A stretch of 64,000 bases of DNA from a virus: the IMG/VR virus record IMGVR_UViG_3300030390_001550, positions 1 to 64,000 of that record; one strand, given 5' to 3'. The notes under the pieces were generated by a model, which did not search any database, was not told where the DNA came from, and was given only the letters and a program-made list of their open reading frames with translations. This document shows positions 1 to 64,000 of the stretch, piece after piece (the first letter of the stretch is position 1; each line of letters opens with the position of its first letter). The translations under genes were made by a program, and so were the position numbers.

Positions 1-1
1 A

Positions 2-112
2 AAAGTTTGGCCCATCCACCATGTTGCTTATTATGAAGGATATGATATTGGGTATGGCTTGCGGGAAGAAGATTGGATGGCTATGGCAAAGAAGCCCGAT
101 AATCTCAAATAA
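2..112 (+). CDS. 3' end of early hypothetical protein (partial at window edge)
   Basis: Open frame KVWPIHHVAYYEG...DNLK* ending just before the promoter repeat. Confidence 0.55.
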   Translation, partial: KVWPIHHVAYYEGYDIGYGLREEDWMAMAKKPDNLK

Positions 113-445
113 CTATTGACAATCTTTAACGAATCATGTATTCATATAATGTACCCAACAGAAAGAGAGCCGAATATGTCTATGATCGTTGAAACCACCA
201 TGACCGAAAACAACAAAATGATGTATGCTCTTGAAGCGCGTGGTACAAAGTATCAGGTCGTATATGAGCGCGATGATATGTATGCTGTTTGGTCTAAGCG
301 GAATAGCCTGACCACTACACAACTTGTTCTAATGACACTGAATGAAATGAAGGCTCGGTCAAAAGCCCTCAATCATCTCGCAACTCTAATTGAGATGTAA
401 ATAACTATTGACAATCTTTAACGAATCATGTATTCATATAATGTA
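107..445 (+). repeat. Perfect 47-bp direct repeat (107-153 and 399-445) containing TTGACA, GAATC and TATAAT; duplicated early promoter
   Basis: aaataactattgacaatctttaacgaatcatgtattcatataatgta occurs twice, each upstream of an ORF. Confidence 0.85.
176..400 (+). CDS. Early hypothetical protein
   Basis: ATG 176 after purine-rich RBS; the track start at 116 is the promoter TTG. Confidence 0.7.
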   Translation: MSMIVETTMTENNKMMYALEARGTKYQVVYERDDMYAVWSKRNSLTTTQLVLMTLNEMKARSKALNHLATLIEM

Positions 446-463
446 ATCAAAGGAGAGTGATCA

Positions 464-667
464 ATGTTTGATGTTGGAATGGGTGTTGTACGGCCTTACG
501 CTTCTGGTCGGATTGGTATTGGTGAGATTTCATCAATCCAACATGATGCTGATGGCGAAAATCTGATCACTGTCATGTATAACGATGGTAAGGTAAAAGT
601 TTATACCGAGAACGCAATAATGAAAAATCTTGGTCGGCGCATAATTGTTACTGAAACTCCGATATAA
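464..667 (+). CDS. Early hypothetical protein (SH3-like small beta protein)
   Basis: AAGGAG RBS; follows promoter repeat. Confidence 0.7.
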   Translation: MFDVGMGVVRPYASGRIGIGEISSIQHDADGENLITVMYNDGKVKVYTENAIMKNLGRRIIVTETPI

Positions 668-678
668 AGGAAAAGACT

Positions 679-867
679 ATGACTGAATGGACAAACTCCG
701 CAAAGATTTCTGCCTTGAAAGAGTGCATTGCTGATAGTGAAGAAGAAATTCAATACCTCACAAACAGCATCACGCAAGGTGGTGGTTATCTGTTAGAGTC
801 TTGCTTACGTGATGCTCAAATGGTTTTACGTGATGCAACCCGCCAATTAGAGGCATTGTTAGATTAG
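679..867 (+). CDS. Early hypothetical protein
   Basis: AAGGA RBS, co-directional packing. Confidence 0.65.
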   Translation: MTEWTNSAKISALKECIADSEEEIQYLTNSITQGGGYLLESCLRDAQMVLRDATRQLEALLD

Positions 868-874
868 GAGATAA

Positions 875-1093
875 GTGATGAATAACGTAACAATTTTAAC
901 AGATGTAGAATTGGTTGAGTATTATGAAAATGCTGCCGCTACTGATTGTGGTTCTATTGGTCATACTAAAGGATCAATGAACGAAACTGCTGCTAAAGGA
1001 TACGCTGCTGAATTAGCAAAAAGAGAATTGCCAATTCCAGATTATTATGCTGCCGCAGAAAAAGGTGTATATAACGGTGAGGGTTCAGTCTAA
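875..1093 (+). CDS. Early hypothetical protein
   Basis: AGGAG RBS. Confidence 0.65.
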   Translation: MMNNVTILTDVELVEYYENAAATDCGSIGHTKGSMNETAAKGYAAELAKRELPIPDYYAAAEKGVYNGEGSV

Positions 1094-1287
1094 TGAATAA
1101 TAAATATTGGTTGACCAAGGATATTTCCATCTCAACAGATAGTGTGGGGTGTAGGACCGCCACACATCGTTATCAGGGATTGCTGATAGATAGTAGCCCA
1201 TGGGAAAATAGTCGCGCAGAATGCAGACAAGAGGCTGTTAAAATCTTGCGAGAAATGAAACAAGAAAAACAACTTGACACTATGTAA
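1093..1287 (+). CDS. Early hypothetical protein
   Basis: TAATG stop/start coupling. Confidence 0.6.
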   Translation: MNNKYWLTKDISISTDSVGCRTATHRYQGLLIDSSPWENSRAECRQEAVKILREMKQEKQLDTM

Positions 1288-1330
1288 TTCAAATGTTATG
1301 AATATGTGAACAAGAGAAAGAGAGAATCAC

Positions 1331-1615
1331 ATGAACATCGCAGAAACAATTCGTGACCAAATCAAAGCATTAGACTTCTGGGCATTTGGTGCTTGGGGCG
1401 CAAAAGATTTTGTCAAGACCAGCACTGAGGGTCTACGGTTTAAAACTTCTGGTATGGTTAAGTGGAAAGGTTATGTTTCAATTGAATTGAACGGTCAAGA
1501 CCTCTATGATGTTAAGTTCCAGCGAGTTCGGAAAATGAACGTGGTCACTGACAAAGAACTTGATAATATTTTTGCTGATCAGTTGGTTGAAATCATTAAT
1601 GCACAGGTTGGATAA
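1331..1615 (+). CDS. Early hypothetical protein
   Basis: Preceded by TTGACA (1274) promoter and GAGAATCAC leader. Confidence 0.75.
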   Translation: MNIAETIRDQIKALDFWAFGAWGAKDFVKTSTEGLRFKTSGMVKWKGYVSIELNGQDLYDVKFQRVRKMNVVTDKELDNIFADQLVEIINAQVG

Positions 1616-1618
1616 TAC

Positions 1619-1688
1619 TTGACAAACCTCTACTTTTATATTAGTTTATAAGAGTAGAGAGAATCACTTAGTCTTGAAAGGACGCAAA
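1619..1688 (+). promoter_or_regulatory. Early promoter-leader cassette (PeSL-like)
   Basis: TTGACA-17-TAGTTT-ATAAGAGTAGAGAGAATCAC-TTAGTCTTGAAAGGAC; same element at eight other sites. Confidence 0.85.
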
Positions 1689-1955
1689 ATGACTGTTACT
1701 GAAATCAAGCAAGCAATGATGAAAATGGACCAAACTGAACTGAGCCAGATCATGCATTATGCAAATCAGATCAAAACGATTGCCGCTCAAGCCACATATA
1801 CAGTAGGCCAAAAAGTGATGGTTGTTCAAAAGACCAAACAGACCCCCGGCACTATTGTCAAGATCAACAGCAAAAAGGCTGTAGTCAGCATGAACTATGG
1901 TCGGCATGGTGTGACTGATGTTCAAGTTCCTTTCTCAATGCTGCAAGTCGCATGA
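1689..1955 (+). CDS. Early hypothetical protein (SH3/KOW-like C-terminus)
   Basis: ATG 1689 after GAAAGGA. Confidence 0.75.
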   Translation: MTVTEIKQAMMKMDQTELSQIMHYANQIKTIAAQATYTVGQKVMVVQKTKQTPGTIVKINSKKAVVSMNYGRHGVTDVQVPFSMLQVA

Positions 1956-2323
1956 TTGTGAAATCGCTTCTAAAGGTCATTGCGGCTTCCGCTGTGGCCT
2001 CTATCCTGCTCACTGATCAATCTCATGCTCAAGAGTGTACCTTAGTAAAGGTTCCAGTATACCAAATGCAAAATGAGTGGGCTGGAATGGCCCTTGGGGG
2101 ATTGATTGGTAGTCAAGTTGGTAATGGTAGTGGGAGTTACATAGCAGGTGCTATAGGTGCGCTTCTAGGGCGTCATACAGCGTTGAATACACCTACTGCT
2201 AGGATTATCGGTTATAGGACAGTAAAAGTCTGTAATAATCCTCATAACTTTTCAAGATCAAATAATAATTTAAATTCAAATCTCACCACTTGTAATGTTG
2301 GTGGTAGATTAGTTAGGTGTTAA
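1952..2323 (+). CDS. Glycine-zipper 2TM secreted/membrane protein
   Basis: Signal peptide plus GMALGGLIGSQVGNGSG...AGAIGALLG motif. Confidence 0.75.
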   Translation: MIVKSLLKVIAASAVASILLTDQSHAQECTLVKVPVYQMQNEWAGMALGGLIGSQVGNGSGSYIAGAIGALLGRHTALNTPTARIIGYRTVKVCNNPHNFSRSNNNLNSNLTTCNVGGRLVRC

Positions 2324-2465
2324 AATATAACTAACACCATTGTATCAGAACTATACAATATCAAGCGTAACTAACATCCGAGTATTAGTTCTTCGCGAGG
2401 CGGTCATTATAAAAGTGTTGACAATAATTTCCTCGTATGCTAGAAATCAGATAAAGGAGAGAATC

Positions 2466-2636
2466 ATGAACTTTATGGATAAAACAATGATTGAAACATT
2501 ACAAGGTTATATTGCAGCGTGTGAAAGAAACTTAAAAGAAATTCTCGCACAAAATCCCGTAGATCAAAGGGCTGTTGATGCTACTCAAGGCATGATAGAT
2601 AATCTTAACATGCAAATTGGAGAACTTTTAATATGA
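2466..2636 (+). CDS. Early hypothetical protein
   Basis: TTGACA at 2418, AAGGAGAGAATCATG leader. Confidence 0.65.
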   Translation: MNFMDKTMIETLQGYIAACERNLKEILAQNPVDQRAVDATQGMIDNLNMQIGELLI

Positions 2637-2809
2637 ATGGTTTATGGGTTATGTTCGCGGTAGTATTTGGGGGAATGGGGTTAGTACTCATGTATCTAGG
2701 TTCACTCTCAGGCTACCTAATGTGTATGGGTGTACTAGGTTGGTTGTTTGTAGCAAATAACACTGGTCAACTATTTACTGAAGATGAAGATGAAGATGAA
2801 AATTACTAG
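2633..2809 (+). CDS. Small membrane protein (58 aa, not in ORF track)
   Basis: MNGLWVMFAVVFGGMGLVLMYLG...EDEDEDENY; ATGA overlap with the previous stop. Confidence 0.6.
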   Translation: MNGLWVMFAVVFGGMGLVLMYLGSLSGYLMCMGVLGWLFVANNTGQLFTEDEDEDENY

Positions 2810-2818
2810 GAGAATAAG

Positions 2819-3055
2819 ATGACTTTTGAATATAAGAAAGATGAACTAGCAAAACTTGTGGATGGTATAAAAAATTACGCGACATGGCACTATGAGGAAG
2901 ATGGTTGGGATATTGTAGTAGAGTGCTATGATGACGATGATATTGCGTCTATAATTCATGGAGCGGTAAGTAGAAAAGGCGCAGTTCGCAAAATGAAAGA
3001 GTATCTTAGTCCACTGGCAGATATTAAGAATGAAATAATGAGTGAGGCTTGGTAA
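2819..3055 (+). CDS. Early hypothetical protein
   Basis: AGGAG RBS; HYEEDGWDIVVEC motif typical of phage early proteins. Confidence 0.7.
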   Translation: MTFEYKKDELAKLVDGIKNYATWHYEEDGWDIVVECYDDDDIASIIHGAVSRKGAVRKMKEYLSPLADIKNEIMSEAW

Positions 3056-3189
3056 TGGATTTAATGGTAACACTTACTAACTTGGGTGATATACTCTTTG
3101 GAATGGCTCTTATAATTGGTGGGCCGATAGTAATGGTATGGTTGGCATATAAAAATGGGCATATTGATACAACACGAAGAAAAGATTGA
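3055..3189 (+). CDS. Small membrane protein (44 aa)
   Basis: TAATG coupling; one hydrophobic helix. Confidence 0.55.
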   Translation: MDLMVTLTNLGDILFGMALIIGGPIVMVWLAYKNGHIDTTRRKD

Positions 3190-3247
3190 CAGTAGTAATG
3201 ATATATGCTATAGTTTGCGCTATGAGTATATTTAATGGAGAAATGAA

Positions 3248-3508
3248 ATGAAACGTATTAGTACAACTATTGATAATGCATTATCTGCAATGTTTGGTTT
3301 AACTCTTATTGGTGTAACGATAGTAATGTGGATTATGACCTTTATTTTCCTCTTTGATACTGTTACAACAGATGGTGTTCCTTGGACGGCTTTAAAGCAA
3401 ATGGCATATGGTTCTGTTGGTGCATGGTTAAGTACAATGTTTACCTTTATGTCTACTCGTATCGTGATAGATATTATTGAGGATTTGTTTGTAAGGGATG
3501 AAGTGTAA
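3248..3508 (+). CDS. Two-TM membrane protein
   Basis: TTGACA-17-TATAGT at 3186; GGAG RBS; hydrophobic segments. Confidence 0.7.
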   Translation: MKRISTTIDNALSAMFGLTLIGVTIVMWIMTFIFLFDTVTTDGVPWTALKQMAYGSVGAWLSTMFTFMSTRIVIDIIEDLFVRDEV

Positions 3509-3732
3509 TGAATATCTTTGTGAAGGCATATATTTACTTATTGTTTATATTTTCTTCTATGGGTATGATAAGCGGTTGGGTTTTTACTGGTCATCTCTTT
3601 ATTGAGATGATTAGTAATCCAAACTTTGGTCACTTCTTTTTTATGAGTGTGCTTTTAATACTGTCCTTTTTAATGACTTGTATTACACTCATGATTGGTA
3701 ATGAAACCTTTAAAACTATAAGGGGAGAATAA
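3508..3732 (+). CDS. Two-TM membrane protein
   Basis: TAATG coupling; hydrophobic. Confidence 0.65.
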   Translation: MNIFVKAYIYLLFIFSSMGMISGWVFTGHLFIEMISNPNFGHFFFMSVLLILSFLMTCITLMIGNETFKTIRGE

Positions 3733-3920
3733 GATGACTTCAGAAATCTTTGTGAATATCGGCTGCATTTACATAATAGTGCATTGTGTGTTTATTCTAG
3801 TAAATAATGGTGATTTTGGGACTCATGACAATGACGAATGAAATTATTATTCTTATGGTTGCAGTCCCTATAGTATTTGCTATTGTGGCAATGTGTATAG
3901 ATGTAGGAAAAAAGTAATTC

Positions 3921-4691
3921 ATGACACAAATTAAAAAATGTAAGGGTTGTAAAGAAAGTCTACCTATAGATAATTTTGCTAAATGTGATAGACACGGCAA
4001 TAGAAGGGGTTCGTGTAAACCTTGTCATATTGAGCAGAGACATAGAGAAAAAGGAACTTGGGAAGAATATCAAAAAGAACAATCATATAGACAGGAACTT
4101 CATATACTACAGAAAAATGGTCAAAGAAGATGTAGGATGTGTAATACCATAAAAGTTCTTGATGAATTTCCTAATGACTCTTCACCAAGAGTTTTTTATA
4201 ATAAAAAAACACATTGCAAAAAATGTGCTTATATAACATGGAGAGTACCACGACAAAAAACAGAACACTTTAAAAAATTAAAAGCGATATCGGATAAAAA
4301 ATATAATACAAATAATAGAGAAAAGCTAAACGCCCATGCAAATAAAAAATATCGTACAAATATTCAACATAAACTTAAAGTTACATTAAGGAATAGAATA
4401 GGAAAAGCACTAAAACGTAAAAACAGCACTAAAGCATTTAAAACAGTAGAATTACTTGGTTGTTCTTTAGATGATTTTAAAACATATCTAGAAAACAAAT
4501 TTCAAGATGGAATGTCTTGGGATAATCATACAACTTTTGGGTGGCACATTGATCATATAATTCCGCTAGATGCATTTGATTTAACAAAGGCTGAAGAACA
4601 ATTAAAAGCGTGTCATTATACTAATTTACAACCACTTTGGTGGAAAGAAAATTTACAAAAAAATAATAGAATATTGGTGGAAAGAAAATGA
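3921..4691 (+). CDS. HNH homing endonuclease-like protein with N-terminal CxxC repeats
   Basis: WHIDHIIP...CHYTNLQPLW..EN HNH core; paired CxxC motifs. Confidence 0.85.
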   Translation: MTQIKKCKGCKESLPIDNFAKCDRHGNRRGSCKPCHIEQRHREKGTWEEYQKEQSYRQELHILQKNGQRRCRMCNTIKVLDEFPNDSSPRVFYNKKTHCKKCAYITWRVPRQKTEHFKKLKAISDKKYNTNNREKLNAHANKKYRTNIQHKLKVTLRNRIGKALKRKNSTKAFKTVELLGCSLDDFKTYLENKFQDGMSWDNHTTFGWHIDHIIPLDAFDLTKAEEQLKACHYTNLQPLWWKENLQKNNRILVERK

Positions 4692-4692
4692 A

Positions 4693-5196
4693 TTATTTTC
4701 TTGTTAGAATAAAAGTATCCATCTTTGGTTGAGATTCAATTTCTAATGAAAATCCTAATGTATTTGCAAACCTTTTAACTAATCGTTTGTATAGTGACGT
4801 TCTACTTGTACTTGATCCATCTCTACCCTTATCTGCCGAAAATTCAACAATACTAATATCTTTACGTTTTTTGATAAATTCTTTCATATGGTTAATTACA
4901 GCCCCAAGTATTTTCATCTGAGAGCCTTCGCCAGTTACTGCGATAGTCGTTCCAGTACCTACTCCAGGTTTGGCTGATCCAGTACGAAATACAACACCGC
5001 AACTGAAACTATCGTCTTTACCCCATTGGCCTGTGTGCCATGCTGCTTTATCTAACGTATAGATAAGTATTATATTTCTATCATCAATTCTAGTTTCATA
5101 GAGATAATATTCTGCATCATCCTCTACTTGTTTTTCAATAGTTTTCCATTTGACTTTGGTATTAAATGCTTCACTGAACTGCTGAAATGTTTTCAT
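4693..5196 (-). CDS. Putative capsid-packaged internal protein
   Basis: N-terminus MKTFQQFSE resembles the T4 IP capsid-targeting sequence; late promoter upstream. Confidence 0.7.
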   Translation of the reverse strand: MKTFQQFSEAFNTKVKWKTIEKQVEDDAEYYLYETRIDDRNIILIYTLDKAAWHTGQWGKDDSFSCGVVFRTGSAKPGVGTGTTIAVTGEGSQMKILGAVINHMKEFIKKRKDISIVEFSADKGRDGSSTSRTSLYKRLVKRFANTLGFSLEIESQPKMDTFILTRK

Positions 5197-5229
5197 TTGT
5201 AATATCCGTTTTTATAACATGGTTTACTG

Positions 5230-5237
5230 TATTTATA
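5230..5237 (-). promoter_or_regulatory. T4-type late promoter TATAAATA
   Basis: tatttata on + strand, 34 nt upstream of the 5196 start. Confidence 0.7.
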
Positions 5238-5399
5238 TACTTGACAAGGTATAACCTATATGATATATATTCTTTGAAAGGAGAATCGTATGAAATCGTC
5301 AACTTTAATATTTCTATTAACTTCGGTAAGTTTCTTTTTACTTGAATTAACAATCCCAGCATTAGCAATGTTTGTAATGGTTTTGATTGGAGATTAGAT

Positions 5400-5936
5400 A
5401 TGACTATGAATTATAATGATGCTGTTAAATTTGCGACGATGGCCCATGCTGGTCAAAAGCGGAAATTTACTGGTGAGGATTATGTGACACATCCTATCGC
5501 TGTTGCGAGTATGGTTATAGATCATCTTGCCAATGTTGGGTTTGATAAAGCCACTATTGAACTTGCTGGTACTATCGCGGTTCTTCATGACACTGTAGAA
5601 GATACAGATGTTGAAATGGAAGATATTCAAAAACTGTTTGGTGATACGGTAGCAAAAGGTGTTTGGTTTCTTACAAAGGTTCCTAGTTATGTCGGTAATC
5701 GGGCAGAGCGGAAAGCACTATGTGATGCGCGGTTAGCGAATGCTCCTTTGATCGTGAAAGAAATTAAGCGGTATGATATGCTTCACAATCAAGGAAGTTT
5801 GAAAGAGCATGATCCTAACTTCTATGAGGTTTGGTTTGCCGAGACTTTAACCACTTTGGCTCAAATGGGTTTCAGTACACTTTGGACTCCTTTGACCTTT
5901 GATGCCAAGAATTTACATGGAGAAAAGAAACTGTGA
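5400..5936 (+). CDS. HD-domain (p)ppGpp hydrolase-like protein (SAH/Mesh1 type)
   Basis: H.GQ.RK..G..Y..HP..VA and AVLHDTVEDT motifs of SpoT-type HD domains; no synthetase domain. Confidence 0.85.
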   Translation: MTMNYNDAVKFATMAHAGQKRKFTGEDYVTHPIAVASMVIDHLANVGFDKATIELAGTIAVLHDTVEDTDVEMEDIQKLFGDTVAKGVWFLTKVPSYVGNRAERKALCDARLANAPLIVKEIKRYDMLHNQGSLKEHDPNFYEVWFAETLTTLAQMGFSTLWTPLTFDAKNLHGEKKL

Positions 5937-6121
5937 ATTATAGTTTTACAATTCAACCAAATTCTACATTTAACTATGATATGTTGACTTGGTTTGCCCT
6001 CTCGCGTGATATGAGTTGCAAAATAAATTCGGATAATACAGTGACATTTGAATCTTATCTTTTTTATGATCTTGATGAAATTCACAATGAACTTGTTGAG
6101 GAAGTCTTTGCCAATCAATAA
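5933..6121 (+). CDS. Hypothetical protein, paralog copy 1
   Basis: FTIQPNSTFNYDML shared with 6203-6403. Confidence 0.7.
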   Translation: MNYSFTIQPNSTFNYDMLTWFALSRDMSCKINSDNTVTFESYLFYDLDEIHNELVEEVFANQ

Positions 6122-6131
6122 GATTTAATTG

Positions 6132-6202
6132 TTGACACGCCAAGTTTGGTATGCTAATTTATAAGAGTAAAGAGAATTACCTAGTCTTGAAAGGACTCCC
6201 AA
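6132..6202 (+). promoter_or_regulatory. Early promoter-leader cassette (PeSL-like)
   Basis: TTGACA-17-TAATTT-ATAAGAGTAAAGAGAATTAC-CTAGTCTTGAAAGGACT. Confidence 0.85.
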
Positions 6203-6403
6203 ATGACTTACGGTTTTACAATTCAACCGAATTCTACATTTAACTATGATATGTTGGATGAGTTTTCACACGGCTATGATGTGACTTACACAATAAATTC
6301 AGATGATACAGTGACATTTAAATCTTATGTTTTTGATGATCTTGATGAAGTTCACGATCAACTTGAAGATTTAATTGTTGACACTCCAAGTTTGGTATGC
6401 TAA
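6203..6403 (+). CDS. Hypothetical protein, paralog copy 2
   Basis: Tandem duplicate of 5933-6121. Confidence 0.7.
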   Translation: MTYGFTIQPNSTFNYDMLDEFSHGYDVTYTINSDDTVTFKSYVFDDLDEVHDQLEDLIVDTPSLVC

Positions 6404-6449
6404 TTTATAAGAGTAAAGAGAATCATCCTAGTCTTGAAAGGACTCCCAA
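6378..6449 (+). promoter_or_regulatory. Early promoter-leader cassette (PeSL-like)
   Basis: Near-identical to 6132-6202. Confidence 0.85.
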
Positions 6450-6797
6450 ATGGCTTATATGTCTCAAGAGAAGAAAAAATCTCTCGCTCCCGCGATTAAA
6501 GCAGTACTGAAAGAGTACGGCATTAAAGGTTCTATTGGTGTGAATAATCATTCCACACTCGTAGTTAACTTGTCTCAAGGGCCAATTGATTTTGGTTCTA
6601 CATATGACAATGTAAACCAGCACTGGATTGCAAGTCATTATAGTGGCGTTGCTGAAAAGTTCTTGACCAAACTCGCGGATGTTATGATGAATGGCAACTT
6701 TGATCATTCTGATATTCAATCAGATTACTTCCATGTTGGTTGGTATATTGATATCAATATCGGAAAGTGGAATAAACCCTATCAAGTAACATCTTGA
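6450..6797 (+). CDS. Conserved phage early hypothetical protein
   Basis: MAYMSQEKKK...D.QSDYFHVGWY family seen in large phages. Confidence 0.8.
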   Translation: MAYMSQEKKKSLAPAIKAVLKEYGIKGSIGVNNHSTLVVNLSQGPIDFGSTYDNVNQHWIASHYSGVAEKFLTKLADVMMNGNFDHSDIQSDYFHVGWYIDINIGKWNKPYQVTS

Positions 6798-6817
6798 TTT
6801 GCAAATACATCCTTGCA

Positions 6818-6845
6818 AGTAGCCTTCATTTATGGGGGCTATTTT
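6818..6845 (+). terminator. Rho-independent terminator ending the early block
   Basis: TAGCCTTCA/TGGGGGCTA stem followed by TTTT. Confidence 0.6.
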
Positions 6846-6847
6846 CA

Positions 6848-6855
6848 TATAAATA
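6848..6855 (+). promoter_or_regulatory. T4-type late promoter TATAAATA
   Basis: Exact consensus upstream of 6889; further exact copies at 12607, 22932, 26676, 45899, 49886, 57423. Confidence 0.75.
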
Positions 6856-6888
6856 GTATTCACCATATACACAAATGAAGGACTTCTT

Positions 6889-8115
6889 ATGAAAAGTATT
6901 AGTTCTACGATTGAACAAAAGAATATGCACATGAGGCATGTTGAAGATAAAGTATTATATGGTGGTGTAAATGGTACAAGACAAGCAATTTTTGCTCTAC
7001 GTGATATGCGAGATTTGCTGAGTGGAGTTAAGGAAGGAAATGTAAGTGTTAAATGGGATGGCTCTCCTGCTATATTTGCTGGTATTGATCCGCGTGATAA
7101 CCGCTTTTTTGTTGCCAAAAAAAGCATATTCAATAAAGAACCTAAAGTCTATAAATCTGCAACTGATATTGATGATGACACTTCTGGTGATCTTAATGTT
7201 AAGTTACAAGACGCACTCAAGTACTTGCCAGAGTTGGGCATCAAAGGCGTGGTCCAAGGAGACTTCTTATATTCCAGAAACGATTTGTCAACAAAAACAA
7301 TTCATGGAAAAAAATACATTACCTTCCATCCCAATACCATACTATACGCGATAGACGCTGATTCAGATACTGCCAAGAATGTACTGAATAGTAAAATCGG
7401 GATTGTATGGCATACTTCTTATGTTGGTGATGCGTTTGAAAATATGAACGCAGTTTATGATGTTGATGTAAGTGGATTTAAAACATCAAAGAATGTGTGG
7501 AGCCAAGACGCCCTATTGAGAGGTGTTACTCATGTCACAATGAGTGAAAAAGATACAAATGATGTGAATCATAATTTATCTGAGATAGGTAGATTATTTA
7601 ATTCTATTTCATCGTCCACTCTTAAATATCTTGAAGGTAATAAGAGCCTTGCTCAATCTATAGAAACCTTTAATAACACCTATGTTCGCAAGGGTGAAAC
7701 TGTGGATGATACACTCCAGCATGTTGATAATCTTATTGATTGGCACAAGATGCGGTTCCAGAAAGAGATTGATAAGAGAAAATCTGATAGAGGTAGGACT
7801 GCCCAAGCCGAAAAAAGAGATGAATTATTGAAGTTTTTCTCATCAAAAAACAAATCTAACCTTAAAAAAATGTTTGATTTGCAAAAATTGATAGTAGTTG
7901 TAAAATTAAAACTTATAAATAACCTTAATACTATGAAGAAAATAGATACCTTTATTCAAACCAAAGATGGATTTAAGGTAACTGGTGAAGAAGGTTATGT
8001 GGCAATTGATAAACTTGGTGGTGAAGCGGTGAAACTTGTTGATCGTATGGAATTTTCATACAACAACTTTTCATCAGACGTTGTAAAAGGATGGGACAAA
8101 ACAGGTAGGAAGTAA
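6889..8115 (+). CDS. Conserved T4-like phage protein (DUF6267-like) with ATP-dependent ligase-type nucleotidyltransferase motifs
   Basis: VKWDGSP (motif I KxDG), VQGDFL, EEGYVA (IV), AVKLV (V). Confidence 0.7.
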   Translation: MKSISSTIEQKNMHMRHVEDKVLYGGVNGTRQAIFALRDMRDLLSGVKEGNVSVKWDGSPAIFAGIDPRDNRFFVAKKSIFNKEPKVYKSATDIDDDTSGDLNVKLQDALKYLPELGIKGVVQGDFLYSRNDLSTKTIHGKKYITFHPNTILYAIDADSDTAKNVLNSKIGIVWHTSYVGDAFENMNAVYDVDVSGFKTSKNVWSQDALLRGVTHVTMSEKDTNDVNHNLSEIGRLFNSISSSTLKYLEGNKSLAQSIETFNNTYVRKGETVDDTLQHVDNLIDWHKMRFQKEIDKRKSDRGRTAQAEKRDELLKFFSSKNKSNLKKMFDLQKLIVVVKLKLINNLNTMKKIDTFIQTKDGFKVTGEEGYVAIDKLGGEAVKLVDRMEFSYNNFSSDVVKGWDKTGRK

Positions 8116-9257
8116 TGAAAAAATTCAGTCAATTATTCGAGTCAAAAGACTTTAAACAACATATAATGTATGACCCAAAAACGGGTAAAGGTTACAAAGC
8201 AGAAAAAGAAGAAGATCATTTAAGAATGAAGAAAATGGGATATACCCATGATAAACCTTCTGTATCTGAAGAAACTCCCCTTGATAGAAAACAAGATCGT
8301 ATAGATAAGACCGCAGACTTGCGAAAAGCAAGACTTAGGCATAAAGACGAAATCAAAAAAATTCGCGAAGAACTTGATGAACTTTCTCAGATGAGACCAG
8401 GTTCTCGCATGGTCAACCGCAATACCCAAAGCAGAATGAAACAACTCCAAAAAGATTTAGATGCCATGAGAAATTCTGCCTTTGGGCAGAGTGCTGATAA
8501 GGGTGATGAAGCCTATGGTAATGAAGTAAAGAACGCAAAGAGAAAAGATTTAAGATTTAGGGGAGACAAGTTTGATGTAGTTCCTAAAAGTTATGGTTCT
8601 TTTAAGAACAATAGAAAACCAGTAATGGCAGCAAAAGAATCTGTGGAAAGCGATAACTCAGAAAACTTAACTGAAGATATGCCTCCAATGGCAGAGATTG
8701 TAATGTTGGCAACTGCCGCAAAAGTTTCAACAGATATCATGATAGGTATGCTTAAATCAGCATATCAAACTGGCAAGGGCTTGAACGCACTTGTAAAACT
8801 TGGCAATGATTTAGGCGTTAAAATCGGTAAAAAGATCAGCAAGAATTTTAAAGAGTCTGTTGAATCAGAGGAAAGCGACAACTCAGATAACCTTGATGAA
8901 GTTTTAAATATGCAGCAACGTCTTGCTCGTAGTAGAATGTTTAAAAGACATGCCAAGAGAAATGCTAGAAAAAGAGAAAAAAAATTACGCCGCAAAGCAA
9001 CCCAAGGGGATTTGTTGAAAAGGGCAGAAAAAGCAGCAAAGAAAGTTCTCATCAAAAAGTTTACAAAGGGTGCTGATAAACAAGATCAAAGTACAGCGCG
9101 TAAAATTGAAATTGAAAAAAGAATTGCTAAAATGCAGCCTAGAATTAAAGCACTGGCGAAGAAGATGTTGCCTGTTGTGAGACAAAGAGAAAAAGAGAGA
9201 TTTGGAAAAGTAAATAAAACTTCGCCAGATTCGGGGGCTGAGAAACGTGGCAGTTAA
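8115..9257 (+). CDS. Lys/Glu-rich putative internal head (poly)protein
   Basis: N-terminal MKKFSQLFE CTS-like sequence; KESVE...LxE linkers. Confidence 0.7.
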   Translation: MKKFSQLFESKDFKQHIMYDPKTGKGYKAEKEEDHLRMKKMGYTHDKPSVSEETPLDRKQDRIDKTADLRKARLRHKDEIKKIREELDELSQMRPGSRMVNRNTQSRMKQLQKDLDAMRNSAFGQSADKGDEAYGNEVKNAKRKDLRFRGDKFDVVPKSYGSFKNNRKPVMAAKESVESDNSENLTEDMPPMAEIVMLATAAKVSTDIMIGMLKSAYQTGKGLNALVKLGNDLGVKIGKKISKNFKESVESEESDNSDNLDEVLNMQQRLARSRMFKRHAKRNARKREKKLRRKATQGDLLKRAEKAAKKVLIKKFTKGADKQDQSTARKIEIEKRIAKMQPRIKALAKKMLPVVRQREKERFGKVNKTSPDSGAEKRGS

Positions 9258-10695
9258 TTTTACATCATTTAAGCAATATTTAGTAGAAGAAGAAAAGACA
9301 GTATATTTTACTTTCGGTAGAATGAATCCACCTACTGCTGGTCATGGTCTCATACTTAATGCTCTTAGTAAAAAAGCAAGTCGTAATCCTTACAGAGTTT
9401 ATGTTTCTCAAACTAATGATGATAAAAAAAATCCATTATCATACAACGAAAAAGTTAAATATTTGCGTAAGATGTTTCCTAAACAATCGCGTAGTATTAT
9501 GATGAATACATCAGTGAAAGATGCATGGAGCGCGGCAAGTGCAATGCACGATGAAGGTTTCCAAAATCTTGTTATGGTGGTAGGTAGTGATAGGGTAGAT
9601 GAGTTTGACATTCGCATTAAAAAGTATAATGGCGTTAAAGGAAAGCATGGCTTCTATAATTTTAAAACAATAAGTGTTATTAGTGCTGGGCAGCGTGATC
9701 CAGATTCTGAAGATGTTCAAGGTGCTTCTGGAACTAAACAACGTGCAGCGGCTAAAGACAATGATTTTGTATCTTTTGCACAAGGTCTACCTATAACCAT
9801 GTCGGACAAAGATGCAAAAGAATTGTTTAATGCAGTAAGAAAAGGTATGGGCCTTAAAGAAGCGAATGAGTTTCATAATCATGTCAAACTGGAAAGTGTG
9901 TCTGATATAAGAGAACAGTTTGTTGAGGGTAATATCTTTAATGTTGGTGATATGGTTATGATTACAGACATTCAAGAGCAAGCAATTATCCAAGTAAGAG
10001 GTTCAAATTATTTGATTCTTGAAAAGGAAGATGGTACAACAACTCGTAAGTGGATTACTTCAGTTGATCCTATTGAAGAAAGAGTGAATGAACTTGGAAC
10101 TGATTCATATCGTAAGGAAGCAGAAAAAAACTATATTCCTAGTAAGAAAAAAGTAAAAGAAGTAGCCCAAGACTCAGATATTAAAGATAAAGAGGGTACT
10201 CAACCAGCAAAGTATTATGCTGGAGATATGTCAAAATCCACAAAAAGTAAAAGAGATGCACATTTCAAAAAAGGTGCAGAGAAAGACGATAACGATAATA
10301 GCGCATATAAACCAGCACCTGGTGATGCTGATGCAAAAACTGAACCTTCCAAGCATACAAAAAAATTCAAGCAGATGTATGATGAAGACTGTTGGGATGG
10401 TTACAAGCAAGTTGGAATGAAAAAGAAAAAAGGTAAAGATGTTCCAAATTGTGTACCAGAAGATGTGAATGAGAATACTAAAGGTCTCAAAAACAAAGCA
10501 GAAAAATCAGGAATGCCAGTGGGTATTTTAAGAAAAGTTTATAATAGAGGTGTGGCAGCATGGCGCACAGGACATAGACCAGGAACGACTCCACAACAAT
10601 GGGGTATGGCAAGAGTAAATTCATTTGTAACTAAGTCAAGTGGTACTTGGGGCAAAGCAGACTCAGACTTAGCAGCAAAAGTAAAGGGCAAATAA
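9247..10695 (+). CDS. Cytidyltransferase/NMNAT-like nucleotidyltransferase fused to C-terminal modules (DUF5824-like)
   Basis: TFGRMNPPTAGH (HxGH-type), KNPL, VVGSDR; C-terminal VYNRGVAAW.TGHRPG..QQWGMARVNSF; FTSFKQYLVEE N-terminus. Confidence 0.85.
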   Translation: MAVNFTSFKQYLVEEEKTVYFTFGRMNPPTAGHGLILNALSKKASRNPYRVYVSQTNDDKKNPLSYNEKVKYLRKMFPKQSRSIMMNTSVKDAWSAASAMHDEGFQNLVMVVGSDRVDEFDIRIKKYNGVKGKHGFYNFKTISVISAGQRDPDSEDVQGASGTKQRAAAKDNDFVSFAQGLPITMSDKDAKELFNAVRKGMGLKEANEFHNHVKLESVSDIREQFVEGNIFNVGDMVMITDIQEQAIIQVRGSNYLILEKEDGTTTRKWITSVDPIEERVNELGTDSYRKEAEKNYIPSKKKVKEVAQDSDIKDKEGTQPAKYYAGDMSKSTKSKRDAHFKKGAEKDDNDNSAYKPAPGDADAKTEPSKHTKKFKQMYDEDCWDGYKQVGMKKKKGKDVPNCVPEDVNENTKGLKNKAEKSGMPVGILRKVYNRGVAAWRTGHRPGTTPQQWGMARVNSFVTKSSGTWGKADSDLAAKVKGK

Positions 10696-10696
10696 G

Positions 10697-12310
10697 ATGA
10701 AGAATATTTTTCAATTTATAAAAGAAAACGAAACTAGAAATGAAGATGACGTAACTCAAGAGGAATTTCTTGAGGCACTTTTAGAAATAGAAGAAGAACT
10801 TGATGCATTTGAACTTGATGAAAAGGCACCTAAAATTGATCCTGACAAATATGCAGCGCATATGAATAGAAATAAGAAGGCTGTTAAAAAAACATCTGCC
10901 TCACAAGATTACATTAAAGATGTACAAAAAAGATCAAATAAAATGGGAGAAGCAATCTCTATGAAAAATAGTATTAATCAATACTATTATCAAGACCCTA
11001 AAGGAGTTGTTCAAGCAGTAGGCAGTAAAGATGCTATGCGTAAGATGAATATCAAGCAAGCAAAAGATGGTAATAAAGGTGGCTCTTTCAGTATGAATCT
11101 TAAAAAGTATAAGGTTGGTGATCAAATTAAAGAATCTGTTGAAATTGATGAGGCATCCGAAGAAGGTAAAATTCGTGTCGTAGATTTGTCCAGTGTTCAT
11201 CCTAACAATAGAATGGGAGCAAAAGAAAAATCTGGATATCAAGTGCAACGTATGACCAAGGGTGAATTTGTAAATCAAGGAAAGCCATATAAGAAATATG
11301 CTGATGCAAAAAAAGTGCAGCAAGGTACTGGTCAACATTCTATGCAGTTTGAAGAAAAATCTGGTACAGGATATGAATTGTATCATAGAGATTTTTCAGG
11401 TGCAATGGGACATGCATATGCTCATGCAAAGAAAAAATTCGGTATTACTGTTGATTCAGATGAGATTGATGATAAAGTTGCTATGGGTCCAAGAAAACCT
11501 GGAAATGGTAAAACAAATACATATCGTTTGAAAGGTGATAAAGGTAATATTCAAGTACAAGTCTATAATAGAGGTGGATCAACACCATTTGAATTGAATA
11601 TGTATAAAGAATCTGTAATAGAAGATGCCGAAATGATTATTGAGAATGTTTCTCCAAAACAAATCGCTATGTTGAAAAAACAATACTCAAGTATGCCAGA
11701 TAGACTTCCTTTAGATCAAGCAATGAAAATGAGCAAGATGATTGCTAACTTTGATAAAGCATCTCTTATGAAAGTTGCGAAGGCTGATATTAAATGGCTA
11801 TCATCAGCAGCGAAAACAAATCTTATTTCTAAACATAGTGCCACTGCAAAAGATTTTAAAGAATCTGTTGAACTTGATGAGGCCAAAACACCAGAACTTA
11901 AAGGTAATCCTTTCAAGTATTACAAAAAACCCACAAATAAAAAAGAAGCCCAAAGTAATGTAAATTTTTGGCATTATGTTGGTATGGCAGATAATGATGA
12001 AATTGAGGATATGGGCAAAATTCCCGCTAATTATAAAAGTTATGCGAAATCAATGAAGCAAGACGCTCAGAGAGAATTGAAAAAGATGAATGAAGCCGTT
12101 GTGCTTGATGAGGCAAGTCTAATACCTCAACTACAGACTATTGTAAAAGACAAACAACATGCAAAAATAAAGGGTATGATTGTTGATACTTTTACTGCCT
12201 CTATGATCACACAAATTTATAGTAAAGTTAATGATGCTAATAAAGCAAAAATGGACAAACTTCCATTAGAAAAATTAGTAAATATTGCTCATAAAATGAT
12301 GAAAAAGTGA
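10697..12310 (+). CDS. Putative internal head polyprotein
   Basis: Modules separated by KESVEIDE, KESVELDE, EAVVLDE. Confidence 0.7.
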   Translation: MKNIFQFIKENETRNEDDVTQEEFLEALLEIEEELDAFELDEKAPKIDPDKYAAHMNRNKKAVKKTSASQDYIKDVQKRSNKMGEAISMKNSINQYYYQDPKGVVQAVGSKDAMRKMNIKQAKDGNKGGSFSMNLKKYKVGDQIKESVEIDEASEEGKIRVVDLSSVHPNNRMGAKEKSGYQVQRMTKGEFVNQGKPYKKYADAKKVQQGTGQHSMQFEEKSGTGYELYHRDFSGAMGHAYAHAKKKFGITVDSDEIDDKVAMGPRKPGNGKTNTYRLKGDKGNIQVQVYNRGGSTPFELNMYKESVIEDAEMIIENVSPKQIAMLKKQYSSMPDRLPLDQAMKMSKMIANFDKASLMKVAKADIKWLSSAAKTNLISKHSATAKDFKESVELDEAKTPELKGNPFKYYKKPTNKKEAQSNVNFWHYVGMADNDEIEDMGKIPANYKSYAKSMKQDAQRELKKMNEAVVLDEASLIPQLQTIVKDKQHAKIKGMIVDTFTASMITQIYSKVNDANKAKMDKLPLEKLVNIAHKMMKK

Positions 12311-12600
12311 TGATTAGTTTTAGTTACTTTTGCGAAGAAAAGAGCAATAAAAAATTAAATGATCCTTTCAGACTACCAACTGGTTCTAAAAAGAAGTTTG
12401 GAGTGTATGTAAAAAACGACAAAGGTAATGTTGTTAAGGTTACCTTTGGTGACCCGAATATGGAAATTAAACGAGATGATCCTAAACGCAGAGCGGCATT
12501 TAGGGCAAGGCATGGGTGCGATAAAGATCCTGGGCCGAAATGGAAAGCAAAATACTGGTCATGTTATCAATGGCGTGGAAGTGCCAAAGTGGACAATTAA
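12307..12600 (+). CDS. Conserved basic phage protein (DUF6321-like)
   Basis: KKFGVYVK..VKVTFGD...RR.AFRARH.C...YWSC; ISFSYFCEE N-terminus. Confidence 0.8.
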   Translation: MMISFSYFCEEKSNKKLNDPFRLPTGSKKKFGVYVKNDKGNVVKVTFGDPNMEIKRDDPKRRAAFRARHGCDKDPGPKWKAKYWSCYQWRGSAKVDN

Positions 12601-12630
12601 AAAATATATAAATAACAATAAATAATAGGA

Positions 12631-12924
12631 ATGTCTACTATGGCAATAGATACAACAACAGATAAGAGACTAGATCGGATAGAAGTAAAGATTGATACTT
12701 TGACTGATGCTCTTGTTACCATAGCAAGATTTGAAGAAAAGATGGATGCATATGCAAAATACCGTGATGATTCATGGGCGAGAATGAATAAGTTCTCAGA
12801 GAAATTAGATTGTATAGAAAAAAAAGTGGATGAAAATCACCACACTGTACAAATAATAAACAAACTATTTTGGGCGGCAATTGTTGCCGCCGCCAGTGCA
12901 ATAGCAGCGCAGATTTGGATGTAA
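12631..12924 (+). CDS. Coiled-coil protein with C-terminal TM (holin/XhlA-like)
   Basis: RLDRIEVKID...; C-terminal LFWAAIVAAASAIAA; late promoter at 12607. Confidence 0.65.
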   Translation: MSTMAIDTTTDKRLDRIEVKIDTLTDALVTIARFEEKMDAYAKYRDDSWARMNKFSEKLDCIEKKVDENHHTVQIINKLFWAAIVAAASAIAAQIWM

Positions 12925-12937
12925 GGAGAAAACACCA

Positions 12938-14674
12938 ATGGACCCGAATAATGAAGTAAACCAAAATATTGCCAGCGCATACTTAGAGATGTTAGCACTG
13001 GAAGAGAAGAAAAAAATTGGCAAGCATAAGATGCCAGATGGGTCTATGATGAGAGATGATGACCCCTCTATGTCAGAGAAGAAAAAAATTGGCAAGCATA
13101 AGATGCCAGATGGGTCTATGATGAGAGATGATGACCCCTCTATGTCAGAGGATAACACAAATGATAAATCTGATGATGGTGAAGGACTTGATAAAGTTCA
13201 ACCAAAAGCACTGAAAAAGAAATTTAAAGATCGTAAAGACAAAGACATTGATAATGATGGTGATGTTGATAAGTCTGACGAATATCTAGACAATCGCCGT
13301 AAAACCGTAAGTAAAGCGATTGATAAAGACGGTGAAGTAGATCAAGATAAACCAAAGGTAACTTCTTCAGACGCTGATTCTGAAAAAGATAATGATGATG
13401 ATCGTGACGAAAAAGGTTCAGTTCTTAAAAAAGATAATGATAAGAAAAAAACTACTGAACAAACAAAAGAAGATATGATCCCACTGGACCGACAGCGCGA
13501 ACTGGACCGCCGCGCAATGGTCAAAATTATTAAAACTAAAGATAATAAGTGGCAAGTACAACGGATGACTAAAGGTAAGTTTGTCAATCAAGGTAAACCA
13601 TACAAGTCACTGAAACAGGCCGAAAAAGAAAGAAGTACTGGACAGTCATCTATGCAGTTTGAAGAAAATCTCAAAGAGTTGGGATTAGAAATACTTGATA
13701 AAATGTCTGAAGCAAAAAAAACAGTGTCTCAAATGACTCCCAAAGAAAAAGAAGATGACGCTGCAAGACGTAAAGAGTATAATGCTTATCAGAAATCCAA
13801 ACGTGGTGGTACTAAAGAAGAAGGTATCATTGATCGTCTGTTAGCAGGAAAACCTAAAGGTGGTTCTAAACATTGGGTGACTAAAAAGAAAAATACCAAA
13901 GAATCTGTTGAACCCAGCCTTCTTATGAAGCGTATTCTTGATGAGAAAAGAGTAGGTGACGCTGAACAGAATATTGATACTTGGGATAAGCAAGTTTCTA
14001 ATCGCAGAGCGGATGATGTTCTTGATACAGAAATTACTGAAAAAGAATTTATGGATATGCATAATGTTGATACTCCAGAATTTGTTGATGGTCCTAAAGT
14101 TTCCAATAAAACTATGGATGCTATAAAAAATAGTGTTAAGTCAAAATCTGCAACAAGAAATAATGATAGTACTATTGGTGAGTCTGTGCAACTTGAAGGA
14201 AACAGGATTACCCTACCATTATCGCCTGAAGATAAAAAACTTGTTTCTAAAATGTATAACAAAGATGGTACACTAACTGCTATCGGTAAAAGACTTATGA
14301 ATCATGTGAAAAAAGAGTCTGTTGAACTTGAGAATGTAAATGAAGCGTTGATTGATAATTTGGGCGACGAACTGCCATACTTTATAGACCGCCGCAAAGG
14401 TGCTGAAACTGATTGGTATTCTAATATCAATCGTACAATGAAAATGCTAGAAAGTGATTTAAAAGATAGAAAAAACCTTCACCTTCGCGCCGCTCGGCCA
14501 TACAGGGACGTAAGCGGCCACCATGATGCTTCTCTTAAAGCAATCGCTGATGTTAGAAGTAAATTGAAGGATGTAGTGAAAGCATTTGACAAGGCATTTT
14601 ATGAGGCTAATGCAGTGGATAGGGAGATAATCCGCGCTGATAAAGCGGCGTCAAAAAAAGCAGTTAGGAAATAA
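12938..14674 (+). CDS. Acidic/basic putative internal head polyprotein
   Basis: DIDNDGDVDKSDEYL.NRR EF-hand-like motif; modules shared with 10697 and 14676; E-terminated linkers. Confidence 0.7.
   Translation: MDPNNEVNQNIASAYLEMLALEEKKKIGKHKMPDGSMMRDDDPSMSEKKKIGKHKMPDGSMMRDDDPSMSEDNTNDKSDDGEGLDKVQPKALKKKFKDRKDKDIDNDGDVDKSDEYLDNRRKTVSKAIDKDGEVDQDKPKVTSSDADSEKDNDDDRDEKGSVLKKDNDKKKTTEQTKEDMIPLDRQRELDRRAMVKIIKTKDNKWQVQRMTKGKFVNQGKPYKSLKQAEKERSTGQSSMQFEENLKELGLEILDKMSEAKKTVSQMTPKEKEDDAARRKEYNAYQKSKRGGTKEEGIIDRLLAGKPKGGSKHWVTKKKNTKESVEPSLLMKRILDEKRVGDAEQNIDTWDKQVSNRRADDVLDTEITEKEFMDMHNVDTPEFVDGPKVSNKTMDAIKNSVKSKSATRNNDSTIGESVQLEGNRITLPLSPEDKKLVSKMYNKDGTLTAIGKRLMNHVKKESVELENVNEALIDNLGDELPYFIDRRKGAETDWYSNINRTMKMLESDLKDRKNLHLRAARPYRDVSGHHDASLKAIADVRSKLKDVVKAFDKAFYEANAVDREIIRADKAASKKAVRK
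13003..13150 (+). repeat. Perfect 72-bp tandem duplication (EKKKIGKHKMPDGSMMRDDDPSMS x2)
   Basis: Identical units starting at 13003 and 13075. Confidence 0.95.
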
Positions 14675-14675
14675 G

Positions 14676-15206
14676 ATGGATCAACCAATTAAAGAGGAAA
14701 ATCACATGAATGAGGGAATGACACCAATGCAAAGAGCATTGGCTAAAGTTAAGGCGCAATCAAAAGATAAAGTGTCTGTGAAGAAAGCACCTTGGGACAA
14801 AGACGATGTAAAAAAAGAAGATGTTGATCTTGAGAGTGTAAATGAAATGTATATTGGACAGCAGTGGCACAAACGCCAACGCAGCAAAGATGGCATCGCT
14901 ACAGAACTAAATTGGTATGTTGATTTGCATCGTTTACTTAAAAGGTTAGAAGATGATATGCAAGATAGAAAAAAAAGGCTGGGCCAAGAGTTGGGCGGCA
15001 GTTCAAATTCGGCCTATGAGAAGGAAAATTCATTGGCGATAATAAAAGGTCACATTGATCCTACTATTAAAGCAATTGCTGATGTTAAAACGACATTGAA
15101 GCCTGTAGTGAAAGCGTGGGCAAAGGCACATAATGAAGCCAAAGATGCTGATACAGCGGTGGACATTATAATGAGAAAAACTCCAGCAGAACGCGGTCAC
15201 AAATAG
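14676..15206 (+). CDS. Putative internal head protein
   Basis: KDKVSVKKAPWD; EDVDLESVNE linker; C-module paralogous to the C-terminus of 12938. Confidence 0.7.
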   Translation: MDQPIKEENHMNEGMTPMQRALAKVKAQSKDKVSVKKAPWDKDDVKKEDVDLESVNEMYIGQQWHKRQRSKDGIATELNWYVDLHRLLKRLEDDMQDRKKRLGQELGGSSNSAYEKENSLAIIKGHIDPTIKAIADVKTTLKPVVKAWAKAHNEAKDADTAVDIIMRKTPAERGHK

Positions 15207-15228
15207 AGATAAGATTGCATAAAACATA

Positions 15229-15603
15229 ATGAAAATATTTGATGAAGTAAATGAAGATAACCTTATTATTTTTGCGGCGAGGCATTATTACAATCCAAAG
15301 TGTATTGATGTTGAAGAATTTTATGAAGATTTAAATAGGGTAAAATATGTAAAGAGATTGGTGAACAGATATACTGGAAATGAAGATAAAAAATTATCTG
15401 TTCGCTTAATCTTAAACCACATAGTGATAATATTTAATGTGTTTGGTATTGATGCAGCACTTAAAATATTAAAACTAAAACTTGATGATGAGCATTGGTC
15501 AATAATCAAACCTTTTCTCATCTTTTTAAAATATATAGAATATGATGATTTTATAGGAATTGATATGGACACAAGAGTAGTAGAAGAATTAAGGAAGATA
15601 TAA
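15229..15603 (+). CDS. Conserved T4-like hypothetical protein
   Basis: AARHYYNP.C...EF.EDL.R.KY.KRL...RLILNH family. Confidence 0.85.
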   Translation: MKIFDEVNEDNLIIFAARHYYNPKCIDVEEFYEDLNRVKYVKRLVNRYTGNEDKKLSVRLILNHIVIIFNVFGIDAALKILKLKLDDEHWSIIKPFLIFLKYIEYDDFIGIDMDTRVVEELRKI

Positions 15604-15606
15604 ACC

Positions 15607-16191
15607 ATGGGAATGATTGCAAGAGCAGGTGACCTATTATATACATTTAGATTTTTAACTCTTTTGGTTACACCTTTTGAGAGAACAAACGCTTATAAAT
15701 TTGGAATCATAGACAAAAGCGGAAAAAGAATTAAAGAAAAAGAAATTAAGACAAGTCAAGAAAAAGGTGCGTACACACATTTTCATCGTATGGTTTTTAA
15801 TATAAAAAAATTGCTTGGGAAGTTTCCTGGTGGTAAGACTACAATTGCATCCTATGCTGCTGCACTTTATTTAATAAAAGAAAAATTAGAACTAAGTGAT
15901 AAGTCAATAAAACAAATAGTAGAGAAGTGTGGTCACACGACTGATATGTTCCTAGCAGAAGAAAACACATGGTTTATGTTAGAGAATAATATTCTTGCGA
16001 GTGGTGTTTATAGAATAAAATATGATAAAGTTGTTAATAGCACTATAGAGGAAGTTGTGAGAGCAAAAGATCAAATAAGAGTATCACAAGATTGTAATCC
16101 TGTTGGTGATATATTTGGACTTCATATATACGAAGCAACCCACTTAAAAACAAACCAAAAAATATACGTTTCAGCAGAGGAATTAATGTAA
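15607..16191 (+). CDS. Conserved T4-like hypothetical (virion-associated) protein
   Basis: YTFRFL.LLVTPF....AY..GIID..G; FHR.VFNIKKL; SYAAALYLIKE. Confidence 0.85.
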   Translation: MGMIARAGDLLYTFRFLTLLVTPFERTNAYKFGIIDKSGKRIKEKEIKTSQEKGAYTHFHRMVFNIKKLLGKFPGGKTTIASYAAALYLIKEKLELSDKSIKQIVEKCGHTTDMFLAEENTWFMLENNILASGVYRIKYDKVVNSTIEEVVRAKDQIRVSQDCNPVGDIFGLHIYEATHLKTNQKIYVSAEELM

Positions 16192-16904
16192 TGAAAAGTT
16201 TTAAAAATTATCTATCAGAAGGACTTAATGATCCCGGAATTTTCAAAGCAGTTTTTCTTGCTGGTGGGCCAGGTTCAGGAAAATCATTTATTGCAACGTC
16301 AAATAGTAAAGGTCATTTAGGACTATTGGCAATGGGATTGAGAGTGTCAAATATTGATACCGCATATGAAAACTTACTAAAAAAAGCAGGTATGTCTACT
16401 ACGCCAGAAGATATTTGGTCTGATAAAGGGCAAGAAATTAGACTAAAAGCATTAGCACTTACGGATAAACAGAAAGAAATCTATATCAAAGGTAGGTTAG
16501 GTATTATTATTGATGGTACTGGTAAGGATTATGATAAAATAATGAAGCAGAAAAAAATGTTTGATAAACTAGGTTATGACACAGCAATGGTTTTTGTAAA
16601 TACAAATCTTGAGACTGCAATACAAAGAGATAAGGATAGAGATAGAACTATTGGTGTAGAAAACGTAACAAAAATGTGGAAAGGTGTTCAAGATAACTTA
16701 GGAAAATATCAAAGTGCCTTTAAAAATAATTTCATCATTGTTGATAACTCTGAAGGAAAAGATTGGAAACGTGATGCTCAAAGAGGATTTAAAGATTTAG
16801 CAAAGTTGACTAAAAAACCTGTGTCTAATGCTGCTGGTAAAAAATGGTTAAAACAGGCCGCTGCTGAAAAAGGTGCGCCAGCGCAACCAAGGAAAAGTGG
16901 ATGA
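16191..16904 (+). CDS. P-loop kinase (zeta-toxin/AAA_33/PNK-like), putative packaged protein
   Basis: LAGGPGSGKS Walker A, IIIDGTG Walker B, R...R lid; MKSFKNYLSE N-terminus. Confidence 0.85.
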   Translation: MKSFKNYLSEGLNDPGIFKAVFLAGGPGSGKSFIATSNSKGHLGLLAMGLRVSNIDTAYENLLKKAGMSTTPEDIWSDKGQEIRLKALALTDKQKEIYIKGRLGIIIDGTGKDYDKIMKQKKMFDKLGYDTAMVFVNTNLETAIQRDKDRDRTIGVENVTKMWKGVQDNLGKYQSAFKNNFIIVDNSEGKDWKRDAQRGFKDLAKLTKKPVSNAAGKKWLKQAAAEKGAPAQPRKSG

Positions 16905-17092
16905 CAAAGAATAAAATTACAGAGGAAATTGCAGCAAACAATACCGCGAATGTTGCCAGCCATATGAATTTTCCTCTGGGAAAACCTATAAATGTTACAG
17001 ATAGGCGTTATAAGAAAAAACAAAAAGAAGGTAAAACCGTACTTCTTAAAAGGTTTAGAGAATTTTCAGATGAAGTATCTAAGAGAAGATAA
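16901..17092 (+). CDS. Small hypothetical protein
   Basis: ITEEIAAN..., LKRFREF motif; coupled to neighbours. Confidence 0.6.
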   Translation: MTKNKITEEIAANNTANVASHMNFPLGKPINVTDRRYKKKQKEGKTVLLKRFREFSDEVSKRR

Positions 17093-17577
17093 TGCTTAAA
17101 CTTTATATAATGCTTTTTGTTATTGGGTTAATAAGTTCAGTTGGCCTTGCTGGTTATGTTACATGGAATAACATGCAAGCAAAAATAGAAATTCTCAAAG
17201 AAAATAATACGAAATTAGAAGTTGCGGTTGAAACACAGACCGCAACTATTTCCACTATGGAAACTAATATAAAAAGAGTTAATACAGACCTAGATACTGT
17301 AAATAAAGAGTTAAGAAGAACACGCACCAGAAATAAAGTTTTATTGAAAAAAATTCAACAACATGATATAGGAATGCTTGGAGAGGCAAAACCTGATTTA
17401 GTTGAAAGAGTTGTGAACAACGCTAGTGAAAAAGCATTAAGGTGCTTTGAAATTATATCAGGTTCAGAATTAAGTTTGAAAGAAAGGAATGCAGAAAATG
17501 GCAAAGCGTTCAATAGTGAATGTCCTTGGATTTATGATGATCTTAACATTACTGGCGGGTTGTCTGGGTCGGAATGA
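17092..17577 (+). CDS. i-spanin (Rz-like)
   Basis: N-terminal TM, coiled coil, Cys near C-terminus, overlaps a lipoprotein gene. Confidence 0.8.
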   Translation: MLKLYIMLFVIGLISSVGLAGYVTWNNMQAKIEILKENNTKLEVAVETQTATISTMETNIKRVNTDLDTVNKELRRTRTRNKVLLKKIQQHDIGMLGEAKPDLVERVVNNASEKALRCFEIISGSELSLKERNAENGKAFNSECPWIYDDLNITGGLSGSE

Positions 17578-17896
17578 TATTCCAGAACCAATAGAAATAA
17601 AAACTAAACCAATAGAGAAACCGTTATTAGTATTACCAGAAGCGGATGAGTTGGTTCAAAGAAAGGTTGAGTGGATTTTAATCACTCCAGAAAATTATGA
17701 GAAAGTATTTTCCGATATTAGTGACAAGGGAAGGCCACTTGTATTATTTGGTTTGACCGACAGAGGTTATGAGAATGTATCTTTAAATCTATCAGATATA
17801 AGAACATATATTTCTCAACAACAATCCATCATTGCAGCATATAAAAGATATTATACTGAGGCAGAAGATACAATGGATACTATTACCCCCCAATAA
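17498..17896 (+). CDS. o-spanin (Rz1-like lipoprotein)
   Basis: MAKRS...LLAGC lipobox, Pro-rich stretch, overlaps i-spanin. Confidence 0.8.
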   Translation: MAKRSIVNVLGFMMILTLLAGCLGRNDIPEPIEIKTKPIEKPLLVLPEADELVQRKVEWILITPENYEKVFSDISDKGRPLVLFGLTDRGYENVSLNLSDIRTYISQQQSIIAAYKRYYTEAEDTMDTITPQ

Positions 17897-17897
17897 A

Positions 17898-17936
17898 GAT
17901 TCTTCTTATTATACAGCGATAGTATGATTCTGTCAA
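17898..17936 (-). promoter_or_regulatory. Antisense sigma70 promoter with two GANTC sites
   Basis: Minus strand TTGACA-gaatcatactatcgctg-TATAAT-AAGAAGAATC; no downstream ORF. Confidence 0.7.
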
Positions 17937-17990
17937 TACACTAAAAAGTCTATATGTCGCATCTTAATAGTGTAAAAATTGTCCAGTAAA

Positions 17991-18038
17991 CCACCATATT
18001 TGGTGTTTACAAGTAATCCAAACTACTATATAATGGTA
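17991..18038 (+). promoter_or_regulatory. nrd promoter (TTTACA-17-TATAAT) with tandem putative NrdR boxes
   Basis: CCACCATATTTGGTGT (17991) and CTACTATATAATGGTA (18023), 32 bp apart. Confidence 0.6.
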
Positions 18039-18078
18039 CGGATCACAAACAAAACATAAAAGAAGCGGAGAGATACGG

Positions 18079-19050
18079 ATGCTATTTGAGGAACAAATCG
18101 CCCGAAAGCCAGATTTATACCCATGGACAAAACAGTTCATAGAAGCAATCTGGAAAGGTTTTTGGACACCAGAAGAATTTAATTTTAGATCAGATTACTC
18201 ACAGTTTAAGACTGATCTTACAGAACAAGAACAGCAAATGGTTGTTCGCACTATGTCTGCAATCGGTCAGATTGAAATCGCAGTGAAAAGTTTTTGGGCA
18301 GACGTAGGTAAACATTTACCTCATCCTTCCATAAAAGATTTGGGTTATGCTATGGCAAACTCTGAAGTCATTCATAATATGGCGTATGAAAAAATTCTTG
18401 ATGTTCTTCACATGACTCATGTGTTTGAGGAAAATATGAATGAGAAAGTCATTAAGAATCGCGTTAATTATTTACGCAAATATAATAATAAAGTATATGA
18501 CGATGACCGAAAACAGTACATATATTCGATTATCTTGTTCACATTGTTTGTTGAAAACGTAAGTCTATTTTCACAGTTCTATATAATTATGCATATGAAT
18601 AGAAATAAAGCAGTGATGAAAGATTGCGCCCAGCAAGTGCAGTACACAAGAAATGAAGAAATGCTTCATGCTCAAGTAGGAATTAAATTAATTCAAACAC
18701 TTAGAAATGAGTATCCAGAATATTTTGATGAAGAACTACAACAAAGAGTTAAGCAAGAATGTGTAGATTCACTTAAAGCAGAAAGTAAAGTGATTGATTG
18801 GATTATGGGAGACTATGCAGTAAAGGGTTTAGATGCTAATATTCTAAAATCATTTATCGCATATCGCATGGCAGATTCAGTTGAACAAATCGGCTTTGAT
18901 GGTAGTGATATTAAATATGATCAAGATTTAGTAGACGAAACTTTTTGGTTTGAAGAAGAATTATTGGGTGCTAATATGACAGATTTTTTCCAGAAAAGAC
19001 CTGTTGAATATGCAAAGGGTCAAGGCATCACAGCAGATGATTTATTTTAG
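18079..19050 (+). CDS. nrdB: Ribonucleotide reductase beta subunit (class Id-like)
   Basis: QIEIAVKSFW, SEVIH..AY, ENVSLFSQF, EEMLH, DFF.KRPVEY. Confidence 0.95.
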   Translation: MLFEEQIARKPDLYPWTKQFIEAIWKGFWTPEEFNFRSDYSQFKTDLTEQEQQMVVRTMSAIGQIEIAVKSFWADVGKHLPHPSIKDLGYAMANSEVIHNMAYEKILDVLHMTHVFEENMNEKVIKNRVNYLRKYNNKVYDDDRKQYIYSIILFTLFVENVSLFSQFYIIMHMNRNKAVMKDCAQQVQYTRNEEMLHAQVGIKLIQTLRNEYPEYFDEELQQRVKQECVDSLKAESKVIDWIMGDYAVKGLDANILKSFIAYRMADSVEQIGFDGSDIKYDQDLVDETFWFEEELLGANMTDFFQKRPVEYAKGQGITADDLF

Positions 19051-19059
19051 GAGTATATA

Positions 19060-20703
19060 ATGGGATTTGAATGGGCAAATGAAGACTCACGAACTTTTCT
19101 AAGTCGTGGATATATTGACGGTAATATGACCGTTGAAGAAAGAGTGCGGAATATTGCACAGACAGCAGAAACTATTCTTGATAAAGAAGGTTTCGCTGAC
19201 AAGTTTTATGACTATATGAGTAAGGGTTTTTATTCTCTTTCATCACCAGTATGGTCAAATTTCGGCACTAAGAAAGGTTTGCCCATTTCATGCAATGGAG
19301 TTTATATTGAAGATGATATGGCATCAATCCTAATGAAAAATGCTGAAGTTGGTATGCAAACAAAAATGGGTGCTGGAACATCTGGATATTTTGGTGCTAT
19401 TCGCGCTAGAGGTGAACCCATTAAGTCAGGTGGTACTGCCGATGGGCCAGTTCATTTCATGAACTTGACAGAAACTCAAGTTGATGTTGTTGCTCAAGGA
19501 TCAGTTAGAAGGGGTTCGTTTGCGGCATACATGCCCATTGACTCACCTGATATTATGGAATTTCTTGAATGTAGAGAAGAGGGTTCTTCAATTATGCATT
19601 TGTCTCTAGGTGTTTGTATTAGTGACGAATGGATGGAATCTATGATTTCTGGTGACAACGATAAAAGAACTGTGTGGGCAAGAGTTTTGCGTAAGCGCAG
19701 AGAAAGTGGTTATCCTTATCTCTTTTTCAGTGATACTGTAAATAATAATAAACCACAAGTTCTTAAAGATCAAGATATTCCTGTATGGGCGTCAAACCTA
19801 TGTAGTGAAATTTGCTTACCGTCTAGTGATGAGTGGTCTTTTGTTTGCAACCTAGCATCAATGAATTGCGCGACATTTGATGAATGGTGTGAAACTGACG
19901 CTGTAGAAACTATGATTTGGTTTCTTGATGCTGTAATGGAAGAGTATTGCGAAAAGACTAAAGATATTCAGTTTATGCATTCTGCTTATAATTTCGCAAC
20001 TCATTGGAGAGCCTTGGGTCTTGGACAACTTGGATGGCACACATATCTACAATCTAAAATGATTGCATTTGAATCATTTGAGGCACAAATGTTAAGCATG
20101 AAAATCAGTAAATTTATTGATGATAAATCACTTGAAGCAACAAAAGAACTTGCCATTGAGTATGGTGAGCCGAAAGGTATGTTGGGTACAGGTGAAAGAA
20201 ATCTTACAAGAACTGCTGTTGCGCCAACTACATCATCTTCATTTATTTTAGGTCAAGTATCACCATCTATTGAACCTCTCGCATCAAATTATTTTACTAA
20301 GGATTTAGCAAAAGGTAAATTTACTTATAGAAACCCACATCTAAAAGCGTGTCTACATGACCATGGCGAAAATTCTGACGAAACTTGGAAATCTATTCTT
20401 GTTCGTGGCGGGTCTGTTCAGCATTTAGATTTTCTAACACAAAAAGAAAAAGACGTATTTAAGACTTTTAGTGAGATCACACCGTTGTCAATTGTGCAGC
20501 AAGCAGGAGCAAGACAGAAATATATTGATCAATCTCAATCGCTAAATATACTCATACACCCAGACGTTTCGGCAAAGGATGTAAATTCATTAATAATAGA
20601 GGGTTGGAAACTGGGAGTTAAGACATTTTATTACCAGCGATCAGCCAACCCAGCACAAGAATTAGTACGTGATATTATGACTTGTGCTTCATGCGAAGGA
20701 TAG
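19060..20703 (+). CDS. nrdA: Ribonucleotide reductase alpha subunit (no ATP cone)
   Basis: PISCN, SNLCSEI, VCNL, APTTSSS, KTFYY, C-terminal CASCEG. Confidence 0.95.
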   Translation: MGFEWANEDSRTFLSRGYIDGNMTVEERVRNIAQTAETILDKEGFADKFYDYMSKGFYSLSSPVWSNFGTKKGLPISCNGVYIEDDMASILMKNAEVGMQTKMGAGTSGYFGAIRARGEPIKSGGTADGPVHFMNLTETQVDVVAQGSVRRGSFAAYMPIDSPDIMEFLECREEGSSIMHLSLGVCISDEWMESMISGDNDKRTVWARVLRKRRESGYPYLFFSDTVNNNKPQVLKDQDIPVWASNLCSEICLPSSDEWSFVCNLASMNCATFDEWCETDAVETMIWFLDAVMEEYCEKTKDIQFMHSAYNFATHWRALGLGQLGWHTYLQSKMIAFESFEAQMLSMKISKFIDDKSLEATKELAIEYGEPKGMLGTGERNLTRTAVAPTTSSSFILGQVSPSIEPLASNYFTKDLAKGKFTYRNPHLKACLHDHGENSDETWKSILVRGGSVQHLDFLTQKEKDVFKTFSEITPLSIVQQAGARQKYIDQSQSLNILIHPDVSAKDVNSLIIEGWKLGVKTFYYQRSANPAQELVRDIMTCASCEG

Positions 20704-20706
20704 TAT

Positions 20707-20865
20707 ATGGCGAAGAAAGAAACATTTTATATTGATTGTCCATTATGTCAATATCAAACCCATGTTGAAGTTTTAAATGGTGACAACAATGCAGAGCCAG
20801 AGGCTTGTCCTATGTGTGGCAGTCCTATAGAACTATACACAGAAGATGAAGAAGAAGAAGAATAG
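20707..20865 (+). CDS. Zinc-ribbon small protein (52 aa, not in track)
   Basis: CPLC...CPMCG with acidic tail. Confidence 0.75.
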   Translation: MAKKETFYIDCPLCQYQTHVEVLNGDNNAEPEACPMCGSPIELYTEDEEEEE

Positions 20866-21281
20866 TGTGGTTTTTTGAAAACACAATATTTGAACCAACC
20901 CAAGAGGAATTAGAGCCTTGGGTTGGTTTTGTTTATGAAATTACAGACTTGAGTAATGATAAAAAATATATCGGTAAAAAATTATTTTGGTCAGTGAGAA
21001 GGTTACCGCCATTAAAAGGTAAAAAAAGAAAAAGAATTAAGAGAACTCAGAGTGATTGGATGAATTATTATGGGTCAAATGAAACAGTAAAAATGCTTGT
21101 AGAAAATGAAGGCGCATCTAGGTTTAAAAGAAATATTATTCGGTTGTGTAAATCAAAGGGTATTATGAGTTACTTTGAGGCAAAAGAACAATTTGATAGG
21201 GAAGTCCTTTTCAGTGATGAATATTACAATGAGTTTATAGGCGTAAAAATACACTCAATGCATGTGAAAGGAAAAGTATGA
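20865..21281 (+). CDS. GIY-YIG family nuclease
   Basis: GFVYEIT.....KKYIGKK; YYGSN. Confidence 0.8.
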   Translation: MWFFENTIFEPTQEELEPWVGFVYEITDLSNDKKYIGKKLFWSVRRLPPLKGKKRKRIKRTQSDWMNYYGSNETVKMLVENEGASRFKRNIIRLCKSKGIMSYFEAKEQFDREVLFSDEYYNEFIGVKIHSMHVKGKV

Positions 21282-21426
21282 TGAATAATATATTAAAATT
21301 CCCAAAGCAAGAGATTATAAGCGAAAATGACAGATTATTTTTAGAACTTGAAGATCAAGCGCAGATTATAAAAGATCAAAAAGAAAAAATAAAAAAGATG
21401 GCAGAATCTAAAGAGAGGTCTAAAAA

Positions 21427-21891
21427 ATGTACGAATATAAATGTAAAATCCTAAGAGTCGTTGACGGCGACACAGTAGACATTGATATTGATCTAGGATT
21501 TGGTATCTGGGTTCATAAAGAAAGAGTGCGAATGATGGGAATTGACACGCCAGAATCTCGCACTAGAGACTTGGTTGAAAAACAGTTTGGTTTGGCGAGT
21601 AAAGTGCGACTGAAAGAATTATTGCCTGTCGGATCAATTCAAATTCTTAAAACAGAAATAGATAAATCTGGTGAAGATAAAAAAGGTAAATTTGGCAGAG
21701 TACTTGGTGACTTCTTAATTGAGAGAAAAGTTGGTGGTTCACATGAGCAAAATGTTAGGGTGACTAGTATTATGATTGAAGAAGGTCATGGTGTTAAGTA
21801 TTTTGGGCAGAACAAGGCAGATGTAGAAAAAGATCATATGATAAACAGACAAAGATTATTGCATGAGAAAGTAGTAGTTCTTAATGAGTGA
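21427..21891 (+). CDS. Thermonuclease (SNase) family protein
   Basis: VVDGDTVD, R..GIDTPE, GKFGRVL. Confidence 0.9.
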   Translation: MYEYKCKILRVVDGDTVDIDIDLGFGIWVHKERVRMMGIDTPESRTRDLVEKQFGLASKVRLKELLPVGSIQILKTEIDKSGEDKKGKFGRVLGDFLIERKVGGSHEQNVRVTSIMIEEGHGVKYFGQNKADVEKDHMINRQRLLHEKVVVLNE

Positions 21892-22135
21892 TAACGGCAT
21901 TATAATTCCACAAAAGAAACTTATTGATATTACAGATATTTATGACCAAAGAAATCGCAAGAAAAAGGAACTTGAATTTTATACTACTGAGATGGAAAAA
22001 TTAATGAGGAAGTTAGCAAGGCTCAATCATGAAATTGGTGTTACAGAAACAATAATTTCACTCATAGAGCAAGAAACTGTATTAGATTTGAAAGAAACTA
22101 TTGAAGAAAAAAGGAAATTGTTAAAGGATGATTGA
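21884..22135 (+). CDS. Hypothetical coiled-coil protein
   Basis: ORF coupled to SNase gene. Confidence 0.65.
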   Translation: MSDNGIIIPQKKLIDITDIYDQRNRKKKELEFYTTEMEKLMRKLARLNHEIGVTETIISLIEQETVLDLKETIEEKRKLLKDD

Positions 22136-22191
22136 CTCTTCAAATAATATATGTTAGAATGGTTATTGAATAAAATGGAGATTAAGGTAGA

Positions 22192-23043
22192 ATGATTTTA
22201 ATTGATTATAGCGGTGTCGCTATCTCTAATATAATGGTACAAAGAATTGCTTTAGACGAAAATATTATAAGGCATATGATTTTAAATTCTATTCGCATGT
22301 ATAGGAGTAAGTACAAAAAACAATTTGGTGAGATAGTTATTGTTGCTGACGGTGATGGAAATTGGAGAAAAGATATTTTTCCTCAATATAAATTAGGTCG
22401 TAAAAAATCACGCGATGAATCTCCTATTGATTGGGTAGAAGCATATAGAATTATTAATATGGTCTTTGATGAAATCTCTGAAAATTTTCCTTATAAGACT
22501 ATGAGAGTTTGTGGTTGTGAGGCAGATGATGTAATCGCTAAAATTGCACTAGAAACTCAAGAGTTTGGCAAACATGAAGAAGTGATGATTGTATCATCAG
22601 ATAAAGATTTTGTTCAACTTCAAAAATACTCGAATATTAAACAGTATTCTCCTATAAATAAAAAACATTTAGAAACTAAAAACGCAAAAGCAACTTTAAT
22701 GGAGCATGTTTTTAGAGGATGTAAATCAGATAAAGTTCCAAATATTTTATCACCCGATAATTCTTTTCCTGATGGTATTCGTCAAACGCCAATGACACAA
22801 AAAAAGATTGATGCTTGGATGGCAGCAGATGATCTAAAATCTGTGATGAATGAAGAAACTTATAGAAACTATTGTCGTAATAAAAAACTTATTGATTTAA
22901 CAGAAACCCCTCAAAACATCCAAGAAGATATTATAAATACATACGAGGCGCAAGACCCTTGGTCTAATAAGAGTAAAGTGTTTCCATACCTAGTATCTAA
23001 AAGATGCAGATTATTACTTGAATGTGTACAGGAGTTTATATAA
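22192..23043 (+). CDS. rnh: T4-type RNase H / 5'-3' flap exonuclease
   Basis: ILIDY, WRK..FP.YK..R, EADD.I, SSDKDF.QL, D.VPN. Confidence 0.95.
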   Translation: MILIDYSGVAISNIMVQRIALDENIIRHMILNSIRMYRSKYKKQFGEIVIVADGDGNWRKDIFPQYKLGRKKSRDESPIDWVEAYRIINMVFDEISENFPYKTMRVCGCEADDVIAKIALETQEFGKHEEVMIVSSDKDFVQLQKYSNIKQYSPINKKHLETKNAKATLMEHVFRGCKSDKVPNILSPDNSFPDGIRQTPMTQKKIDAWMAADDLKSVMNEETYRNYCRNKKLIDLTETPQNIQEDIINTYEAQDPWSNKSKVFPYLVSKRCRLLLECVQEFI

Positions 23044-23044
23044 A

Positions 23045-23464
23045 ATGGTGAAGTTAGTTCATGAAGTTATTAGTGCAGCAAGGCAAGCAAAATCGAATCC
23101 AGAAAAAGTAAGGATTCTTCAAAAAGATAATACTGCTGCACTCAGAGACGTTTTAAGAGGAACATATGATAAATTAGTTGTATGGAATGTGCCTAAAGGA
23201 GACCCACCACATAAACCTAGTGATGGTTATAATGATGCATCAAACTTACTCAGACAAAACCGTCAATTTAAGTATTTTGTAAAGGGGCTTGAGGGTGATC
23301 AGTTACCAAAGGTAAAGAGAGAAATGTTATACATTAAACTCTTAGAGTCTATTCACCCAGAGGATGCCAAATTGGTTATTCAAATGACAAACAAAAAAGC
23401 AATAACAGGAGTTCCAAAATCAGTCGTTCTAGAAGCATTTCCAAAATTATTAGTTAAACCCTAA
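23045..23464 (+). CDS. Conserved T4-like hypothetical protein
   Basis: KRE...I.LLES.HP.DA family; late promoter at 22932. Confidence 0.8.
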   Translation: MVKLVHEVISAARQAKSNPEKVRILQKDNTAALRDVLRGTYDKLVVWNVPKGDPPHKPSDGYNDASNLLRQNRQFKYFVKGLEGDQLPKVKREMLYIKLLESIHPEDAKLVIQMTNKKAITGVPKSVVLEAFPKLLVKP

Positions 23465-23492
23465 TGATTTTTATACTAATTTCAATATCTGT

Positions 23493-23527
23493 AATGCTGG
23501 TTGCTCTTTTAGAGTGTCCAGCATTTT
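23493..23527 (+). terminator. Stem-loop/terminator
   Basis: AATGCTGG..GCTCT/AGAGT..CCAGCATT then TT. Confidence 0.55.
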
Positions 23528-23544
23528 ACTTTAAGGAGAATCTT

Positions 23545-23709
23545 ATGTCCAAACAGCAACTTCAAAGACTACAACAAGACAGCGCACACCTTGAAATGTT
23601 CGCAAACAAATTAACGTCTGAAGGTAAACTTGATCTTGTAAAAAAAATAAAAGCAAAAAAGGAATATTTGGACAATTACATTACTACAAAAAGAGTAGAA
23701 GCAGCATAA
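23545..23709 (+). CDS. Small hypothetical protein
   Basis: AAGGAG RBS before ATG 23545. Confidence 0.65.
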   Translation: MSKQQLQRLQQDSAHLEMFANKLTSEGKLDLVKKIKAKKEYLDNYITTKRVEAA

Positions 23710-23777
23710 CTACTTGACAATATCTATTTTTATGGTATAATATTCGTATAGATATAGAGAAAGTTTTTGGAGAAACT

Positions 23778-24008
23778 ATGCCTAATTATACCATAAAAAA
23801 CGTAAAAACGAACGAACATTATAATGTTGACTGCACATATTCGGAGTTACAAGAAATATTAAAAAATTCTGATTTAGTTCAAGGTTTATCTGCTCCACTT
23901 TTGGTGGGCGGCGTAAAAGATATGTTTGGAAAAACGCCTGATGGATTTAAAGATTTAATGAAAAGAACTAAAAAAGGTTCTGGTAGAGGTAATACTATTA
24001 AAACATGA
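23778..24008 (+). CDS. Conserved T4-like small protein (MP.Y.. FmdB-like N-terminus)
   Basis: TTGACA/TATAAT promoter at 23714; PDGFKDL motif. Confidence 0.75.
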   Translation: MPNYTIKNVKTNEHYNVDCTYSELQEILKNSDLVQGLSAPLLVGGVKDMFGKTPDGFKDLMKRTKKGSGRGNTIKT

Positions 24009-24688
24009 AAAAAAATAATTCATTAACCGTCAACCTAGATGAACTTGAAGAAATTGAACCAATTACTCAAAATCAGCGTAAAGCCTTTGACTACTGGGAT
24101 GATGATTCAAATCTAATATTATCAGGAAGTGCTGGTACAGGCAAAACCTTTATAGCATTATATCTTGCTTTAGAAGCAATGCTAAATGATCCAGATATTT
24201 ATCGTAAAATTATTGTTCTTAGATCAGCAGTAACAACACGCGATCAAGGATTTCTTCCAGGAACTAAAGAGGAAAAAGAGTCATCGTATGAAGCACCATA
24301 TCGTTTAGTATGTTCTGAACTATTTGGATTTGAAGGTGCTTATAATAAAATGAAAACCGCAAACAAAATTCAATTTGAAACAACCTCTTTTCTTAGAGGT
24401 TGTACATTTGATCAAGCGATTGTTGTTATTGATGAGATGCAAAATTTAAACTTTCATGAGTTAGATTCTGTTATCACAAGGATTGGTAGAGATTGTCGTG
24501 TCATTTTTTGTGGTGATCATAAGCAAACAGATTTTAAATTTAAAGATGAAAGTGATGGCATCATTAAATTTATGAATATTATTGAACAAATGAGATTCTT
24601 TCGTATTGTAAATTTTGGATGGGAAGATATTGTTAGGTCCGATTTAGTTCGTGACTATATAATGACAAAAGAGATGCTAAATATCTAA
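24005..24688 (+). CDS. phoH: PhoH family ATPase
   Basis: GSAGTGKT, GFLPG, FLRG.TF, DEMQN, GD..QTD, VRS.LV. Confidence 0.95.
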   Translation: MKKNNSLTVNLDELEEIEPITQNQRKAFDYWDDDSNLILSGSAGTGKTFIALYLALEAMLNDPDIYRKIIVLRSAVTTRDQGFLPGTKEEKESSYEAPYRLVCSELFGFEGAYNKMKTANKIQFETTSFLRGCTFDQAIVVIDEMQNLNFHELDSVITRIGRDCRVIFCGDHKQTDFKFKDESDGIIKFMNIIEQMRFFRIVNFGWEDIVRSDLVRDYIMTKEMLNI

Positions 24689-24694
24689 TCGTAT

Positions 24695-24955
24695 ATGGAG
24701 AAAAAAGTGATTGAGATTTATGGAAAAAATAACTGTAGTTATTGTGATAAGTCTGTAGCATTAGTAAAAAAATATAATTTGAAATATGAATATAAAGATG
24801 CAACAGACTTGGATATCTATAGTGAACTATTGGAAAAGATAGGGTCAGTACCCACAGTTCCACAAATATTTTGGAATGGTAATCATATCGGTGGATACGA
24901 AAGACTTGTTGTAGAAATAGAAAACACAAGGGAGTATGGACAAGATGGATTTTGA
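24695..24955 (+). CDS. Glutaredoxin
   Basis: CSYC, TVPQIF, IGGY. Confidence 0.9.
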   Translation: MEKKVIEIYGKNNCSYCDKSVALVKKYNLKYEYKDATDLDIYSELLEKIGSVPTVPQIFWNGNHIGGYERLVVEIENTREYGQDGF

Positions 24956-25787
24956 ATTTACAAAAGAACAACTAAAAGAAATTTTACATAGAGATAGGGA
25001 CGTTGATGAATGGTATGATGCCATGATAGAAATGTTTCCAAAATATGGTATTACGACAAAAAATAGAGTTGCTGGTTTCTTGGCACAAACAGCACATGAA
25101 AGTGCAAACTACAAAACTATTTCAGAAAATCTAAATTATAGTGCAAAGGCACTTGATGCTATTTTTGGAAAATATTTTAAACGCGCTGGTATTTCTCCTA
25201 AAAACTATCATAGAGAACCAGCAATGATTGCTAATCATATTTATGCAAATCGTATGAAGAATGGCGATACCGCATCTGGAGATGGATGGCGTTTTAGGGG
25301 TGGTGGAATACTACAATTAACAGGTAGACATAATTATACCGCATTTGGTAAAAGTGTTAATATGACTGCCGAAGATGCTACCGATTATGTAAGAACAAAA
25401 CAAGGTGCTATTGAAAGTGCTTGTTGGTTCTGGCGTACAAATAATATTAATAAACATTGTGACAATAACGATATTATTACCATGACAAAAAGAATTAACG
25501 GTGGTACTATCGGCTTGGCTGATAGAAAAAAACATTATGCCCATGCCCTTGAAGTTTTCGGAGAGCATTGGGAACCAGGTGATGATACTGATGATATCAC
25601 ATATAACCTTATTCGTAAAGGTTCTAAAGGTGATACTGTAAAAAAATTGCAAGAAGCATTGGGAATTACTGCTGATGGTGATTTTGGATTTGGAACAGAA
25701 GAGGCTTTAAGAGCATGGCAAAAAGTAAACGAATGTACTGTTGATGGTATAGCAGGACCACAGACATTAAAATTAATTTTTTCATAG
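24945..25787 (+). CDS. Endolysin: GH19 lysozyme plus peptidoglycan-binding domain
   Basis: FLAQ.AHES, ENLNYS, FRGGG..QLTGR.NY, TKRINGG; C-terminal DGDFG/DGIAG..T. Confidence 0.92.
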   Translation: MDFEFTKEQLKEILHRDRDVDEWYDAMIEMFPKYGITTKNRVAGFLAQTAHESANYKTISENLNYSAKALDAIFGKYFKRAGISPKNYHREPAMIANHIYANRMKNGDTASGDGWRFRGGGILQLTGRHNYTAFGKSVNMTAEDATDYVRTKQGAIESACWFWRTNNINKHCDNNDIITMTKRINGGTIGLADRKKHYAHALEVFGEHWEPGDDTDDITYNLIRKGSKGDTVKKLQEALGITADGDFGFGTEEALRAWQKVNECTVDGIAGPQTLKLIFS

Positions 25788-25804
25788 GAGTAAGATGAAG
25801 TAAA

Positions 25805-25999
25805 ATGGCAAAATTCGGTAGATATGACCCACGAAATAAGAAGCGTGACCGAAATAAAAATCATTCTCAAAATAAAGATACTAGAATTCGTGAGGTTGAT
25901 GAAAAACCAAGGTTTAATTTAAAAGGTAATAATATAAATTATGCACTTTTAGATGGTATTAATGAGTTTGATGATGAAGATAATGACCCAAGTTTATAA
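25805..25999 (+). CDS. Small hypothetical protein
   Basis: MAKFGRYDPRNKK basic N-terminus. Confidence 0.6.
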   Translation: MAKFGRYDPRNKKRDRNKNHSQNKDTRIREVDEKPRFNLKGNNINYALLDGINEFDDEDNDPSL

Positions 26000-26017
26000 A
26001 AATTAAAAAGGTATATT

Positions 26018-26587
26018 ATGAATAAAGTAATTCTTACTGACTGCGATGGTGTTCTTATGGATTGGGAACAAGCATTTGGTGAATGGATGATTAGTAACGG
26101 ATATATGATTAATAAAGAATATGAAAAATCATATGACATGGCAAAAAAATATAACATAAGTGACGATAAAAAACGCGAACTTGTAAGATATTTTAATGAA
26201 TCATCTCGCATTGGATGGCTCCCACCTCTGAGGGATGCTATAAAATATGTTAAAAAATTACATGAAGAACATGGTTACGTTTTTCATATGATAACGTCAT
26301 TATCTAAAAATCCTTGGGCTGGAAAGTTAAGAGTTGAAAATACTGAAAGACTCTTTGGTAAAAGTGCTTTTGAAAAATACATCTTTCTTGATGTTGGTGA
26401 TGATAAGGGTGAGGAACTTTGTAAATATAATGATAGTGGACTTCTTTGGATTGAAGATAAAAGCGAAAATGCTATTGATGGTGCCGCCGCTGGTTTAGAC
26501 TCTGTTCTTATCGCGCATGATCATAATAAAGAATCTTTTATTCCCAGATACCATACTTGGAGAGAATTATATGAGGTCATTACATGA
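26018..26587 (+). CDS. HAD-family 5'-nucleotidase-like (T4 30.2-like)
   Basis: LTDCDGVL.DW, ITS, WIEDK..N. Confidence 0.85.
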   Translation: MNKVILTDCDGVLMDWEQAFGEWMISNGYMINKEYEKSYDMAKKYNISDDKKRELVRYFNESSRIGWLPPLRDAIKYVKKLHEEHGYVFHMITSLSKNPWAGKLRVENTERLFGKSAFEKYIFLDVGDDKGEELCKYNDSGLLWIEDKSENAIDGAAAGLDSVLIAHDHNKESFIPRYHTWRELYEVIT

Positions 26588-26796
26588 AATCTATTGCTGA
26601 GTTACTTAGTTTAAGATATCAATACGAAAATTATATAGAAAATCTAGAAATTCCAAAAGATAAAAAAATTGGACATATAAATAACCTTGTATGGTTTAAA
26701 GATAATGGGCATGTTAAAAACCGATTTAGAAAAGGTTATGATGAATCAATTCTTATTTGTAAGACCATATTAGATAATTACTATAAGAGAGAATAG
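26584..26796 (+). CDS. Hypothetical protein
   Basis: ATGA coupling. Confidence 0.6.
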   Translation: MKSIAELLSLRYQYENYIENLEIPKDKKIGHINNLVWFKDNGHVKNRFRKGYDESILICKTILDNYYKRE

Positions 26797-26804
26797 ATTG
26801 TAAA

Positions 26805-28136
26805 ATGGCAAAAGCAAATTTTCCAGCAAGTCCGACTAACGGTCAAACTGTTGTTATAGGTGGAATCACCTATATTTACAATAGCAGTAAAGGCATTTGG
26901 CGAGATCAGATTTCTAATATAGGTAATACTTCAGATACTGCCCCAGCAAATGCTGTTGATGGTCAATTATGGTACAATTCTTCTAATGGTGCATTATATG
27001 TGTACTACGATGATGGTACATCAACTCAGTGGGTTGGAGTTTCTGGTCCAGCAGGTGCAGCAGGTGCAGCAGGTGCCGCTGGTGCATCTTCTTCTCCAAC
27101 CTCATATGCAAATCTTGCAGCATTCCCTAGTTCTGGTAATACTGCTGGAAATTTCGGTTTTGCAACTGATACTAAAGCAGTTTATGTTTGGGATGGTACT
27201 GAATGGGACAGAATATACACTGATACAAATGCCGTACCAGAATGGACAACCGCACCGCCAACAACTGCAAATTTAGCTATAGATGGAACTGCAACAAATC
27301 AAACGGTTGTAGCAAGCGACCCAGAAGGATTTCCTATTGAATATTCATATGATACTAATCCATCAAATCAAGCGCAAGCAACTATTTCTCAATCTAGTAA
27401 CGCTTTTACTATTACTCCATCTACAACAGATTCAGATGCTGGAAGTTTCATTTTAAGATATAAAGCGAATGACGGTTTACATAGTACTTCTAAGTCTACA
27501 ACATATACTTTAGAATTTACGACTCCTATGAATGTTTCCACCTCTGGGTCTGGGTCAATGGATATCAATGCAAATTCAACAACAGGTGCGTTAGACATAA
27601 CTTCTGGAGGTTCAACTGAAACTTCTGGAGTTGCTTATGTGCCGACAACAGGTTTGAAACTAGGAAAATATTATATAGAGATAGACATAACTTCTTCTTT
27701 GGGATCACCCAATAATGTTCTAATGTTCGGTATAGGAGATTTAGCAATGGCACAGGCTGGGACTTTGGGTTACAATACTAGCGGTAATGTTCAGATTACG
27801 TTTTACGCAAATACTCCTAGATTTTACCCACACAGCGGAACCAATTCAAGTCTTAGTGCTATAGACGATGGCAGTCTACATACTCTAATGTGGGCATATG
27901 ACACTACCGCTGAAAGGGTATGGTTTGGGGTTGATGGTACTTGGGACACTTCCACAAACACAGGCGGCGCGCCAGGCACTGGAGCGGGCATAGATATATC
28001 TGGAGTCAATTTTACTACTGGACTTGCCTTCACTTTTGGTTCTGCTAATTCTAATGGTGTTGCCACTGCACAATTCGTATCTGGGTCAGGACAAACTTTA
28101 AGTTACACTGTTCCAACTGGCTTTCAGGCGTATTAA
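26805..28136 (+). CDS. Virion fibre/structural protein with Ig-like and SPRY-like domains, paralog 1
   Basis: NFPASPTNGQ, DGQLWYNS...YYDDG.S.QWV, GKYYIE, AYD....VWFG..GTW, PTGF. Confidence 0.8.
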   Translation: MAKANFPASPTNGQTVVIGGITYIYNSSKGIWRDQISNIGNTSDTAPANAVDGQLWYNSSNGALYVYYDDGTSTQWVGVSGPAGAAGAAGAAGASSSPTSYANLAAFPSSGNTAGNFGFATDTKAVYVWDGTEWDRIYTDTNAVPEWTTAPPTTANLAIDGTATNQTVVASDPEGFPIEYSYDTNPSNQAQATISQSSNAFTITPSTTDSDAGSFILRYKANDGLHSTSKSTTYTLEFTTPMNVSTSGSGSMDINANSTTGALDITSGGSTETSGVAYVPTTGLKLGKYYIEIDITSSLGSPNNVLMFGIGDLAMAQAGTLGYNTSGNVQITFYANTPRFYPHSGTNSSLSAIDDGSLHTLMWAYDTTAERVWFGVDGTWDTSTNTGGAPGTGAGIDISGVNFTTGLAFTFGSANSNGVATAQFVSGSGQTLSYTVPTGFQAY

Positions 28137-28150
28137 AGGATAAATAAAAC

Positions 28151-29410
28151 ATGGCAATAAACTTTCCAGATAGTCCAACACATAATCAAAGTGCAACACT
28201 AGCAGGAAAATCATTCACCTATGATTCAGATGTATCTGGATGGAATGTCAGTTCTTCTGCTAATTCTACTCTTGATAGCGCAGATGTTACTAATATAGTT
28301 GATAGTGATTATGTATCACTAAGGTCAAGTAGTGGGGGTGGAGTCACTGTGTATGCCAATCTTGCTGCATTTCCTTCAAGTGGAAATACTGCTGGTGATC
28401 TTGGTTTCGCGACTAATACCAAAGCATCATATATGTGGGATGGTGTTGCATGGCAGAGAATGTCCATAGGAACTCAAATTGGCCCTAGATTTACCACAAC
28501 ACCAGCAGCATCTCTTTCTTTGAATGCTGATGGTACAACATCAACTATTACTGCTGTTGCAACTGATGAATCTGGATTCCCAGTGACTTATGATTGGGAT
28601 GCGTATAGTGGATCAACCCTATATAATGCTGATAGTTTACCATCACAAGTCACTGCATTGTCTCAATCTAACGGCGTTTTTACTCTTACACCATCTACAG
28701 CAGAGGCAAACGCTGGAGATTTTTCTTTTAGAGTAAAGGCTTCCGATGGAGTTTTAGCAACTCCTATAACATCGTTAATATCCTTGGCATTTAGTCTGAC
28801 CATTACTATTGCAGCACGACAAACTAGAGGTTCCAATTATGTTGAACCAACATCTACTGGTGTTACTCAATTTAATTATGCCTCCGCTGCTTCTGGTTCT
28901 AATTATAATTATTTTCCAGAAGGTGCTACTGAAGCCGCAGCAAGTTGGCCTACTGGTAAGAGATATATTGAAGCAAAATGGACATCAACAGATGGTTCTT
29001 TTGGATCATTTATGCTTGGAGTAGGAGAACGAACTGCTTCTCACAACAATGCTTCTACTGGTGGATACACTACTTCAGGTACAACTTCAGCGTATGCATA
29101 TACAGACACTGGTGGCAATTATATCGCTGCTGGAAACAACCAAACCAGCGGTCTTGGCGCATATGTATTGAATGATGTATTTACAATTGCATACGATACT
29201 GATGCAGAAAAGATATGGATTGGTAAAAATGGCACTTGGGGGTCGGGTTGTGGAGATCCAGGTGCTGGCGGTGCTGGATTTCCTTTATCATATGCTAATG
29301 AAGGATATGCTTTTGTCGTGGCCTCGGTGTCAAATAATGGCGGCAACGATTTTACACTTACTTGGGGTGGGTCTGATTATACCATACCAACTGGATTTAC
29401 TAAATTTTAA
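28151..29410 (+). CDS. Virion fibre/structural protein with SPRY-like domain, paralog 2
   Basis: MAINFPDSP, shared YANLAAFPSSGNTAG module, GKRYIE, IWIGKNGTW, PTGF. Confidence 0.8.
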   Translation: MAINFPDSPTHNQSATLAGKSFTYDSDVSGWNVSSSANSTLDSADVTNIVDSDYVSLRSSSGGGVTVYANLAAFPSSGNTAGDLGFATNTKASYMWDGVAWQRMSIGTQIGPRFTTTPAASLSLNADGTTSTITAVATDESGFPVTYDWDAYSGSTLYNADSLPSQVTALSQSNGVFTLTPSTAEANAGDFSFRVKASDGVLATPITSLISLAFSLTITIAARQTRGSNYVEPTSTGVTQFNYASAASGSNYNYFPEGATEAAASWPTGKRYIEAKWTSTDGSFGSFMLGVGERTASHNNASTGGYTTSGTTSAYAYTDTGGNYIAAGNNQTSGLGAYVLNDVFTIAYDTDAEKIWIGKNGTWGSGCGDPGAGGAGFPLSYANEGYAFVVASVSNNGGNDFTLTWGGSDYTIPTGFTKF

Positions 29411-29468
29411 TTGTCACACTTAATTTTGTACTATATACTAAGTAAATAAAATTCTTATGGAGAAAAAA

Positions 29469-29705
29469 ATGACTACTGAAAATGAACAAACGAATGAAAT
29501 GCCAAAAGTTGACATTACACCAAACGATCTTATGGTTATCAGACAAGTATTTGATGCATCAAGCCAAGCAGGAATTTTTAAAGCACAAGATTTAACCACT
29601 GTTGGTTTCGTGTATGATAAAGTACATGCTATTGTTGAAGGTATCATTGCTGCCGCCAAAGCAGATGAAGAGAGCAACAGTTCTGAAGAATCAAAAGAAG
29701 AATAA
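29469..29705 (+). CDS. Hypothetical protein
   Basis: GGAG RBS; D..S.RG.FKA.EL..VG-like family. Confidence 0.7.
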   Translation: MTTENEQTNEMPKVDITPNDLMVIRQVFDASSQAGIFKAQDLTTVGFVYDKVHAIVEGIIAAAKADEESNSSEESKEE

Positions 29706-29741
29706 TTGAATTTTTTGTTATGATCAATCTAAGGAAAGAAC

Positions 29742-30095
29742 ATGGCAAATAAAAAACCAAAGCAACTTGAACATGAATCAAAGTATGAATACCTAGATAG
29801 GGACGGGGATGGAATCATCTCTGATGATGAAATGGCAAATGAAAAAAGAATGATTGAACTAGAAGATTTACGTTCTGATATGGAAAATGAGGACAAGAAG
29901 CAAGATGCTCAAAGAGCAATGGCATGGTTCGCGCTTGCTGGAATGTTACTATATCCATTTGCTGTTGTCCTCGCTGCATGGGTAGGTCTTGAAAAAGCAC
30001 CTAATATTCTTGGTGATATGGCCCCTACATACTTTGTTTCTGTTGCTGCTATTGTTGCAGCATTTTATGCTAAAGAAGTTCTACACAAGAAATGA
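29742..30095 (+). CDS. Holin-like two-TM protein with EF-hand-like loop
   Basis: DRDGDGIISDDE; QRAMAWFAL; two TM helices. Confidence 0.65.
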   Translation: MANKKPKQLEHESKYEYLDRDGDGIISDDEMANEKRMIELEDLRSDMENEDKKQDAQRAMAWFALAGMLLYPFAVVLAAWVGLEKAPNILGDMAPTYFVSVAAIVAAFYAKEVLHKK

Positions 30096-30217
30096 AAAAT
30101 ATTAACACGATCAGAGATGTGTGTTATAATTGTAAGTGTAAATCTCACTGCGAGAAAGAATGTAAGTCTTGCAGAAATGATGTTTGTATAAAATGCGAGT
30201 GTCCTCGCTGTAAATAA
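30092..30217 (+). CDS. Cys-rich metallothionein-like peptide (41 aa, not in track)
   Basis: 10 Cys plus His in CxxCxC/CxC arrays; ATGA overlap with the holin stop. Confidence 0.6.
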   Translation: MKNINTIRDVCYNCKCKSHCEKECKSCRNDVCIKCECPRCK

Positions 30218-30231
30218 AATTGGAATGTATT

Positions 30232-31014
30232 ATGAAAAGACTTATATATCAAGTTTACGTTGGAAAGCGTTCAAAACTTTATGACCATTGTACACAGTCT
30301 GTGAAAGATTATTGTAAACGTCACAGCATAGATTATGAAGTTCAAAGATCACCTATTCTTATGATTAAGCCTGATGTATTTTCTACAAACCGTAGTAAAG
30401 AATCGTATGAAAAGCATGGTGGCTATCTTCCAATATATGAAAAAGAAAATGCATTCACTTATCTTAGATCATACGATCAAGTAGCAATTATTGATGCTGA
30501 TGTGTGGATTCGTCCAGACGCTCCAAATATCTTTGATGAACTACCTGAAGGTTATGATTTTGGTGCTGTTTGTGAAAGAGAAATGCCTATCAATAATCAG
30601 TATATGGCAAAAATTGCCAATTATTCTAGAATGCAATACAGCACGATTAAATCTGTTGATTGGAAATGGAATAATAAAACAGGTGGTCAGTTTTTCAATA
30701 TGGGCATCATGGTTATGAACAAATCAATTGAAAAGTACTTGAAAGGTGAAACTCCAGCACAATTTATTCGTAGACCAGAGTTCAAACCTTTTGTTGATGG
30801 TATGGGTGCTTGGAAATGGTCAACAGACCAAACACTTCTCAATACTTGGATTAGAGAGGAAAAAATGGCAATCAAGCATTTAGATTGGAAATGGAATGGT
30901 TTGTTCACTGCTAACACTAAAATTAAAGAATGTCACTTTGTGCATTTCTTCTTAAAAGATAAACTACCAAATCGTGGTGAGAATGTAGAAGAATTGAGAA
31001 AGGTTGTAGAATGA
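30232..31014 (+). CDS. Glycosyltransferase (GT-A, GT8/GT34-like)
   Basis: IIDAD, FNMG, TDQ.LLN, WN, HFF. Confidence 0.85.
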   Translation: MKRLIYQVYVGKRSKLYDHCTQSVKDYCKRHSIDYEVQRSPILMIKPDVFSTNRSKESYEKHGGYLPIYEKENAFTYLRSYDQVAIIDADVWIRPDAPNIFDELPEGYDFGAVCEREMPINNQYMAKIANYSRMQYSTIKSVDWKWNNKTGGQFFNMGIMVMNKSIEKYLKGETPAQFIRRPEFKPFVDGMGAWKWSTDQTLLNTWIREEKMAIKHLDWKWNGLFTANTKIKECHFVHFFLKDKLPNRGENVEELRKVVE

Positions 31015-31706
31015 TACAAAAGTTTTTTATCCATATTCCGAAAAACGGTGGAATGAGTATTAGACGTAGCAATATTGCTAGACCTAAAGTAATGATTGCA
31101 GCACCACAAACTCACAAAACTGGCGAATACACCCAAGCGGTTAGAAATAAAATGCAATCGCTTGGTGAGCATGATGGTTTTGAACACGCTAGATGGAAAG
31201 ATATTAGCAAGGGTTTACAAGACAAAATGCAGTTTTTTGCGATTGTAAGAAATCCTTGGGACAGAGTTGTTTCTCGTTACTTTTTTGCTAAAAAGGTTAT
31301 TTACCTTGAAGAAAATTCAGATCATTATGGTGAGACTGAATATTCAGATTGCTCATCATTTGAGGCTTTTCTTGAGGAAAGGCATAAATGGGGTGGACAT
31401 GAATACATGTGGCACAGAGCCATTCGTGGTTGGTATCCAGCAAAAGATTATGTAACTTGTGATAAAGGTATTATGCGTTGTGATATTTTACGACTTGAGC
31501 ATTTAGATGAAGAGATATGTAAATATTTAAATTTGCCATTTATGACAGGACCAAGAAATGTAACTGCTGTTAATGATAAGCGTTATCAAGACATATATAC
31601 ACCAGAGACGATTCAAATTGTTGCGGATTGGTATAAAAATGATATTGAGCAGTGGGGTTTTGATTTTGATACACCTGCACAAAAAAACTATTGGTGTGAA
31701 GATTAA
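31011..31706 (+). CDS. Sulfotransferase family 2
   Basis: FIHIPKNGG.S (5'-PSB), VRNPWDR.VS.Y (3'-PB). Confidence 0.9.
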   Translation: MIQKFFIHIPKNGGMSIRRSNIARPKVMIAAPQTHKTGEYTQAVRNKMQSLGEHDGFEHARWKDISKGLQDKMQFFAIVRNPWDRVVSRYFFAKKVIYLEENSDHYGETEYSDCSSFEAFLEERHKWGGHEYMWHRAIRGWYPAKDYVTCDKGIMRCDILRLEHLDEEICKYLNLPFMTGPRNVTAVNDKRYQDIYTPETIQIVADWYKNDIEQWGFDFDTPAQKNYWCED

Positions 31707-31719
31707 TATTGAGAATTGA

Positions 31720-32415
31720 ATGAAAACTAATATAATATATAATTCTATATCAGAAAAATCATCTGAAAATGCTCTACTTTGTAGACAATCTTTTAATAAT
31801 TTTAAAGGTTGGGATGTTGAAATATTTGATGGTTGTAATCCATTAAACTTACATAAATATCACAATAAATATAATTTGAAAACCACTGAGAGAACACTAC
31901 ATCAAGATAGACCATTAGTGAAAATACATTCAAAGAAATGTTGTTTTTATTCCCATTACGAGTTATGGAATAGATGTGCTGAATCTGGAAAAAATATGGT
32001 TATAGTTGAGCATGATACTGAGTGTGTATTAGACAACAATATACCAGAGTTTGACCCAAAAGAAAAACTTGCAATGCAATTAAGTACTGATACCATTTTA
32101 TGGAATTGGCCTTGGTACAATACCGAAAAAAATAAAGAAAAATATGAAAAAAATGGTAGTGGTGTGCATGAAATATTTTATTCACAACCCAATGGTGTAA
32201 AATGTATGTCTGGTAATACTGCATATTTAATAACACCAGCGGCATGTGAGCATTTAATACAAGATTGTATTAAAAATGGATGGACGCAAAACGATTTGTT
32301 AATAAATACAAGCCAATTTCCATTATATTACTATGCGCCTTCACCAATCGCATATATAAAGTCAAGAGAATTGAGATCATCTAGTGTGGGCGTAATAAAG
32401 GATTTTATTAAATGA
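31720..32415 (+). CDS. Glycosyltransferase family 25-like
   Basis: C.YSH..LW..C, IVEHD, AYLITP.A. Confidence 0.8.
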   Translation: MKTNIIYNSISEKSSENALLCRQSFNNFKGWDVEIFDGCNPLNLHKYHNKYNLKTTERTLHQDRPLVKIHSKKCCFYSHYELWNRCAESGKNMVIVEHDTECVLDNNIPEFDPKEKLAMQLSTDTILWNWPWYNTEKNKEKYEKNGSGVHEIFYSQPNGVKCMSGNTAYLITPAACEHLIQDCIKNGWTQNDLLINTSQFPLYYYAPSPIAYIKSRELRSSSVGVIKDFIK

Positions 32416-32984
32416 TTAAAGCAGATTTGTTAGGAATAGATACTTTAGAAGAATGGTATAAATCTATTGTTAATCAACAAGAACAAGCGCATGGAGAACA
32501 TTATTGTGCAATGCATAACGCTATTCAAGAGTGTTTGAGCGAAAGTAAGACATACAAAGAACTTGGTACAATGCAAGGTGGGACCGCCGCCGCTGCGTTG
32601 TTTTCTACACCTCATCCAATAAGAGTTGATTTGGTTGATATTAATATGAGTAGATTTAATCCCCACAAACATCTTTTTGATGATTGGTGTAGTAAAAATA
32701 ATATTGAATTGAATGTTATGGAATGTGATTCAAGGCATCCTGATTGTGTTAGCGAAGTTGACGTTCTACTTATAGACTCAGTGCATTTAAGACCACATAT
32801 GGAAAGTGAATTAAAGGCACACGCTAATACTGTGCAAAAATACATAGTATTTCATGATACAACAGCAAGACGCGATCTGGCACAAGGAATCGAAAAATTT
32901 TGTAGTAAGATTAACCCTTGGGTTTTACATGAAAAGTTTTTACCTAATGTTGGATACACCGTATTAAAAAGAGTTGGTGCGTAA
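32412..32984 (+). CDS. SAM-dependent methyltransferase (Methyltransf_24-like)
   Basis: ELGT..G, D.LLIDS.H, YIVFHDT. Confidence 0.8.
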   Translation: MIKADLLGIDTLEEWYKSIVNQQEQAHGEHYCAMHNAIQECLSESKTYKELGTMQGGTAAAALFSTPHPIRVDLVDINMSRFNPHKHLFDDWCSKNNIELNVMECDSRHPDCVSEVDVLLIDSVHLRPHMESELKAHANTVQKYIVFHDTTARRDLAQGIEKFCSKINPWVLHEKFLPNVGYTVLKRVGA

Positions 32985-33006
32985 TGATAATTGCAGAAAA
33001 ATGTAA

Positions 33007-33972
33007 ATGAGTAAAATTTTTATTACAGGTATAGCTGGATTTATCGGTTACCATCTTGCAAGAAAGCTATTCTCCCAAGGACATGACGTTTCGGGATTAG
33101 ACAGCTTTAATGATTATTATGATCCATCACTAAAGAGGATCAGAGCATCTAAATTGTCTGATTTGGGAATAGAAGTATTTGAATGCAATCTAACCTCTGA
33201 TGCGTTCAAATTTTATAAAAATGCACATAGGCTTACTATACCTCAACCGTCTTTAGACGGTGTTGAAACCGTCATACATCTTGCGGCATATGCTGGTGTT
33301 AGACACTCAATGTTAGACCCGCATCTTTATATCCAGAATAACATTATCGCATCACAAAACTTAATTGACAGGTGTGAGAAAGACGGCGTAAATAGAATTT
33401 TATATGCGTCAACATCGTGCGTCATGGCGGGTAATCCACTGCCTTGGAAAGAGGATGTGAACTTAGGTCACCAATTAAATCCTTACGGCTTTACAAAAGC
33501 GACTACAGAATCTCAGTTCAAAACCAGCAAAATTAAAAATACTACTGGACTTAGATTTTTTACTGTATATGGTCCTTGGGGTCGCCCCGACATGGCACTA
33601 TTTGACTTTACTAAAAACATTATTGCGGGCAATCCTATAAAGCTATTCAACAATGGAGATATGACTAGAGATTTTACTTATATTGATGATATTGTAAACG
33701 GAATCTTACTTCTTTTGACCGCTGATGGCAAAGAAATATATAACATTGGTCGCGGCGAAAAAGTTAAATTGCTAGATTTTGTTCATGAAATTGAAAATAA
33801 CTTAAATATAAAAGCGATCAAAGAAATGGTGCCTATGCATCCAGCAGATACTCAAACTACATGGTCTGATACAACTAAAATAAAAAAACTAGGATATAAT
33901 CCAAAAGTATCAATTGGTGAAGGAATAGAAAATTTCGTAAATTGGTACAAATTTTATTATAAAGTGAATTAA
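33007..33972 (+). CDS. NAD-dependent epimerase (UDP-glucuronate 4-epimerase-like)
   Basis: TGIAGFIG, HLAA.AGVR.S, Y..TK, RFFTVYGPWGRPDMA, RDFTYIDD. Confidence 0.92.
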   Translation: MSKIFITGIAGFIGYHLARKLFSQGHDVSGLDSFNDYYDPSLKRIRASKLSDLGIEVFECNLTSDAFKFYKNAHRLTIPQPSLDGVETVIHLAAYAGVRHSMLDPHLYIQNNIIASQNLIDRCEKDGVNRILYASTSCVMAGNPLPWKEDVNLGHQLNPYGFTKATTESQFKTSKIKNTTGLRFFTVYGPWGRPDMALFDFTKNIIAGNPIKLFNNGDMTRDFTYIDDIVNGILLLLTADGKEIYNIGRGEKVKLLDFVHEIENNLNIKAIKEMVPMHPADTQTTWSDTTKIKKLGYNPKVSIGEGIENFVNWYKFYYKVN

Positions 33973-33974
33973 AT

Positions 33975-34643
33975 ATGTCAAAAAATATAATACTCCAACA
34001 TTGGGTTGGTAAATTAAGCGAATTAGAAAAATCATCTATTGAAGATATGAAGTCTTATGCCGAATATTGTGGGGCTGAACATAGATTAATAGAGGGATAT
34101 TTTTTAGATGGGCTGTGTCCACAAGGGCAAAAACTTCATATGTTAAATGAAGTTTTTGATGATTACGATATCGTAGTAATGTTAGACCCTGATATGTTTA
34201 CAAACAAACTTAAAAAAACAAAAAATATATTCACAGAAGAAACTGGTATTGGTAGGTATTTTGGATTACAACCAAAAATTCATAAAAAAGTAGTAATGAA
34301 ACATCCTATGTTGTCTAATATTAATAATGCATTTTGGGGTGGTGCAATATATAGATTAGAAAGAGAAATGAGAAAAAAATTGCGACAGCATATAGTTATT
34401 GGTGAACTTTCTCAATTTAATAATGAGTTTTTTGATGAAGGAATGATGCACAGACTTGCTGTTAAAACGGATATTAAAAATGAATCCAAATATCATATTG
34501 ATAGAGGTCAATGGGATTCTAGTAGTTATGAAAATAATAATAATTCTGAAATAATACATATTCGGCCTAGAAGATCATTAGGTGGCCCATGGACTCCAAA
34601 AATTCAAATATATAGAGAATTGAAGGAAAGGGGATTAATATGA
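33975..34643 (+). CDS. Putative glycosyltransferase
   Basis: MLDPDMF (DxD), DEG.MH.LA, IIHIR. Confidence 0.7.
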   Translation: MSKNIILQHWVGKLSELEKSSIEDMKSYAEYCGAEHRLIEGYFLDGLCPQGQKLHMLNEVFDDYDIVVMLDPDMFTNKLKKTKNIFTEETGIGRYFGLQPKIHKKVVMKHPMLSNINNAFWGGAIYRLEREMRKKLRQHIVIGELSQFNNEFFDEGMMHRLAVKTDIKNESKYHIDRGQWDSSSYENNNNSEIIHIRPRRSLGGPWTPKIQIYRELKERGLI

Positions 34644-35335
34644 AGGCATATTGTATAACCCTAAAAGATGATGAACTAAGTGAAAATGGTTTTAACAAAG
34701 TATGGCAAAGTGCTAAAGAACTAAATTGTGATTTCTATGTAGAGAGATTTGATGCTACAAATGAAAAAAATGCTAATAGACAGTTGCTTGATTGGGATTT
34801 ATTTTGGAATTATCCATGGGAAGGTAAGGTTACCGATATTGCAACAGGTCTTACTAAATCTGCATATCCTACAGCGATCAAAGAAAGAAGAATTGCTTGT
34901 GCTATAAGTCATTTTAGATTATGGACGAAATGTTTTGAAATAAAAGAACCAATTCTTATATTGGAGCATGATGCCAAATTTGTTAAAAAATTAGATTATC
35001 AATATATTTTAGATTCAAAATATAAAGTAGTGGGGATAAATAATCCTATTGGTGCAACAAGACGCGCTAGGCAATATCATGATATTATTCAGCGAAACCA
35101 TAATCCAATTCAAGGGATACCTCATATTGACGAATGGAATATTCCTCAAGGTTTGGCGGGAAATTCTGCATATATTATTAAACCAGAGGGGGCCGAAAAA
35201 CTCATATCAAATGTATTTAATTATGGGCTTTGGCCTAATGACGCTATTATGTGTAAACAATTAGTTGATGATATGGGGGTTACTAAAATTTTCTATACCG
35301 AAATTCAAGGTTTAAAATCAACAACAACTCAATAG
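34640..35335 (+). CDS. Glycosyltransferase family 25-like
   Basis: AC..SH..LW, ILEHDA, GNSAYIIKP.GA, PND. Confidence 0.85.
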   Translation: MKAYCITLKDDELSENGFNKVWQSAKELNCDFYVERFDATNEKNANRQLLDWDLFWNYPWEGKVTDIATGLTKSAYPTAIKERRIACAISHFRLWTKCFEIKEPILILEHDAKFVKKLDYQYILDSKYKVVGINNPIGATRRARQYHDIIQRNHNPIQGIPHIDEWNIPQGLAGNSAYIIKPEGAEKLISNVFNYGLWPNDAIMCKQLVDDMGVTKIFYTEIQGLKSTTTQ

Positions 35336-35345
35336 GTAAATTATA

Positions 35346-36008
35346 TTGAAAAAGATTGATATCTTTTATGCTGCTCTAAACGCAAAAAAATTTGAAAGAT
35401 TAAATGATTTCTATTATTACTGTATAGATTATGCTAATAATGGTCTTGCTTTAGATATAGGGTCTGATAATTTTTTAGGTCTAACAAAAAAGTTATTAGA
35501 CAAACAGTGGGTTGGAGATATATGTGCATTTGATCTTCAAGATTTAAAAGAATATGATAATAAGATTGAGTTTTATAGTGGCGATGTTTTGGATACAATA
35601 ACATCAGTTTTAGAAGATAAGAATAAAAAAATCTCTATTTTGGAGATAGATTTAAGAGAACCTACAATTTCTTTAAATGAGGATTTAGATTTGAAAAGAA
35701 ATAGGGTGAATGAAGTATTGACTTTATGTGATGATTATTTGAATGATAATGTAGTGATTATAATAAATGAATTTATGAACGATGTGTGGGGCAGTATAAA
35801 TCCAGATGGGTATTTTCTAGCAGATTTTTTTGAAAAAAATAATAAGTCTTATGAATGTCTGGGATATCTACCGTATTATCTAAGTTATAATGGTGAATTA
35901 TTAGGTAACGAAGGTGCAACTGCTTGGGTTGTATCTGATAGTAAAAGTTTACAAGGAAACGATCTTAAAAATCTTATAAATCAATTATGGACACATAGTC
36001 CATTTTAA
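35346..36008 (+). CDS. Degenerate methyltransferase-like protein
   Basis: LALDIG, AFD, IIINEF pattern resembles TylF/Methyltransf_24 but motifs are eroded. Confidence 0.5.
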   Translation: MKKIDIFYAALNAKKFERLNDFYYYCIDYANNGLALDIGSDNFLGLTKKLLDKQWVGDICAFDLQDLKEYDNKIEFYSGDVLDTITSVLEDKNKKISILEIDLREPTISLNEDLDLKRNRVNEVLTLCDDYLNDNVVIIINEFMNDVWGSINPDGYFLADFFEKNNKSYECLGYLPYYLSYNGELLGNEGATAWVVSDSKSLQGNDLKNLINQLWTHSPF

Positions 36009-36032
36009 ACAACCAAGAAAGGTTAAAAACAA

Positions 36033-37091
36033 ATGAAAAAACTTTTAGCAATCGTAGCAGCGGGAATGATGTTAGCAACAAGCGCATTCGCTGGGGATAA
36101 AGTAAAAGTAGGGTTTGTCTACGTTGGACCAACTGGTGATCATGGGTGGACATATCGTCATGATATTGGTCGCCAAGGAGTGCAAGACCATTTCGGTGAC
36201 AAAGTTGAAACTGTATATGTAGAAAGTGTTAAAGAAGGTCCAGACGCTGCAAGAGTTATTCGTGGTATGGTAATGGACGGTGCTGATATTATTTTTACAA
36301 CATCTTTTGGATATATGGAACAAACGCTAAAAATGGCGAAAATGTTTCCTAATGTAAAATTTGAACACGCAACTGGATATAAGCAAGCAAAGAATATGTC
36401 TAGTTATGGGCTTAGATTATATCAAGCACGACACGTACAAGGTATTATTGCTGGACTTATGACAAAAACAAATAAGATTTGTTATGTTGCAGCATATCCA
36501 ATTCCAGAAGTTATTCGTGAAATTAATACCTATTTTATGGGCGCACGTAGAATGAATCCAGACGTTGAAATGGATATTGTATGGGTAAATACTTGGTATG
36601 ATCCCGGAAAAGAGTCGGATGCTGCTAAAGCCCTCATGTCCCAAGGTTGTGATATGATTGCACAACACACAGACTCTCCTGCGCCAATGCAAGCAGCAGA
36701 GGCACAAGGTAGACATGGCTTTGGTCAGGCATCAGATCAAATTGTGTTCGCGCCAGATGCACAATTGACTGCAACTATTGATAACTGGACTCCTTATTAT
36801 ATTCGTAAAGTTGGAGCAGTTATTGATGGAACTTGGGAGAGTGAGAACTATTTTGGTGGTATGAAAGAGGGTGGTGTGCAAATGGCCCCATTTACCAATA
36901 TGCCAGATGCAGTTCGCGCCAAAGCACAAGAGGTAAAAGACCAAATTGAAAATGGCGAATACTTTGCTTTCACTGGGCCATTATATGATAATGAAGGAAA
37001 TCTTCAACTCGCTGAAGGTGAGGTCGCAACTGATTTTCAGTTAAATTCAATGAATTATTATGTTGAAGGAATTAACGCGAAAGTACCTTAA
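36033..37091 (+). CDS. BMP-family ABC transporter substrate-binding protein (purine/nucleoside type)
   Basis: Signal peptide; GFVYVGP.GD.GWTY.H, TSFGYM, PIPEVIR.IN, W.DP.KE, QHTDS. Confidence 0.92.
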   Translation: MKKLLAIVAAGMMLATSAFAGDKVKVGFVYVGPTGDHGWTYRHDIGRQGVQDHFGDKVETVYVESVKEGPDAARVIRGMVMDGADIIFTTSFGYMEQTLKMAKMFPNVKFEHATGYKQAKNMSSYGLRLYQARHVQGIIAGLMTKTNKICYVAAYPIPEVIREINTYFMGARRMNPDVEMDIVWVNTWYDPGKESDAAKALMSQGCDMIAQHTDSPAPMQAAEAQGRHGFGQASDQIVFAPDAQLTATIDNWTPYYIRKVGAVIDGTWESENYFGGMKEGGVQMAPFTNMPDAVRAKAQEVKDQIENGEYFAFTGPLYDNEGNLQLAEGEVATDFQLNSMNYYVEGINAKVP

Positions 37092-37102
37092 ATAATTATT
37101 AA

Positions 37103-37130
37103 TGGAGACTCCAATGGAGTCTCCAACTTT
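37103..37130 (+). terminator. Rho-independent terminator
   Basis: TGGAGACTCC-AAT-GGAGTCTCCA then ACTTT. Confidence 0.75.
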
Positions 37131-37144
37131 AGGATTGATTTAAT

Positions 37145-37726
37145 ATGAATAATACAACAAATGGCGGTTCACAACCAGCAATGATTCCACCAAAAATGCA
37201 ATTAATTTCAAATGGAATGTATGTGTTTATGGGTGATGTGTCTATGGATACGATGAGTCCAATTATTGATTGGATATTATCAGAAAATATGAAAAGAAGT
37301 GATAGACAAAAAGAATTGACTTTAGGTATTTGCTCAAGAGGTGGTGATCTTAATGCTTGCTTTGCATTAGTTGATGTTTTGAGAGCATCAACAATTCCTG
37401 TTAAGACTGTAGGATTAGGTATGATTGCATCTTGTGGTTTGCTTTTATTTATATCTGGACAAAAAGGTAAAAGAATTTTAACACCAAATACTGCAATTTT
37501 ATCTCATCAATATTCTTGGGGTAGTGTAGGTAAAGAACATGAATTGTTTGCCAGAGTGAAAGAGATGGAACTCACAACCGAGCGTATGATTAATCATTAC
37601 AAAAAATGCACTGGGATGAATGAAAAAAAAGTAAGAGAGTTTCTTCTTCCACCAGAAGATGTTTGGTTAAGCGCAGAGGAAGCAAAAAGTTTAAAACTTT
37701 GTGATAAAATAGAAGATATACAATAA
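37145..37726 (+). CDS. clpP: ClpP-like serine protease
   Basis: S.GGD, G.IASCG (Ser), LSHQ (His), DVWLSAEEA (Asp). Confidence 0.85.
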   Translation: MNNTTNGGSQPAMIPPKMQLISNGMYVFMGDVSMDTMSPIIDWILSENMKRSDRQKELTLGICSRGGDLNACFALVDVLRASTIPVKTVGLGMIASCGLLLFISGQKGKRILTPNTAILSHQYSWGSVGKEHELFARVKEMELTTERMINHYKKCTGMNEKKVREFLLPPEDVWLSAEEAKSLKLCDKIEDIQ

Positions 37727-37754
37727 AAATATTACTAAATACATCTAATGAGTT

Positions 37755-37780
37755 GAGGAAGCCTTGGCTTCCTCTTTTTT
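37755..37780 (+). terminator. Rho-independent terminator-like hairpin
   Basis: GAGGAAGC-CTTG-GCTTCCTC-TTTTTT. Confidence 0.75.
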
Positions 37781-37797
37781 TAAAAGAAAGAGAGAAA

Positions 37798-38625
37798 ATG
37801 ACACAACTGATAAATCCAAAGAAATTTACTAACACTGTGGGGCTTTTACGCTCCTTTTTTTTGACCAGAGGGTTTCAAGAAGTACATACGCAAAATAGAT
37901 TAAGCATTTTAGCAGCATGTGAAGACCCAGAAAATGTAGCAAGTTATAATTATGAAGGTGAGGTTTGGCCTTTACCGCAAACAGGTCAAATGTGGCTAGA
38001 ACATGAATTATTATCTGATCCCTCTGCGAAGGGATTTTTTTGTGTCTCCACTTCATATAGACAAGAACCAAACGCAATTCCAGGTAGACACGATACGATT
38101 TTTCCTATGTTTGAATTTGAAATGGCAGGTGATATTAATGATCTTAAAGTTATGGAAAGACAATTAGTAAGTCACTTAGGTTTTGACGATTGCACAGAGA
38201 AAACGTATGGAGAATGGCAGCAACATTATGGTGTTAGTGCAAATACCGAATTGGATGCCCAACATGAGTTGGCAATGCAAGCATCATTCGGTTCTTGTAT
38301 GATTACAGATTTTCCAGAGATAACAAGTCCGTTTTGGAATATGTCTAGAAACGAGGATGGTACAAGTAGAAAAATTGATGTTATCCTTGGTGGTATGGAA
38401 ACTATTGGTAGTGCAGAACGCAGTACCGACAAAGAACAAATGAGAAACACATTTAATACAATTTCTAATGGTGAATATGCTGGACTCATCAAGAGTTTAT
38501 TTGGAGATGAAAGGGTTGAGGCAGAACTTGAAAAGTTTCTTGAGTTTGATTTCTTCCCAAGAGTTGGTGGTGGTATAGGGTTGACACGAATGATATCCGC
38601 TCTAGAAACTCAAAAGAGTAACTAA
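37798..38625 (+). CDS. Class IIb aaRS catalytic-domain-only protein (AsnRS/AsnA-like)
   Basis: Motif 1 LRSFF...GF.EV.T, LPQTGQM.LE, motif 2 YRQE...RH...F.M.EFE, ETIGSAER, motif 3 GGGIGLTR; no N-terminal OB-fold. Confidence 0.85.
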   Translation: MTQLINPKKFTNTVGLLRSFFLTRGFQEVHTQNRLSILAACEDPENVASYNYEGEVWPLPQTGQMWLEHELLSDPSAKGFFCVSTSYRQEPNAIPGRHDTIFPMFEFEMAGDINDLKVMERQLVSHLGFDDCTEKTYGEWQQHYGVSANTELDAQHELAMQASFGSCMITDFPEITSPFWNMSRNEDGTSRKIDVILGGMETIGSAERSTDKEQMRNTFNTISNGEYAGLIKSLFGDERVEAELEKFLEFDFFPRVGGGIGLTRMISALETQKSN

Positions 38626-38634
38626 AGCGCATAT

Positions 38635-38745
38635 TCTGGGGTGGTGGAATAGGTAGACACGCGATACTGTTTATATCGTGGATATATAGTTAAGTGTAAA
38701 AGACTATTTATATTCGTGAAGGTTCGAGTCCTTCCCCCAGAGCCA
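38635..38745 (+). tRNA. Non-canonical tRNA-Asn(GTT), 111 nt, extra-long variable arm
   Basis: TCTGGGG/CCCCAGA acceptor, G73, CCA; CGATA-CTGTTTA-TATCG anticodon arm; GAAGG-TTCGAGT-CCTTC T-arm. Confidence 0.85.
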
Positions 38746-38759
38746 AAGGAAATAAAAAA

Positions 38760-39623
38760 ATGATACCAGTGATTGATTTAAATTCTTCATATGCAAATCA
38801 GCATATTGAGGATGCCTACACATCTGTGGGTTTTGCAGTTTTTACTAATAGTTTAACTCAAATTGAAAAGTCTGACATAATTAGTTGGTTTAGCGAAATG
38901 AAAGCATTTTTCAATTTACCTGATGAAATAAAGAAAAAATATCCATATGAAGGCGATACCAATCTAGGATATAGCATGGTGGGTGATGAAAATGTTGATC
39001 CAACAGCACCTAAAGACATTAAAGAATCTTTCAATTACAATAATACAAGAATGAGCGAATATCTTTGGCCCAAAGAACTTCCAGGATTTAAAGCAACAGC
39101 ATTACAAAGTATTGATGTTGCAGACAAACTTACGATTAGAATACTTAGTAGGTTTGATGAAATTCTAAAATGTGGCACTACTCTTGTGGACGCTCATATG
39201 AAACCATTTAACACTACAAGAGTTATTCATTACCCAGCCCATGATGGTCCAGTAGAAGATAAGCAAATGAGAATAGGTGAACATAGTGACTATGGTACTA
39301 TCACATTACTGTGGCAAATTAATGATGTTCCAGGATTGCAAGTTCAAGACTTAAAAGGAGAGTGGCATCCAGTGCCATATGATGTTGACGGTGTGGTTGT
39401 GAATATTGGCGATCTACTCCAGAGATGGACAAACGATTACTTTAAAAGCACTAAGCATAGAGTAGTTAATTCGCATATACATAAGACTAGATACAGTATG
39501 CCACATTTTGTTGATCCTACTCCAGGAACAATGGTGAAAAATTTGAGAACCCATGAGGTTGACAAGTACTTACCTATTGAGAGTAAAGAATATTTGATGT
39601 GGAGACTAGCACAAAGTTATTGA
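38760..39623 (+). CDS. 2OG-Fe(II) oxygenase, isopenicillin N synthase family
   Basis: IPVIDL, GF, D.KE.F, R..HYP, HSDYG.ITLL.Q, GLQV, NIGD.L.RWTN...ST.HRV, RYS. Confidence 0.92.
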   Translation: MIPVIDLNSSYANQHIEDAYTSVGFAVFTNSLTQIEKSDIISWFSEMKAFFNLPDEIKKKYPYEGDTNLGYSMVGDENVDPTAPKDIKESFNYNNTRMSEYLWPKELPGFKATALQSIDVADKLTIRILSRFDEILKCGTTLVDAHMKPFNTTRVIHYPAHDGPVEDKQMRIGEHSDYGTITLLWQINDVPGLQVQDLKGEWHPVPYDVDGVVVNIGDLLQRWTNDYFKSTKHRVVNSHIHKTRYSMPHFVDPTPGTMVKNLRTHEVDKYLPIESKEYLMWRLAQSY

Positions 39624-39631
39624 GGTATATT

Positions 39632-40408
39632 ATGCATTCTTTAGTACTATTAGGATATGGGTTTGTTGGTAAGGCAGTACATGACGTACTGAAAGATCAT
39701 CACAATATTATTATTGTAGACCCACAATATTCAAACGACACAGTAGAAGATCAAGTTGGAAAGGATGGTTACATAGTTTGCTTGCCCACCCCTCAAGGAC
39801 AGTATGGTGAGTGTGATGTAAGTATTATTTTTGAAATGTTAAATAAAATTCCTGCTGTAGATGGTCAAGTTACAGAGGTTCTTATAAAATCTACTATATC
39901 AATAGAAGGTTGGAGAGAAATTGAAAAAGATAATACGCATTTAAATATATGTTTTTCTCCAGAGTTTTTAACTGCTGCAAAAGCATCTGAAGATTTTAAA
40001 AATCAAGATAAAATGCTTTTCGGTGGTGGGAATGAAGATTTCTGGATTAATGTTTTTGAACCTTGCAAAAAGTTTGATGCAGTCCGATCATCAATTCCTG
40101 AACTCATCATAACTAAATATGTTAGAAATTCTTTCCTAGCAACAAAAGTCGCGTTTTTTAATGAAGTTTATGATCTTTGTGCTTCTTTGAATATCCAATA
40201 CGATGAAGTATCATATCTCGTAGGTATGGATGAAAGGATTGGATATTCACATATAAGTGTTCCAGGTCCAGATGGTGATAGAGGTTTTGGCGGTGCTTGT
40301 TTTCCAAAAGACACACTTGCTTTGCAGCATTCAGCGGAAAGTAGGGATCAGCATCTTAATATTTTAAATGCTGCAATTGCATCAAATAGAAATAAGAGAA
40401 AACTATGA
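39632..40408 (+). CDS. UDP-glucose/GDP-mannose 6-dehydrogenase family
   Basis: GYGFVG, CLPTP, IKST, PEFL, KY..N.FLA.KV.F.NE, GFGG.CFPKD. Confidence 0.9.
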   Translation: MHSLVLLGYGFVGKAVHDVLKDHHNIIIVDPQYSNDTVEDQVGKDGYIVCLPTPQGQYGECDVSIIFEMLNKIPAVDGQVTEVLIKSTISIEGWREIEKDNTHLNICFSPEFLTAAKASEDFKNQDKMLFGGGNEDFWINVFEPCKKFDAVRSSIPELIITKYVRNSFLATKVAFFNEVYDLCASLNIQYDEVSYLVGMDERIGYSHISVPGPDGDRGFGGACFPKDTLALQHSAESRDQHLNILNAAIASNRNKRKL

Positions 40409-41088
40409 AATCATATGTAATAACAATTATGGATATGGAAAAATCTGTCAAGGCAGCGGAAAAGTGTATTCAATCTGCTGCTGAATATGGTGTGACGGTA
40501 GAGATGTTTCCTGCGATAACGCCAAAAGATGATCCTTCAAGAATGATGGACGAGCGCAATATACCAACTTTTAGATTTAATGAAAAATGGTCTAGAACCG
40601 AAAGATGTATGGCAGCATTTTTATCTCATCATAGTCTTTGGAAAAAATGTGAAGAAGAAAAAGATCAATCTTATTTAATTTTGGAGCATGATGCAGTTTT
40701 TGAAGGAAATATCCCAAATATAAGTATGCTTGAGATCAACACAGAGCCACTATTAGTATCTTTGGGGGAACCATCTTATGGTTCATATGAAACTCCAAAT
40801 ACTATTGGTTTAAATAAATTACAATCAAAATCTTACCTTCCAGGCGCACATGCTTACATGATTAACTATAAGGCAGCACACCAACTTGTCGTTAGAGCAA
40901 AAAATGACCCTTGCCCAACTGATGTTTTTATTGATAATAGAAGATTTTATTTTTTACATGAATGGAGTCCATTTCCTATTACTGTAAAGGATACTTTCAC
41001 AACTATACAAAGAGAAATCGGATGTGCAAGTAAACACTCTTATAAAAAGACGATTGAAACAGGAAAGGGTAAATATGATATTATTTGA
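40405..41088 (+). CDS. Glycosyltransferase family 25-like
   Basis: FLSH.SLW, ILEHDA, GAHAY. Confidence 0.85.
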   Translation: MKSYVITIMDMEKSVKAAEKCIQSAAEYGVTVEMFPAITPKDDPSRMMDERNIPTFRFNEKWSRTERCMAAFLSHHSLWKKCEEEKDQSYLILEHDAVFEGNIPNISMLEINTEPLLVSLGEPSYGSYETPNTIGLNKLQSKSYLPGAHAYMINYKAAHQLVVRAKNDPCPTDVFIDNRRFYFLHEWSPFPITVKDTFTTIQREIGCASKHSYKKTIETGKGKYDII

Positions 41089-41794
41089 TAAATGTTTCAT
41101 CACTGGTTGTGATGAAAATACTGAATGGATGCTTCCTTGGTTTGTTGAAAATTATAAAACCCATAATGATATTCCTTTAGTTTTTGCAGACTTTGGTGTT
41201 AGTTTAGAATTAAAAAATATGTTATCACACTTAGGTTTTGATCATGTTATAGACATGCGAAACACAATTGCAGATTCTACGATTGGTAATCCAAAAAAAT
41301 TAGTTAATTGGTTTAAAAAACCAAAAGCGATGATAAATTGTTCTAAAATTTCAAATTATAGTTGCTGGATAGATAGTGACATAGAAGTTTTAGCAGATAT
41401 ATCAGATATTTTTAGTTATGTTGTTCCTAACAAATTAGGAATGGTTCAAGACCACCCATGGTCAACAAGAATGAAGCAAACTTGGCATAATTCTGGAATT
41501 GTTGCATTCAAAGATTGTCCAGAAATTTTAAAGAAATGGTCGCAATATATTGAAAAAGGTGGTCATGGTCAGAGAGGCGATCAGGAAGTACTCCATGCAT
41601 TGTTAACAGCCCCACTTAATAGAATGATACATATTACTGATATTCCAAATGAATATAATTGGTTAAGATTACAATTTGAGAATGATAATCAAAAAAGTGA
41701 CAATGCAAAGGCGATTCATTGGACAGGTAGAAAAGGAAAAGCGCGAATTATGAGTAAAATGGGAATGGAAATTATGGAAGATTCTAATGCCTAG
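41075..41794 (+). CDS. Glycosyltransferase (GT8-like)
   Basis: WF.KP, WIDSD, NSG.V, GDQEVL, YNW.R, HWTG. Confidence 0.8.
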   Translation: MILFDKCFITGCDENTEWMLPWFVENYKTHNDIPLVFADFGVSLELKNMLSHLGFDHVIDMRNTIADSTIGNPKKLVNWFKKPKAMINCSKISNYSCWIDSDIEVLADISDIFSYVVPNKLGMVQDHPWSTRMKQTWHNSGIVAFKDCPEILKKWSQYIEKGGHGQRGDQEVLHALLTAPLNRMIHITDIPNEYNWLRLQFENDNQKSDNAKAIHWTGRKGKARIMSKMGMEIMEDSNA

Positions 41795-42389
41795 TGTAGC
41801 ACATATTATTGGTAACGGAAAAAGTGCTGGCTTATATAATCCATCAAAGGGTTTAAAGATCGTATGTAATCTTCCACCTATGGAAGTTAACAATGTATAT
41901 ACAACAGTGATGGTTGATTTTAAAATGATGAAAGCCATATCAACAGGAAGTGTTCAAGTTCTTGGGGATTGGGTATTAGGTGCTAGACCAAAGCATTGGA
42001 TGGAAATGAGAAATGATTTCTATATCCATTATTCAAAACAAATTAAAGAGTTTTATACAGTTCTACCTAAATATGCTTCAAACTATACAGATTTTAATTG
42101 TGGGCATATGGCAACACATTACACTGCAAATAAATTAAAAAGAGAAGAGATTCATATGTATGGGTTTGATTCAATGTTTGGTTTTGATATTACAAGTCAC
42201 TCAGATGTATATTTACCCTCTCCAAGAGATAATTTAAACACTCAAAGATTGACAGAAAATTGGAGACCTATTTGGCATGGACTATTTAGAGAGTTTCCAA
42301 AAACTCAATTCGTTATTCATCAAGTGAAGGGTAAATCTTTAGTAAAATTACCTGATAATGTTGAAGTGGTTTATCCAAAGCGCAAATAG
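41787..42389 (+). CDS. Hypothetical protein with sialyltransferase/MAF-like motifs
   Basis: HIIGNG.S, N.GH.A, MYGFD. Confidence 0.6.
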   Translation: MPSVAHIIGNGKSAGLYNPSKGLKIVCNLPPMEVNNVYTTVMVDFKMMKAISTGSVQVLGDWVLGARPKHWMEMRNDFYIHYSKQIKEFYTVLPKYASNYTDFNCGHMATHYTANKLKREEIHMYGFDSMFGFDITSHSDVYLPSPRDNLNTQRLTENWRPIWHGLFREFPKTQFVIHQVKGKSLVKLPDNVEVVYPKRK

Positions 42390-42410
42390 TATACTACCCT
42401 CATCATAAAG

Positions 42411-42449
42411 GAGTCTCCTTATTATACATACGATTGGATGATTCGTCAA
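42411..42449 (-). promoter_or_regulatory. Antisense sigma70 promoter with two GANTC sites
   Basis: Minus strand TTGACG-aatcatccaatcgtatg-TATAAT-AAGGAGACTC; same architecture as 17898-17936. Confidence 0.7.
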
Positions 42450-42523
42450 CCCTAAAAATATACTTGACAGTAATTTAATTATATGATACTTTAAGGTGTA
42501 ATAAGAAAGCGTGAGAGAATCAT

Positions 42524-42931
42524 ATGATATTAGAAATCTTAAATAGACCTTCAAAAATCTCAGATGAGATGCTTGATTCTATTGTGAATCATGCAGATAG
42601 AGTTCTAGAATTAGAAGAATTAGAAGAACTTCAAATAGTATTCAAAGCAGAAAATAATGATACTTGTGGTTATTTTGATGGTATTGGTGATGAGGAAGAA
42701 GGTGTTGCTGTTATTGAAATCAATAGTAAGAAACCTATAGATGAAATCGTCAAAACAATATTCCACGAAATTGTTCATGTCCAGCAAGTGTTACATGGAT
42801 TTTTCTGTGTTGATGAAAAAACTTGGCATGGTGATTATTTTGGTGATCTTGACTATGATGAAAAGCCTTGGGAGATAGATGCTTTCTCAAAAGAGCGTAT
42901 GCTTTATAGTAGTTGGAAAACTTGTACCTAA
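42524..42931 (+). CDS. Zinc metallopeptidase-like early protein
   Basis: HEIVHVQQ...PWE.DA; promoter TTGACA at 42464 with GAGAATCA leader. Confidence 0.8.
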   Translation: MILEILNRPSKISDEMLDSIVNHADRVLELEELEELQIVFKAENNDTCGYFDGIGDEEEGVAVIEINSKKPIDEIVKTIFHEIVHVQQVLHGFFCVDEKTWHGDYFGDLDYDEKPWEIDAFSKERMLYSSWKTCT

Positions 42932-43125
42932 AGCCGTAAAAAACACTAAATATAGTATGAGATTAACTACAAGTGCGGTAATACATGCATCACGAAAAAC
43001 CTGCCCCAGTTGATGATCCTTGTGACGATTGGAGCAAAGAGATTGATAGGTTGAGAAAATACTTGACAATCTAAAAAAAATATGCGATAATAGAAAATCA
43101 CTAAATAATGGCAAGGGAAATCGCT

Positions 43126-43314
43126 ATGAGTGAAAATGCATATTGGACTGTAAAGGCGTATAATTGGGATTCTCAAAACAAAAATTTTGTACTTTCTGAG
43201 TGGGGGTCTGGATTTACTCATAATAACGCAGATAGTTACTATAAGAAAATGAGAGTGACTAACAAGTTTGCAAAGTTAACTATGGAAAAAATGCTTGTTG
43301 ACACACCCTATTAA
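43126..43314 (+). CDS. Hypothetical protein
   Basis: ORF after TTGACA at 43063. Confidence 0.55.
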   Translation: MSENAYWTVKAYNWDSQNKNFVLSEWGSGFTHNNADSYYKKMRVTNKFAKLTMEKMLVDTPY

Positions 43315-43354
43315 GTATGCTATAAAATATATGTAATCAAAAAAAGAGAGAATC

Positions 43355-43651
43355 ATGATTGATATGAATACCCCACAACCTGCTACTAATGACTCTAACT
43401 GGCATTATTTTCGGTGTGAAGAAGATGCTAGGATCAATCCTATGACTGCCCAAGGTGAGCAATCTAATATGATGCAAGCCGACTTTGGAAAATGGGCCAA
43501 GGGTAACGGAACTTGGACAACAGTATCTTCTTATTACGAAAATGTACAGATGTGGTATGAAGATACTTCAAATGTAATGTGGATAGGTAATTATCGGTAC
43601 GGTGAACCAGTATATCAAACTGAATATGATGGGATGGAAATCTATGGATGA
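43355..43651 (+). CDS. Early hypothetical protein
   Basis: TTGACA-17-TATAAA at 43298, GAGAGAATCATG leader. Confidence 0.7.
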   Translation: MIDMNTPQPATNDSNWHYFRCEEDARINPMTAQGEQSNMMQADFGKWAKGNGTWTTVSSYYENVQMWYEDTSNVMWIGNYRYGEPVYQTEYDGMEIYG

Positions 43652-43820
43652 TAATGATTTTGCGACTAAGGAAGATATGTTAGAACTAGTTGGAGATACA
43701 GTTGCAAATCTCAATCATAGGATTGATGTATTGAGTTCTGCTGTTGAAAGCATGATGAGGAATATGAAAGTAATACTTGATATTCACATCTCAAACCAAG
43801 ATGATGGCGATTTAGAATGA
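43644..43820 (+). CDS. Hypothetical protein
   Basis: Overlap-coupled ORF. Confidence 0.55.
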   Translation: MDDNDFATKEDMLELVGDTVANLNHRIDVLSSAVESMMRNMKVILDIHISNQDDGDLE

Positions 43821-44071
43821 TACGCGCAAAAACACCACAATCAGATATTATAATTGATCTTGATGGGCCAGATGGTAATGCTTTTCAACTACTTGCATAT
43901 GCAAAAAAATTAGCGCACCATAAGGGTATGAGAGCATCACCTATTATGTCGGAAATGTGTTCTGGTACAGATTATTGGAAATTAGTTAAGATTTTTGATA
44001 AACATTTCGGTGATATGGTCGTTCTAGAAAGTAGTGATAGAAAACTTATGGAGTTTGTAAATGCGGATTAA
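43817..44071 (+). CDS. Conserved phage hypothetical protein
   Basis: IDL.GPDGNAF.L motif. Confidence 0.75.
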   Translation: MIRAKTPQSDIIIDLDGPDGNAFQLLAYAKKLAHHKGMRASPIMSEMCSGTDYWKLVKIFDKHFGDMVVLESSDRKLMEFVNAD

Positions 44072-44270
44072 TTCATATGGACGTACAGCCACGGTAATGT
44101 CAACAATGCAAAATTTGGCTATTAGAAAAACGGCAAAGAGCAATTTTCGTAGTGTAATGGAATTGGAGCAAATGCCTATGGCAAAAGATAGTGCAAGTCA
44201 TTCTAAAAATCATGAAATTGATTATCAAAAACTTGTTGATGCCATTATCAAAAGTGGTGATTTAAAATAA
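44061..44270 (+). CDS. Hypothetical protein
   Basis: Coupled ORF. Confidence 0.5.
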   Translation: MRINSYGRTATVMSTMQNLAIRKTAKSNFRSVMELEQMPMAKDSASHSKNHEIDYQKLVDAIIKSGDLK

Positions 44271-44578
44271 TGATATTAAACGTCACAGACAAGGCAAAAG
44301 AATATATGACCCATCAGTTAGTTTTGGCTGAGAAAAATTATGTACTTCTTGAGGTAAAGGGTGGCGGTTGTAGTGGTTTTAAATATGAATGGTCGTATGT
44401 TGAGGATAATTCAAAAGGCACTCTGATTGATAATATATTGGTTCTTGATGCTATGGCAGAAATGTTTGTCTTTGGATGTACTGTTGATTACATAACAGAA
44501 CTTGGTGGTAATTATTTAATAGTACAAAATCCAAATGCAAAAGCACAATGTGGTTGTGGAGAAAGTTTTGCAGTCTAA
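44270..44578 (+). CDS. iscA: A-type Fe-S carrier (IscA/HesB)
   Basis: GGGCSGF.Y, NPNA...CGCGESF. Confidence 0.92.
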   Translation: MILNVTDKAKEYMTHQLVLAEKNYVLLEVKGGGCSGFKYEWSYVEDNSKGTLIDNILVLDAMAEMFVFGCTVDYITELGGNYLIVQNPNAKAQCGCGESFAV

Positions 44579-44680
44579 AGATTGGTATTGGTTAAATGAC
44601 GATGGTAAGTATGTTGTTGATTGGGACTTACTAATGGATGCGATGATAAATGAATTAAAGAAAGAAATATCAAAAAAGAG

Positions 44681-44730
44681 TTGACAAGCCTTCTTAACTA
44701 TGCTAAATTATAAGAGTAGAAAGAATTATG
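44681..44730 (+). promoter_or_regulatory. Early promoter cassette (degenerate copy)
   Basis: TTGACA-17-TAAATT-ATAAGAGTAGAAAGAATT. Confidence 0.7.
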
Positions 44731-44741
44731 AAAGTGTTACC

Positions 44742-45008
44742 ATGATTTATAAACAGACCATAAAAGATTCTCGCGATAAAAATAATACCTTGTATGGTAT
44801 TGGTCGTAAAGATTCTATGCATGGTAAACAACCAGATGAAGGTGGTTATGCTGTTTGGGTTCGTAGAGGTAATTATTCTGGTAGTGCAAAAGGCGGCATC
44901 GCATATACATGGCGAAAGGTTAAAGGTGATCTAGGTTATGTTGAGGCTGTAAAGTTGATGAATAAAAGACTTAAAAGAAAAGAGTTTGTTGAAGAATTAC
45001 CAAAATAA
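44742..45008 (+). CDS. Early hypothetical protein
   Basis: Follows cassette; NY.G...GGI..TWR.V motif. Confidence 0.65.
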   Translation: MIYKQTIKDSRDKNNTLYGIGRKDSMHGKQPDEGGYAVWVRRGNYSGSAKGGIAYTWRKVKGDLGYVEAVKLMNKRLKRKEFVEELPK

Positions 45009-45015
45009 AAGTTTT

Positions 45016-45091
45016 GGTCTCTTGGCTCAATGGATAGAGCAACGGCCTTCTAAGCCGTAGGTTGCAAGTTCGAGTCTTGCAGAGACCGCCA
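45016..45091 (+). tRNA. tRNA-Arg(TCT)
   Basis: GGTCTCT/AGAGACC, ACGGC-CTTCTAA-GCCGT, TTCGA, CCA. Confidence 0.95.
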
Positions 45092-45292
45092 AGAAACTGA
45101 GTGAAAAGTTAAATTGGAACACGAAGTGTTGGAGTTTAAAAAATCATTCAGTGAAATCCTAGTTGTTTTGAAGCCTTGCAAGGTCATTCTAGGTCGGTGA
45201 ATACTCTGTACCGACGAAAACCAGAGCGGAATTGTCAACGAGAAAGACAAATAGGGGGTGGAGATTGTGCATAGTCTCCACCCTTGACCCTA
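45092..45292 (+). ncRNA. Putative structured ncRNA with H-type pseudoknot
   Basis: Five consecutive helices by eye in an intergenic gap; next gene likely starts at TTG 45310. Confidence 0.65.
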
Positions 45293-45309
45293 ATATAAGG
45301 AATAACGAG

Positions 45310-45498
45310 TTGTATAAATTAGAACGAAATGGTAAAATTGTAGAACGTATCGTAATGTCTGGTGATCTGGGATATAAAGTTTATCAGATTCCAGAAATAA
45401 TTGATTTAGTGTTTGATACAAAAGAACAAGCCAAACAAGTGGCAAATATATTGGACGCTAAAGTTGTAGTCCATCAAGAATATGCAAGAGTAGCATAA
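45310..45498 (+). CDS. Hypothetical protein
   Basis: AAGGA RBS before TTG 45310. Confidence 0.55.
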   Translation: MYKLERNGKIVERIVMSGDLGYKVYQIPEIIDLVFDTKEQAKQVANILDAKVVVHQEYARVA

Positions 45499-45520
45499 GG
45501 AATAAAATAAGGAGATTGCA

Positions 45521-45745
45521 ATGCTTACATGCTTAATAGTTGCAGGATCATTATGGATAGGTGATGACACTAGGATGTTTCCAACACAAGGAGCGTTTTA
45601 TTTTATTAAACAAAGAGATGTGATTGTAATTTATGATAATTCAAAACGAACAAGAATCGCTAGTTTTGTAATACCAAAGAATGTTAAAGGCGATACTATA
45701 AAAGAAGTATTTGAAAATTGTAATAACGCTCCCATGGTGGAATAG
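45521..45745 (+). CDS. Hypothetical protein
   Basis: AAGGAG RBS; 3' end overlaps tRNA-Leu. Confidence 0.55.
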   Translation: MLTCLIVAGSLWIGDDTRMFPTQGAFYFIKQRDVIVIYDNSKRTRIASFVIPKNVKGDTIKEVFENCNNAPMVE

Positions 45746-45814
45746 GTAGACACACCAGACTTAAAATCTGTTGCCCATAGTGGCGTCCCAGTTCAAGTCT
45801 GGGTGGGAGTACCA
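45728..45814 (+). tRNA. tRNA-Leu(TAA)
   Basis: GCTCCCA/TGGGAGT, CAGA-CTTAAAA-TCTG, type II variable arm, A73, CCA. Confidence 0.95.
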
Positions 45815-45820
45815 AATAAC

Positions 45821-45896
45821 GCGAGAGTAGCATAGTGGTTAATGCGCACCGCTCATAACGGTTTGATCGTAGGTTCAAATCCTACCTCTCGCACCA
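45821..45896 (+). tRNA. tRNA-CAT (Ile2 or elongator Met)
   Basis: GCGAGAG/CTCTCGC, ACCG-CTCATAA-CGGT, no initiator GGG/CCC, CCA. Confidence 0.9.
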
Positions 45897-45937
45897 ATTA
45901 TAAATAGCACTATATAAACTAACAAAGGATATTTCAA

Positions 45938-46255
45938 ATGGCAATTAAACCCCCCGCATGGGCAAAAGGCTCACATCCAACAATTAGTGGTTGGATGAAA
46001 GGTAGAGAGTTACTTGTGGCAAAAACAATATCTCAATCGGATATTGATGAATGGAATGGTACTTTAGGTCAACCAGTACCACCTGCTCCAAAACCAGAGC
46101 CAGAGCCAGTAGTAGTAGTAGAAGAAGATTTTTCTGAGATTGAAAATATGTCTAAAAGAGAATTAGAAGAATTTGCAAGAACTAAAGGTGTAGAATTAGA
46201 CAGACGCCAAAGTAAAAGATCATTGCTTACCATTGTAAAGGATGTTATGAAATAA
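45938..46255 (+). CDS. Late protein with C-terminal HeH/Rho-N-like motif
   Basis: Late promoter 45899; MSKRELEEFAR..GVELDRR. Confidence 0.75.
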   Translation: MAIKPPAWAKGSHPTISGWMKGRELLVAKTISQSDIDEWNGTLGQPVPPAPKPEPEPVVVVEEDFSEIENMSKRELEEFARTKGVELDRRQSKRSLLTIVKDVMK

Positions 46256-46518
46256 TGGATATTAAAGGGCCAGCATATTCACATAATTATGCGAGTCAAC
46301 CACTGGAACTAATTGTAAAGACTCAAGCAGCGAAAGAACTTCAAATGAATATAGTTGAACAAACTCGCCGTAGAACTGAGTTAACAGTGAGACAACCACA
46401 AAAAGCATTAGGTAACTCATATGAAGGTCATGCTGGTACATATGGTGCAGATGGTAAAAAAATGCATATACCACAAGTTGAGGGGGTTAAACCAAAAAGC
46501 ATAGATATTCAAGTATAG
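46255..46518 (+). CDS. Hypothetical protein
   Basis: TAATG coupling. Confidence 0.6.
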   Translation: MDIKGPAYSHNYASQPLELIVKTQAAKELQMNIVEQTRRRTELTVRQPQKALGNSYEGHAGTYGADGKKMHIPQVEGVKPKSIDIQV

Positions 46519-46536
46519 TATAAGGAACTGATTATT

Positions 46537-46794
46537 ATGAAGGTTATAAAAGCACAAGATATTATAAGTGAACCTCGCTCAGTGGGTTGGAATGATCCTA
46601 TCGCTAATAAAACTTTTCCAGAAGATGGTCCACTTAAATTTGCTACAGAAAATGGAACTAACAATGTTTCTAGGCAAGAACTGGTAACATACAAAAGACG
46701 TAATGGTAAAATGGTAAGAGAGACTGTAGTGAGAGTATTTTCAACAAATGATTACATAGATCATACTAATACCGTAATCTTATCCGAATTATAA
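46537..46794 (+). CDS. Hypothetical protein
   Basis: AAGGA RBS. Confidence 0.65.
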   Translation: MKVIKAQDIISEPRSVGWNDPIANKTFPEDGPLKFATENGTNNVSRQELVTYKRRNGKMVRETVVRVFSTNDYIDHTNTVILSEL

Positions 46795-46809
46795 AATAAG
46801 GAGAGAGCG

Positions 46810-47019
46810 ATGCGTGAATTATTAATAAGAGCATTTAAAAGCCATTCTCAAGGCCATATTGATAAACACCTAGCCAATTTTGAAGTGTATCTTCATAATG
46901 CTGCTGGAGTTGGAGAACATCCAGATATTATTGAAGCAATGGAAATGGAAATGGAACAAGTTGCAAAATACCACGATTTACTTGAAATGGTGGAAAAATA
47001 TGTTGAGAGTGATATTTGA
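46810..47019 (+). CDS. Conserved T4-like small protein
   Basis: H..N.EVYL....GVGEHPDI.EA family. Confidence 0.8.
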   Translation: MRELLIRAFKSHSQGHIDKHLANFEVYLHNAAGVGEHPDIIEAMEMEMEQVAKYHDLLEMVEKYVESDI

Positions 47020-47666
47020 CTCTAAATATTAAAAATGGGGTCAACAATTGTTGGGTATCACCTATATTAAAAACATCAATCACTAAGACTGAGTGTGATA
47101 GATTGTTTACTGATATAATGATTGCTCATAGTGTTGACTCCAAAACAGGAAATAAAAAAAGAAAAAACTTTAAAGGTTTAGGTGATAAATCTGATAAGGG
47201 TATGCATATTGGGCAAATTGATATAGAGGAAGATTTGCTGCTTAGAACTTGTGCAGATAGATTTTTTGGTGAATATTTTGATAAGGTTTTGGGTATCAAT
47301 TTAAAAGATTTTGATTACAGATATTCATCTGCGTTTAATATTAATCGTGGTAGGGGGTCAATGCCAATTCATCAACATCAAGAGGTTGATTTTATTTCAG
47401 TTGTCTACTTATATGCAGATGCAGAAGATGGACAAATAGTTCTGCATGATCCAAGATGGGCGATAGCATCTAAAGGTTATAAAACTGAATTTTTAGACCA
47501 TTATGGTTCTATAGAATTTACACCAAAAACTGGAGATGTTCTTGTAATGCCAGCCTACATATATCATTCAGTAAAACAAAGTTTAGCACCTCTAAGAGTG
47601 TCTATGCCTATTGACTTAATTATTAATTCAAATGATGAGGAAATAAAAAATGAAATATGTTATTGA
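47016..47666 (+). CDS. 2OG-Fe(II) oxygenase-like protein
   Basis: H.H...SVVY, DPR, P..GD....P.Y..H.V, R.S. Confidence 0.75.
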   Translation: MTLNIKNGVNNCWVSPILKTSITKTECDRLFTDIMIAHSVDSKTGNKKRKNFKGLGDKSDKGMHIGQIDIEEDLLLRTCADRFFGEYFDKVLGINLKDFDYRYSSAFNINRGRGSMPIHQHQEVDFISVVYLYADAEDGQIVLHDPRWAIASKGYKTEFLDHYGSIEFTPKTGDVLVMPAYIYHSVKQSLAPLRVSMPIDLIINSNDEEIKNEICY

Positions 47667-47982
47667 TATTGATGGAACGATTTGTAATGAGGTTTTAAAA
47701 CCTGATGGTAAAAAAGACTATGAATTGCATGAACCCATGATGAATAGGATTGAAAAGGTAAATAAATTATATGATGCTGGTCATACTATAAAATATATGA
47801 CTGCAAGAGGTTGTGTGAGTGGTGTTGATTATGAACCTCTTACTAGGAGACAACTTATGGCTTGGGGTGCAAAATATCACGAATTGAGTGTTGGTAAAAA
47901 AGAACATTATGATATTTGGATTGATGACAAAGCATTTTGGTCTGAGAACTTTTTCCGAGAAACTGGGGAAACTTATGAGTAG
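47650..47982 (+). CDS. HAD-like phosphatase (capsule-biosynthesis type)
   Basis: IDIDGTIC, TARG, WIDDKA. Confidence 0.85.
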   Translation: MKYVIDIDGTICNEVLKPDGKKDYELHEPMMNRIEKVNKLYDAGHTIKYMTARGCVSGVDYEPLTRRQLMAWGAKYHELSVGKKEHYDIWIDDKAFWSENFFRETGETYE

Positions 47983-48127
47983 GATTCCTATGAAGGGCGG
48001 TGATGAGTACGATGGTCTTACTAAGGCTCGTAAATATTACAACTGGAGTAAGGGACAACTTAAAAAAATCAAACGTGGTTATAATAAGAGATTTCGTAAA
48101 GTAGGAAAAAAAATAACATATGAGTGA
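47975..48127 (+). CDS. Small basic conserved phage protein
   Basis: MKGGDEYD.LT..RK...KKIKR.YNKR.R. Confidence 0.7.
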   Translation: MSRIPMKGGDEYDGLTKARKYYNWSKGQLKKIKRGYNKRFRKVGKKITYE

Positions 48128-48846
48128 TTATGATAATATATTTTAGAAATTATTTTAGAAATAAAACTTTAAATTTAACAGTAAAGAGTGTTAGGTATTT
48201 TATGCCTAACGCAGAAATAAATTGTGTATGTTTTTATGACAAAGATGTATCTGAATATGATAATTTTGAAAAAATATGTGGAGTAGATAATATAATCTAT
48301 AAGAAAACATCCTATCCAAATGATACAAATATTTCTCCAGAAATTTCAAATAATCAAAAAACTTCTGGATCATTGGGTAGTAGAAATTTAAAAATTTTTA
48401 CTGAGGGATATAATACTATTTTTAGTGAGGTAAAAAATAGAGATGAAAAAGTTTTATTACTCACAGAAGATCATTTTTTTACAAATGGAAAAACATTAAA
48501 AGAATTGCTTAATTCTGACTTTAGCCTAGCATATGCAAGATTTGGTAAAGGCGTTCACACAATAAAACAAAACGATAGATTTTTACCTAACGCTAGTATA
48601 ATTTGTTTTTTACCTAAAAAAATAAAACATCTATTTCCCTTAAATCTTGTAACTACAAAAAATAGTAAAGACCCTTGGTCTAATGCGATTGAGTACCATC
48701 TGAAAAAAATATTAATAGATCGTGTAAAATTAAACGAATTACATATAATTTCAACTAGAAATCATGCTAACTATATGGGAGATGGATTGCTTACCAATGA
48801 TTATTTAGATATTGAAAATAGATTAAAGAATTGTGATATTATATGA
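48124..48846 (+). CDS. Glycosyltransferase-like hypothetical protein
   Basis: LLTEDH; very AT-rich; next to a sugar nucleotidyltransferase. Confidence 0.55.
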   Translation: MIMIIYFRNYFRNKTLNLTVKSVRYFMPNAEINCVCFYDKDVSEYDNFEKICGVDNIIYKKTSYPNDTNISPEISNNQKTSGSLGSRNLKIFTEGYNTIFSEVKNRDEKVLLLTEDHFFTNGKTLKELLNSDFSLAYARFGKGVHTIKQNDRFLPNASIICFLPKKIKHLFPLNLVTTKNSKDPWSNAIEYHLKKILIDRVKLNELHIISTRNHANYMGDGLLTNDYLDIENRLKNCDII

Positions 48847-49511
48847 TAACAGGAATTGTACCTATAGGTGGTTTTGGGACAAGATTAGGAATGACATTTT
48901 CAAAAGAAATGTTACCTCAAAGAAATTACAAATACTATAATCCAGTATCAAATCATTTGGTTTCAAAGATGATAGATGCAGGTGCTAAAAAAATAATATT
49001 TATTCATGGTGATGAATTAAAAAGTGATGTTACTTCTTTTTTTACTAATGATAATTTTATTCATATTTGTCAGAAAAAATCTGGTTTCGCAAACGTGTTA
49101 GTTGAGTTTTTAGATTATAATCATACGACTAAAAATGATATATTATTTTTTGGTATGCCTGATACTATTTTTGAGAATAACCCCTTTATTGAAATGGCCT
49201 CAATTAAAGGCGTAGTTGCTGGAACATTTATTACTGATGACGAATCTAAAGTTGATAGATTGGAAAAAAATATGAAAAATTTTAAAGTTAAATCTAAAAT
49301 GGAAAGAATGTTATCAAATAGGTTTTGGGGTGTGCTAAAATTTGATGGAAAAAACCTAATTGATGCTTATGAACAAAACCTATTTAAAAAATACACTGAG
49401 GTCGGAGATATAGTTAATTCATTAGGTTTTAAGATTGTTGATGGTAGAAAGTATATAGATTTAGGTACTTGGAATAATTATAATAGGTACTTATCTCATG
49501 GTTACTATTGA
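48843..49511 (+). CDS. Sugar-phosphate nucleotidyltransferase
   Basis: GIVP.GG.GTRLG....KE.LP, GMPD, YIDLGT. Confidence 0.85.
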   Translation: MITGIVPIGGFGTRLGMTFSKEMLPQRNYKYYNPVSNHLVSKMIDAGAKKIIFIHGDELKSDVTSFFTNDNFIHICQKKSGFANVLVEFLDYNHTTKNDILFFGMPDTIFENNPFIEMASIKGVVAGTFITDDESKVDRLEKNMKNFKVKSKMERMLSNRFWGVLKFDGKNLIDAYEQNLFKKYTEVGDIVNSLGFKIVDGRKYIDLGTWNNYNRYLSHGYY

Positions 49512-49857
49512 AGTTGATGAATCTTATGCGTTTGATTTTTTAAGCATCGCTTGGGTAAAAAAAATTAAAAAATTAAAAAATGCAGATGAACAATTCTTTT
49601 TTTATTTTGAAAATATCAAATATCAAATAGGTAGCGATCTATTTTATGAAATAATTGAGTCCTCAGAGTATAATTCTTTGATCCACTATAATGAAAGAAT
49701 ATACGAAAAGTTAGAAGAAATTAGATGTAATAATTGCATAGTTTCAGCAAAAATAATTGACGATTTGAATACTTGTAGATATCATTCAAAAGTAAAACTT
49801 CAAAAAAGTTTTTTTGGGAAAGATATAAAAGAAATTAAAAGTGATATGATGACGTAA
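49498..49857 (+). CDS. Hypothetical protein
   Basis: VDE.YAFD.LSI family found in sugar islands. Confidence 0.65.
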   Translation: MVTIEVDESYAFDFLSIAWVKKIKKLKNADEQFFFYFENIKYQIGSDLFYEIIESSEYNSLIHYNERIYEKLEEIRCNNCIVSAKIIDDLNTCRYHSKVKLQKSFFGKDIKEIKSDMMT

Positions 49858-50065
49858 CATCACGAAATAATTTCTGTATAATTTGTATAAATATTACTGA
49901 ATAACGGAGTTTTTTTTATGATAAAGTTAACTGAAAACGACGAGATAGCCCAATGTCGCAAAATTATATCAGAACAATATAATCAAATTGAACTATTGAA
50001 AAAACACTTGGCAGACGAAACAAGAGAGAAATATGGTTATATAAAACGTATAAAGGAATTGTTAA

Positions 50066-50464
50066 ATGGTTAAATTATATTATGCCTTGATTTTATCTTT
50101 TGTTTTAATTTCAAGTGCATTCGCTCAAAGTAAAGATAAAGTCCCGAAAGAATCTCCACAAGAGATGCCTCAAATGGACCCTAGTACTTCTACACCCGTT
50201 GCTATGAGAAGTATATGTGATGAACCAAAAAAAATAAAAGAAATAATTGATCAATATGGAGAAAAGAAATTATTTGATGCTTTTGGAATAACCTTTGTAA
50301 TACCACCTAATTATCCACCAGAATATGCTAAACAGTTGAACGGAATTACTTCAATGTTTGTTAATCCAGATACTGGAACTTTTTCTATTATATTTAAAGG
50401 TGAGGGGTTTTCATGTCTAATTTTAAATGGAAATAAATTTACTCCAGGTGGAATAGACCAATGA
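50066..50464 (+). CDS. Secreted hypothetical protein
   Basis: Signal peptide; VNPDTGTFS..C. Confidence 0.7.
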   Translation: MVKLYYALILSFVLISSAFAQSKDKVPKESPQEMPQMDPSTSTPVAMRSICDEPKKIKEIIDQYGEKKLFDAFGITFVIPPNYPPEYAKQLNGITSMFVNPDTGTFSIIFKGEGFSCLILNGNKFTPGGIDQ

Positions 50465-50772
50465 ATTATGCTGCATGGATATTGTACTCTTTGTTTAGTT
50501 TAAACGATGGGCAAGCGTATGTTATTCAAGGCCAAAATTTTAAGACTTCTCAAGAATGTGTTGTATTCGCAAAAGCAAATATAAGAGGTCTTGGTACAAC
50601 AATGTATAATGAATTATCTAGACAATATGGAGAAGGAAATTTTGTGCCATTGGAAATAGGATGTGTTCCTAAAAAACCAAACGGTTCAGATGATCCTGCA
50701 AAACGTATTCCAATTGTTGCTATGCCAAGAGAACTTTATCCAAAGGTAGAAGATCAAGGGATTGCTTTATGA
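50461..50772 (+). CDS. Secreted/membrane hypothetical protein
   Basis: F.T.QEC motif; hydrophobic N-terminus. Confidence 0.65.
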   Translation: MNYAAWILYSLFSLNDGQAYVIQGQNFKTSQECVVFAKANIRGLGTTMYNELSRQYGEGNFVPLEIGCVPKKPNGSDDPAKRIPIVAMPRELYPKVEDQGIAL

Positions 50773-51011
50773 TACATGATATGGCTATTTCTTGGTTAAA
50801 TTTTATAAAAAGAAAAACTCAGCGTAAAACTGATCCAAAATTTTTAAGAGAATTATCTGATATGTATCATAAAGAGAGAACTGAAAATTTTAGAGAGAAT
50901 ATAAGAAATATGCAAAATAGAAGCAGACAAATTAAAGAAATGCAAACTGAAAAGCAAGAATCTTATCACGATTATATTGCAAGAAGATTGAGGGAAACAA
51001 AAGATGAGTGA
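50769..51011 (+). CDS. Hypothetical protein
   Basis: ESYHDYIARR. Confidence 0.6.
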   Translation: MIHDMAISWLNFIKRKTQRKTDPKFLRELSDMYHKERTENFRENIRNMQNRSRQIKEMQTEKQESYHDYIARRLRETKDE

Positions 51012-51267
51012 TGATATTTTTGACTTTGGATTTACAGCAGTTACTGAAGATGAATTAGAGACCGTACAAGAACTCACTCAAAAATCCACATCTAGTGCTG
51101 AAAATCTAGATGCTGTTCAAGATAAAATTGATAAACTTTATAATGCAATAATCCCCTTGCTCAATAACCTTAAAAAGAATCCACAAAAAGATTATATTCA
51201 TTGGCCCAACAGACTCACGAAAGTTGAGCAGTTTGAAGAAATGTTAACTAAGATTTATAAATTATAG
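51004..51267 (+). CDS. Conserved T4-like hypothetical protein
   Basis: DFGFTAV.E.EL...PLLNNL.KNP.KDYI.WPNR. Confidence 0.8.
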   Translation: MSDDIFDFGFTAVTEDELETVQELTQKSTSSAENLDAVQDKIDKLYNAIIPLLNNLKKNPQKDYIHWPNRLTKVEQFEEMLTKIYKL

Positions 51268-51269
51268 AG

Positions 51270-51332
51270 TTGACAATCTAATTTAAATATCGTAAGTTAT
51301 AAGAGTAAAGAGAATCACTTGAAAGGGTTCCT
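51270..51332 (+). promoter_or_regulatory. Early promoter-leader cassette
   Basis: TTGACA-17-TAAGTT-ATAAGAGTAAAGAGAATCACTTGAAAGG. Confidence 0.85.
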
Positions 51333-51974
51333 ATGCTCATTTATCAAACACACCAAAAGCCCATTGCACAAAATCTACAATCTCTTAACTGGGATAATTC
51401 AGATATTATGTCATACTTGGCGTATCTCAATAAGAAGCAGACTCTTATTGAAACTGGTCGCAAACATGGCAAGTATAGTCGTGACTCAGATCGTTCAAAA
51501 GTTTATAATGCTGAGTTTAAGTATGAACGTACTTATGGTATGGGCAAGAAATTCAAAAACCTCGCAGAAGCACAAAAGTATTGTGACCACGTTCTCGCCT
51601 CAAAGACTTGGCAGAAAATGTCAAACACTACTCATATTGCTTTGTCTACCATGCATGGCAATAGAACTGCTGGTCGCGCTTGGAGAAATAATATTGATCT
51701 GAATGTCAAAGGTGGAATGAACCAGTATGTTCTCATTCATGAGATGGCTCATTGTGCTGGTAATATGCACCACGACACTCAGTTTCGGATTGATCTATTG
51801 AAGTTGGTATCTCGTTTCATTGGTAAAGAGCAAGCAGAATATCTCAAGGCTTGTTTCAAGGAAAAGAAACTCAAACTCAAAATCAATACTAATGTCATGA
51901 AGCCTGATGCTTGGATGAAAATGAACAAGCGTATGGAAATGGCAAGAGATAAAAGGGTTGACATTGCAGCATAA
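51333..51974 (+). CDS. Zinc metallopeptidase-like (SprT-like) early protein
   Basis: RDS.RSKVY.AE, HEMAH....HH..F. Confidence 0.8.
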   Translation: MLIYQTHQKPIAQNLQSLNWDNSDIMSYLAYLNKKQTLIETGRKHGKYSRDSDRSKVYNAEFKYERTYGMGKKFKNLAEAQKYCDHVLASKTWQKMSNTTHIALSTMHGNRTAGRAWRNNIDLNVKGGMNQYVLIHEMAHCAGNMHHDTQFRIDLLKLVSRFIGKEQAEYLKACFKEKKLKLKINTNVMKPDAWMKMNKRMEMARDKRVDIAA

Positions 51975-52023
51975 TTATCGTAGTTTATAAGAGTAAAGAG
52001 AATCACTTGAAAGGATTTAGACC
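51958..52023 (+). promoter_or_regulatory. Early promoter-leader cassette
   Basis: TTGACA-17-TAGTTT-ATAAGAGTAAAGAGAATCACTTGAAAGGA. Confidence 0.85.
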
Positions 52024-52395
52024 ATGACTAAGTTTAACAAAGCAGATTTTAGCTACCACGGTGGATACTTAACGTACACAGGCGATTATGAAGGTCGCCC
52101 AGTATGGCAGACAACAACAGCAGCGGGAGGCTCAGTCCACCCATCACTTGTTGGAAAAGGCAAAGATTTGTTCATTGCACGGTTCAAGCATCGTGGACCT
52201 TTCACCAAAGCAAAGTTTCTTGCTGAACTAGTAAAGTCTTTTACAGTTGAAGAGTATGTTGAAGAGCGGGCAAAAGATGGACTTGATAGTTCTCCCTTGC
52301 AAATCCTTCGGAATAAAAATGAAGATTGGTACTATAAAGTAATGTTTGCTTGGAAGAATAAAAATACACCAATCTGTGCTTACGATCACGCATAA
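52024..52395 (+). CDS. Early hypothetical protein
   Basis: F.Y.GGYL.Y...FIARFK family. Confidence 0.75.
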   Translation: MTKFNKADFSYHGGYLTYTGDYEGRPVWQTTTAAGGSVHPSLVGKGKDLFIARFKHRGPFTKAKFLAELVKSFTVEEYVEERAKDGLDSSPLQILRNKNEDWYYKVMFAWKNKNTPICAYDHA

Positions 52396-52414
52396 AGTTT
52401 TCTTCTTAATGGTA

Positions 52415-52477
52415 TTGACACTCTTACTCTTATATCGTAGTTTATAAGAGTAAGAGAATCACTTGAAAGGTTTCATC
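52415..52477 (+). promoter_or_regulatory. Early promoter-leader cassette
   Basis: TTGACA-17-TAGTTT-ATAAGAGTAAGAGAATCACTTGAAAGG. Confidence 0.85.
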
Positions 52478-52654
52478 ATGACTGAATATAGGGAAGTCGC
52501 CCAAATGCTTCGGCAGTTGATCAAAAACACAAACTCACCAGAGAGTCCAATTCCTGCTGGACATATTATGGTATTATCAGAGATGCTTGATGAAAAGGCA
52601 GATAGTGTTGAGTTAGAGATGATAATTGAAATGCAAAGAAAGGCAGTCGCATGA
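52478..52654 (+). CDS. Early hypothetical protein
   Basis: ATG after cassette. Confidence 0.65.
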   Translation: MTEYREVAQMLRQLIKNTNSPESPIPAGHIMVLSEMLDEKADSVELEMIIEMQRKAVA

Positions 52655-52899
52655 AAATGAAAGTTGTAAGTTCAAATGGATACACTATTGGTGATTTCCA
52701 AGAGGCATTTGATAAGTTGACCCAAAATATGGAAAACTGGAAAATGCCAATCAAATCCACAATTCGGATTGCTGAGTTGACATTGATGAGTGAAGCGTGT
52801 ACTTGGTTTACTGGATCAGAATTGACTCAAACAAACCACAATGGTGATGGAACTATGGAAGTTAGTGCTGATGGTTATTACATGGCAATAGGAGCATAA
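52651..52899 (+). CDS. Early hypothetical protein
   Basis: NWK.PI...A..FTG...V.ADGYY family. Confidence 0.75.
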   Translation: MKMKVVSSNGYTIGDFQEAFDKLTQNMENWKMPIKSTIRIAELTLMSEACTWFTGSELTQTNHNGDGTMEVSADGYYMAIGA

Positions 52900-52900
52900 A

Positions 52901-53113
52901 ATGACTAAATATGATAAAAGACATGGTGGCCCATACGATAGGGGTAGTGCAGATTCTTGGTATCGGCGTGGAGTTGAACCTCACTATTGGTCGCAAGGTA
53001 CTGGTAGTGGTATAAAAACAGAAGAAAAAGATATGACGCCCGATGAAATAAAAGCGTATCTTGCTGGCTATGATGAAAATGAAAGTTCTGGCTGTCACAA
53101 GGATTGGTTTTAA
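52901..53113 (+). CDS. Early hypothetical protein
   Basis: RHGGPYDRGSADS.Y motif. Confidence 0.75.
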   Translation: MTKYDKRHGGPYDRGSADSWYRRGVEPHYWSQGTGSGIKTEEKDMTPDEIKAYLAGYDENESSGCHKDWF

Positions 53114-53124
53114 GGAGCAATAAG

Positions 53125-53331
53125 ATGGCAATATATCGTCACGATAACCTAATACTAGATTTGTCTGGTCCTAGTAATGCCAAAGCAAAAGTGTATCGTG
53201 ATGGTATGTTACTTTTTCAAGGACAAAGCGGATATGCGGTTCCTTTATTTGTAAAAGAATGTAACGACAAAGATGTAACCTTTAAATTTTATTCACAAAC
53301 CACTAGACAAAATTTGACAAATGGGTTATAA
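53125..53331 (+). CDS. Hypothetical protein
   Basis: AAGGAG RBS. Confidence 0.6.
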   Translation: MAIYRHDNLILDLSGPSNAKAKVYRDGMLLFQGQSGYAVPLFVKECNDKDVTFKFYSQTTRQNLTNGL

Positions 53332-53629
53332 TGGTAAAAATAATGATTCGGAGAAAAGTATGAAAACAGCGACTACTCAAGCAGATCGTATGGCACTTAT
53401 TGCAGAGGTTCACCAACGACATAAAAAGTTAAAAAGGTTAAAATTAAACAGTAAAAAGCGTCCAATGATCAAACGAGATTTCGCTAAAATCGTGGTAGAT
53501 GATACTGATGAAAATATCAACCATTATACTGATGCAAGTAAATATGCAAAAGAATATTATGCGGATATTTTATACCAAACAATTAAGTATGATAATCCAG
53601 GTGTTGGTGAAGATTGGGGTGATTATTGA
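53321..53629 (+). CDS. Hypothetical protein
   Basis: NHYTDASKYAKEYY; likely start at 53360. Confidence 0.65.
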   Translation: MGYNGKNNDSEKSMKTATTQADRMALIAEVHQRHKKLKRLKLNSKKRPMIKRDFAKIVVDDTDENINHYTDASKYAKEYYADILYQTIKYDNPGVGEDWGDY

Positions 53630-53994
53630 TGGAAGTCAATACTCATGGGATTGAAGAAGAAGAAAATGAACATGCCATAGAACGGCGTGTTTATATGGAT
53701 ATTACGCCCAGACCAAAACAATCTGAAATCGTTACTTCTCTTAAAAATCAAGCGGGTAAAGAATGGCAGTCTAGATGTACGGAACATTTTGCGTGGAAAG
53801 CGGCAGATCATATAATTGAACTTGAAAATAATGCAATCTTAGAAAATGAAATCCAAATTATTATGTGGAAATCTTTAGAGAGAGTTAAAATCCAACAAAA
53901 TGAACTGGAAGAAGAAAATAAATTCCTAAAAGGACTTATTAACAAGTATCATTTGGAGCATGATGCCTTTACTGGAAAGGGAAATATAACATGA
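53626..53994 (+). CDS. Hypothetical protein
   Basis: AW.AAD.I.ELE motif. Confidence 0.65.
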   Translation: MMEVNTHGIEEEENEHAIERRVYMDITPRPKQSEIVTSLKNQAGKEWQSRCTEHFAWKAADHIIELENNAILENEIQIIMWKSLERVKIQQNELEEENKFLKGLINKYHLEHDAFTGKGNIT

Positions 53995-54335
53995 CTATGC
54001 ATCTTATGCGAGGTATGTCCTCAAACAGTACAAAGAAACGTAAATTGAAAAGAAGTCCGGGCTGGAAAAAACGCCAAGAGGAACATAACGCATTTCTTAA
54101 AAAAATGGGAGTGAGCGATAGACCTAGCACCTATCGCTCAGATATGCCTGATTTAAGTGTCCGAAAAATGCCACAAACTTCAGACAGTATTTGTTCAAAT
54201 GGTTTGAAAAAAGAAACACCGACTTACACTGGAAATGAAATTGCTGGTATTGTGACAACACACAAGAGTAATCTTATGCCAATTCGTAAAGATAATAAAA
54301 ATGCGGCAATTGATGCTGCTAATATGCGGAGATAA
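53991..54335 (+). CDS. Conserved T4-like hypothetical protein
   Basis: YTG....GI.T.HKSN..P...MRR. Confidence 0.8.
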   Translation: MTMHLMRGMSSNSTKKRKLKRSPGWKKRQEEHNAFLKKMGVSDRPSTYRSDMPDLSVRKMPQTSDSICSNGLKKETPTYTGNEIAGIVTTHKSNLMPIRKDNKNAAIDAANMRR

Positions 54336-54336
54336 T

Positions 54337-54567
54337 ATGTTTACAGTAGAACATGAATTTGATTACTCTACAGTGGTTGTTATGGATAATCATAATAAAG
54401 CAGACGATGTTGAAATTATATTTGATGAAGAATATGTATATGTAAGACAGTATGATAAAGAAGATGATTTTAATATCGTTGTAATAACTCCACAAATGTT
54501 TAAAGAAATAATTGCTGCCTATAATATGTCAGAGGGTTCATATGTAACTGGAAAATTTAAAAAATGA
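54337..54567 (+). CDS. Hypothetical protein
   Basis: MFTVE.EFD...VYVRQ family. Confidence 0.7.
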   Translation: MFTVEHEFDYSTVVVMDNHNKADDVEIIFDEEYVYVRQYDKEDDFNIVVITPQMFKEIIAAYNMSEGSYVTGKFKK

Positions 54568-54857
54568 ACTTGGCGAGACACGCGAACAAAATTATTAAGA
54601 TTAACCCTAATATGATGATACCGTATTATCTTATGGCATCATATGCTTATTATGAAGAATCTGATCCAATTTTTTCTGATAGTTACTTTGATAATTTGGC
54701 TAAAAATATTTTAAAAGAATGGGATAACTTAGATCATTACCATAAACATCTACTAGATAGAGATGTTCTTGAAGCAGGAAGTTATATTGGAAAATATCCA
54801 ACAATCGTAATTGACTCTTTAGATGAATTGAAAAAAGGAAAAAATAATGCTAATTAA
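54564..54857 (+). CDS. Stand-alone NAD-dependent ligase domain Ia-like protein
   Basis: YAYYE..DPIFSDS.FD.L matches the LigA H..YY..D.P..SD..YD motif. Confidence 0.7.
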
Positions 54858-55860
54858 TGATGATGTTAAACTTGATTATTCTGACGTTTTGATCAGACCA
54901 AAACGATCAACACTAACTTCGCGGTATGATGTTGACTTAGAGAGAAAATACAAATTTAAACATAGTAAAAAAACTTGGATGGGAACTCCAATTATGGCAT
55001 CAAACATGGATACTGTGGGAACATTTTCCATGGCAGATGTGTTGACTAATTATAATATGATAACTTGCCTCGCCAAACATTATAATGCAGAAGGTGTATG
55101 GCCCACTAAAATTCTAGAGCCAAATCATTTATGCGTTATGGGTGGAATATCTGATACTGACATTCAAAACACTCAAAAAATATACCAATCAAGTGAAGCA
55201 TTTTTCATTGGTTTAGATGTAGCCAATGGCTACACAATTAGTTTTGTAGATGCTGTAAAGAAAATGCGTGATTTAGAACCAGACGCTACAATTATTGCGG
55301 GTAATGTTGTCACTGCTGATATGACGCAAGAACTAATCCTTGCTGGTGCAGACATTGTAAAAGTTGGTGTTGGTCCTGGTTCAGTTTGTACAACAAGAAT
55401 TAAAACTGGTATTGGTATGCCTCAACTGAGTGCGGTTATTGAATGTGCTGATGCAGCGCATGGTATGGATGCTCATATCATTGCGGATGGTGGATGTACT
55501 ACTTCTGGTGATATGGTGAAAGCATTTGCCGCAGGTGCAGATTTTGTAATGATTGGTGGTATGCTTGCTGGGCATGATGAATGTGATGGTATTATAGACA
55601 ATGGTAAAATGAAATTTTATGGTATGGCGTCAGGCTCTGCGATGGATAGACACAAAGTTGGTCATAGAGAATATAGAGGCGTTGAAGGTAAAACCGTCAC
55701 AGTAGATCATAAAGGGCCAGTGGAGTTAACACTAATTGATATTTTATCTGGCATCAGATCAGCGTGTACTTATGTTGGTGCAAGCAGATTAAAAGATTTA
55801 TCAAAATGCGCGACATTTGTAAGAGTAAATAATACGCATAATACAGTTTATGGCTCTTGA
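54847..55860 (+). CDS. guaC: GMP reductase
   Basis: [59 protein letters not shown]. Confidence 0.95.
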
Positions 55861-55926
55861 CAGTGGTTAATTCTTCTGCTAATTTATAAGAGTAAAGAGA
55901 ATCATCTAGTCTTGAAAGGACGCATC
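55857..55926 (+). promoter_or_regulatory. Early promoter-leader cassette (PeSL-like)
   Basis: TTGACA-17-TAATTT-ATAAGAGTAAAGAGAATCATCTAGTCTTGAAAGGAC. Confidence 0.85.
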
Positions 55927-56130
55927 ATGAACTTACATATCGGTTTAGACATTATCGGAAATTTCGGTGCTACGGTTTCGGAAATGTACGGTCGAATCTC
56001 TAGGATAGACGGTAATCTAATTGATGTGAAGTGGTCAAACGGTTCTCTCCACTATATCACCGCAGAGGATATTCGGGACGATTACTGCGATAGCAATCTG
56101 ATTGGTTTTTATATCAATCCTTTTAAATAG
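55927..56130 (+). CDS. Early hypothetical protein
   Basis: ATG after cassette. Confidence 0.7.
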   Translation: MNLHIGLDIIGNFGATVSEMYGRISRIDGNLIDVKWSNGSLHYITAEDIRDDYCDSNLIGFYINPFK

Positions 56131-56132
56131 GG

Positions 56133-56202
56133 TTGACAATCAAGTAAAAATTGTCTATATTATAAAAGTAAAGAGAATCACATAGTCTTGAAAGGACACA
56201 AC
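56133..56202 (+). promoter_or_regulatory. Early promoter-leader cassette (PeSL-like)
   Basis: TTGACA-17-TATATT-ATAAAAGTAAAGAGAATCACATAGTCTTGAAAGGAC. Confidence 0.85.
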
Positions 56203-56550
56203 ATGACTGATATCACTTCTAATGTAAATGCTCTGATTTCAGATATTATTTCAGACTATGGAAAACGATCAAAATCTTCTGATCCATCTCTTGCTGACCA
56301 TATAGCAAAAATGGACAAAGAATTTGCAGAAAAAATCACATTCACTGTGGGTAAGAAATATATCCGAATTGTAAATGGCTCTGGTGGAGTGTGGGGTTTT
56401 ATTGTCAATACTGCTGACGATAAGAAATTCAATCTTGGCGATATTCTTATGGCTGCTGGTTGGAAAACTCCAGCGCGGAATTCATCTCGCGGAAATGTTG
56501 TTGATGGTGATTATAGCATCTCTTGGACAGGTCCGGGATACCTTCGCTGA
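56203..56550 (+). CDS. Conserved phage early protein
   Basis: GKKYI.I....VWGFI....GDIL.AAGW..PARN..RGN. Confidence 0.8.
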   Translation: MTDITSNVNALISDIISDYGKRSKSSDPSLADHIAKMDKEFAEKITFTVGKKYIRIVNGSGGVWGFIVNTADDKKFNLGDILMAAGWKTPARNSSRGNVVDGDYSISWTGPGYLR

Positions 56551-56705
56551 TGAAAACTGAAGTATATGAAATTTCAGTGGATGGTAAGTTCGTAACTACC
56601 ATCCGCGAAATAAGTGAATTTTGTGCGATAAACAAATTCAAAGATATGTGGGATTATCCAAAGAATGGAAAAATCATTGCAAAAATATGGGAGCCTAAGT
56701 TATGA
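56550..56705 (+). CDS. Hypothetical protein
   Basis: TGATG coupling. Confidence 0.55.
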   Translation: MKTEVYEISVDGKFVTTIREISEFCAINKFKDMWDYPKNGKIIAKIWEPKL

Positions 56706-56962
56706 AATTTTCTGAGTTAGAATTTGAACCTATGAGTAACGGTGGCAATCGTGCAGTTGTGCGGTTTGGTGACTATGGATTATCTATCATAGATAATGGG
56801 TATGGCAGAGAACGTGATTTATATGAAGTAGGTACATTTTATAAGAATAAACTTGCAAACCTCTTACCTTCCCATACTGGTGATGATACTGTTGTAGGTA
56901 ATTGTACTGAAAGTCATGTTGAGTTTGTTATAGAAGCAATGAAAACAAGAAGTTTATGGTAA
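56702..56962 (+). CDS. Conserved phage hypothetical protein
   Basis: F..YG.S.I...YG....LYE.G family. Confidence 0.7.
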   Translation: MKFSELEFEPMSNGGNRAVVRFGDYGLSIIDNGYGRERDLYEVGTFYKNKLANLLPSHTGDDTVVGNCTESHVEFVIEAMKTRSLW

Positions 56963-56971
56963 GGGGATTAC

Positions 56972-57163
56972 GTGGTTAATACTTATGAAGATGATGACGA
57001 TGTTGTTCTGACAGCCTTCAATAATTACCAAATAGCAATTTTAAAAGAAGAAATTGATCGTATTTCCGCGCTAGATGATTGCGATTATCATAATAACATT
57101 TTAATATATTTGAATACAAGAGTAACTACACTTCGCGCTCTAAAATTCAAAATTGCGTTCTAA
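56972..57163 (+). CDS. Hypothetical protein (paralog of 57191)
   Basis: I.IL.EEI...DC shared with next ORF. Confidence 0.6.
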   Translation: MVNTYEDDDDVVLTAFNNYQIAILKEEIDRISALDDCDYHNNILIYLNTRVTTLRALKFKIAF

Positions 57164-57190
57164 AATTCAAAATCTATAGGGAGATAATTA

Positions 57191-57391
57191 ATGGGAATGG
57201 AGAATGAAAACTATGTTTGGGAACCAATTAAACACATTGATAATGTGCGAATACAAATTCTACAAGAAGAAATAGAGTATTATAGGACTCTAATTCAACC
57301 ACATGATTGTGGTCATATCTATACTACCATAAGTTTTTTAGAACAAAGAATAAAAAATCTTGCTGGTGGTAAAAAGGAATTCCCTTTCTAA
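57191..57391 (+). CDS. Conserved small phage protein
   Basis: IL.EEI...HD.GHI.TTIS.LE.R. Confidence 0.7.
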   Translation: MGMENENYVWEPIKHIDNVRIQILQEEIEYYRTLIQPHDCGHIYTTISFLEQRIKNLAGGKKEFPF

Positions 57392-57497
57392 TATTAGGCC
57401 ATTTTTCAACTTTGTGGTTAAGTATAAATAATTAAAATATAAGTTGACAACTTAAACAAACTATGATACAATTCAGTATATCATGAAAGGAAACTAT

Positions 57498-57752
57498 ATG
57501 CTAACGAAATCAGAACTAATTGAACAACTCCAAACTGGAGTTTATGAAGTAACATTTACAAAAGTAAATGGTGATAATCGTATTATGCCTTGTACTTTGA
57601 TGGGAGATTATCTACCAGAGTTTGATACTAAATTAAAAGAACCTAATCCTGTTGACACTGATCTAGATCGTATTTCAGTTTGGTGTACGGATGCTAACGC
57701 TTGGAGAGCATTTAAACCATCAAAACTCATTTCCTTTGAGCGGATGGTATGA
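57498..57752 (+). CDS. SH3/WYL_2-like T4-type protein
   Basis: VTFTKVNG..R.M.CTL...W....WR.F; promoter TTGACA-17-TACAAT at 57444. Confidence 0.8.
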   Translation: MLTKSELIEQLQTGVYEVTFTKVNGDNRIMPCTLMGDYLPEFDTKLKEPNPVDTDLDRISVWCTDANAWRAFKPSKLISFERMV

Positions 57753-58003
57753 TTGTAATTGACCAATATATATTAAGCGCAATCGTCACGTTTGCGCTTT
57801 TTATTGCCTATCGTCTAGGACTTAAATCAGCAGTTGAAAAAAACGATACTCTTAGAGTAGAAAGAATTGTTGATCATACCGTTGATAAACTTTGTGACGA
57901 AGGTTACGTTGTCTATAAGAAACATGATGATGGTGAGGTAGAATTAATTCAATTGCCAGAATGGATTTTAGAAAAAGAAGACTTGACTTTCATTGAAAAA
58001 TAG
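57749..58003 (+). CDS. Membrane-anchored hypothetical protein
   Basis: N-terminal TM. Confidence 0.65.
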   Translation: MIVIDQYILSAIVTFALFIAYRLGLKSAVEKNDTLRVERIVDHTVDKLCDEGYVVYKKHDDGEVELIQLPEWILEKEDLTFIEK

Positions 58004-58040
58004 TTTAGGGTTATGGAAATAATCACTAGGAGTGAACCAC

Positions 58041-59147
58041 ATGGCACAATCAAAAAAAAGAAAAACTTTCTCTAGAAAAACTAAAACTGGCTTTGCTGCT
58101 GCGCCGACTGATAACTTTCAACACTTCAATGACTATATAAGGATAGAAGTGGATAGGAAAGATATCGCTATAAAAATAAAAAACCATGTGAAAAAGTCTC
58201 TATCTAAGGAAGATGCTAAAATTGCATTACAAGCACCAGAATGGGCAATCAGTCAATCTCCTGGTTTAGCAGCAACCATTGCATGGGCAGAACTACAATT
58301 AGAATTTCCTACTTGGTGGAACGCTGAAAAGGTTCTCACAAAACAAGTTAATGAAATTCTGCGTCTTGGCAAGCGTAAACTTTTAAATAAAACTGATAAT
58401 ATTGGAGTTGTTACGACTCCGAGAAAATCACCAGCAGAAATTATTAAAGAGCGTACTAGTGATTTTATTGGTGGTATTGAAATTATTATTGATAATTGGA
58501 AAGATGAAAAAGATTTCTCCATTTATAGTGAAATGAAAAAACACGATGTGCCTTACATTACAGCCAAAACAACTTATGATCATTACGTCCCATTAAAAGA
58601 TGAATTGGACGAATTAATAAACAAAAAAACTCCCGATCTTGTTGAGGGTTATTCATCTATGAAAGTGAGTGATCAGAAAAAATATCAAAAGTTTGTAAAT
58701 AACATTCTTACTGACATTGAAAAATATATGATAGCAAAGAAAGCAACTCGTAAGACACGTAAGCCTATAGTAAAATCTGCTGAAAAACAAGTAGCGAAAA
58801 TTCAACACTTAAAGGACTCTGTAGAATTTAAACTAGCGTCTATTAATCCATCATCCTTGATTGGAGCCATGCGAGTTTATTTATTCAATGTAAAGACTAG
58901 GGCATTAACCGAATTGGTTTGCGAAAAGAGTTGTGGTTTTGAGGTAAAAGGGACAACCCTTCAAGGTGTTGATCTTGCGGCATCAAGAGTTACAAAATTG
59001 CGTAAACCAGAGGTCTTTATTCCAATGGTACTTAAAAAGACTTCAAACCAGATAAACAAAGAGTGGTCTAGTCTTACCACAAAAACAACTATCGCAAATG
59101 GTAGGATTAATAAAGATACCATAATTTTAAGGGCAATGAATAAATGA
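58041..59147 (+). CDS. Conserved T4-like hypothetical protein
   Basis: L.EGY, SI.P...IGA, FN.K.R, VKGTT, LRKPE, NGRIN. Confidence 0.85.
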   Translation: MAQSKKRKTFSRKTKTGFAAAPTDNFQHFNDYIRIEVDRKDIAIKIKNHVKKSLSKEDAKIALQAPEWAISQSPGLAATIAWAELQLEFPTWWNAEKVLTKQVNEILRLGKRKLLNKTDNIGVVTTPRKSPAEIIKERTSDFIGGIEIIIDNWKDEKDFSIYSEMKKHDVPYITAKTTYDHYVPLKDELDELINKKTPDLVEGYSSMKVSDQKKYQKFVNNILTDIEKYMIAKKATRKTRKPIVKSAEKQVAKIQHLKDSVEFKLASINPSSLIGAMRVYLFNVKTRALTELVCEKSCGFEVKGTTLQGVDLAASRVTKLRKPEVFIPMVLKKTSNQINKEWSSLTTKTTIANGRINKDTIILRAMNK

Positions 59148-59374
59148 TAGACAAAAGTTTTATGAACAGAGCAAAATTTAGCAAACTGATTGAGGAACAA
59201 GTAATTGATAAAAAACTAGGTTATATTGATGCAGTTGTTGAGGTGTGTGATATAACCAAACTTGAACCAGAAGATGTGAGCAAATTTATCTCACCAGTAA
59301 TAAAGGAAAAGATTGAGGCTGAAGCAATGAGTCTTAATTTTTTACCTAAACAGAATGAATTGATTTTTGAATGA
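59144..59374 (+). CDS. gp33: Late transcription coactivator gp33
   Basis: FS..IE......YIDA....C....EPE...K.I...KEKIEAEA..LNFLP. Confidence 0.9.
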   Translation: MIDKSFMNRAKFSKLIEEQVIDKKLGYIDAVVEVCDITKLEPEDVSKFISPVIKEKIEAEAMSLNFLPKQNELIFE

Positions 59375-59660
59375 TACGGTGGTATGATTATTTTGTTATT
59401 GCAATAACGTCAGTTCTTATATTTCCGTTTGCAATGATAATACTACCACCAATTATAAATCTAAATGCAGTTTTCCCTTTATATGCCTTTTGGTGGTTTT
59501 GGGAAATGTATTGTGATAAAAGACAGAGTATAGAAAATGTCTGATAAAGAGATAAAAGAATTTATAACAATGTTTAAAGGAGTACTACCAGACCCAGACA
59601 ATTATCCAACATCTTTTGAATACTATTACCAACTATACAAACATATAAAAGGAAAATAAA

Positions 59661-59855
59661 ATGTTTGAACTGATTTTTATCGCGTCACTCTTTCTAAATG
59701 ATAACGAAGATTTTTTTGCTGCAAGTGAAGCAAATCAAAAAGCGGGTACTACATGGCAATATGTGGGAACAAAGCCTGTACCAGATGGTCATGTTGCAAT
59801 TCCATCAGTGAATCCAGACACTGGTAAAGAGACTATTATTTTTCAGAGAAAGTAA
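59661..59855 (+). CDS. Hypothetical protein
   Basis: AAGGA RBS. Confidence 0.6.
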   Translation: MFELIFIASLFLNDNEDFFAASEANQKAGTTWQYVGTKPVPDGHVAIPSVNPDTGKETIIFQRK

Positions 59856-59869
59856 TCTGATAAATATGG

Positions 59870-59898
59870 TTGACACACACACAAAAATATGATATAAT
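59870..59898 (+). promoter_or_regulatory. sigma70 promoter of gp32
   Basis: TTGACA-17-TATAAT followed by an unstructured A-rich leader. Confidence 0.8.
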
Positions 59899-59954
59899 AC
59901 AGATATACTAAAAAATATTACAGCAATAATTCAGCATATATGGAGAAATAAAAT

Positions 59955-60851
59955 ATGTCTTTTGCAAATCTAAAACGTAATCGTGGTCAGATTGACCGAT
60001 TAAGTGCTGCCGCAACAGCAACACAAACCACTACAAAATCTTATGTGGATGAACGCATGTGGAAACCCACTGTTGATAAACAGAATAATGGCTATGCTGT
60101 TATTCGTTTCTTGCCAGATGGGAAAGAAGGTTCTGAAGTACATTTTGTACGTTATTGGGATCATGCCTTTAAAGGTCCAACTGGTAAATGGTACATTGAG
60201 AAGTCTTTGACTTCAATTGAACAACAAGACCCAGTTGGTGAATACAATTCCAAACTTTGGAATAGTGGTATTGAATCTGATAAAGAAACAGCGCGGCGTC
60301 AAAAGCGGCGTCTGCATCATGTTTCAAATATTCTGGTAGTTTCTGATCCAGGAAATCCAGAAAATGAAGGCAAAGTTTTCATGTACCAATATGGTAAGAA
60401 AATCTTTGATAAACTTATGGATGCTTGGTCGCCAGAATTTGCAGATGAAACACCTATGAATCCATTTTGTATGTGGGAAGGTGCAGATTTCAAACTTAAA
60501 ATTCGTGATGTTGAAGGTTATCGTAATTACGATAAATCTGAATTTTCCTCAACTCGCGTATTATCAGAAAGTGATGAACGCTTGGAAGAAGTATATGACA
60601 AGTGTTACGATCTTTCAGAGTTTACTGATCCAGCAAACTATAAGTCTTATGCAGAACTAGAAACTAAGATGCGTAATGTTTTAGGTCAAACTGAACCTCA
60701 ACCAACAATGGCACAAACTGCTTCATTGGGTGTGGAAAAGGCTCCAGCATTGGATGATAATATTCCAGATTATGCTGCGCCTAAAAAGACAGAAGTAGAA
60801 GGCGAAGATAATACTATGGATTACTTTGCAAGTCTAGTTAACGAAGACTAA
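59955..60851 (+). CDS. gp32: Single-stranded DNA-binding protein gp32
   Basis: DER.WKP..DK..NGYAVIRFLP, H.F.GP.G.WYIE, YGKKIFDK, GA.FKLKIR, NYDKSEF. Confidence 0.95.
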   Translation: MSFANLKRNRGQIDRLSAAATATQTTTKSYVDERMWKPTVDKQNNGYAVIRFLPDGKEGSEVHFVRYWDHAFKGPTGKWYIEKSLTSIEQQDPVGEYNSKLWNSGIESDKETARRQKRRLHHVSNILVVSDPGNPENEGKVFMYQYGKKIFDKLMDAWSPEFADETPMNPFCMWEGADFKLKIRDVEGYRNYDKSEFSSTRVLSESDERLEEVYDKCYDLSEFTDPANYKSYAELETKMRNVLGQTEPQPTMAQTASLGVEKAPALDDNIPDYAAPKKTEVEGEDNTMDYFASLVNED

Positions 60852-62749
60852 TTTCCATAATGAGGAAATGCCCAGCGTAGCGAATTATCTGCTACGCTGG
60901 TCAACACCCCACCATTTAGATTGGTGGTATTCTGTTGAACATTTGATAATGTAGAATTATCCATTATAACGGTTGGTTGTTTTTTTCCAATACCAGTAGC
61001 AGCAACTGCCATATTTTCAGCAGCACGAACTTCACTTTCTAATCTTGATGCTAAAAGTGCTCTGTTATTTTCACTTTCTACAAAAAGTCGGCGGTTTTCT
61101 GGTAAATTTGACATATCAGGGCCATTCATCTCTTCAATTTTTTCCTTTGTGTCTAATGACCACTTTAAAAAAGTATCTCTCATATCAGTGACACCACCTG
61201 CTAAGTCGGTATTAAACCCAAATACTCCAGTTGCCATATCTGCTAATCCAGCAAAACTTTTTGTAATTCCAGCAGCAGCACCAACCATACCCACTTCAAT
61301 ACTATCTGTAAGAGTTTGCGGTTTAAATGTTTTTAAAGCATCCCCAGCACCTGTGACACCATCAAATACTGCCATACCAGCAGCAAGAACTTGTCCAGCA
61401 ATTGGAATACCTCTGGCAAGGCCACCGAATTTTCCACCGAATTTTGCAAGTTTCCCAAGTTTACTTTTGGATTTTCTATCAGCAGCATCCATTGCAGCAT
61501 CTGACATAAAGTCTCCACCAACCGCTTTGCCATTGATTTTTGTTCCTGCTGGATATTGACGCCTTACTCTTCCTTTTTTATCATCACCATCAATATCAAC
61601 AATATCATCCATTCCAAAGCCAAACATATTTTTAAATCTTTGAAATTTGCTTCTTTTCCCTCTTGGTTTTTTACCATCACCATCAATACCAAGACCACCT
61701 AATCCCCTAGCCCGTATTGCGGCGGTCAGTGCGACCATTGCAGCAGTGTTCGCGAGTGTATTAATCGCTTGAATCCCAGAAATAACAGCCCTTACTCCCG
61801 ATATCGCCACCCCCAACAATCTCATAGGCCCACCTAATGCAATTATTGCTGCTGTTAATCCAAGCATTTCTGCGATGCCAAACTCTTTACCCATAAACTC
61901 AGTTATTTTATCTCTCAATGGTCCAAGACCTAAAGTCTGTACTACATCTTCAAAAAATATTTTTGTATTTTCCCACATAGTTGTCATACCATCAAGTGCA
62001 GTCTGGAGAGATGGAAATGCAGTGAGCATTTGATTCACACTTTCTTTCAAGGCATCAAAAGCACCACCTTCAGCAAAAGCACCACCGATTGATTTCAAAG
62101 CACTAGTCATTGTCTCACCAAAGAGAGGCATACCAAAAAGTTCATCTGCTTTGTTATTTATTGCATCAAGTATACTAAAGCCTGGATCAATACCTAACTG
62201 ATCCCTAAATCTCGCCACTAGAAATGCAACAGCACCACCAGCAAGAACTGTCGCTAAAATTGCTCCAGTAAAACCACCAAACCCTTGCATAATTTCAGAC
62301 ATATTTGCTAGGTTTCCAAGCATTCCACCTTGTCTATTTCCAGAACGCATAACTCCCTTTTTTTGCAGTGCGCCATCAACCTTTTTTCTATCACGTTTTT
62401 CTTCAATCGCATCAAGTCTTGACATTTGTTGGTTTGCAAGAAATTTAGAAAACATAGTAACCAATCTAAACATATTTTTACCTATGTCTTTAACTTCATT
62501 AGTTAATTTTAAATCGGTACTCAATGTTTTAGGCATTATTGATAAGGATTTTACCATATCAGTAAGGTTTTTCATACCAGGAACTTTTACTCCAACATCT
62601 ATTTTTTGAACAGATTTTTCCAAATTATTGAAACCTTTTTTGATTTCATCAAGTGTTGATTTATTCAACTGCATATTTTTGAAGTTAATATCAGCAATTC
62701 CATCGCTGTTTATTTCTCTAACTTCATTTACTGTTGCTCCAAATGCCAT
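60848..62749 (-). CDS. Tape-measure/baseplate hub protein (gp29-like)
   Basis: 633 aa, Gly/Ala-rich helical with hydrophobic segments, downstream of gp26/gp51. Confidence 0.7.
   Translation of the reverse strand: MAFGATVNEVREINSDGIADINFKNMQLNKSTLDEIKKGFNNLEKSVQKIDVGVKVPGMKNLTDMVKSLSIMPKTLSTDLKLTNEVKDIGKNMFRLVTMFSKFLANQQMSRLDAIEEKRDRKKVDGALQKKGVMRSGNRQGGMLGNLANMSEIMQGFGGFTGAILATVLAGGAVAFLVARFRDQLGIDPGFSILDAINNKADELFGMPLFGETMTSALKSIGGAFAEGGAFDALKESVNQMLTAFPSLQTALDGMTTMWENTKIFFEDVVQTLGLGPLRDKITEFMGKEFGIAEMLGLTAAIIALGGPMRLLGVAISGVRAVISGIQAINTLANTAAMVALTAAIRARGLGGLGIDGDGKKPRGKRSKFQRFKNMFGFGMDDIVDIDGDDKKGRVRRQYPAGTKINGKAVGGDFMSDAAMDAADRKSKSKLGKLAKFGGKFGGLARGIPIAGQVLAAGMAVFDGVTGAGDALKTFKPQTLTDSIEVGMVGAAAGITKSFAGLADMATGVFGFNTDLAGGVTDMRDTFLKWSLDTKEKIEEMNGPDMSNLPENRRLFVESENNRALLASRLESEVRAAENMAVAATGIGKKQPTVIMDNSTLSNVQQNTTNLNGGVLTSVADNSLRWAFPHYGN
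60872..60900. terminator. GC-rich inverted repeat at the convergence of gp32 and the tail operon
   Basis: CCAGCGTAGC-9 nt-GCTACGCTGG, inside the 3' end of the minus-strand ORF. Confidence 0.6.
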
Positions 62750-62758
62750 CTTTTATTC

Positions 62759-62947
62759 CTAGTTTTGTTGTTGTGCTTTTATTCTATCGTTTTCTTCCTC
62801 AACGTGTTGTATCAATAATGTAATGTATATCTCTCTTTCCCACGGCATCATATTATCAAGTTCTGTTAATGAATATTTGTGATCTTGCATTAATTGAAAA
62901 TTGGTCTTATAATGACTTAACAGGTTATCATGAGAAAGAGCAATTAA
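62759..62947 (-). CDS. gp51: gp51-like baseplate hub assembly protein (probably the -1 frameshift extension of gp26)
   Basis: LSHDNL..HY.TNFQLMQ.HKYSLTELDNMMPWEREIY; first ATG only at 62890. Confidence 0.8.
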   Translation of the reverse strand, partial: LIALSHDNLLSHYKTNFQLMQDHKYSLTELDNMMPWEREIYITLLIQHVEEENDRIKAQQQN

Positions 62948-63651
62948 AAAAAATCATCTAATCCTTCTAATGTAAATTCGTTTGAGTGATTGCATTTTAC
63001 GCAATTAAAATTTACAGTTTCAGACAATTTTGGCATAGTCTGAATCCACTCTTTTACTTTATCAAATTGAGTTGATGATAGTGATCCAATAAAATCTTGA
63101 ATTTCATCTTGGCTCTCATCCGCAAGATCATATCTTTCTTCTGCTGTTTCCAAAACTTTCATACATTTACTAATCATTTGAAAAGTCTTTACTGTGTCGC
63201 TCAGTGTATCATCTCCATCAGCATCCATGATAGATTTAAAATTTGGATAGCCCATGTGTAAAACCATATCTTCTGTAATCTTTATTTTACTACTAACAGA
63301 TTGTTCGGTAACCTCAATTGTAGATAGGTCAATTGGTACTGGATTGTCGGCCTCACATTCTTCACATTTTATTGTGACATTGGCGTTCTCTCCTACAGAT
63401 TTTGACCTAAGTTTGAGAAACATATATTCAACATCAAAAGAGGTTAATTTATTTTGGTCAACATCACCTTCAAGACACGCCATAATAGTATCAACAATAG
63501 CATTTACTGTCGCCCTTTTATCTTCAGACTCCATTGCTAACATTAACACTTTTTCTTCTTTAACCAAATAAGGTCTAAACTTTACATTTGTCTTGGTTGA
63601 GGGGATTGTTAATTCATATTTTGGTTTATCATTTAGTTTTGGTAGTGCCAT
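62944..63651 (-). CDS. gp26: gp26-like baseplate hub subunit/chaperone
   Basis: MALPKL..P.Y.L..PS, FRP.LVKEEK.L, FD.EY.FL.LR.KSVGE, CxxC x2, LEGL.DFF. Confidence 0.9.
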   Translation of the reverse strand: MALPKLNDKPKYELTIPSTKTNVKFRPYLVKEEKVLMLAMESEDKRATVNAIVDTIMACLEGDVDQNKLTSFDVEYMFLKLRSKSVGENANVTIKCEECEADNPVPIDLSTIEVTEQSVSSKIKITEDMVLHMGYPNFKSIMDADGDDTLSDTVKTFQMISKCMKVLETAEERYDLADESQDEIQDFIGSLSSTQFDKVKEWIQTMPKLSETVNFNCVKCNHSNEFTLEGLDDFF

Positions 63652-64000
63652 TATTTACTTCTCCAATTTGTATACGTCAATGATAGACTTACTTCAACAA
63701 GCCCATCTAATTCATTAGTTAATTCAATTGAACCCAAAGTAGTTGGAAACGCTCTTTCAAGTACACATGTATATACTTTTTTTGATAAATGCATACTAAC
63801 TCCACCTGGAACAACAAGTGGGTTGTCCGTATAATGTGTTTCTCTATTATCGTGTGCGAGTTGATGTATTACGACTTCTTTGCCATATCCATTTGGCCCA
63901 TACTTATAGCCCAACTCATAAGTATCATTATCTACTGCTAGATTCATCCAACTTTCAATATACTTTTTTATGTTATAATCATTAGTTACATAAAACGATA
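63651..64000 (-). CDS. Tail tube/baseplate (gp19/gp54-like) protein, 5'-truncated by window
   Basis: Frame open to edge (FYVTNDY..K...E.W); AFPT....I.L.....V...Y..W. Confidence 0.75.
   Translation of the reverse strand, partial: SFYVTNDYNIKKYIESWMNLAVDNDTYELGYKYGPNGYGKEVVIHQLAHDNRETHYTDNPLVVPGGVSMHLSKKVYTCVLERAFPTTLGSIELTNELDGLVEVSLSLTYTNWRSK

Follow-up and report, generated by a model that had tools for sequence, protein, structure and literature searches.

Prochlorococcus phages P-SSM7, P-SSM2 and P-SSM5 carry the tRNA-Asn genes PSSM7_130, PSSM2_199 and PRTG_01001, each directly downstream of a gene listed as "tRNA ligase" (T4-GC 194). These tRNAs are 85-86 nt long, have anticodon GUU, discriminator G73, a leucine-tRNA-like body and a variable region of 17 nt, and are found by standard tools. 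In P-SSM7, the enzyme gene sits inside a tRNA array, between tRNA-Leu(UUA) and tRNA-Asn. The comparative study of Sullivan et al. 2010 (PMC3037559) notes that tRNA genes co-occur with non-syntenic regions but, supplements excepted, only lists "tRNA ligase" in a table, and our literature searches, which likewise did not cover supplements, returned no paper that studies this enzyme/tRNA pair. Canonical bacterial tRNA-Asn is a type I molecule with a short variable loop and A37, the site of t6A; its determinants are the anticodon G34-U35-U36 and G73, while U1-A72 is the determinant for GatCAB (PMC9976931). Other natural tRNAs, some in phages, have a body type and anticodon that do not match the textbook pairing and may act as suppressors or regulatory RNAs, such as the allo-tRNAs, which have 8/4 or 9/3 acceptor/T geometry (Mukai et al. 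2017, PMC5389517), and phage tRNAs with anticodon-loop changes that evade tRNA-targeting defences have been reported (van den Berg et al. 2023, PMC10264068). Stand-alone AspRS/AsnRS-like catalytic cores of about 290 amino acids without an anticodon-binding domain are exemplified by asparagine synthetase A (AsnA) and archaeal AS-AR (PMC9437257). GluQRS (YadB), cited in PMC9437257, is a truncated GluRS that modifies tRNA-Asp. It is a class I enzyme without an anticodon-binding domain that still acts on a QUN-type tRNA, and it is not known to have a dedicated tRNA gene.

Here, we analysed a related locus in a marine phage (IMG/VR record IMGVR_UViG_3300030390_001550; the window referred to below is the whole stretch of 64,000 nucleotides, positions 1 to 64,000 of that record). 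An earlier note, made from the sequence alone, described a tRNA with a Leu-type D-arm, an Asn anticodon, U37 and a variable region of about 39 nt. That observation is confirmed: every feature it described is present in the sequence. The module is the same as in the three Prochlorococcus phages, with enzymes 63-69% identical to that of the window, but the tRNA is longer, with its variable region expanded to 39 nt, and is missed by standard tools. Its acceptor/T geometry is the standard 7/5, not that of an allo-tRNA.

Table. Features of the tRNA locus and of the tRNA-Leu gene in the window.
Feature	Position	Strand	Description
Synthetase-like gene	37798..38625	+	Class IIb (Asp/Asn/Lys-type) catalytic core, 275 aa, no anticodon-binding domain; stop 9 nt before the tRNA; longer open frame begins at TTG 37753; terminator-like hairpin at 37755-37774
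tRNA, anticodon GUU (Asn)	38635..38745	+	Type II, 111 nt; acceptor stem 38635-38641 with 38735-38741; U1-A72; G73 at 38742; encoded CCA at 38743-38745
D-arm region	38642..38660	+	19 nt identical to tRNA-Leu(UAA) of the phage (there at 45735-45753); 3-bp D stem, 38644-38646 with 38658-38660
Anticodon arm	38662..38678	+	Stem strands CGATA and TATCG; loop CUGUUUA at 38667-38673; anticodon GUU at 38669-38671; U37 at 38672
Variable region	38679..38717	+	39 nt; hairpin 38680-38715 with 12 bp, 2-nt bulge at 38707-38708 and 10-nt loop at 38692-38701
T-arm	38718..38734	+	GAAGG, TTCGAGT, CCTTC
2OG-Fe(II) oxygenase gene	38760..39623	+	Starts 14 nt after the tRNA; probably on the same transcript
tRNA-Leu(UAA)	45728..45814	+	Apparent source of the scaffold

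The Rfam tRNA model (RF00005) matches over its full length (positions 1-71 of 71) with 43.8 bits, against a gathering score of 29, and E 3.2e-08 when a 401-nt stretch is searched alone; ARAGORN, and Rfam with its fast filters on the whole window, both miss the gene, although both find tRNA-Leu(UAA). RNAfold gives the cloverleaf, including the variable-arm hairpin, as the minimum-energy fold, but folding energy alone is not significant (z is -1.69, and 9 of 200 shuffles fold as well). The proof that the structure is more than chance comes from homologues. In an alignment of 57 distinct sequences, 99.9% of core-stem cells pair, against 37-61% when the partners are slid; 15 of 20 pairs keep pairing through changes on both sides, including all five of the anticodon stem, and none of 500 shuffles reaches this. 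A variable-region hairpin is predicted in 56 of the 57 sequences, and in the 34 homologues of mid length the arm is 97% paired, against 37-54% when slid, with two of seven pairs changing on both sides.

The same tRNA lies directly downstream of the enzyme gene in 74 of 80 related viral loci, with one more cut by a contig end, and in 72 of 75 rows the frame of the enzyme stops 4-11 nt before the tRNA. In a reciprocal scan seeded only with the 3' end of the tRNA, 85 of 92 loci with enough upstream DNA have the gene within 200 nt, and 21 more have a partial gene cut by the contig end; some contigs occur in both sets. The tRNA was found without the enzyme in six of the 92 testable loci. The variable region forms a continuous series from 13 to 39 nt. 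ARAGORN called none of the 59 longer forms correctly, treating them as unreadable or assigning a wrong anticodon. GTT, A72 and G73 are invariant columns in the 57 sequences, and U1-A72 holds in 56 of 56, the remaining row having a gap because an annotated start is one base short. The loops of 100 distinct sequences all carry GTT as well, although loops were located by requiring it. In contrast, acceptor pairs 2-7 vary, and position 37 is U in 74, A in 23 and C in 3 of these 100; the anticodon-loop changes, in which these tRNAs, like the defence-evading phage tRNAs, depart from the host-type consensus, affect positions 32, 33, 37 and 38 and vary within the family. The 23 members with A37 have the canonical loop CUGUUAA. 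The determinants of bacterial tRNA-Asn are all present, whereas the type I body is absent from all members and A37 from the window and most of the family; t6A37 cannot be made on a pyrimidine. A 72-73-nt tRNA-Asn in another locus (L274) is an example of the canonical form with the same marks.

The interpretation offered in the earlier note is partly supported, and its reading of a chimeric or re-purposed type II scaffold is supported. The D-arm, the base of the variable arm and the T-arm align with tRNA-Leu(UAA) of the same phage, the latter two being similar in the short forms. The identical 19-nt string occurs exactly twice in the window, with none expected by chance in 100 shuffles. The acceptor stem, the discriminator (G instead of A) and the anticodon differ from tRNA-Leu and carry the bacterial Asn marks. 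Two outcomes that the note had set as refuting it, a variable arm lacking compensatory changes in homologues and excision of the 39-nt segment, were looked for. Compensatory changes are present in the arm. In four RNA-library runs, two contigs carry the arm intact and none joins across 38680-38717, but such libraries can contain DNA, contigs cannot show mature small RNAs, and parts of the stretch without cover in X15, X16 and X18 say nothing. The only joint seen (38408 to 38521) comes from one contig of a roughly 93%-alike relative, with a 29-letter side, and was set aside. However, U37 is not a fixed design feature, the giant arm is a lineage-specific expansion of a 13-nt Leu-like arm rather than a defining trait, and the note did not mention the decisive context, the synthetase-like gene just upstream. 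Its further suggestions, avoidance of host modification or anticodon nucleases and action outside translation, remain possible. By eye, the conserved TATTTA on the 3' strand of the arm is the reverse complement of part of a T4-type late promoter, but all the genes here are on the + strand and the match is imperfect in most homologues, so this idea was dropped.

In the enzyme, Pfam PF00152 is the only domain found (58.3 bits, residues 23-288). The ATG start is inferred from the terminator-like hairpin and from an Atlas record that starts at residue 16. A single-sequence AlphaFold model was uninformative (pLDDT 38), but prediction with an alignment gave a single catalytic domain with pLDDT 94, for which the top Foldseek hits are AsnRS and AspRS, 1X54 first. 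The nearest solved relatives in a profile search are AsnRS (2XGT/2XTI, E 1.2e-14), with AS-AR (3P8T) more distant at E 7.2e-07. Profile alignments to 2XGT and 8TC8 show class II motifs 1-3 and the flipping-loop Glu to be intact; in human AsnRS, E279 contacts the Asn moiety (PMC10831071). Aligned with four AsnRS and three AspRS sequences from cellular genomes, the enzyme has the AsnRS states at the positions that separate the two, with Glu four residues after QxxQ and no Lys at +3, Arg-His in motif 2, and Glu rather than Asp at the end of motif 2. Nevertheless, it lacks the N-terminal OB-fold of a full AsnRS and scores only 23.9 bits with asnS (TIGR00457), against a cut-off of 342.6. A LysRS or EpmA reading, suggested by the first phmmer hits, was rejected after the profile search and the residue comparison. 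EpmA (TIGR00462) scores 16.5 bits against 286.9, and the pocket Arg of the Asp/Asn type is present in ETIGSAER. A plain AsnA/AS-AR reading is not supported either. NF005055 scores 16.7 bits against 389, TIGR00669 is not hit, and cellular orthologues score at most 28.4 bits; the protein forms its own deep clade, and its gene context is pyrimidine rather than asparagine synthesis. Among 40 carrier genomes, asnS passes its cut-off in 22, asnB in 17 and asnA in one, with no clean complementarity.

Phage (61 rows) and cellular (63 rows) proteins share 85 positions conserved at 90% or more, including the whole active site, and differ consistently at only three. At 68 cellular loci with 45-60% identity, ARAGORN finds no tRNA abutting the gene; one has an ordinary tRNA-Asn about 200 nt downstream, behind a hairpin followed by a T-run. 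Jumbo phages LR756501 and LR756508 carry a 42-45% identical enzyme but no tRNA downstream. Neighbouring pyrD or pyrE/pyrF genes occur in 14 of the 68 cellular loci, named in the records as Bacteroidota, Myxococcota, Chlamydiota and Proteobacteria MAGs, and fusions exist with DHODH (protein P0124, 56% identical to the window protein) and with OMP decarboxylase (protein P0137). The aspartate carbamoyltransferase gene pyrB passes its cut-off in two of the 40 carrier genomes, against 14 of 14 controls, and three hits below the cut-off proved to be ornithine-type carbamoyltransferases. For pyrC, TIGR00857 passes its cut-off in one of 40 genomes, with eight at E <= 1e-15; as this profile was used alone, leaving out the dimeric type, we make no claim that dihydroorotase is missing.

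The analysis establishes a genuine, conserved phage tRNA gene with a type II, leucine-tRNA-like body, the three marks of bacterial tRNA-Asn and a base-paired variable arm expanded in this sub-lineage from about 13 to 39 nt. It lies between an AsnRS-derived catalytic-core enzyme and the oxygenase gene (identified by Pfam), with no promoter-like or terminator-like site in between, and an RNA-library contig spans 38646-38818. Charging, decoding and the activity of the enzyme are inferred from sequence alone. Our preferred reading, which is tentative, is that the tRNA is charged by host enzymes through the classical Asn identity set, either by AsnRS or by a non-discriminating AspRS followed by GatCAB, which needs U1-A72, should the host possess these enzymes and should they tolerate a 12-bp variable arm. 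It would not be charged by its neighbour, which has no anticodon-reading domain, and once charged would read AAU/AAC. G73 should keep LeuRS and TyrRS off the Leu-like body, and C2-G71, which occurs in 48 of 57 sequences, should keep SerRS off, both being published antideterminants (PMC9976931). In this view, the enzyme is a metabolic, asparagine/aspartate-adenylating enzyme of pyrimidine synthesis, the two genes travel and are expressed together because both draw on asparagine, and the giant arm and the pyrimidine at position 37 are tolerated, and possibly protective, elaborations. Demand for the tRNA is high: AAT is the third commonest codon, at 4.97% of 24,189 codons, with AAC at 1.21%, and the other tRNAs of the phage also read A/U-rich codons. 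However, an AsnRS-like pocket next to an Asn anticodon is unlikely to be chance, and the near-exclusive co-occurrence points to a tighter coupling than a shared substrate. Furthermore, a pyrimidine at position 37 in 77 of 100 members is unexpected for a tRNA that must decode ANN codons well, which counts against a plain translational role.

A private pair, in which the enzyme itself charges this tRNA with asparagine, recognising the acceptor end (U1-A72, G73) and perhaps the type II shape, is less likely but not excluded. It would give the phage an Asn-charging route independent of the host. The strong adjacency and tight spacing, the AsnRS-like pocket, the invariant acceptor marks and the fact that class II enzymes generally face the variable-arm side of tRNA favour it. 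On the other hand, the cellular orthologues have the same active site without a dedicated tRNA, coexist with a full-length AsnRS in at least 22 of 40 genomes, and are embedded in or fused to pyrimidine genes. An enzyme without an anticodon domain cannot explain the invariance of GUU, the arm that would face it varies from 13 to 39 nt with the same enzyme, and, of the stand-alone class IIb cores, AsnA does not charge tRNA (PMC9437257) and AS-AR and EpmA are not known to. Somewhat less likely still is a tRNA that is not primarily a decoder but a dedicated carrier. Host ND-AspRS and GatCAB, or AsnRS, would load asparagine onto it using exactly the three invariant marks, and the neighbouring core would take that asparagine into a previously undescribed, ATP-dependent entry to pyrimidine synthesis that bypasses aspartate carbamoyltransferase, a tRNA-dependent metabolic step comparable to Glu-tRNA in haem synthesis. 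The phage would bring its own tRNA because its host would make asparagine only on tRNA. This would fit the freedom of position 37, which matters for decoding, the AsnRS-like pocket of the enzyme, its pyrimidine context in genomes mostly without a pyrB hit, and the rarity of the tRNA without the enzyme; but no chemistry is known that needs aminoacyl-tRNA for pyrimidine rings, cellular orthologues manage without a dedicated tRNA, the encoded CCA, the normal T-arm and the 7/5 geometry suit ordinary translation, and demand for AAU is high.

A merely historical link, for example by capture inside a tRNA array, with the tRNA serving mainly as an RNase P/Z processing site that separates the cistrons, is improbable. 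The array of P-SSM7, the short distances to both flanking genes and the ordinary tRNA-Asn near one cellular homologue are compatible with it, but the match of Asn anticodon to AsnRS-like enzyme would be a coincidence of roughly 1 in 10 to 1 in 20 by our estimate, and the identity marks are strictly conserved across more than 100 distinct sequences, which a processing signal would not need. That the AT-rich 39-nt segment is an excised insert, or that the gene is decaying, is very unlikely, given the covariation at the base of the arm, its pairing, the continuous length series and the four intact core stems.

Long-variable-arm tRNAs are known for Leu, Ser, bacterial Tyr and Sec, and a widespread family of Asn-marked type II tRNAs, mostly with a pyrimidine at position 37, would extend the rules of tRNA architecture. 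As the family is largely invisible to a standard tRNA finder, phage tRNA censuses may undercount it. The fixed partnership with an anticodon-domain-less AsnRS-like enzyme could represent a natural minimal synthetase/tRNA pair, which would be useful for orthogonal translation, or a link between a tRNA and nucleotide metabolism. The enzyme family itself looks like a candidate replacement for aspartate carbamoyltransferase in several bacterial phyla and in abundant ocean phages.

The 111-nt stretch reads as a complete cloverleaf. The acceptor stem is formed by TCTGGGG and CCCCAGA and is followed by G73 and an encoded CCA. The D stem has 3 bp with a D-loop of the leucine type, and the anticodon stem-loop, CGATA-CTGTTTA-TATCG, gives the anticodon GUU and a U at position 37. 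The variable region is 39 nt long and the T-arm is GAAGG-TTCGAGT-CCTTC. RNAfold returns this cloverleaf as the minimum-energy structure, with 12 pairs, a 2-nt bulge and a 10-nt loop in the variable arm, although the energy alone is not remarkable (z = −1.69, with 9 of 200 shuffles folding as well). ARAGORN finds three tRNAs in the window but not this one, and Rfam with its fast filters also misses it; when the stretch is searched alone, it scores 43.8 bits on the tRNA model against a gathering score of 29. The 19-nt identity with tRNA-Leu(TAA) is exact, with none expected by chance. The earlier note, which had described a tRNA with a Leu-type D-arm, an Asn anticodon, U37 and a long variable region, is thus correct in every detail of its description.

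Positions of the features discussed (L-numbers designate loci retrieved in our scans)
Feature	Location	Strand
tRNA with anticodon GUU	window 38635-38745	+
19-nt identity, copy in this tRNA	window 38642-38660	
19-nt identity, copy in tRNA-Leu(TAA)	window 45735-45753	
Synthetase-like ORF, longest open frame	window 37753-38625	
Probable ATG start of the synthetase-like gene (inferred)	window 37798	
Terminator-like hairpin with a T-run	window 37755-37774	
BMP/PnrA-like substrate-binding protein and ClpP-like protease genes	window 36033-37726	
3' strand of the long variable arm, with conserved UAUUUA	window 38702-38715	
Apparent deletion remnant of the tRNA	L207:3867-3950	
tRNA of the sub-group with C (or once G) at position 33	L205:1180-1270	
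P-SSM7 module inside a tRNA array	L081:2221-3391	
Cellular enzyme gene with pyrimidine genes	L240:2875-6003	
Cellular enzyme gene with pyrimidine genes	L212:28-3819	
Cellular enzyme gene with pyrimidine genes	L264:2986-6347	

The note did not mention the genomic context. An ORF ends 9 nt upstream of the tRNA; its probable start is inferred because the terminator-like hairpin, directly after the ClpP-like gene, lies inside the longest open frame, and because the Atlas record of the protein begins at residue 16. Its only Pfam domain is the class II Asp/Lys/Asn synthetase core, on residues 23-288, and there is no anticodon-binding domain. No NCBIfam model comes near its cut-off (the best scores 27.7 bits against 353) and PHROGs lists the family as of unknown function. 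An alignment-based AlphaFold model (pLDDT 94) matches the catalytic domains of AsnRS and AspRS best, the top hit being 1X54 with an E-value of 3.5e-17. A profile of 52 family members hits AsnRS first (2XGT/2XTI, 1.2e-14), then archaeal AS-AR (7.2e-07) and EpmA (2.5e-05). The next gene, for a 2OG-Fe(II) oxygenase, starts 14 nt after the tRNA, and no promoter-like or terminator-like site lies between the three genes. A BMP/PnrA-like substrate-binding protein and a ClpP-like protease are encoded just upstream of the cassette.

The tRNA belongs to a family. The enzyme has more than 590 relatives in viral contigs; in 74 of the best 80 loci, a complete tRNA of the same kind follows the gene, one more is cut by a contig end and five have none. 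In 72 of 75 rows the frame of the enzyme stops 4-11 nt before the tRNA, while in the other three 86-147 nt intervene. A reciprocal scan, using only the 3' end of the tRNA, returned 117 further loci, of which 85 have the full gene within 200 nt upstream, 21 have a gene cut by the contig end, 4 have too little DNA and 7 have no gene; six of these seven carry the same tRNA and one is an unrelated 74-nt tRNA. Some contigs occur in both sets, so the two counts are not independent. On 57 distinct sequences the four core stems pair in 99.9% of cells, against 37-61% when the partners are slid, and 15 of 20 pairs change on both sides. U1-A72 holds in 56 of 56 sequences, and A72, G73 and G34-U35-U36 are invariant. 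Behind a 60%-identical enzyme gene (locus L207) there is no tRNA; only the two acceptor-stem strands plus GCCA remain, joined head to tail, which looks like a deletion remnant.

The variable region ranges from 13 nt (a 3-bp Leu-like arm) through 17, 28-33 and 35 nt up to 38-39 nt, and RNAfold predicts a hairpin in 56 of 57 sequences. In the 34 mid-length sequences the arm is 97% paired, against 37-54% when slid. The two basal pairs change on both sides, one of them showing GC 16, AU 9, CG 5, GU 2 and UG 2, while the distal pairs show only purine swaps opposite a conserved UAUUU strand. The 3' strand of the long arm, in the window and in homologues, keeps a conserved UAUUUA opposite which the 5' strand only swaps A and G, and many arms have a loop containing GCAA, suggesting a sequence-specific constraint beyond pairing. 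The forms of 107 nt or more all belong to the enzymes closest to that of the window (77-94% identity), and the five long-arm rows (109-111 nt) sampled for the tree, including that of the window, form one sub-clade. The giant arm is therefore a lineage-specific expansion of a real structural element. Two contigs from RNA libraries carry the arm intact, one identical to the window over 38646-38818 and the other, from a roughly 93%-alike relative, covering 37753-38778; no contig joins across the arm, although contigs cannot show mature small RNAs and DNA may be present in such libraries.

In 100 distinct sequences, the anticodon loops are CTGTTTA (45), CTGTTAA (23), TTGTTTC (16), TTGTTTG (5), CCGTTTA (4), CTGTTTC (3), CTGTTCA (3) and CGGTTTA (1). 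Position 37 is thus U in 74, A in 23 and C in 3, with the states scattered across the arm-length classes; U37 is common but not fixed. A sub-group, comprising the tRNA of locus L205 and four distinct sequences from the loop survey, has C (or once G) at position 33, where U is near-universal, and some of its members lack an encoded CCA.

Part of this family is already on record. Phages P-SSM7, P-SSM2 and P-SSM5 carry the module, annotated as 'tRNA ligase' plus an 85-86-nt tRNA-Asn. The 2010 comparison of cyanomyoviruses appears only to list 'tRNA ligase' (T4-GC 194) in a table of sporadic host-like genes (PMC3037559), and our literature searches found no study of the pair. ARAGORN calls all 15 forms of 85-86 nt as tRNA-Asn(gtt), but of the 59 longer forms it misses 33 and gives 26 a wrong anticodon. 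In P-SSM7 (locus L081) the enzyme gene lies inside a tRNA array, between tRNA-Leu(UUA) and the tRNA-Asn, which may explain the Leu-like body as a product of recombination between neighbouring tRNA genes. In the P-SSM2 RefSeq record (L082), the tRNA-Asn feature PSSM2_199 is annotated about 2 kb away from where its locus-tag order places it, which looks like a coordinate slip.

Bacterial Asn identity rests on the anticodon and G73, while GatCAB needs U1-A72; G73 is an antideterminant for LeuRS and TyrRS, and C2-G71 for SerRS (PMC9976931). This tRNA has all of these, C2-G71 occurring in 48 of 57 sequences. A Leu-like body would thereby be insulated from the three type II synthetases and marked for the Asn machinery. 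An enzyme without an anticodon domain cannot be the reason why GUU is invariant, whereas decoding, or an anticodon-reading host enzyme, can be. AAT is the third commonest codon of the contig (4.97% of 24,189 codons) and AAC accounts for 1.21%; the other tRNAs of the phage read AGA, UUA and AUG or AUA.

The enzyme is not phage-specific. A scan of one genome per prokaryotic species found 76 loci, of which the 68 at 45-60% identity lie in MAGs or genomes whose record titles name Bacteroidota (Weeksellaceae, Chitinophagales, Aureispira), Chlamydiota, Dependentiae, Patescibacteria, DPANN archaea, Myxococcota and Proteobacteria, some on contigs of 1-3 Mb. In none of these 68 does ARAGORN find a tRNA abutting the gene; one has an ordinary tRNA-Asn about 200 nt downstream, behind a hairpin followed by a T-run. 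Phage and cellular proteins share 85 positions conserved at 90% or more, including every active-site motif, and differ consistently at only three conservative positions. In a quick tree, for which every third phage sequence was used, cellular rows under 200 aa were dropped and the search was not exhaustive, the family is separated from AsnRS and AspRS cores by a long branch, and the 21 phage rows form one clade (SH-aLRT 100) nested among cellular rows. Aligned with four AsnRS and three AspRS from those same genomes, the family shows the AsnRS state wherever the two differ: QTGQMWLE against QxxQ...E (AsnRS) and QSPQxFKQ (AspRS), GRH against RH and RQ, and FEFE against IEPE and IDCE, respectively.

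Clustering of the neighbouring ORFs of the 68 cellular loci gave two recurrent families, dihydroorotate dehydrogenase (10 loci) and orotate phosphoribosyltransferase/OMP decarboxylase (10 loci), in 14 loci in all, which the record titles name as Bacteroidota, Myxococcota, Chlamydiota and Proteobacteria MAGs. Representatives were confirmed by Pfam and the rest are assigned by cluster membership. In these operon-like clusters with pyrD and pyrE/pyrF, found among cellular loci L209-L268 (L240, L212 and L264 are examples), some genes are co-directional with overlapping ends. Two database proteins are fusions: P0124 is DHODH plus this enzyme and is 56% identical to the window protein, and P0137 is this enzyme plus OMP decarboxylase. 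Among 40 carrier genomes, aspartate carbamoyltransferase passes its cut-off in 2, against 14 of 14 controls, while DHODH is present in 21; incompleteness of the MAGs limits all statements of absence. In three genomes, one of them a 3.2-Mb record titled 'chromosome: 1', the weak pyrB hits are ornithine-type carbamoyltransferases. AsnRS passes its cut-off in 22 of the 40, asnB in 17 and asnA in 1.

Our analysis establishes a real, conserved, type II tRNA with Asn marks, whose arm is a structured, lineage-specific expansion and which is bound into a cassette with an AsnRS-derived core; how it is charged and what it does are inferred. We infer that the invariant features are those read by anticodon-dependent host enzymes and by GatCAB, while the features that would face a domain-less class II core vary; the enzyme has no phage-specific adaptation and has a metabolic context in cells. 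We therefore tentatively favour charging by the host, with a link to the enzyme through asparagine supply, although this reading falls short of being more likely than not. A private pair, in which the enzyme charges the tRNA, is possible but rather unlikely, and a carrier role outside decoding somewhat less likely still; mere hitchhiking or a processing role is doubtful, and excision of the arm or decay of the gene very improbable. The Asn-to-Asn match and the free position 37 keep the coupled readings alive. Given its gene clusters and fusions, and the general lack of aspartate carbamoyltransferase in the carrier genomes, the stand-alone AsnRS-like core family is a candidate for an undescribed early pyrimidine enzyme, most likely performing some early, ATP-dependent step of pyrimidine synthesis on an Asn- or Asp-like substrate.
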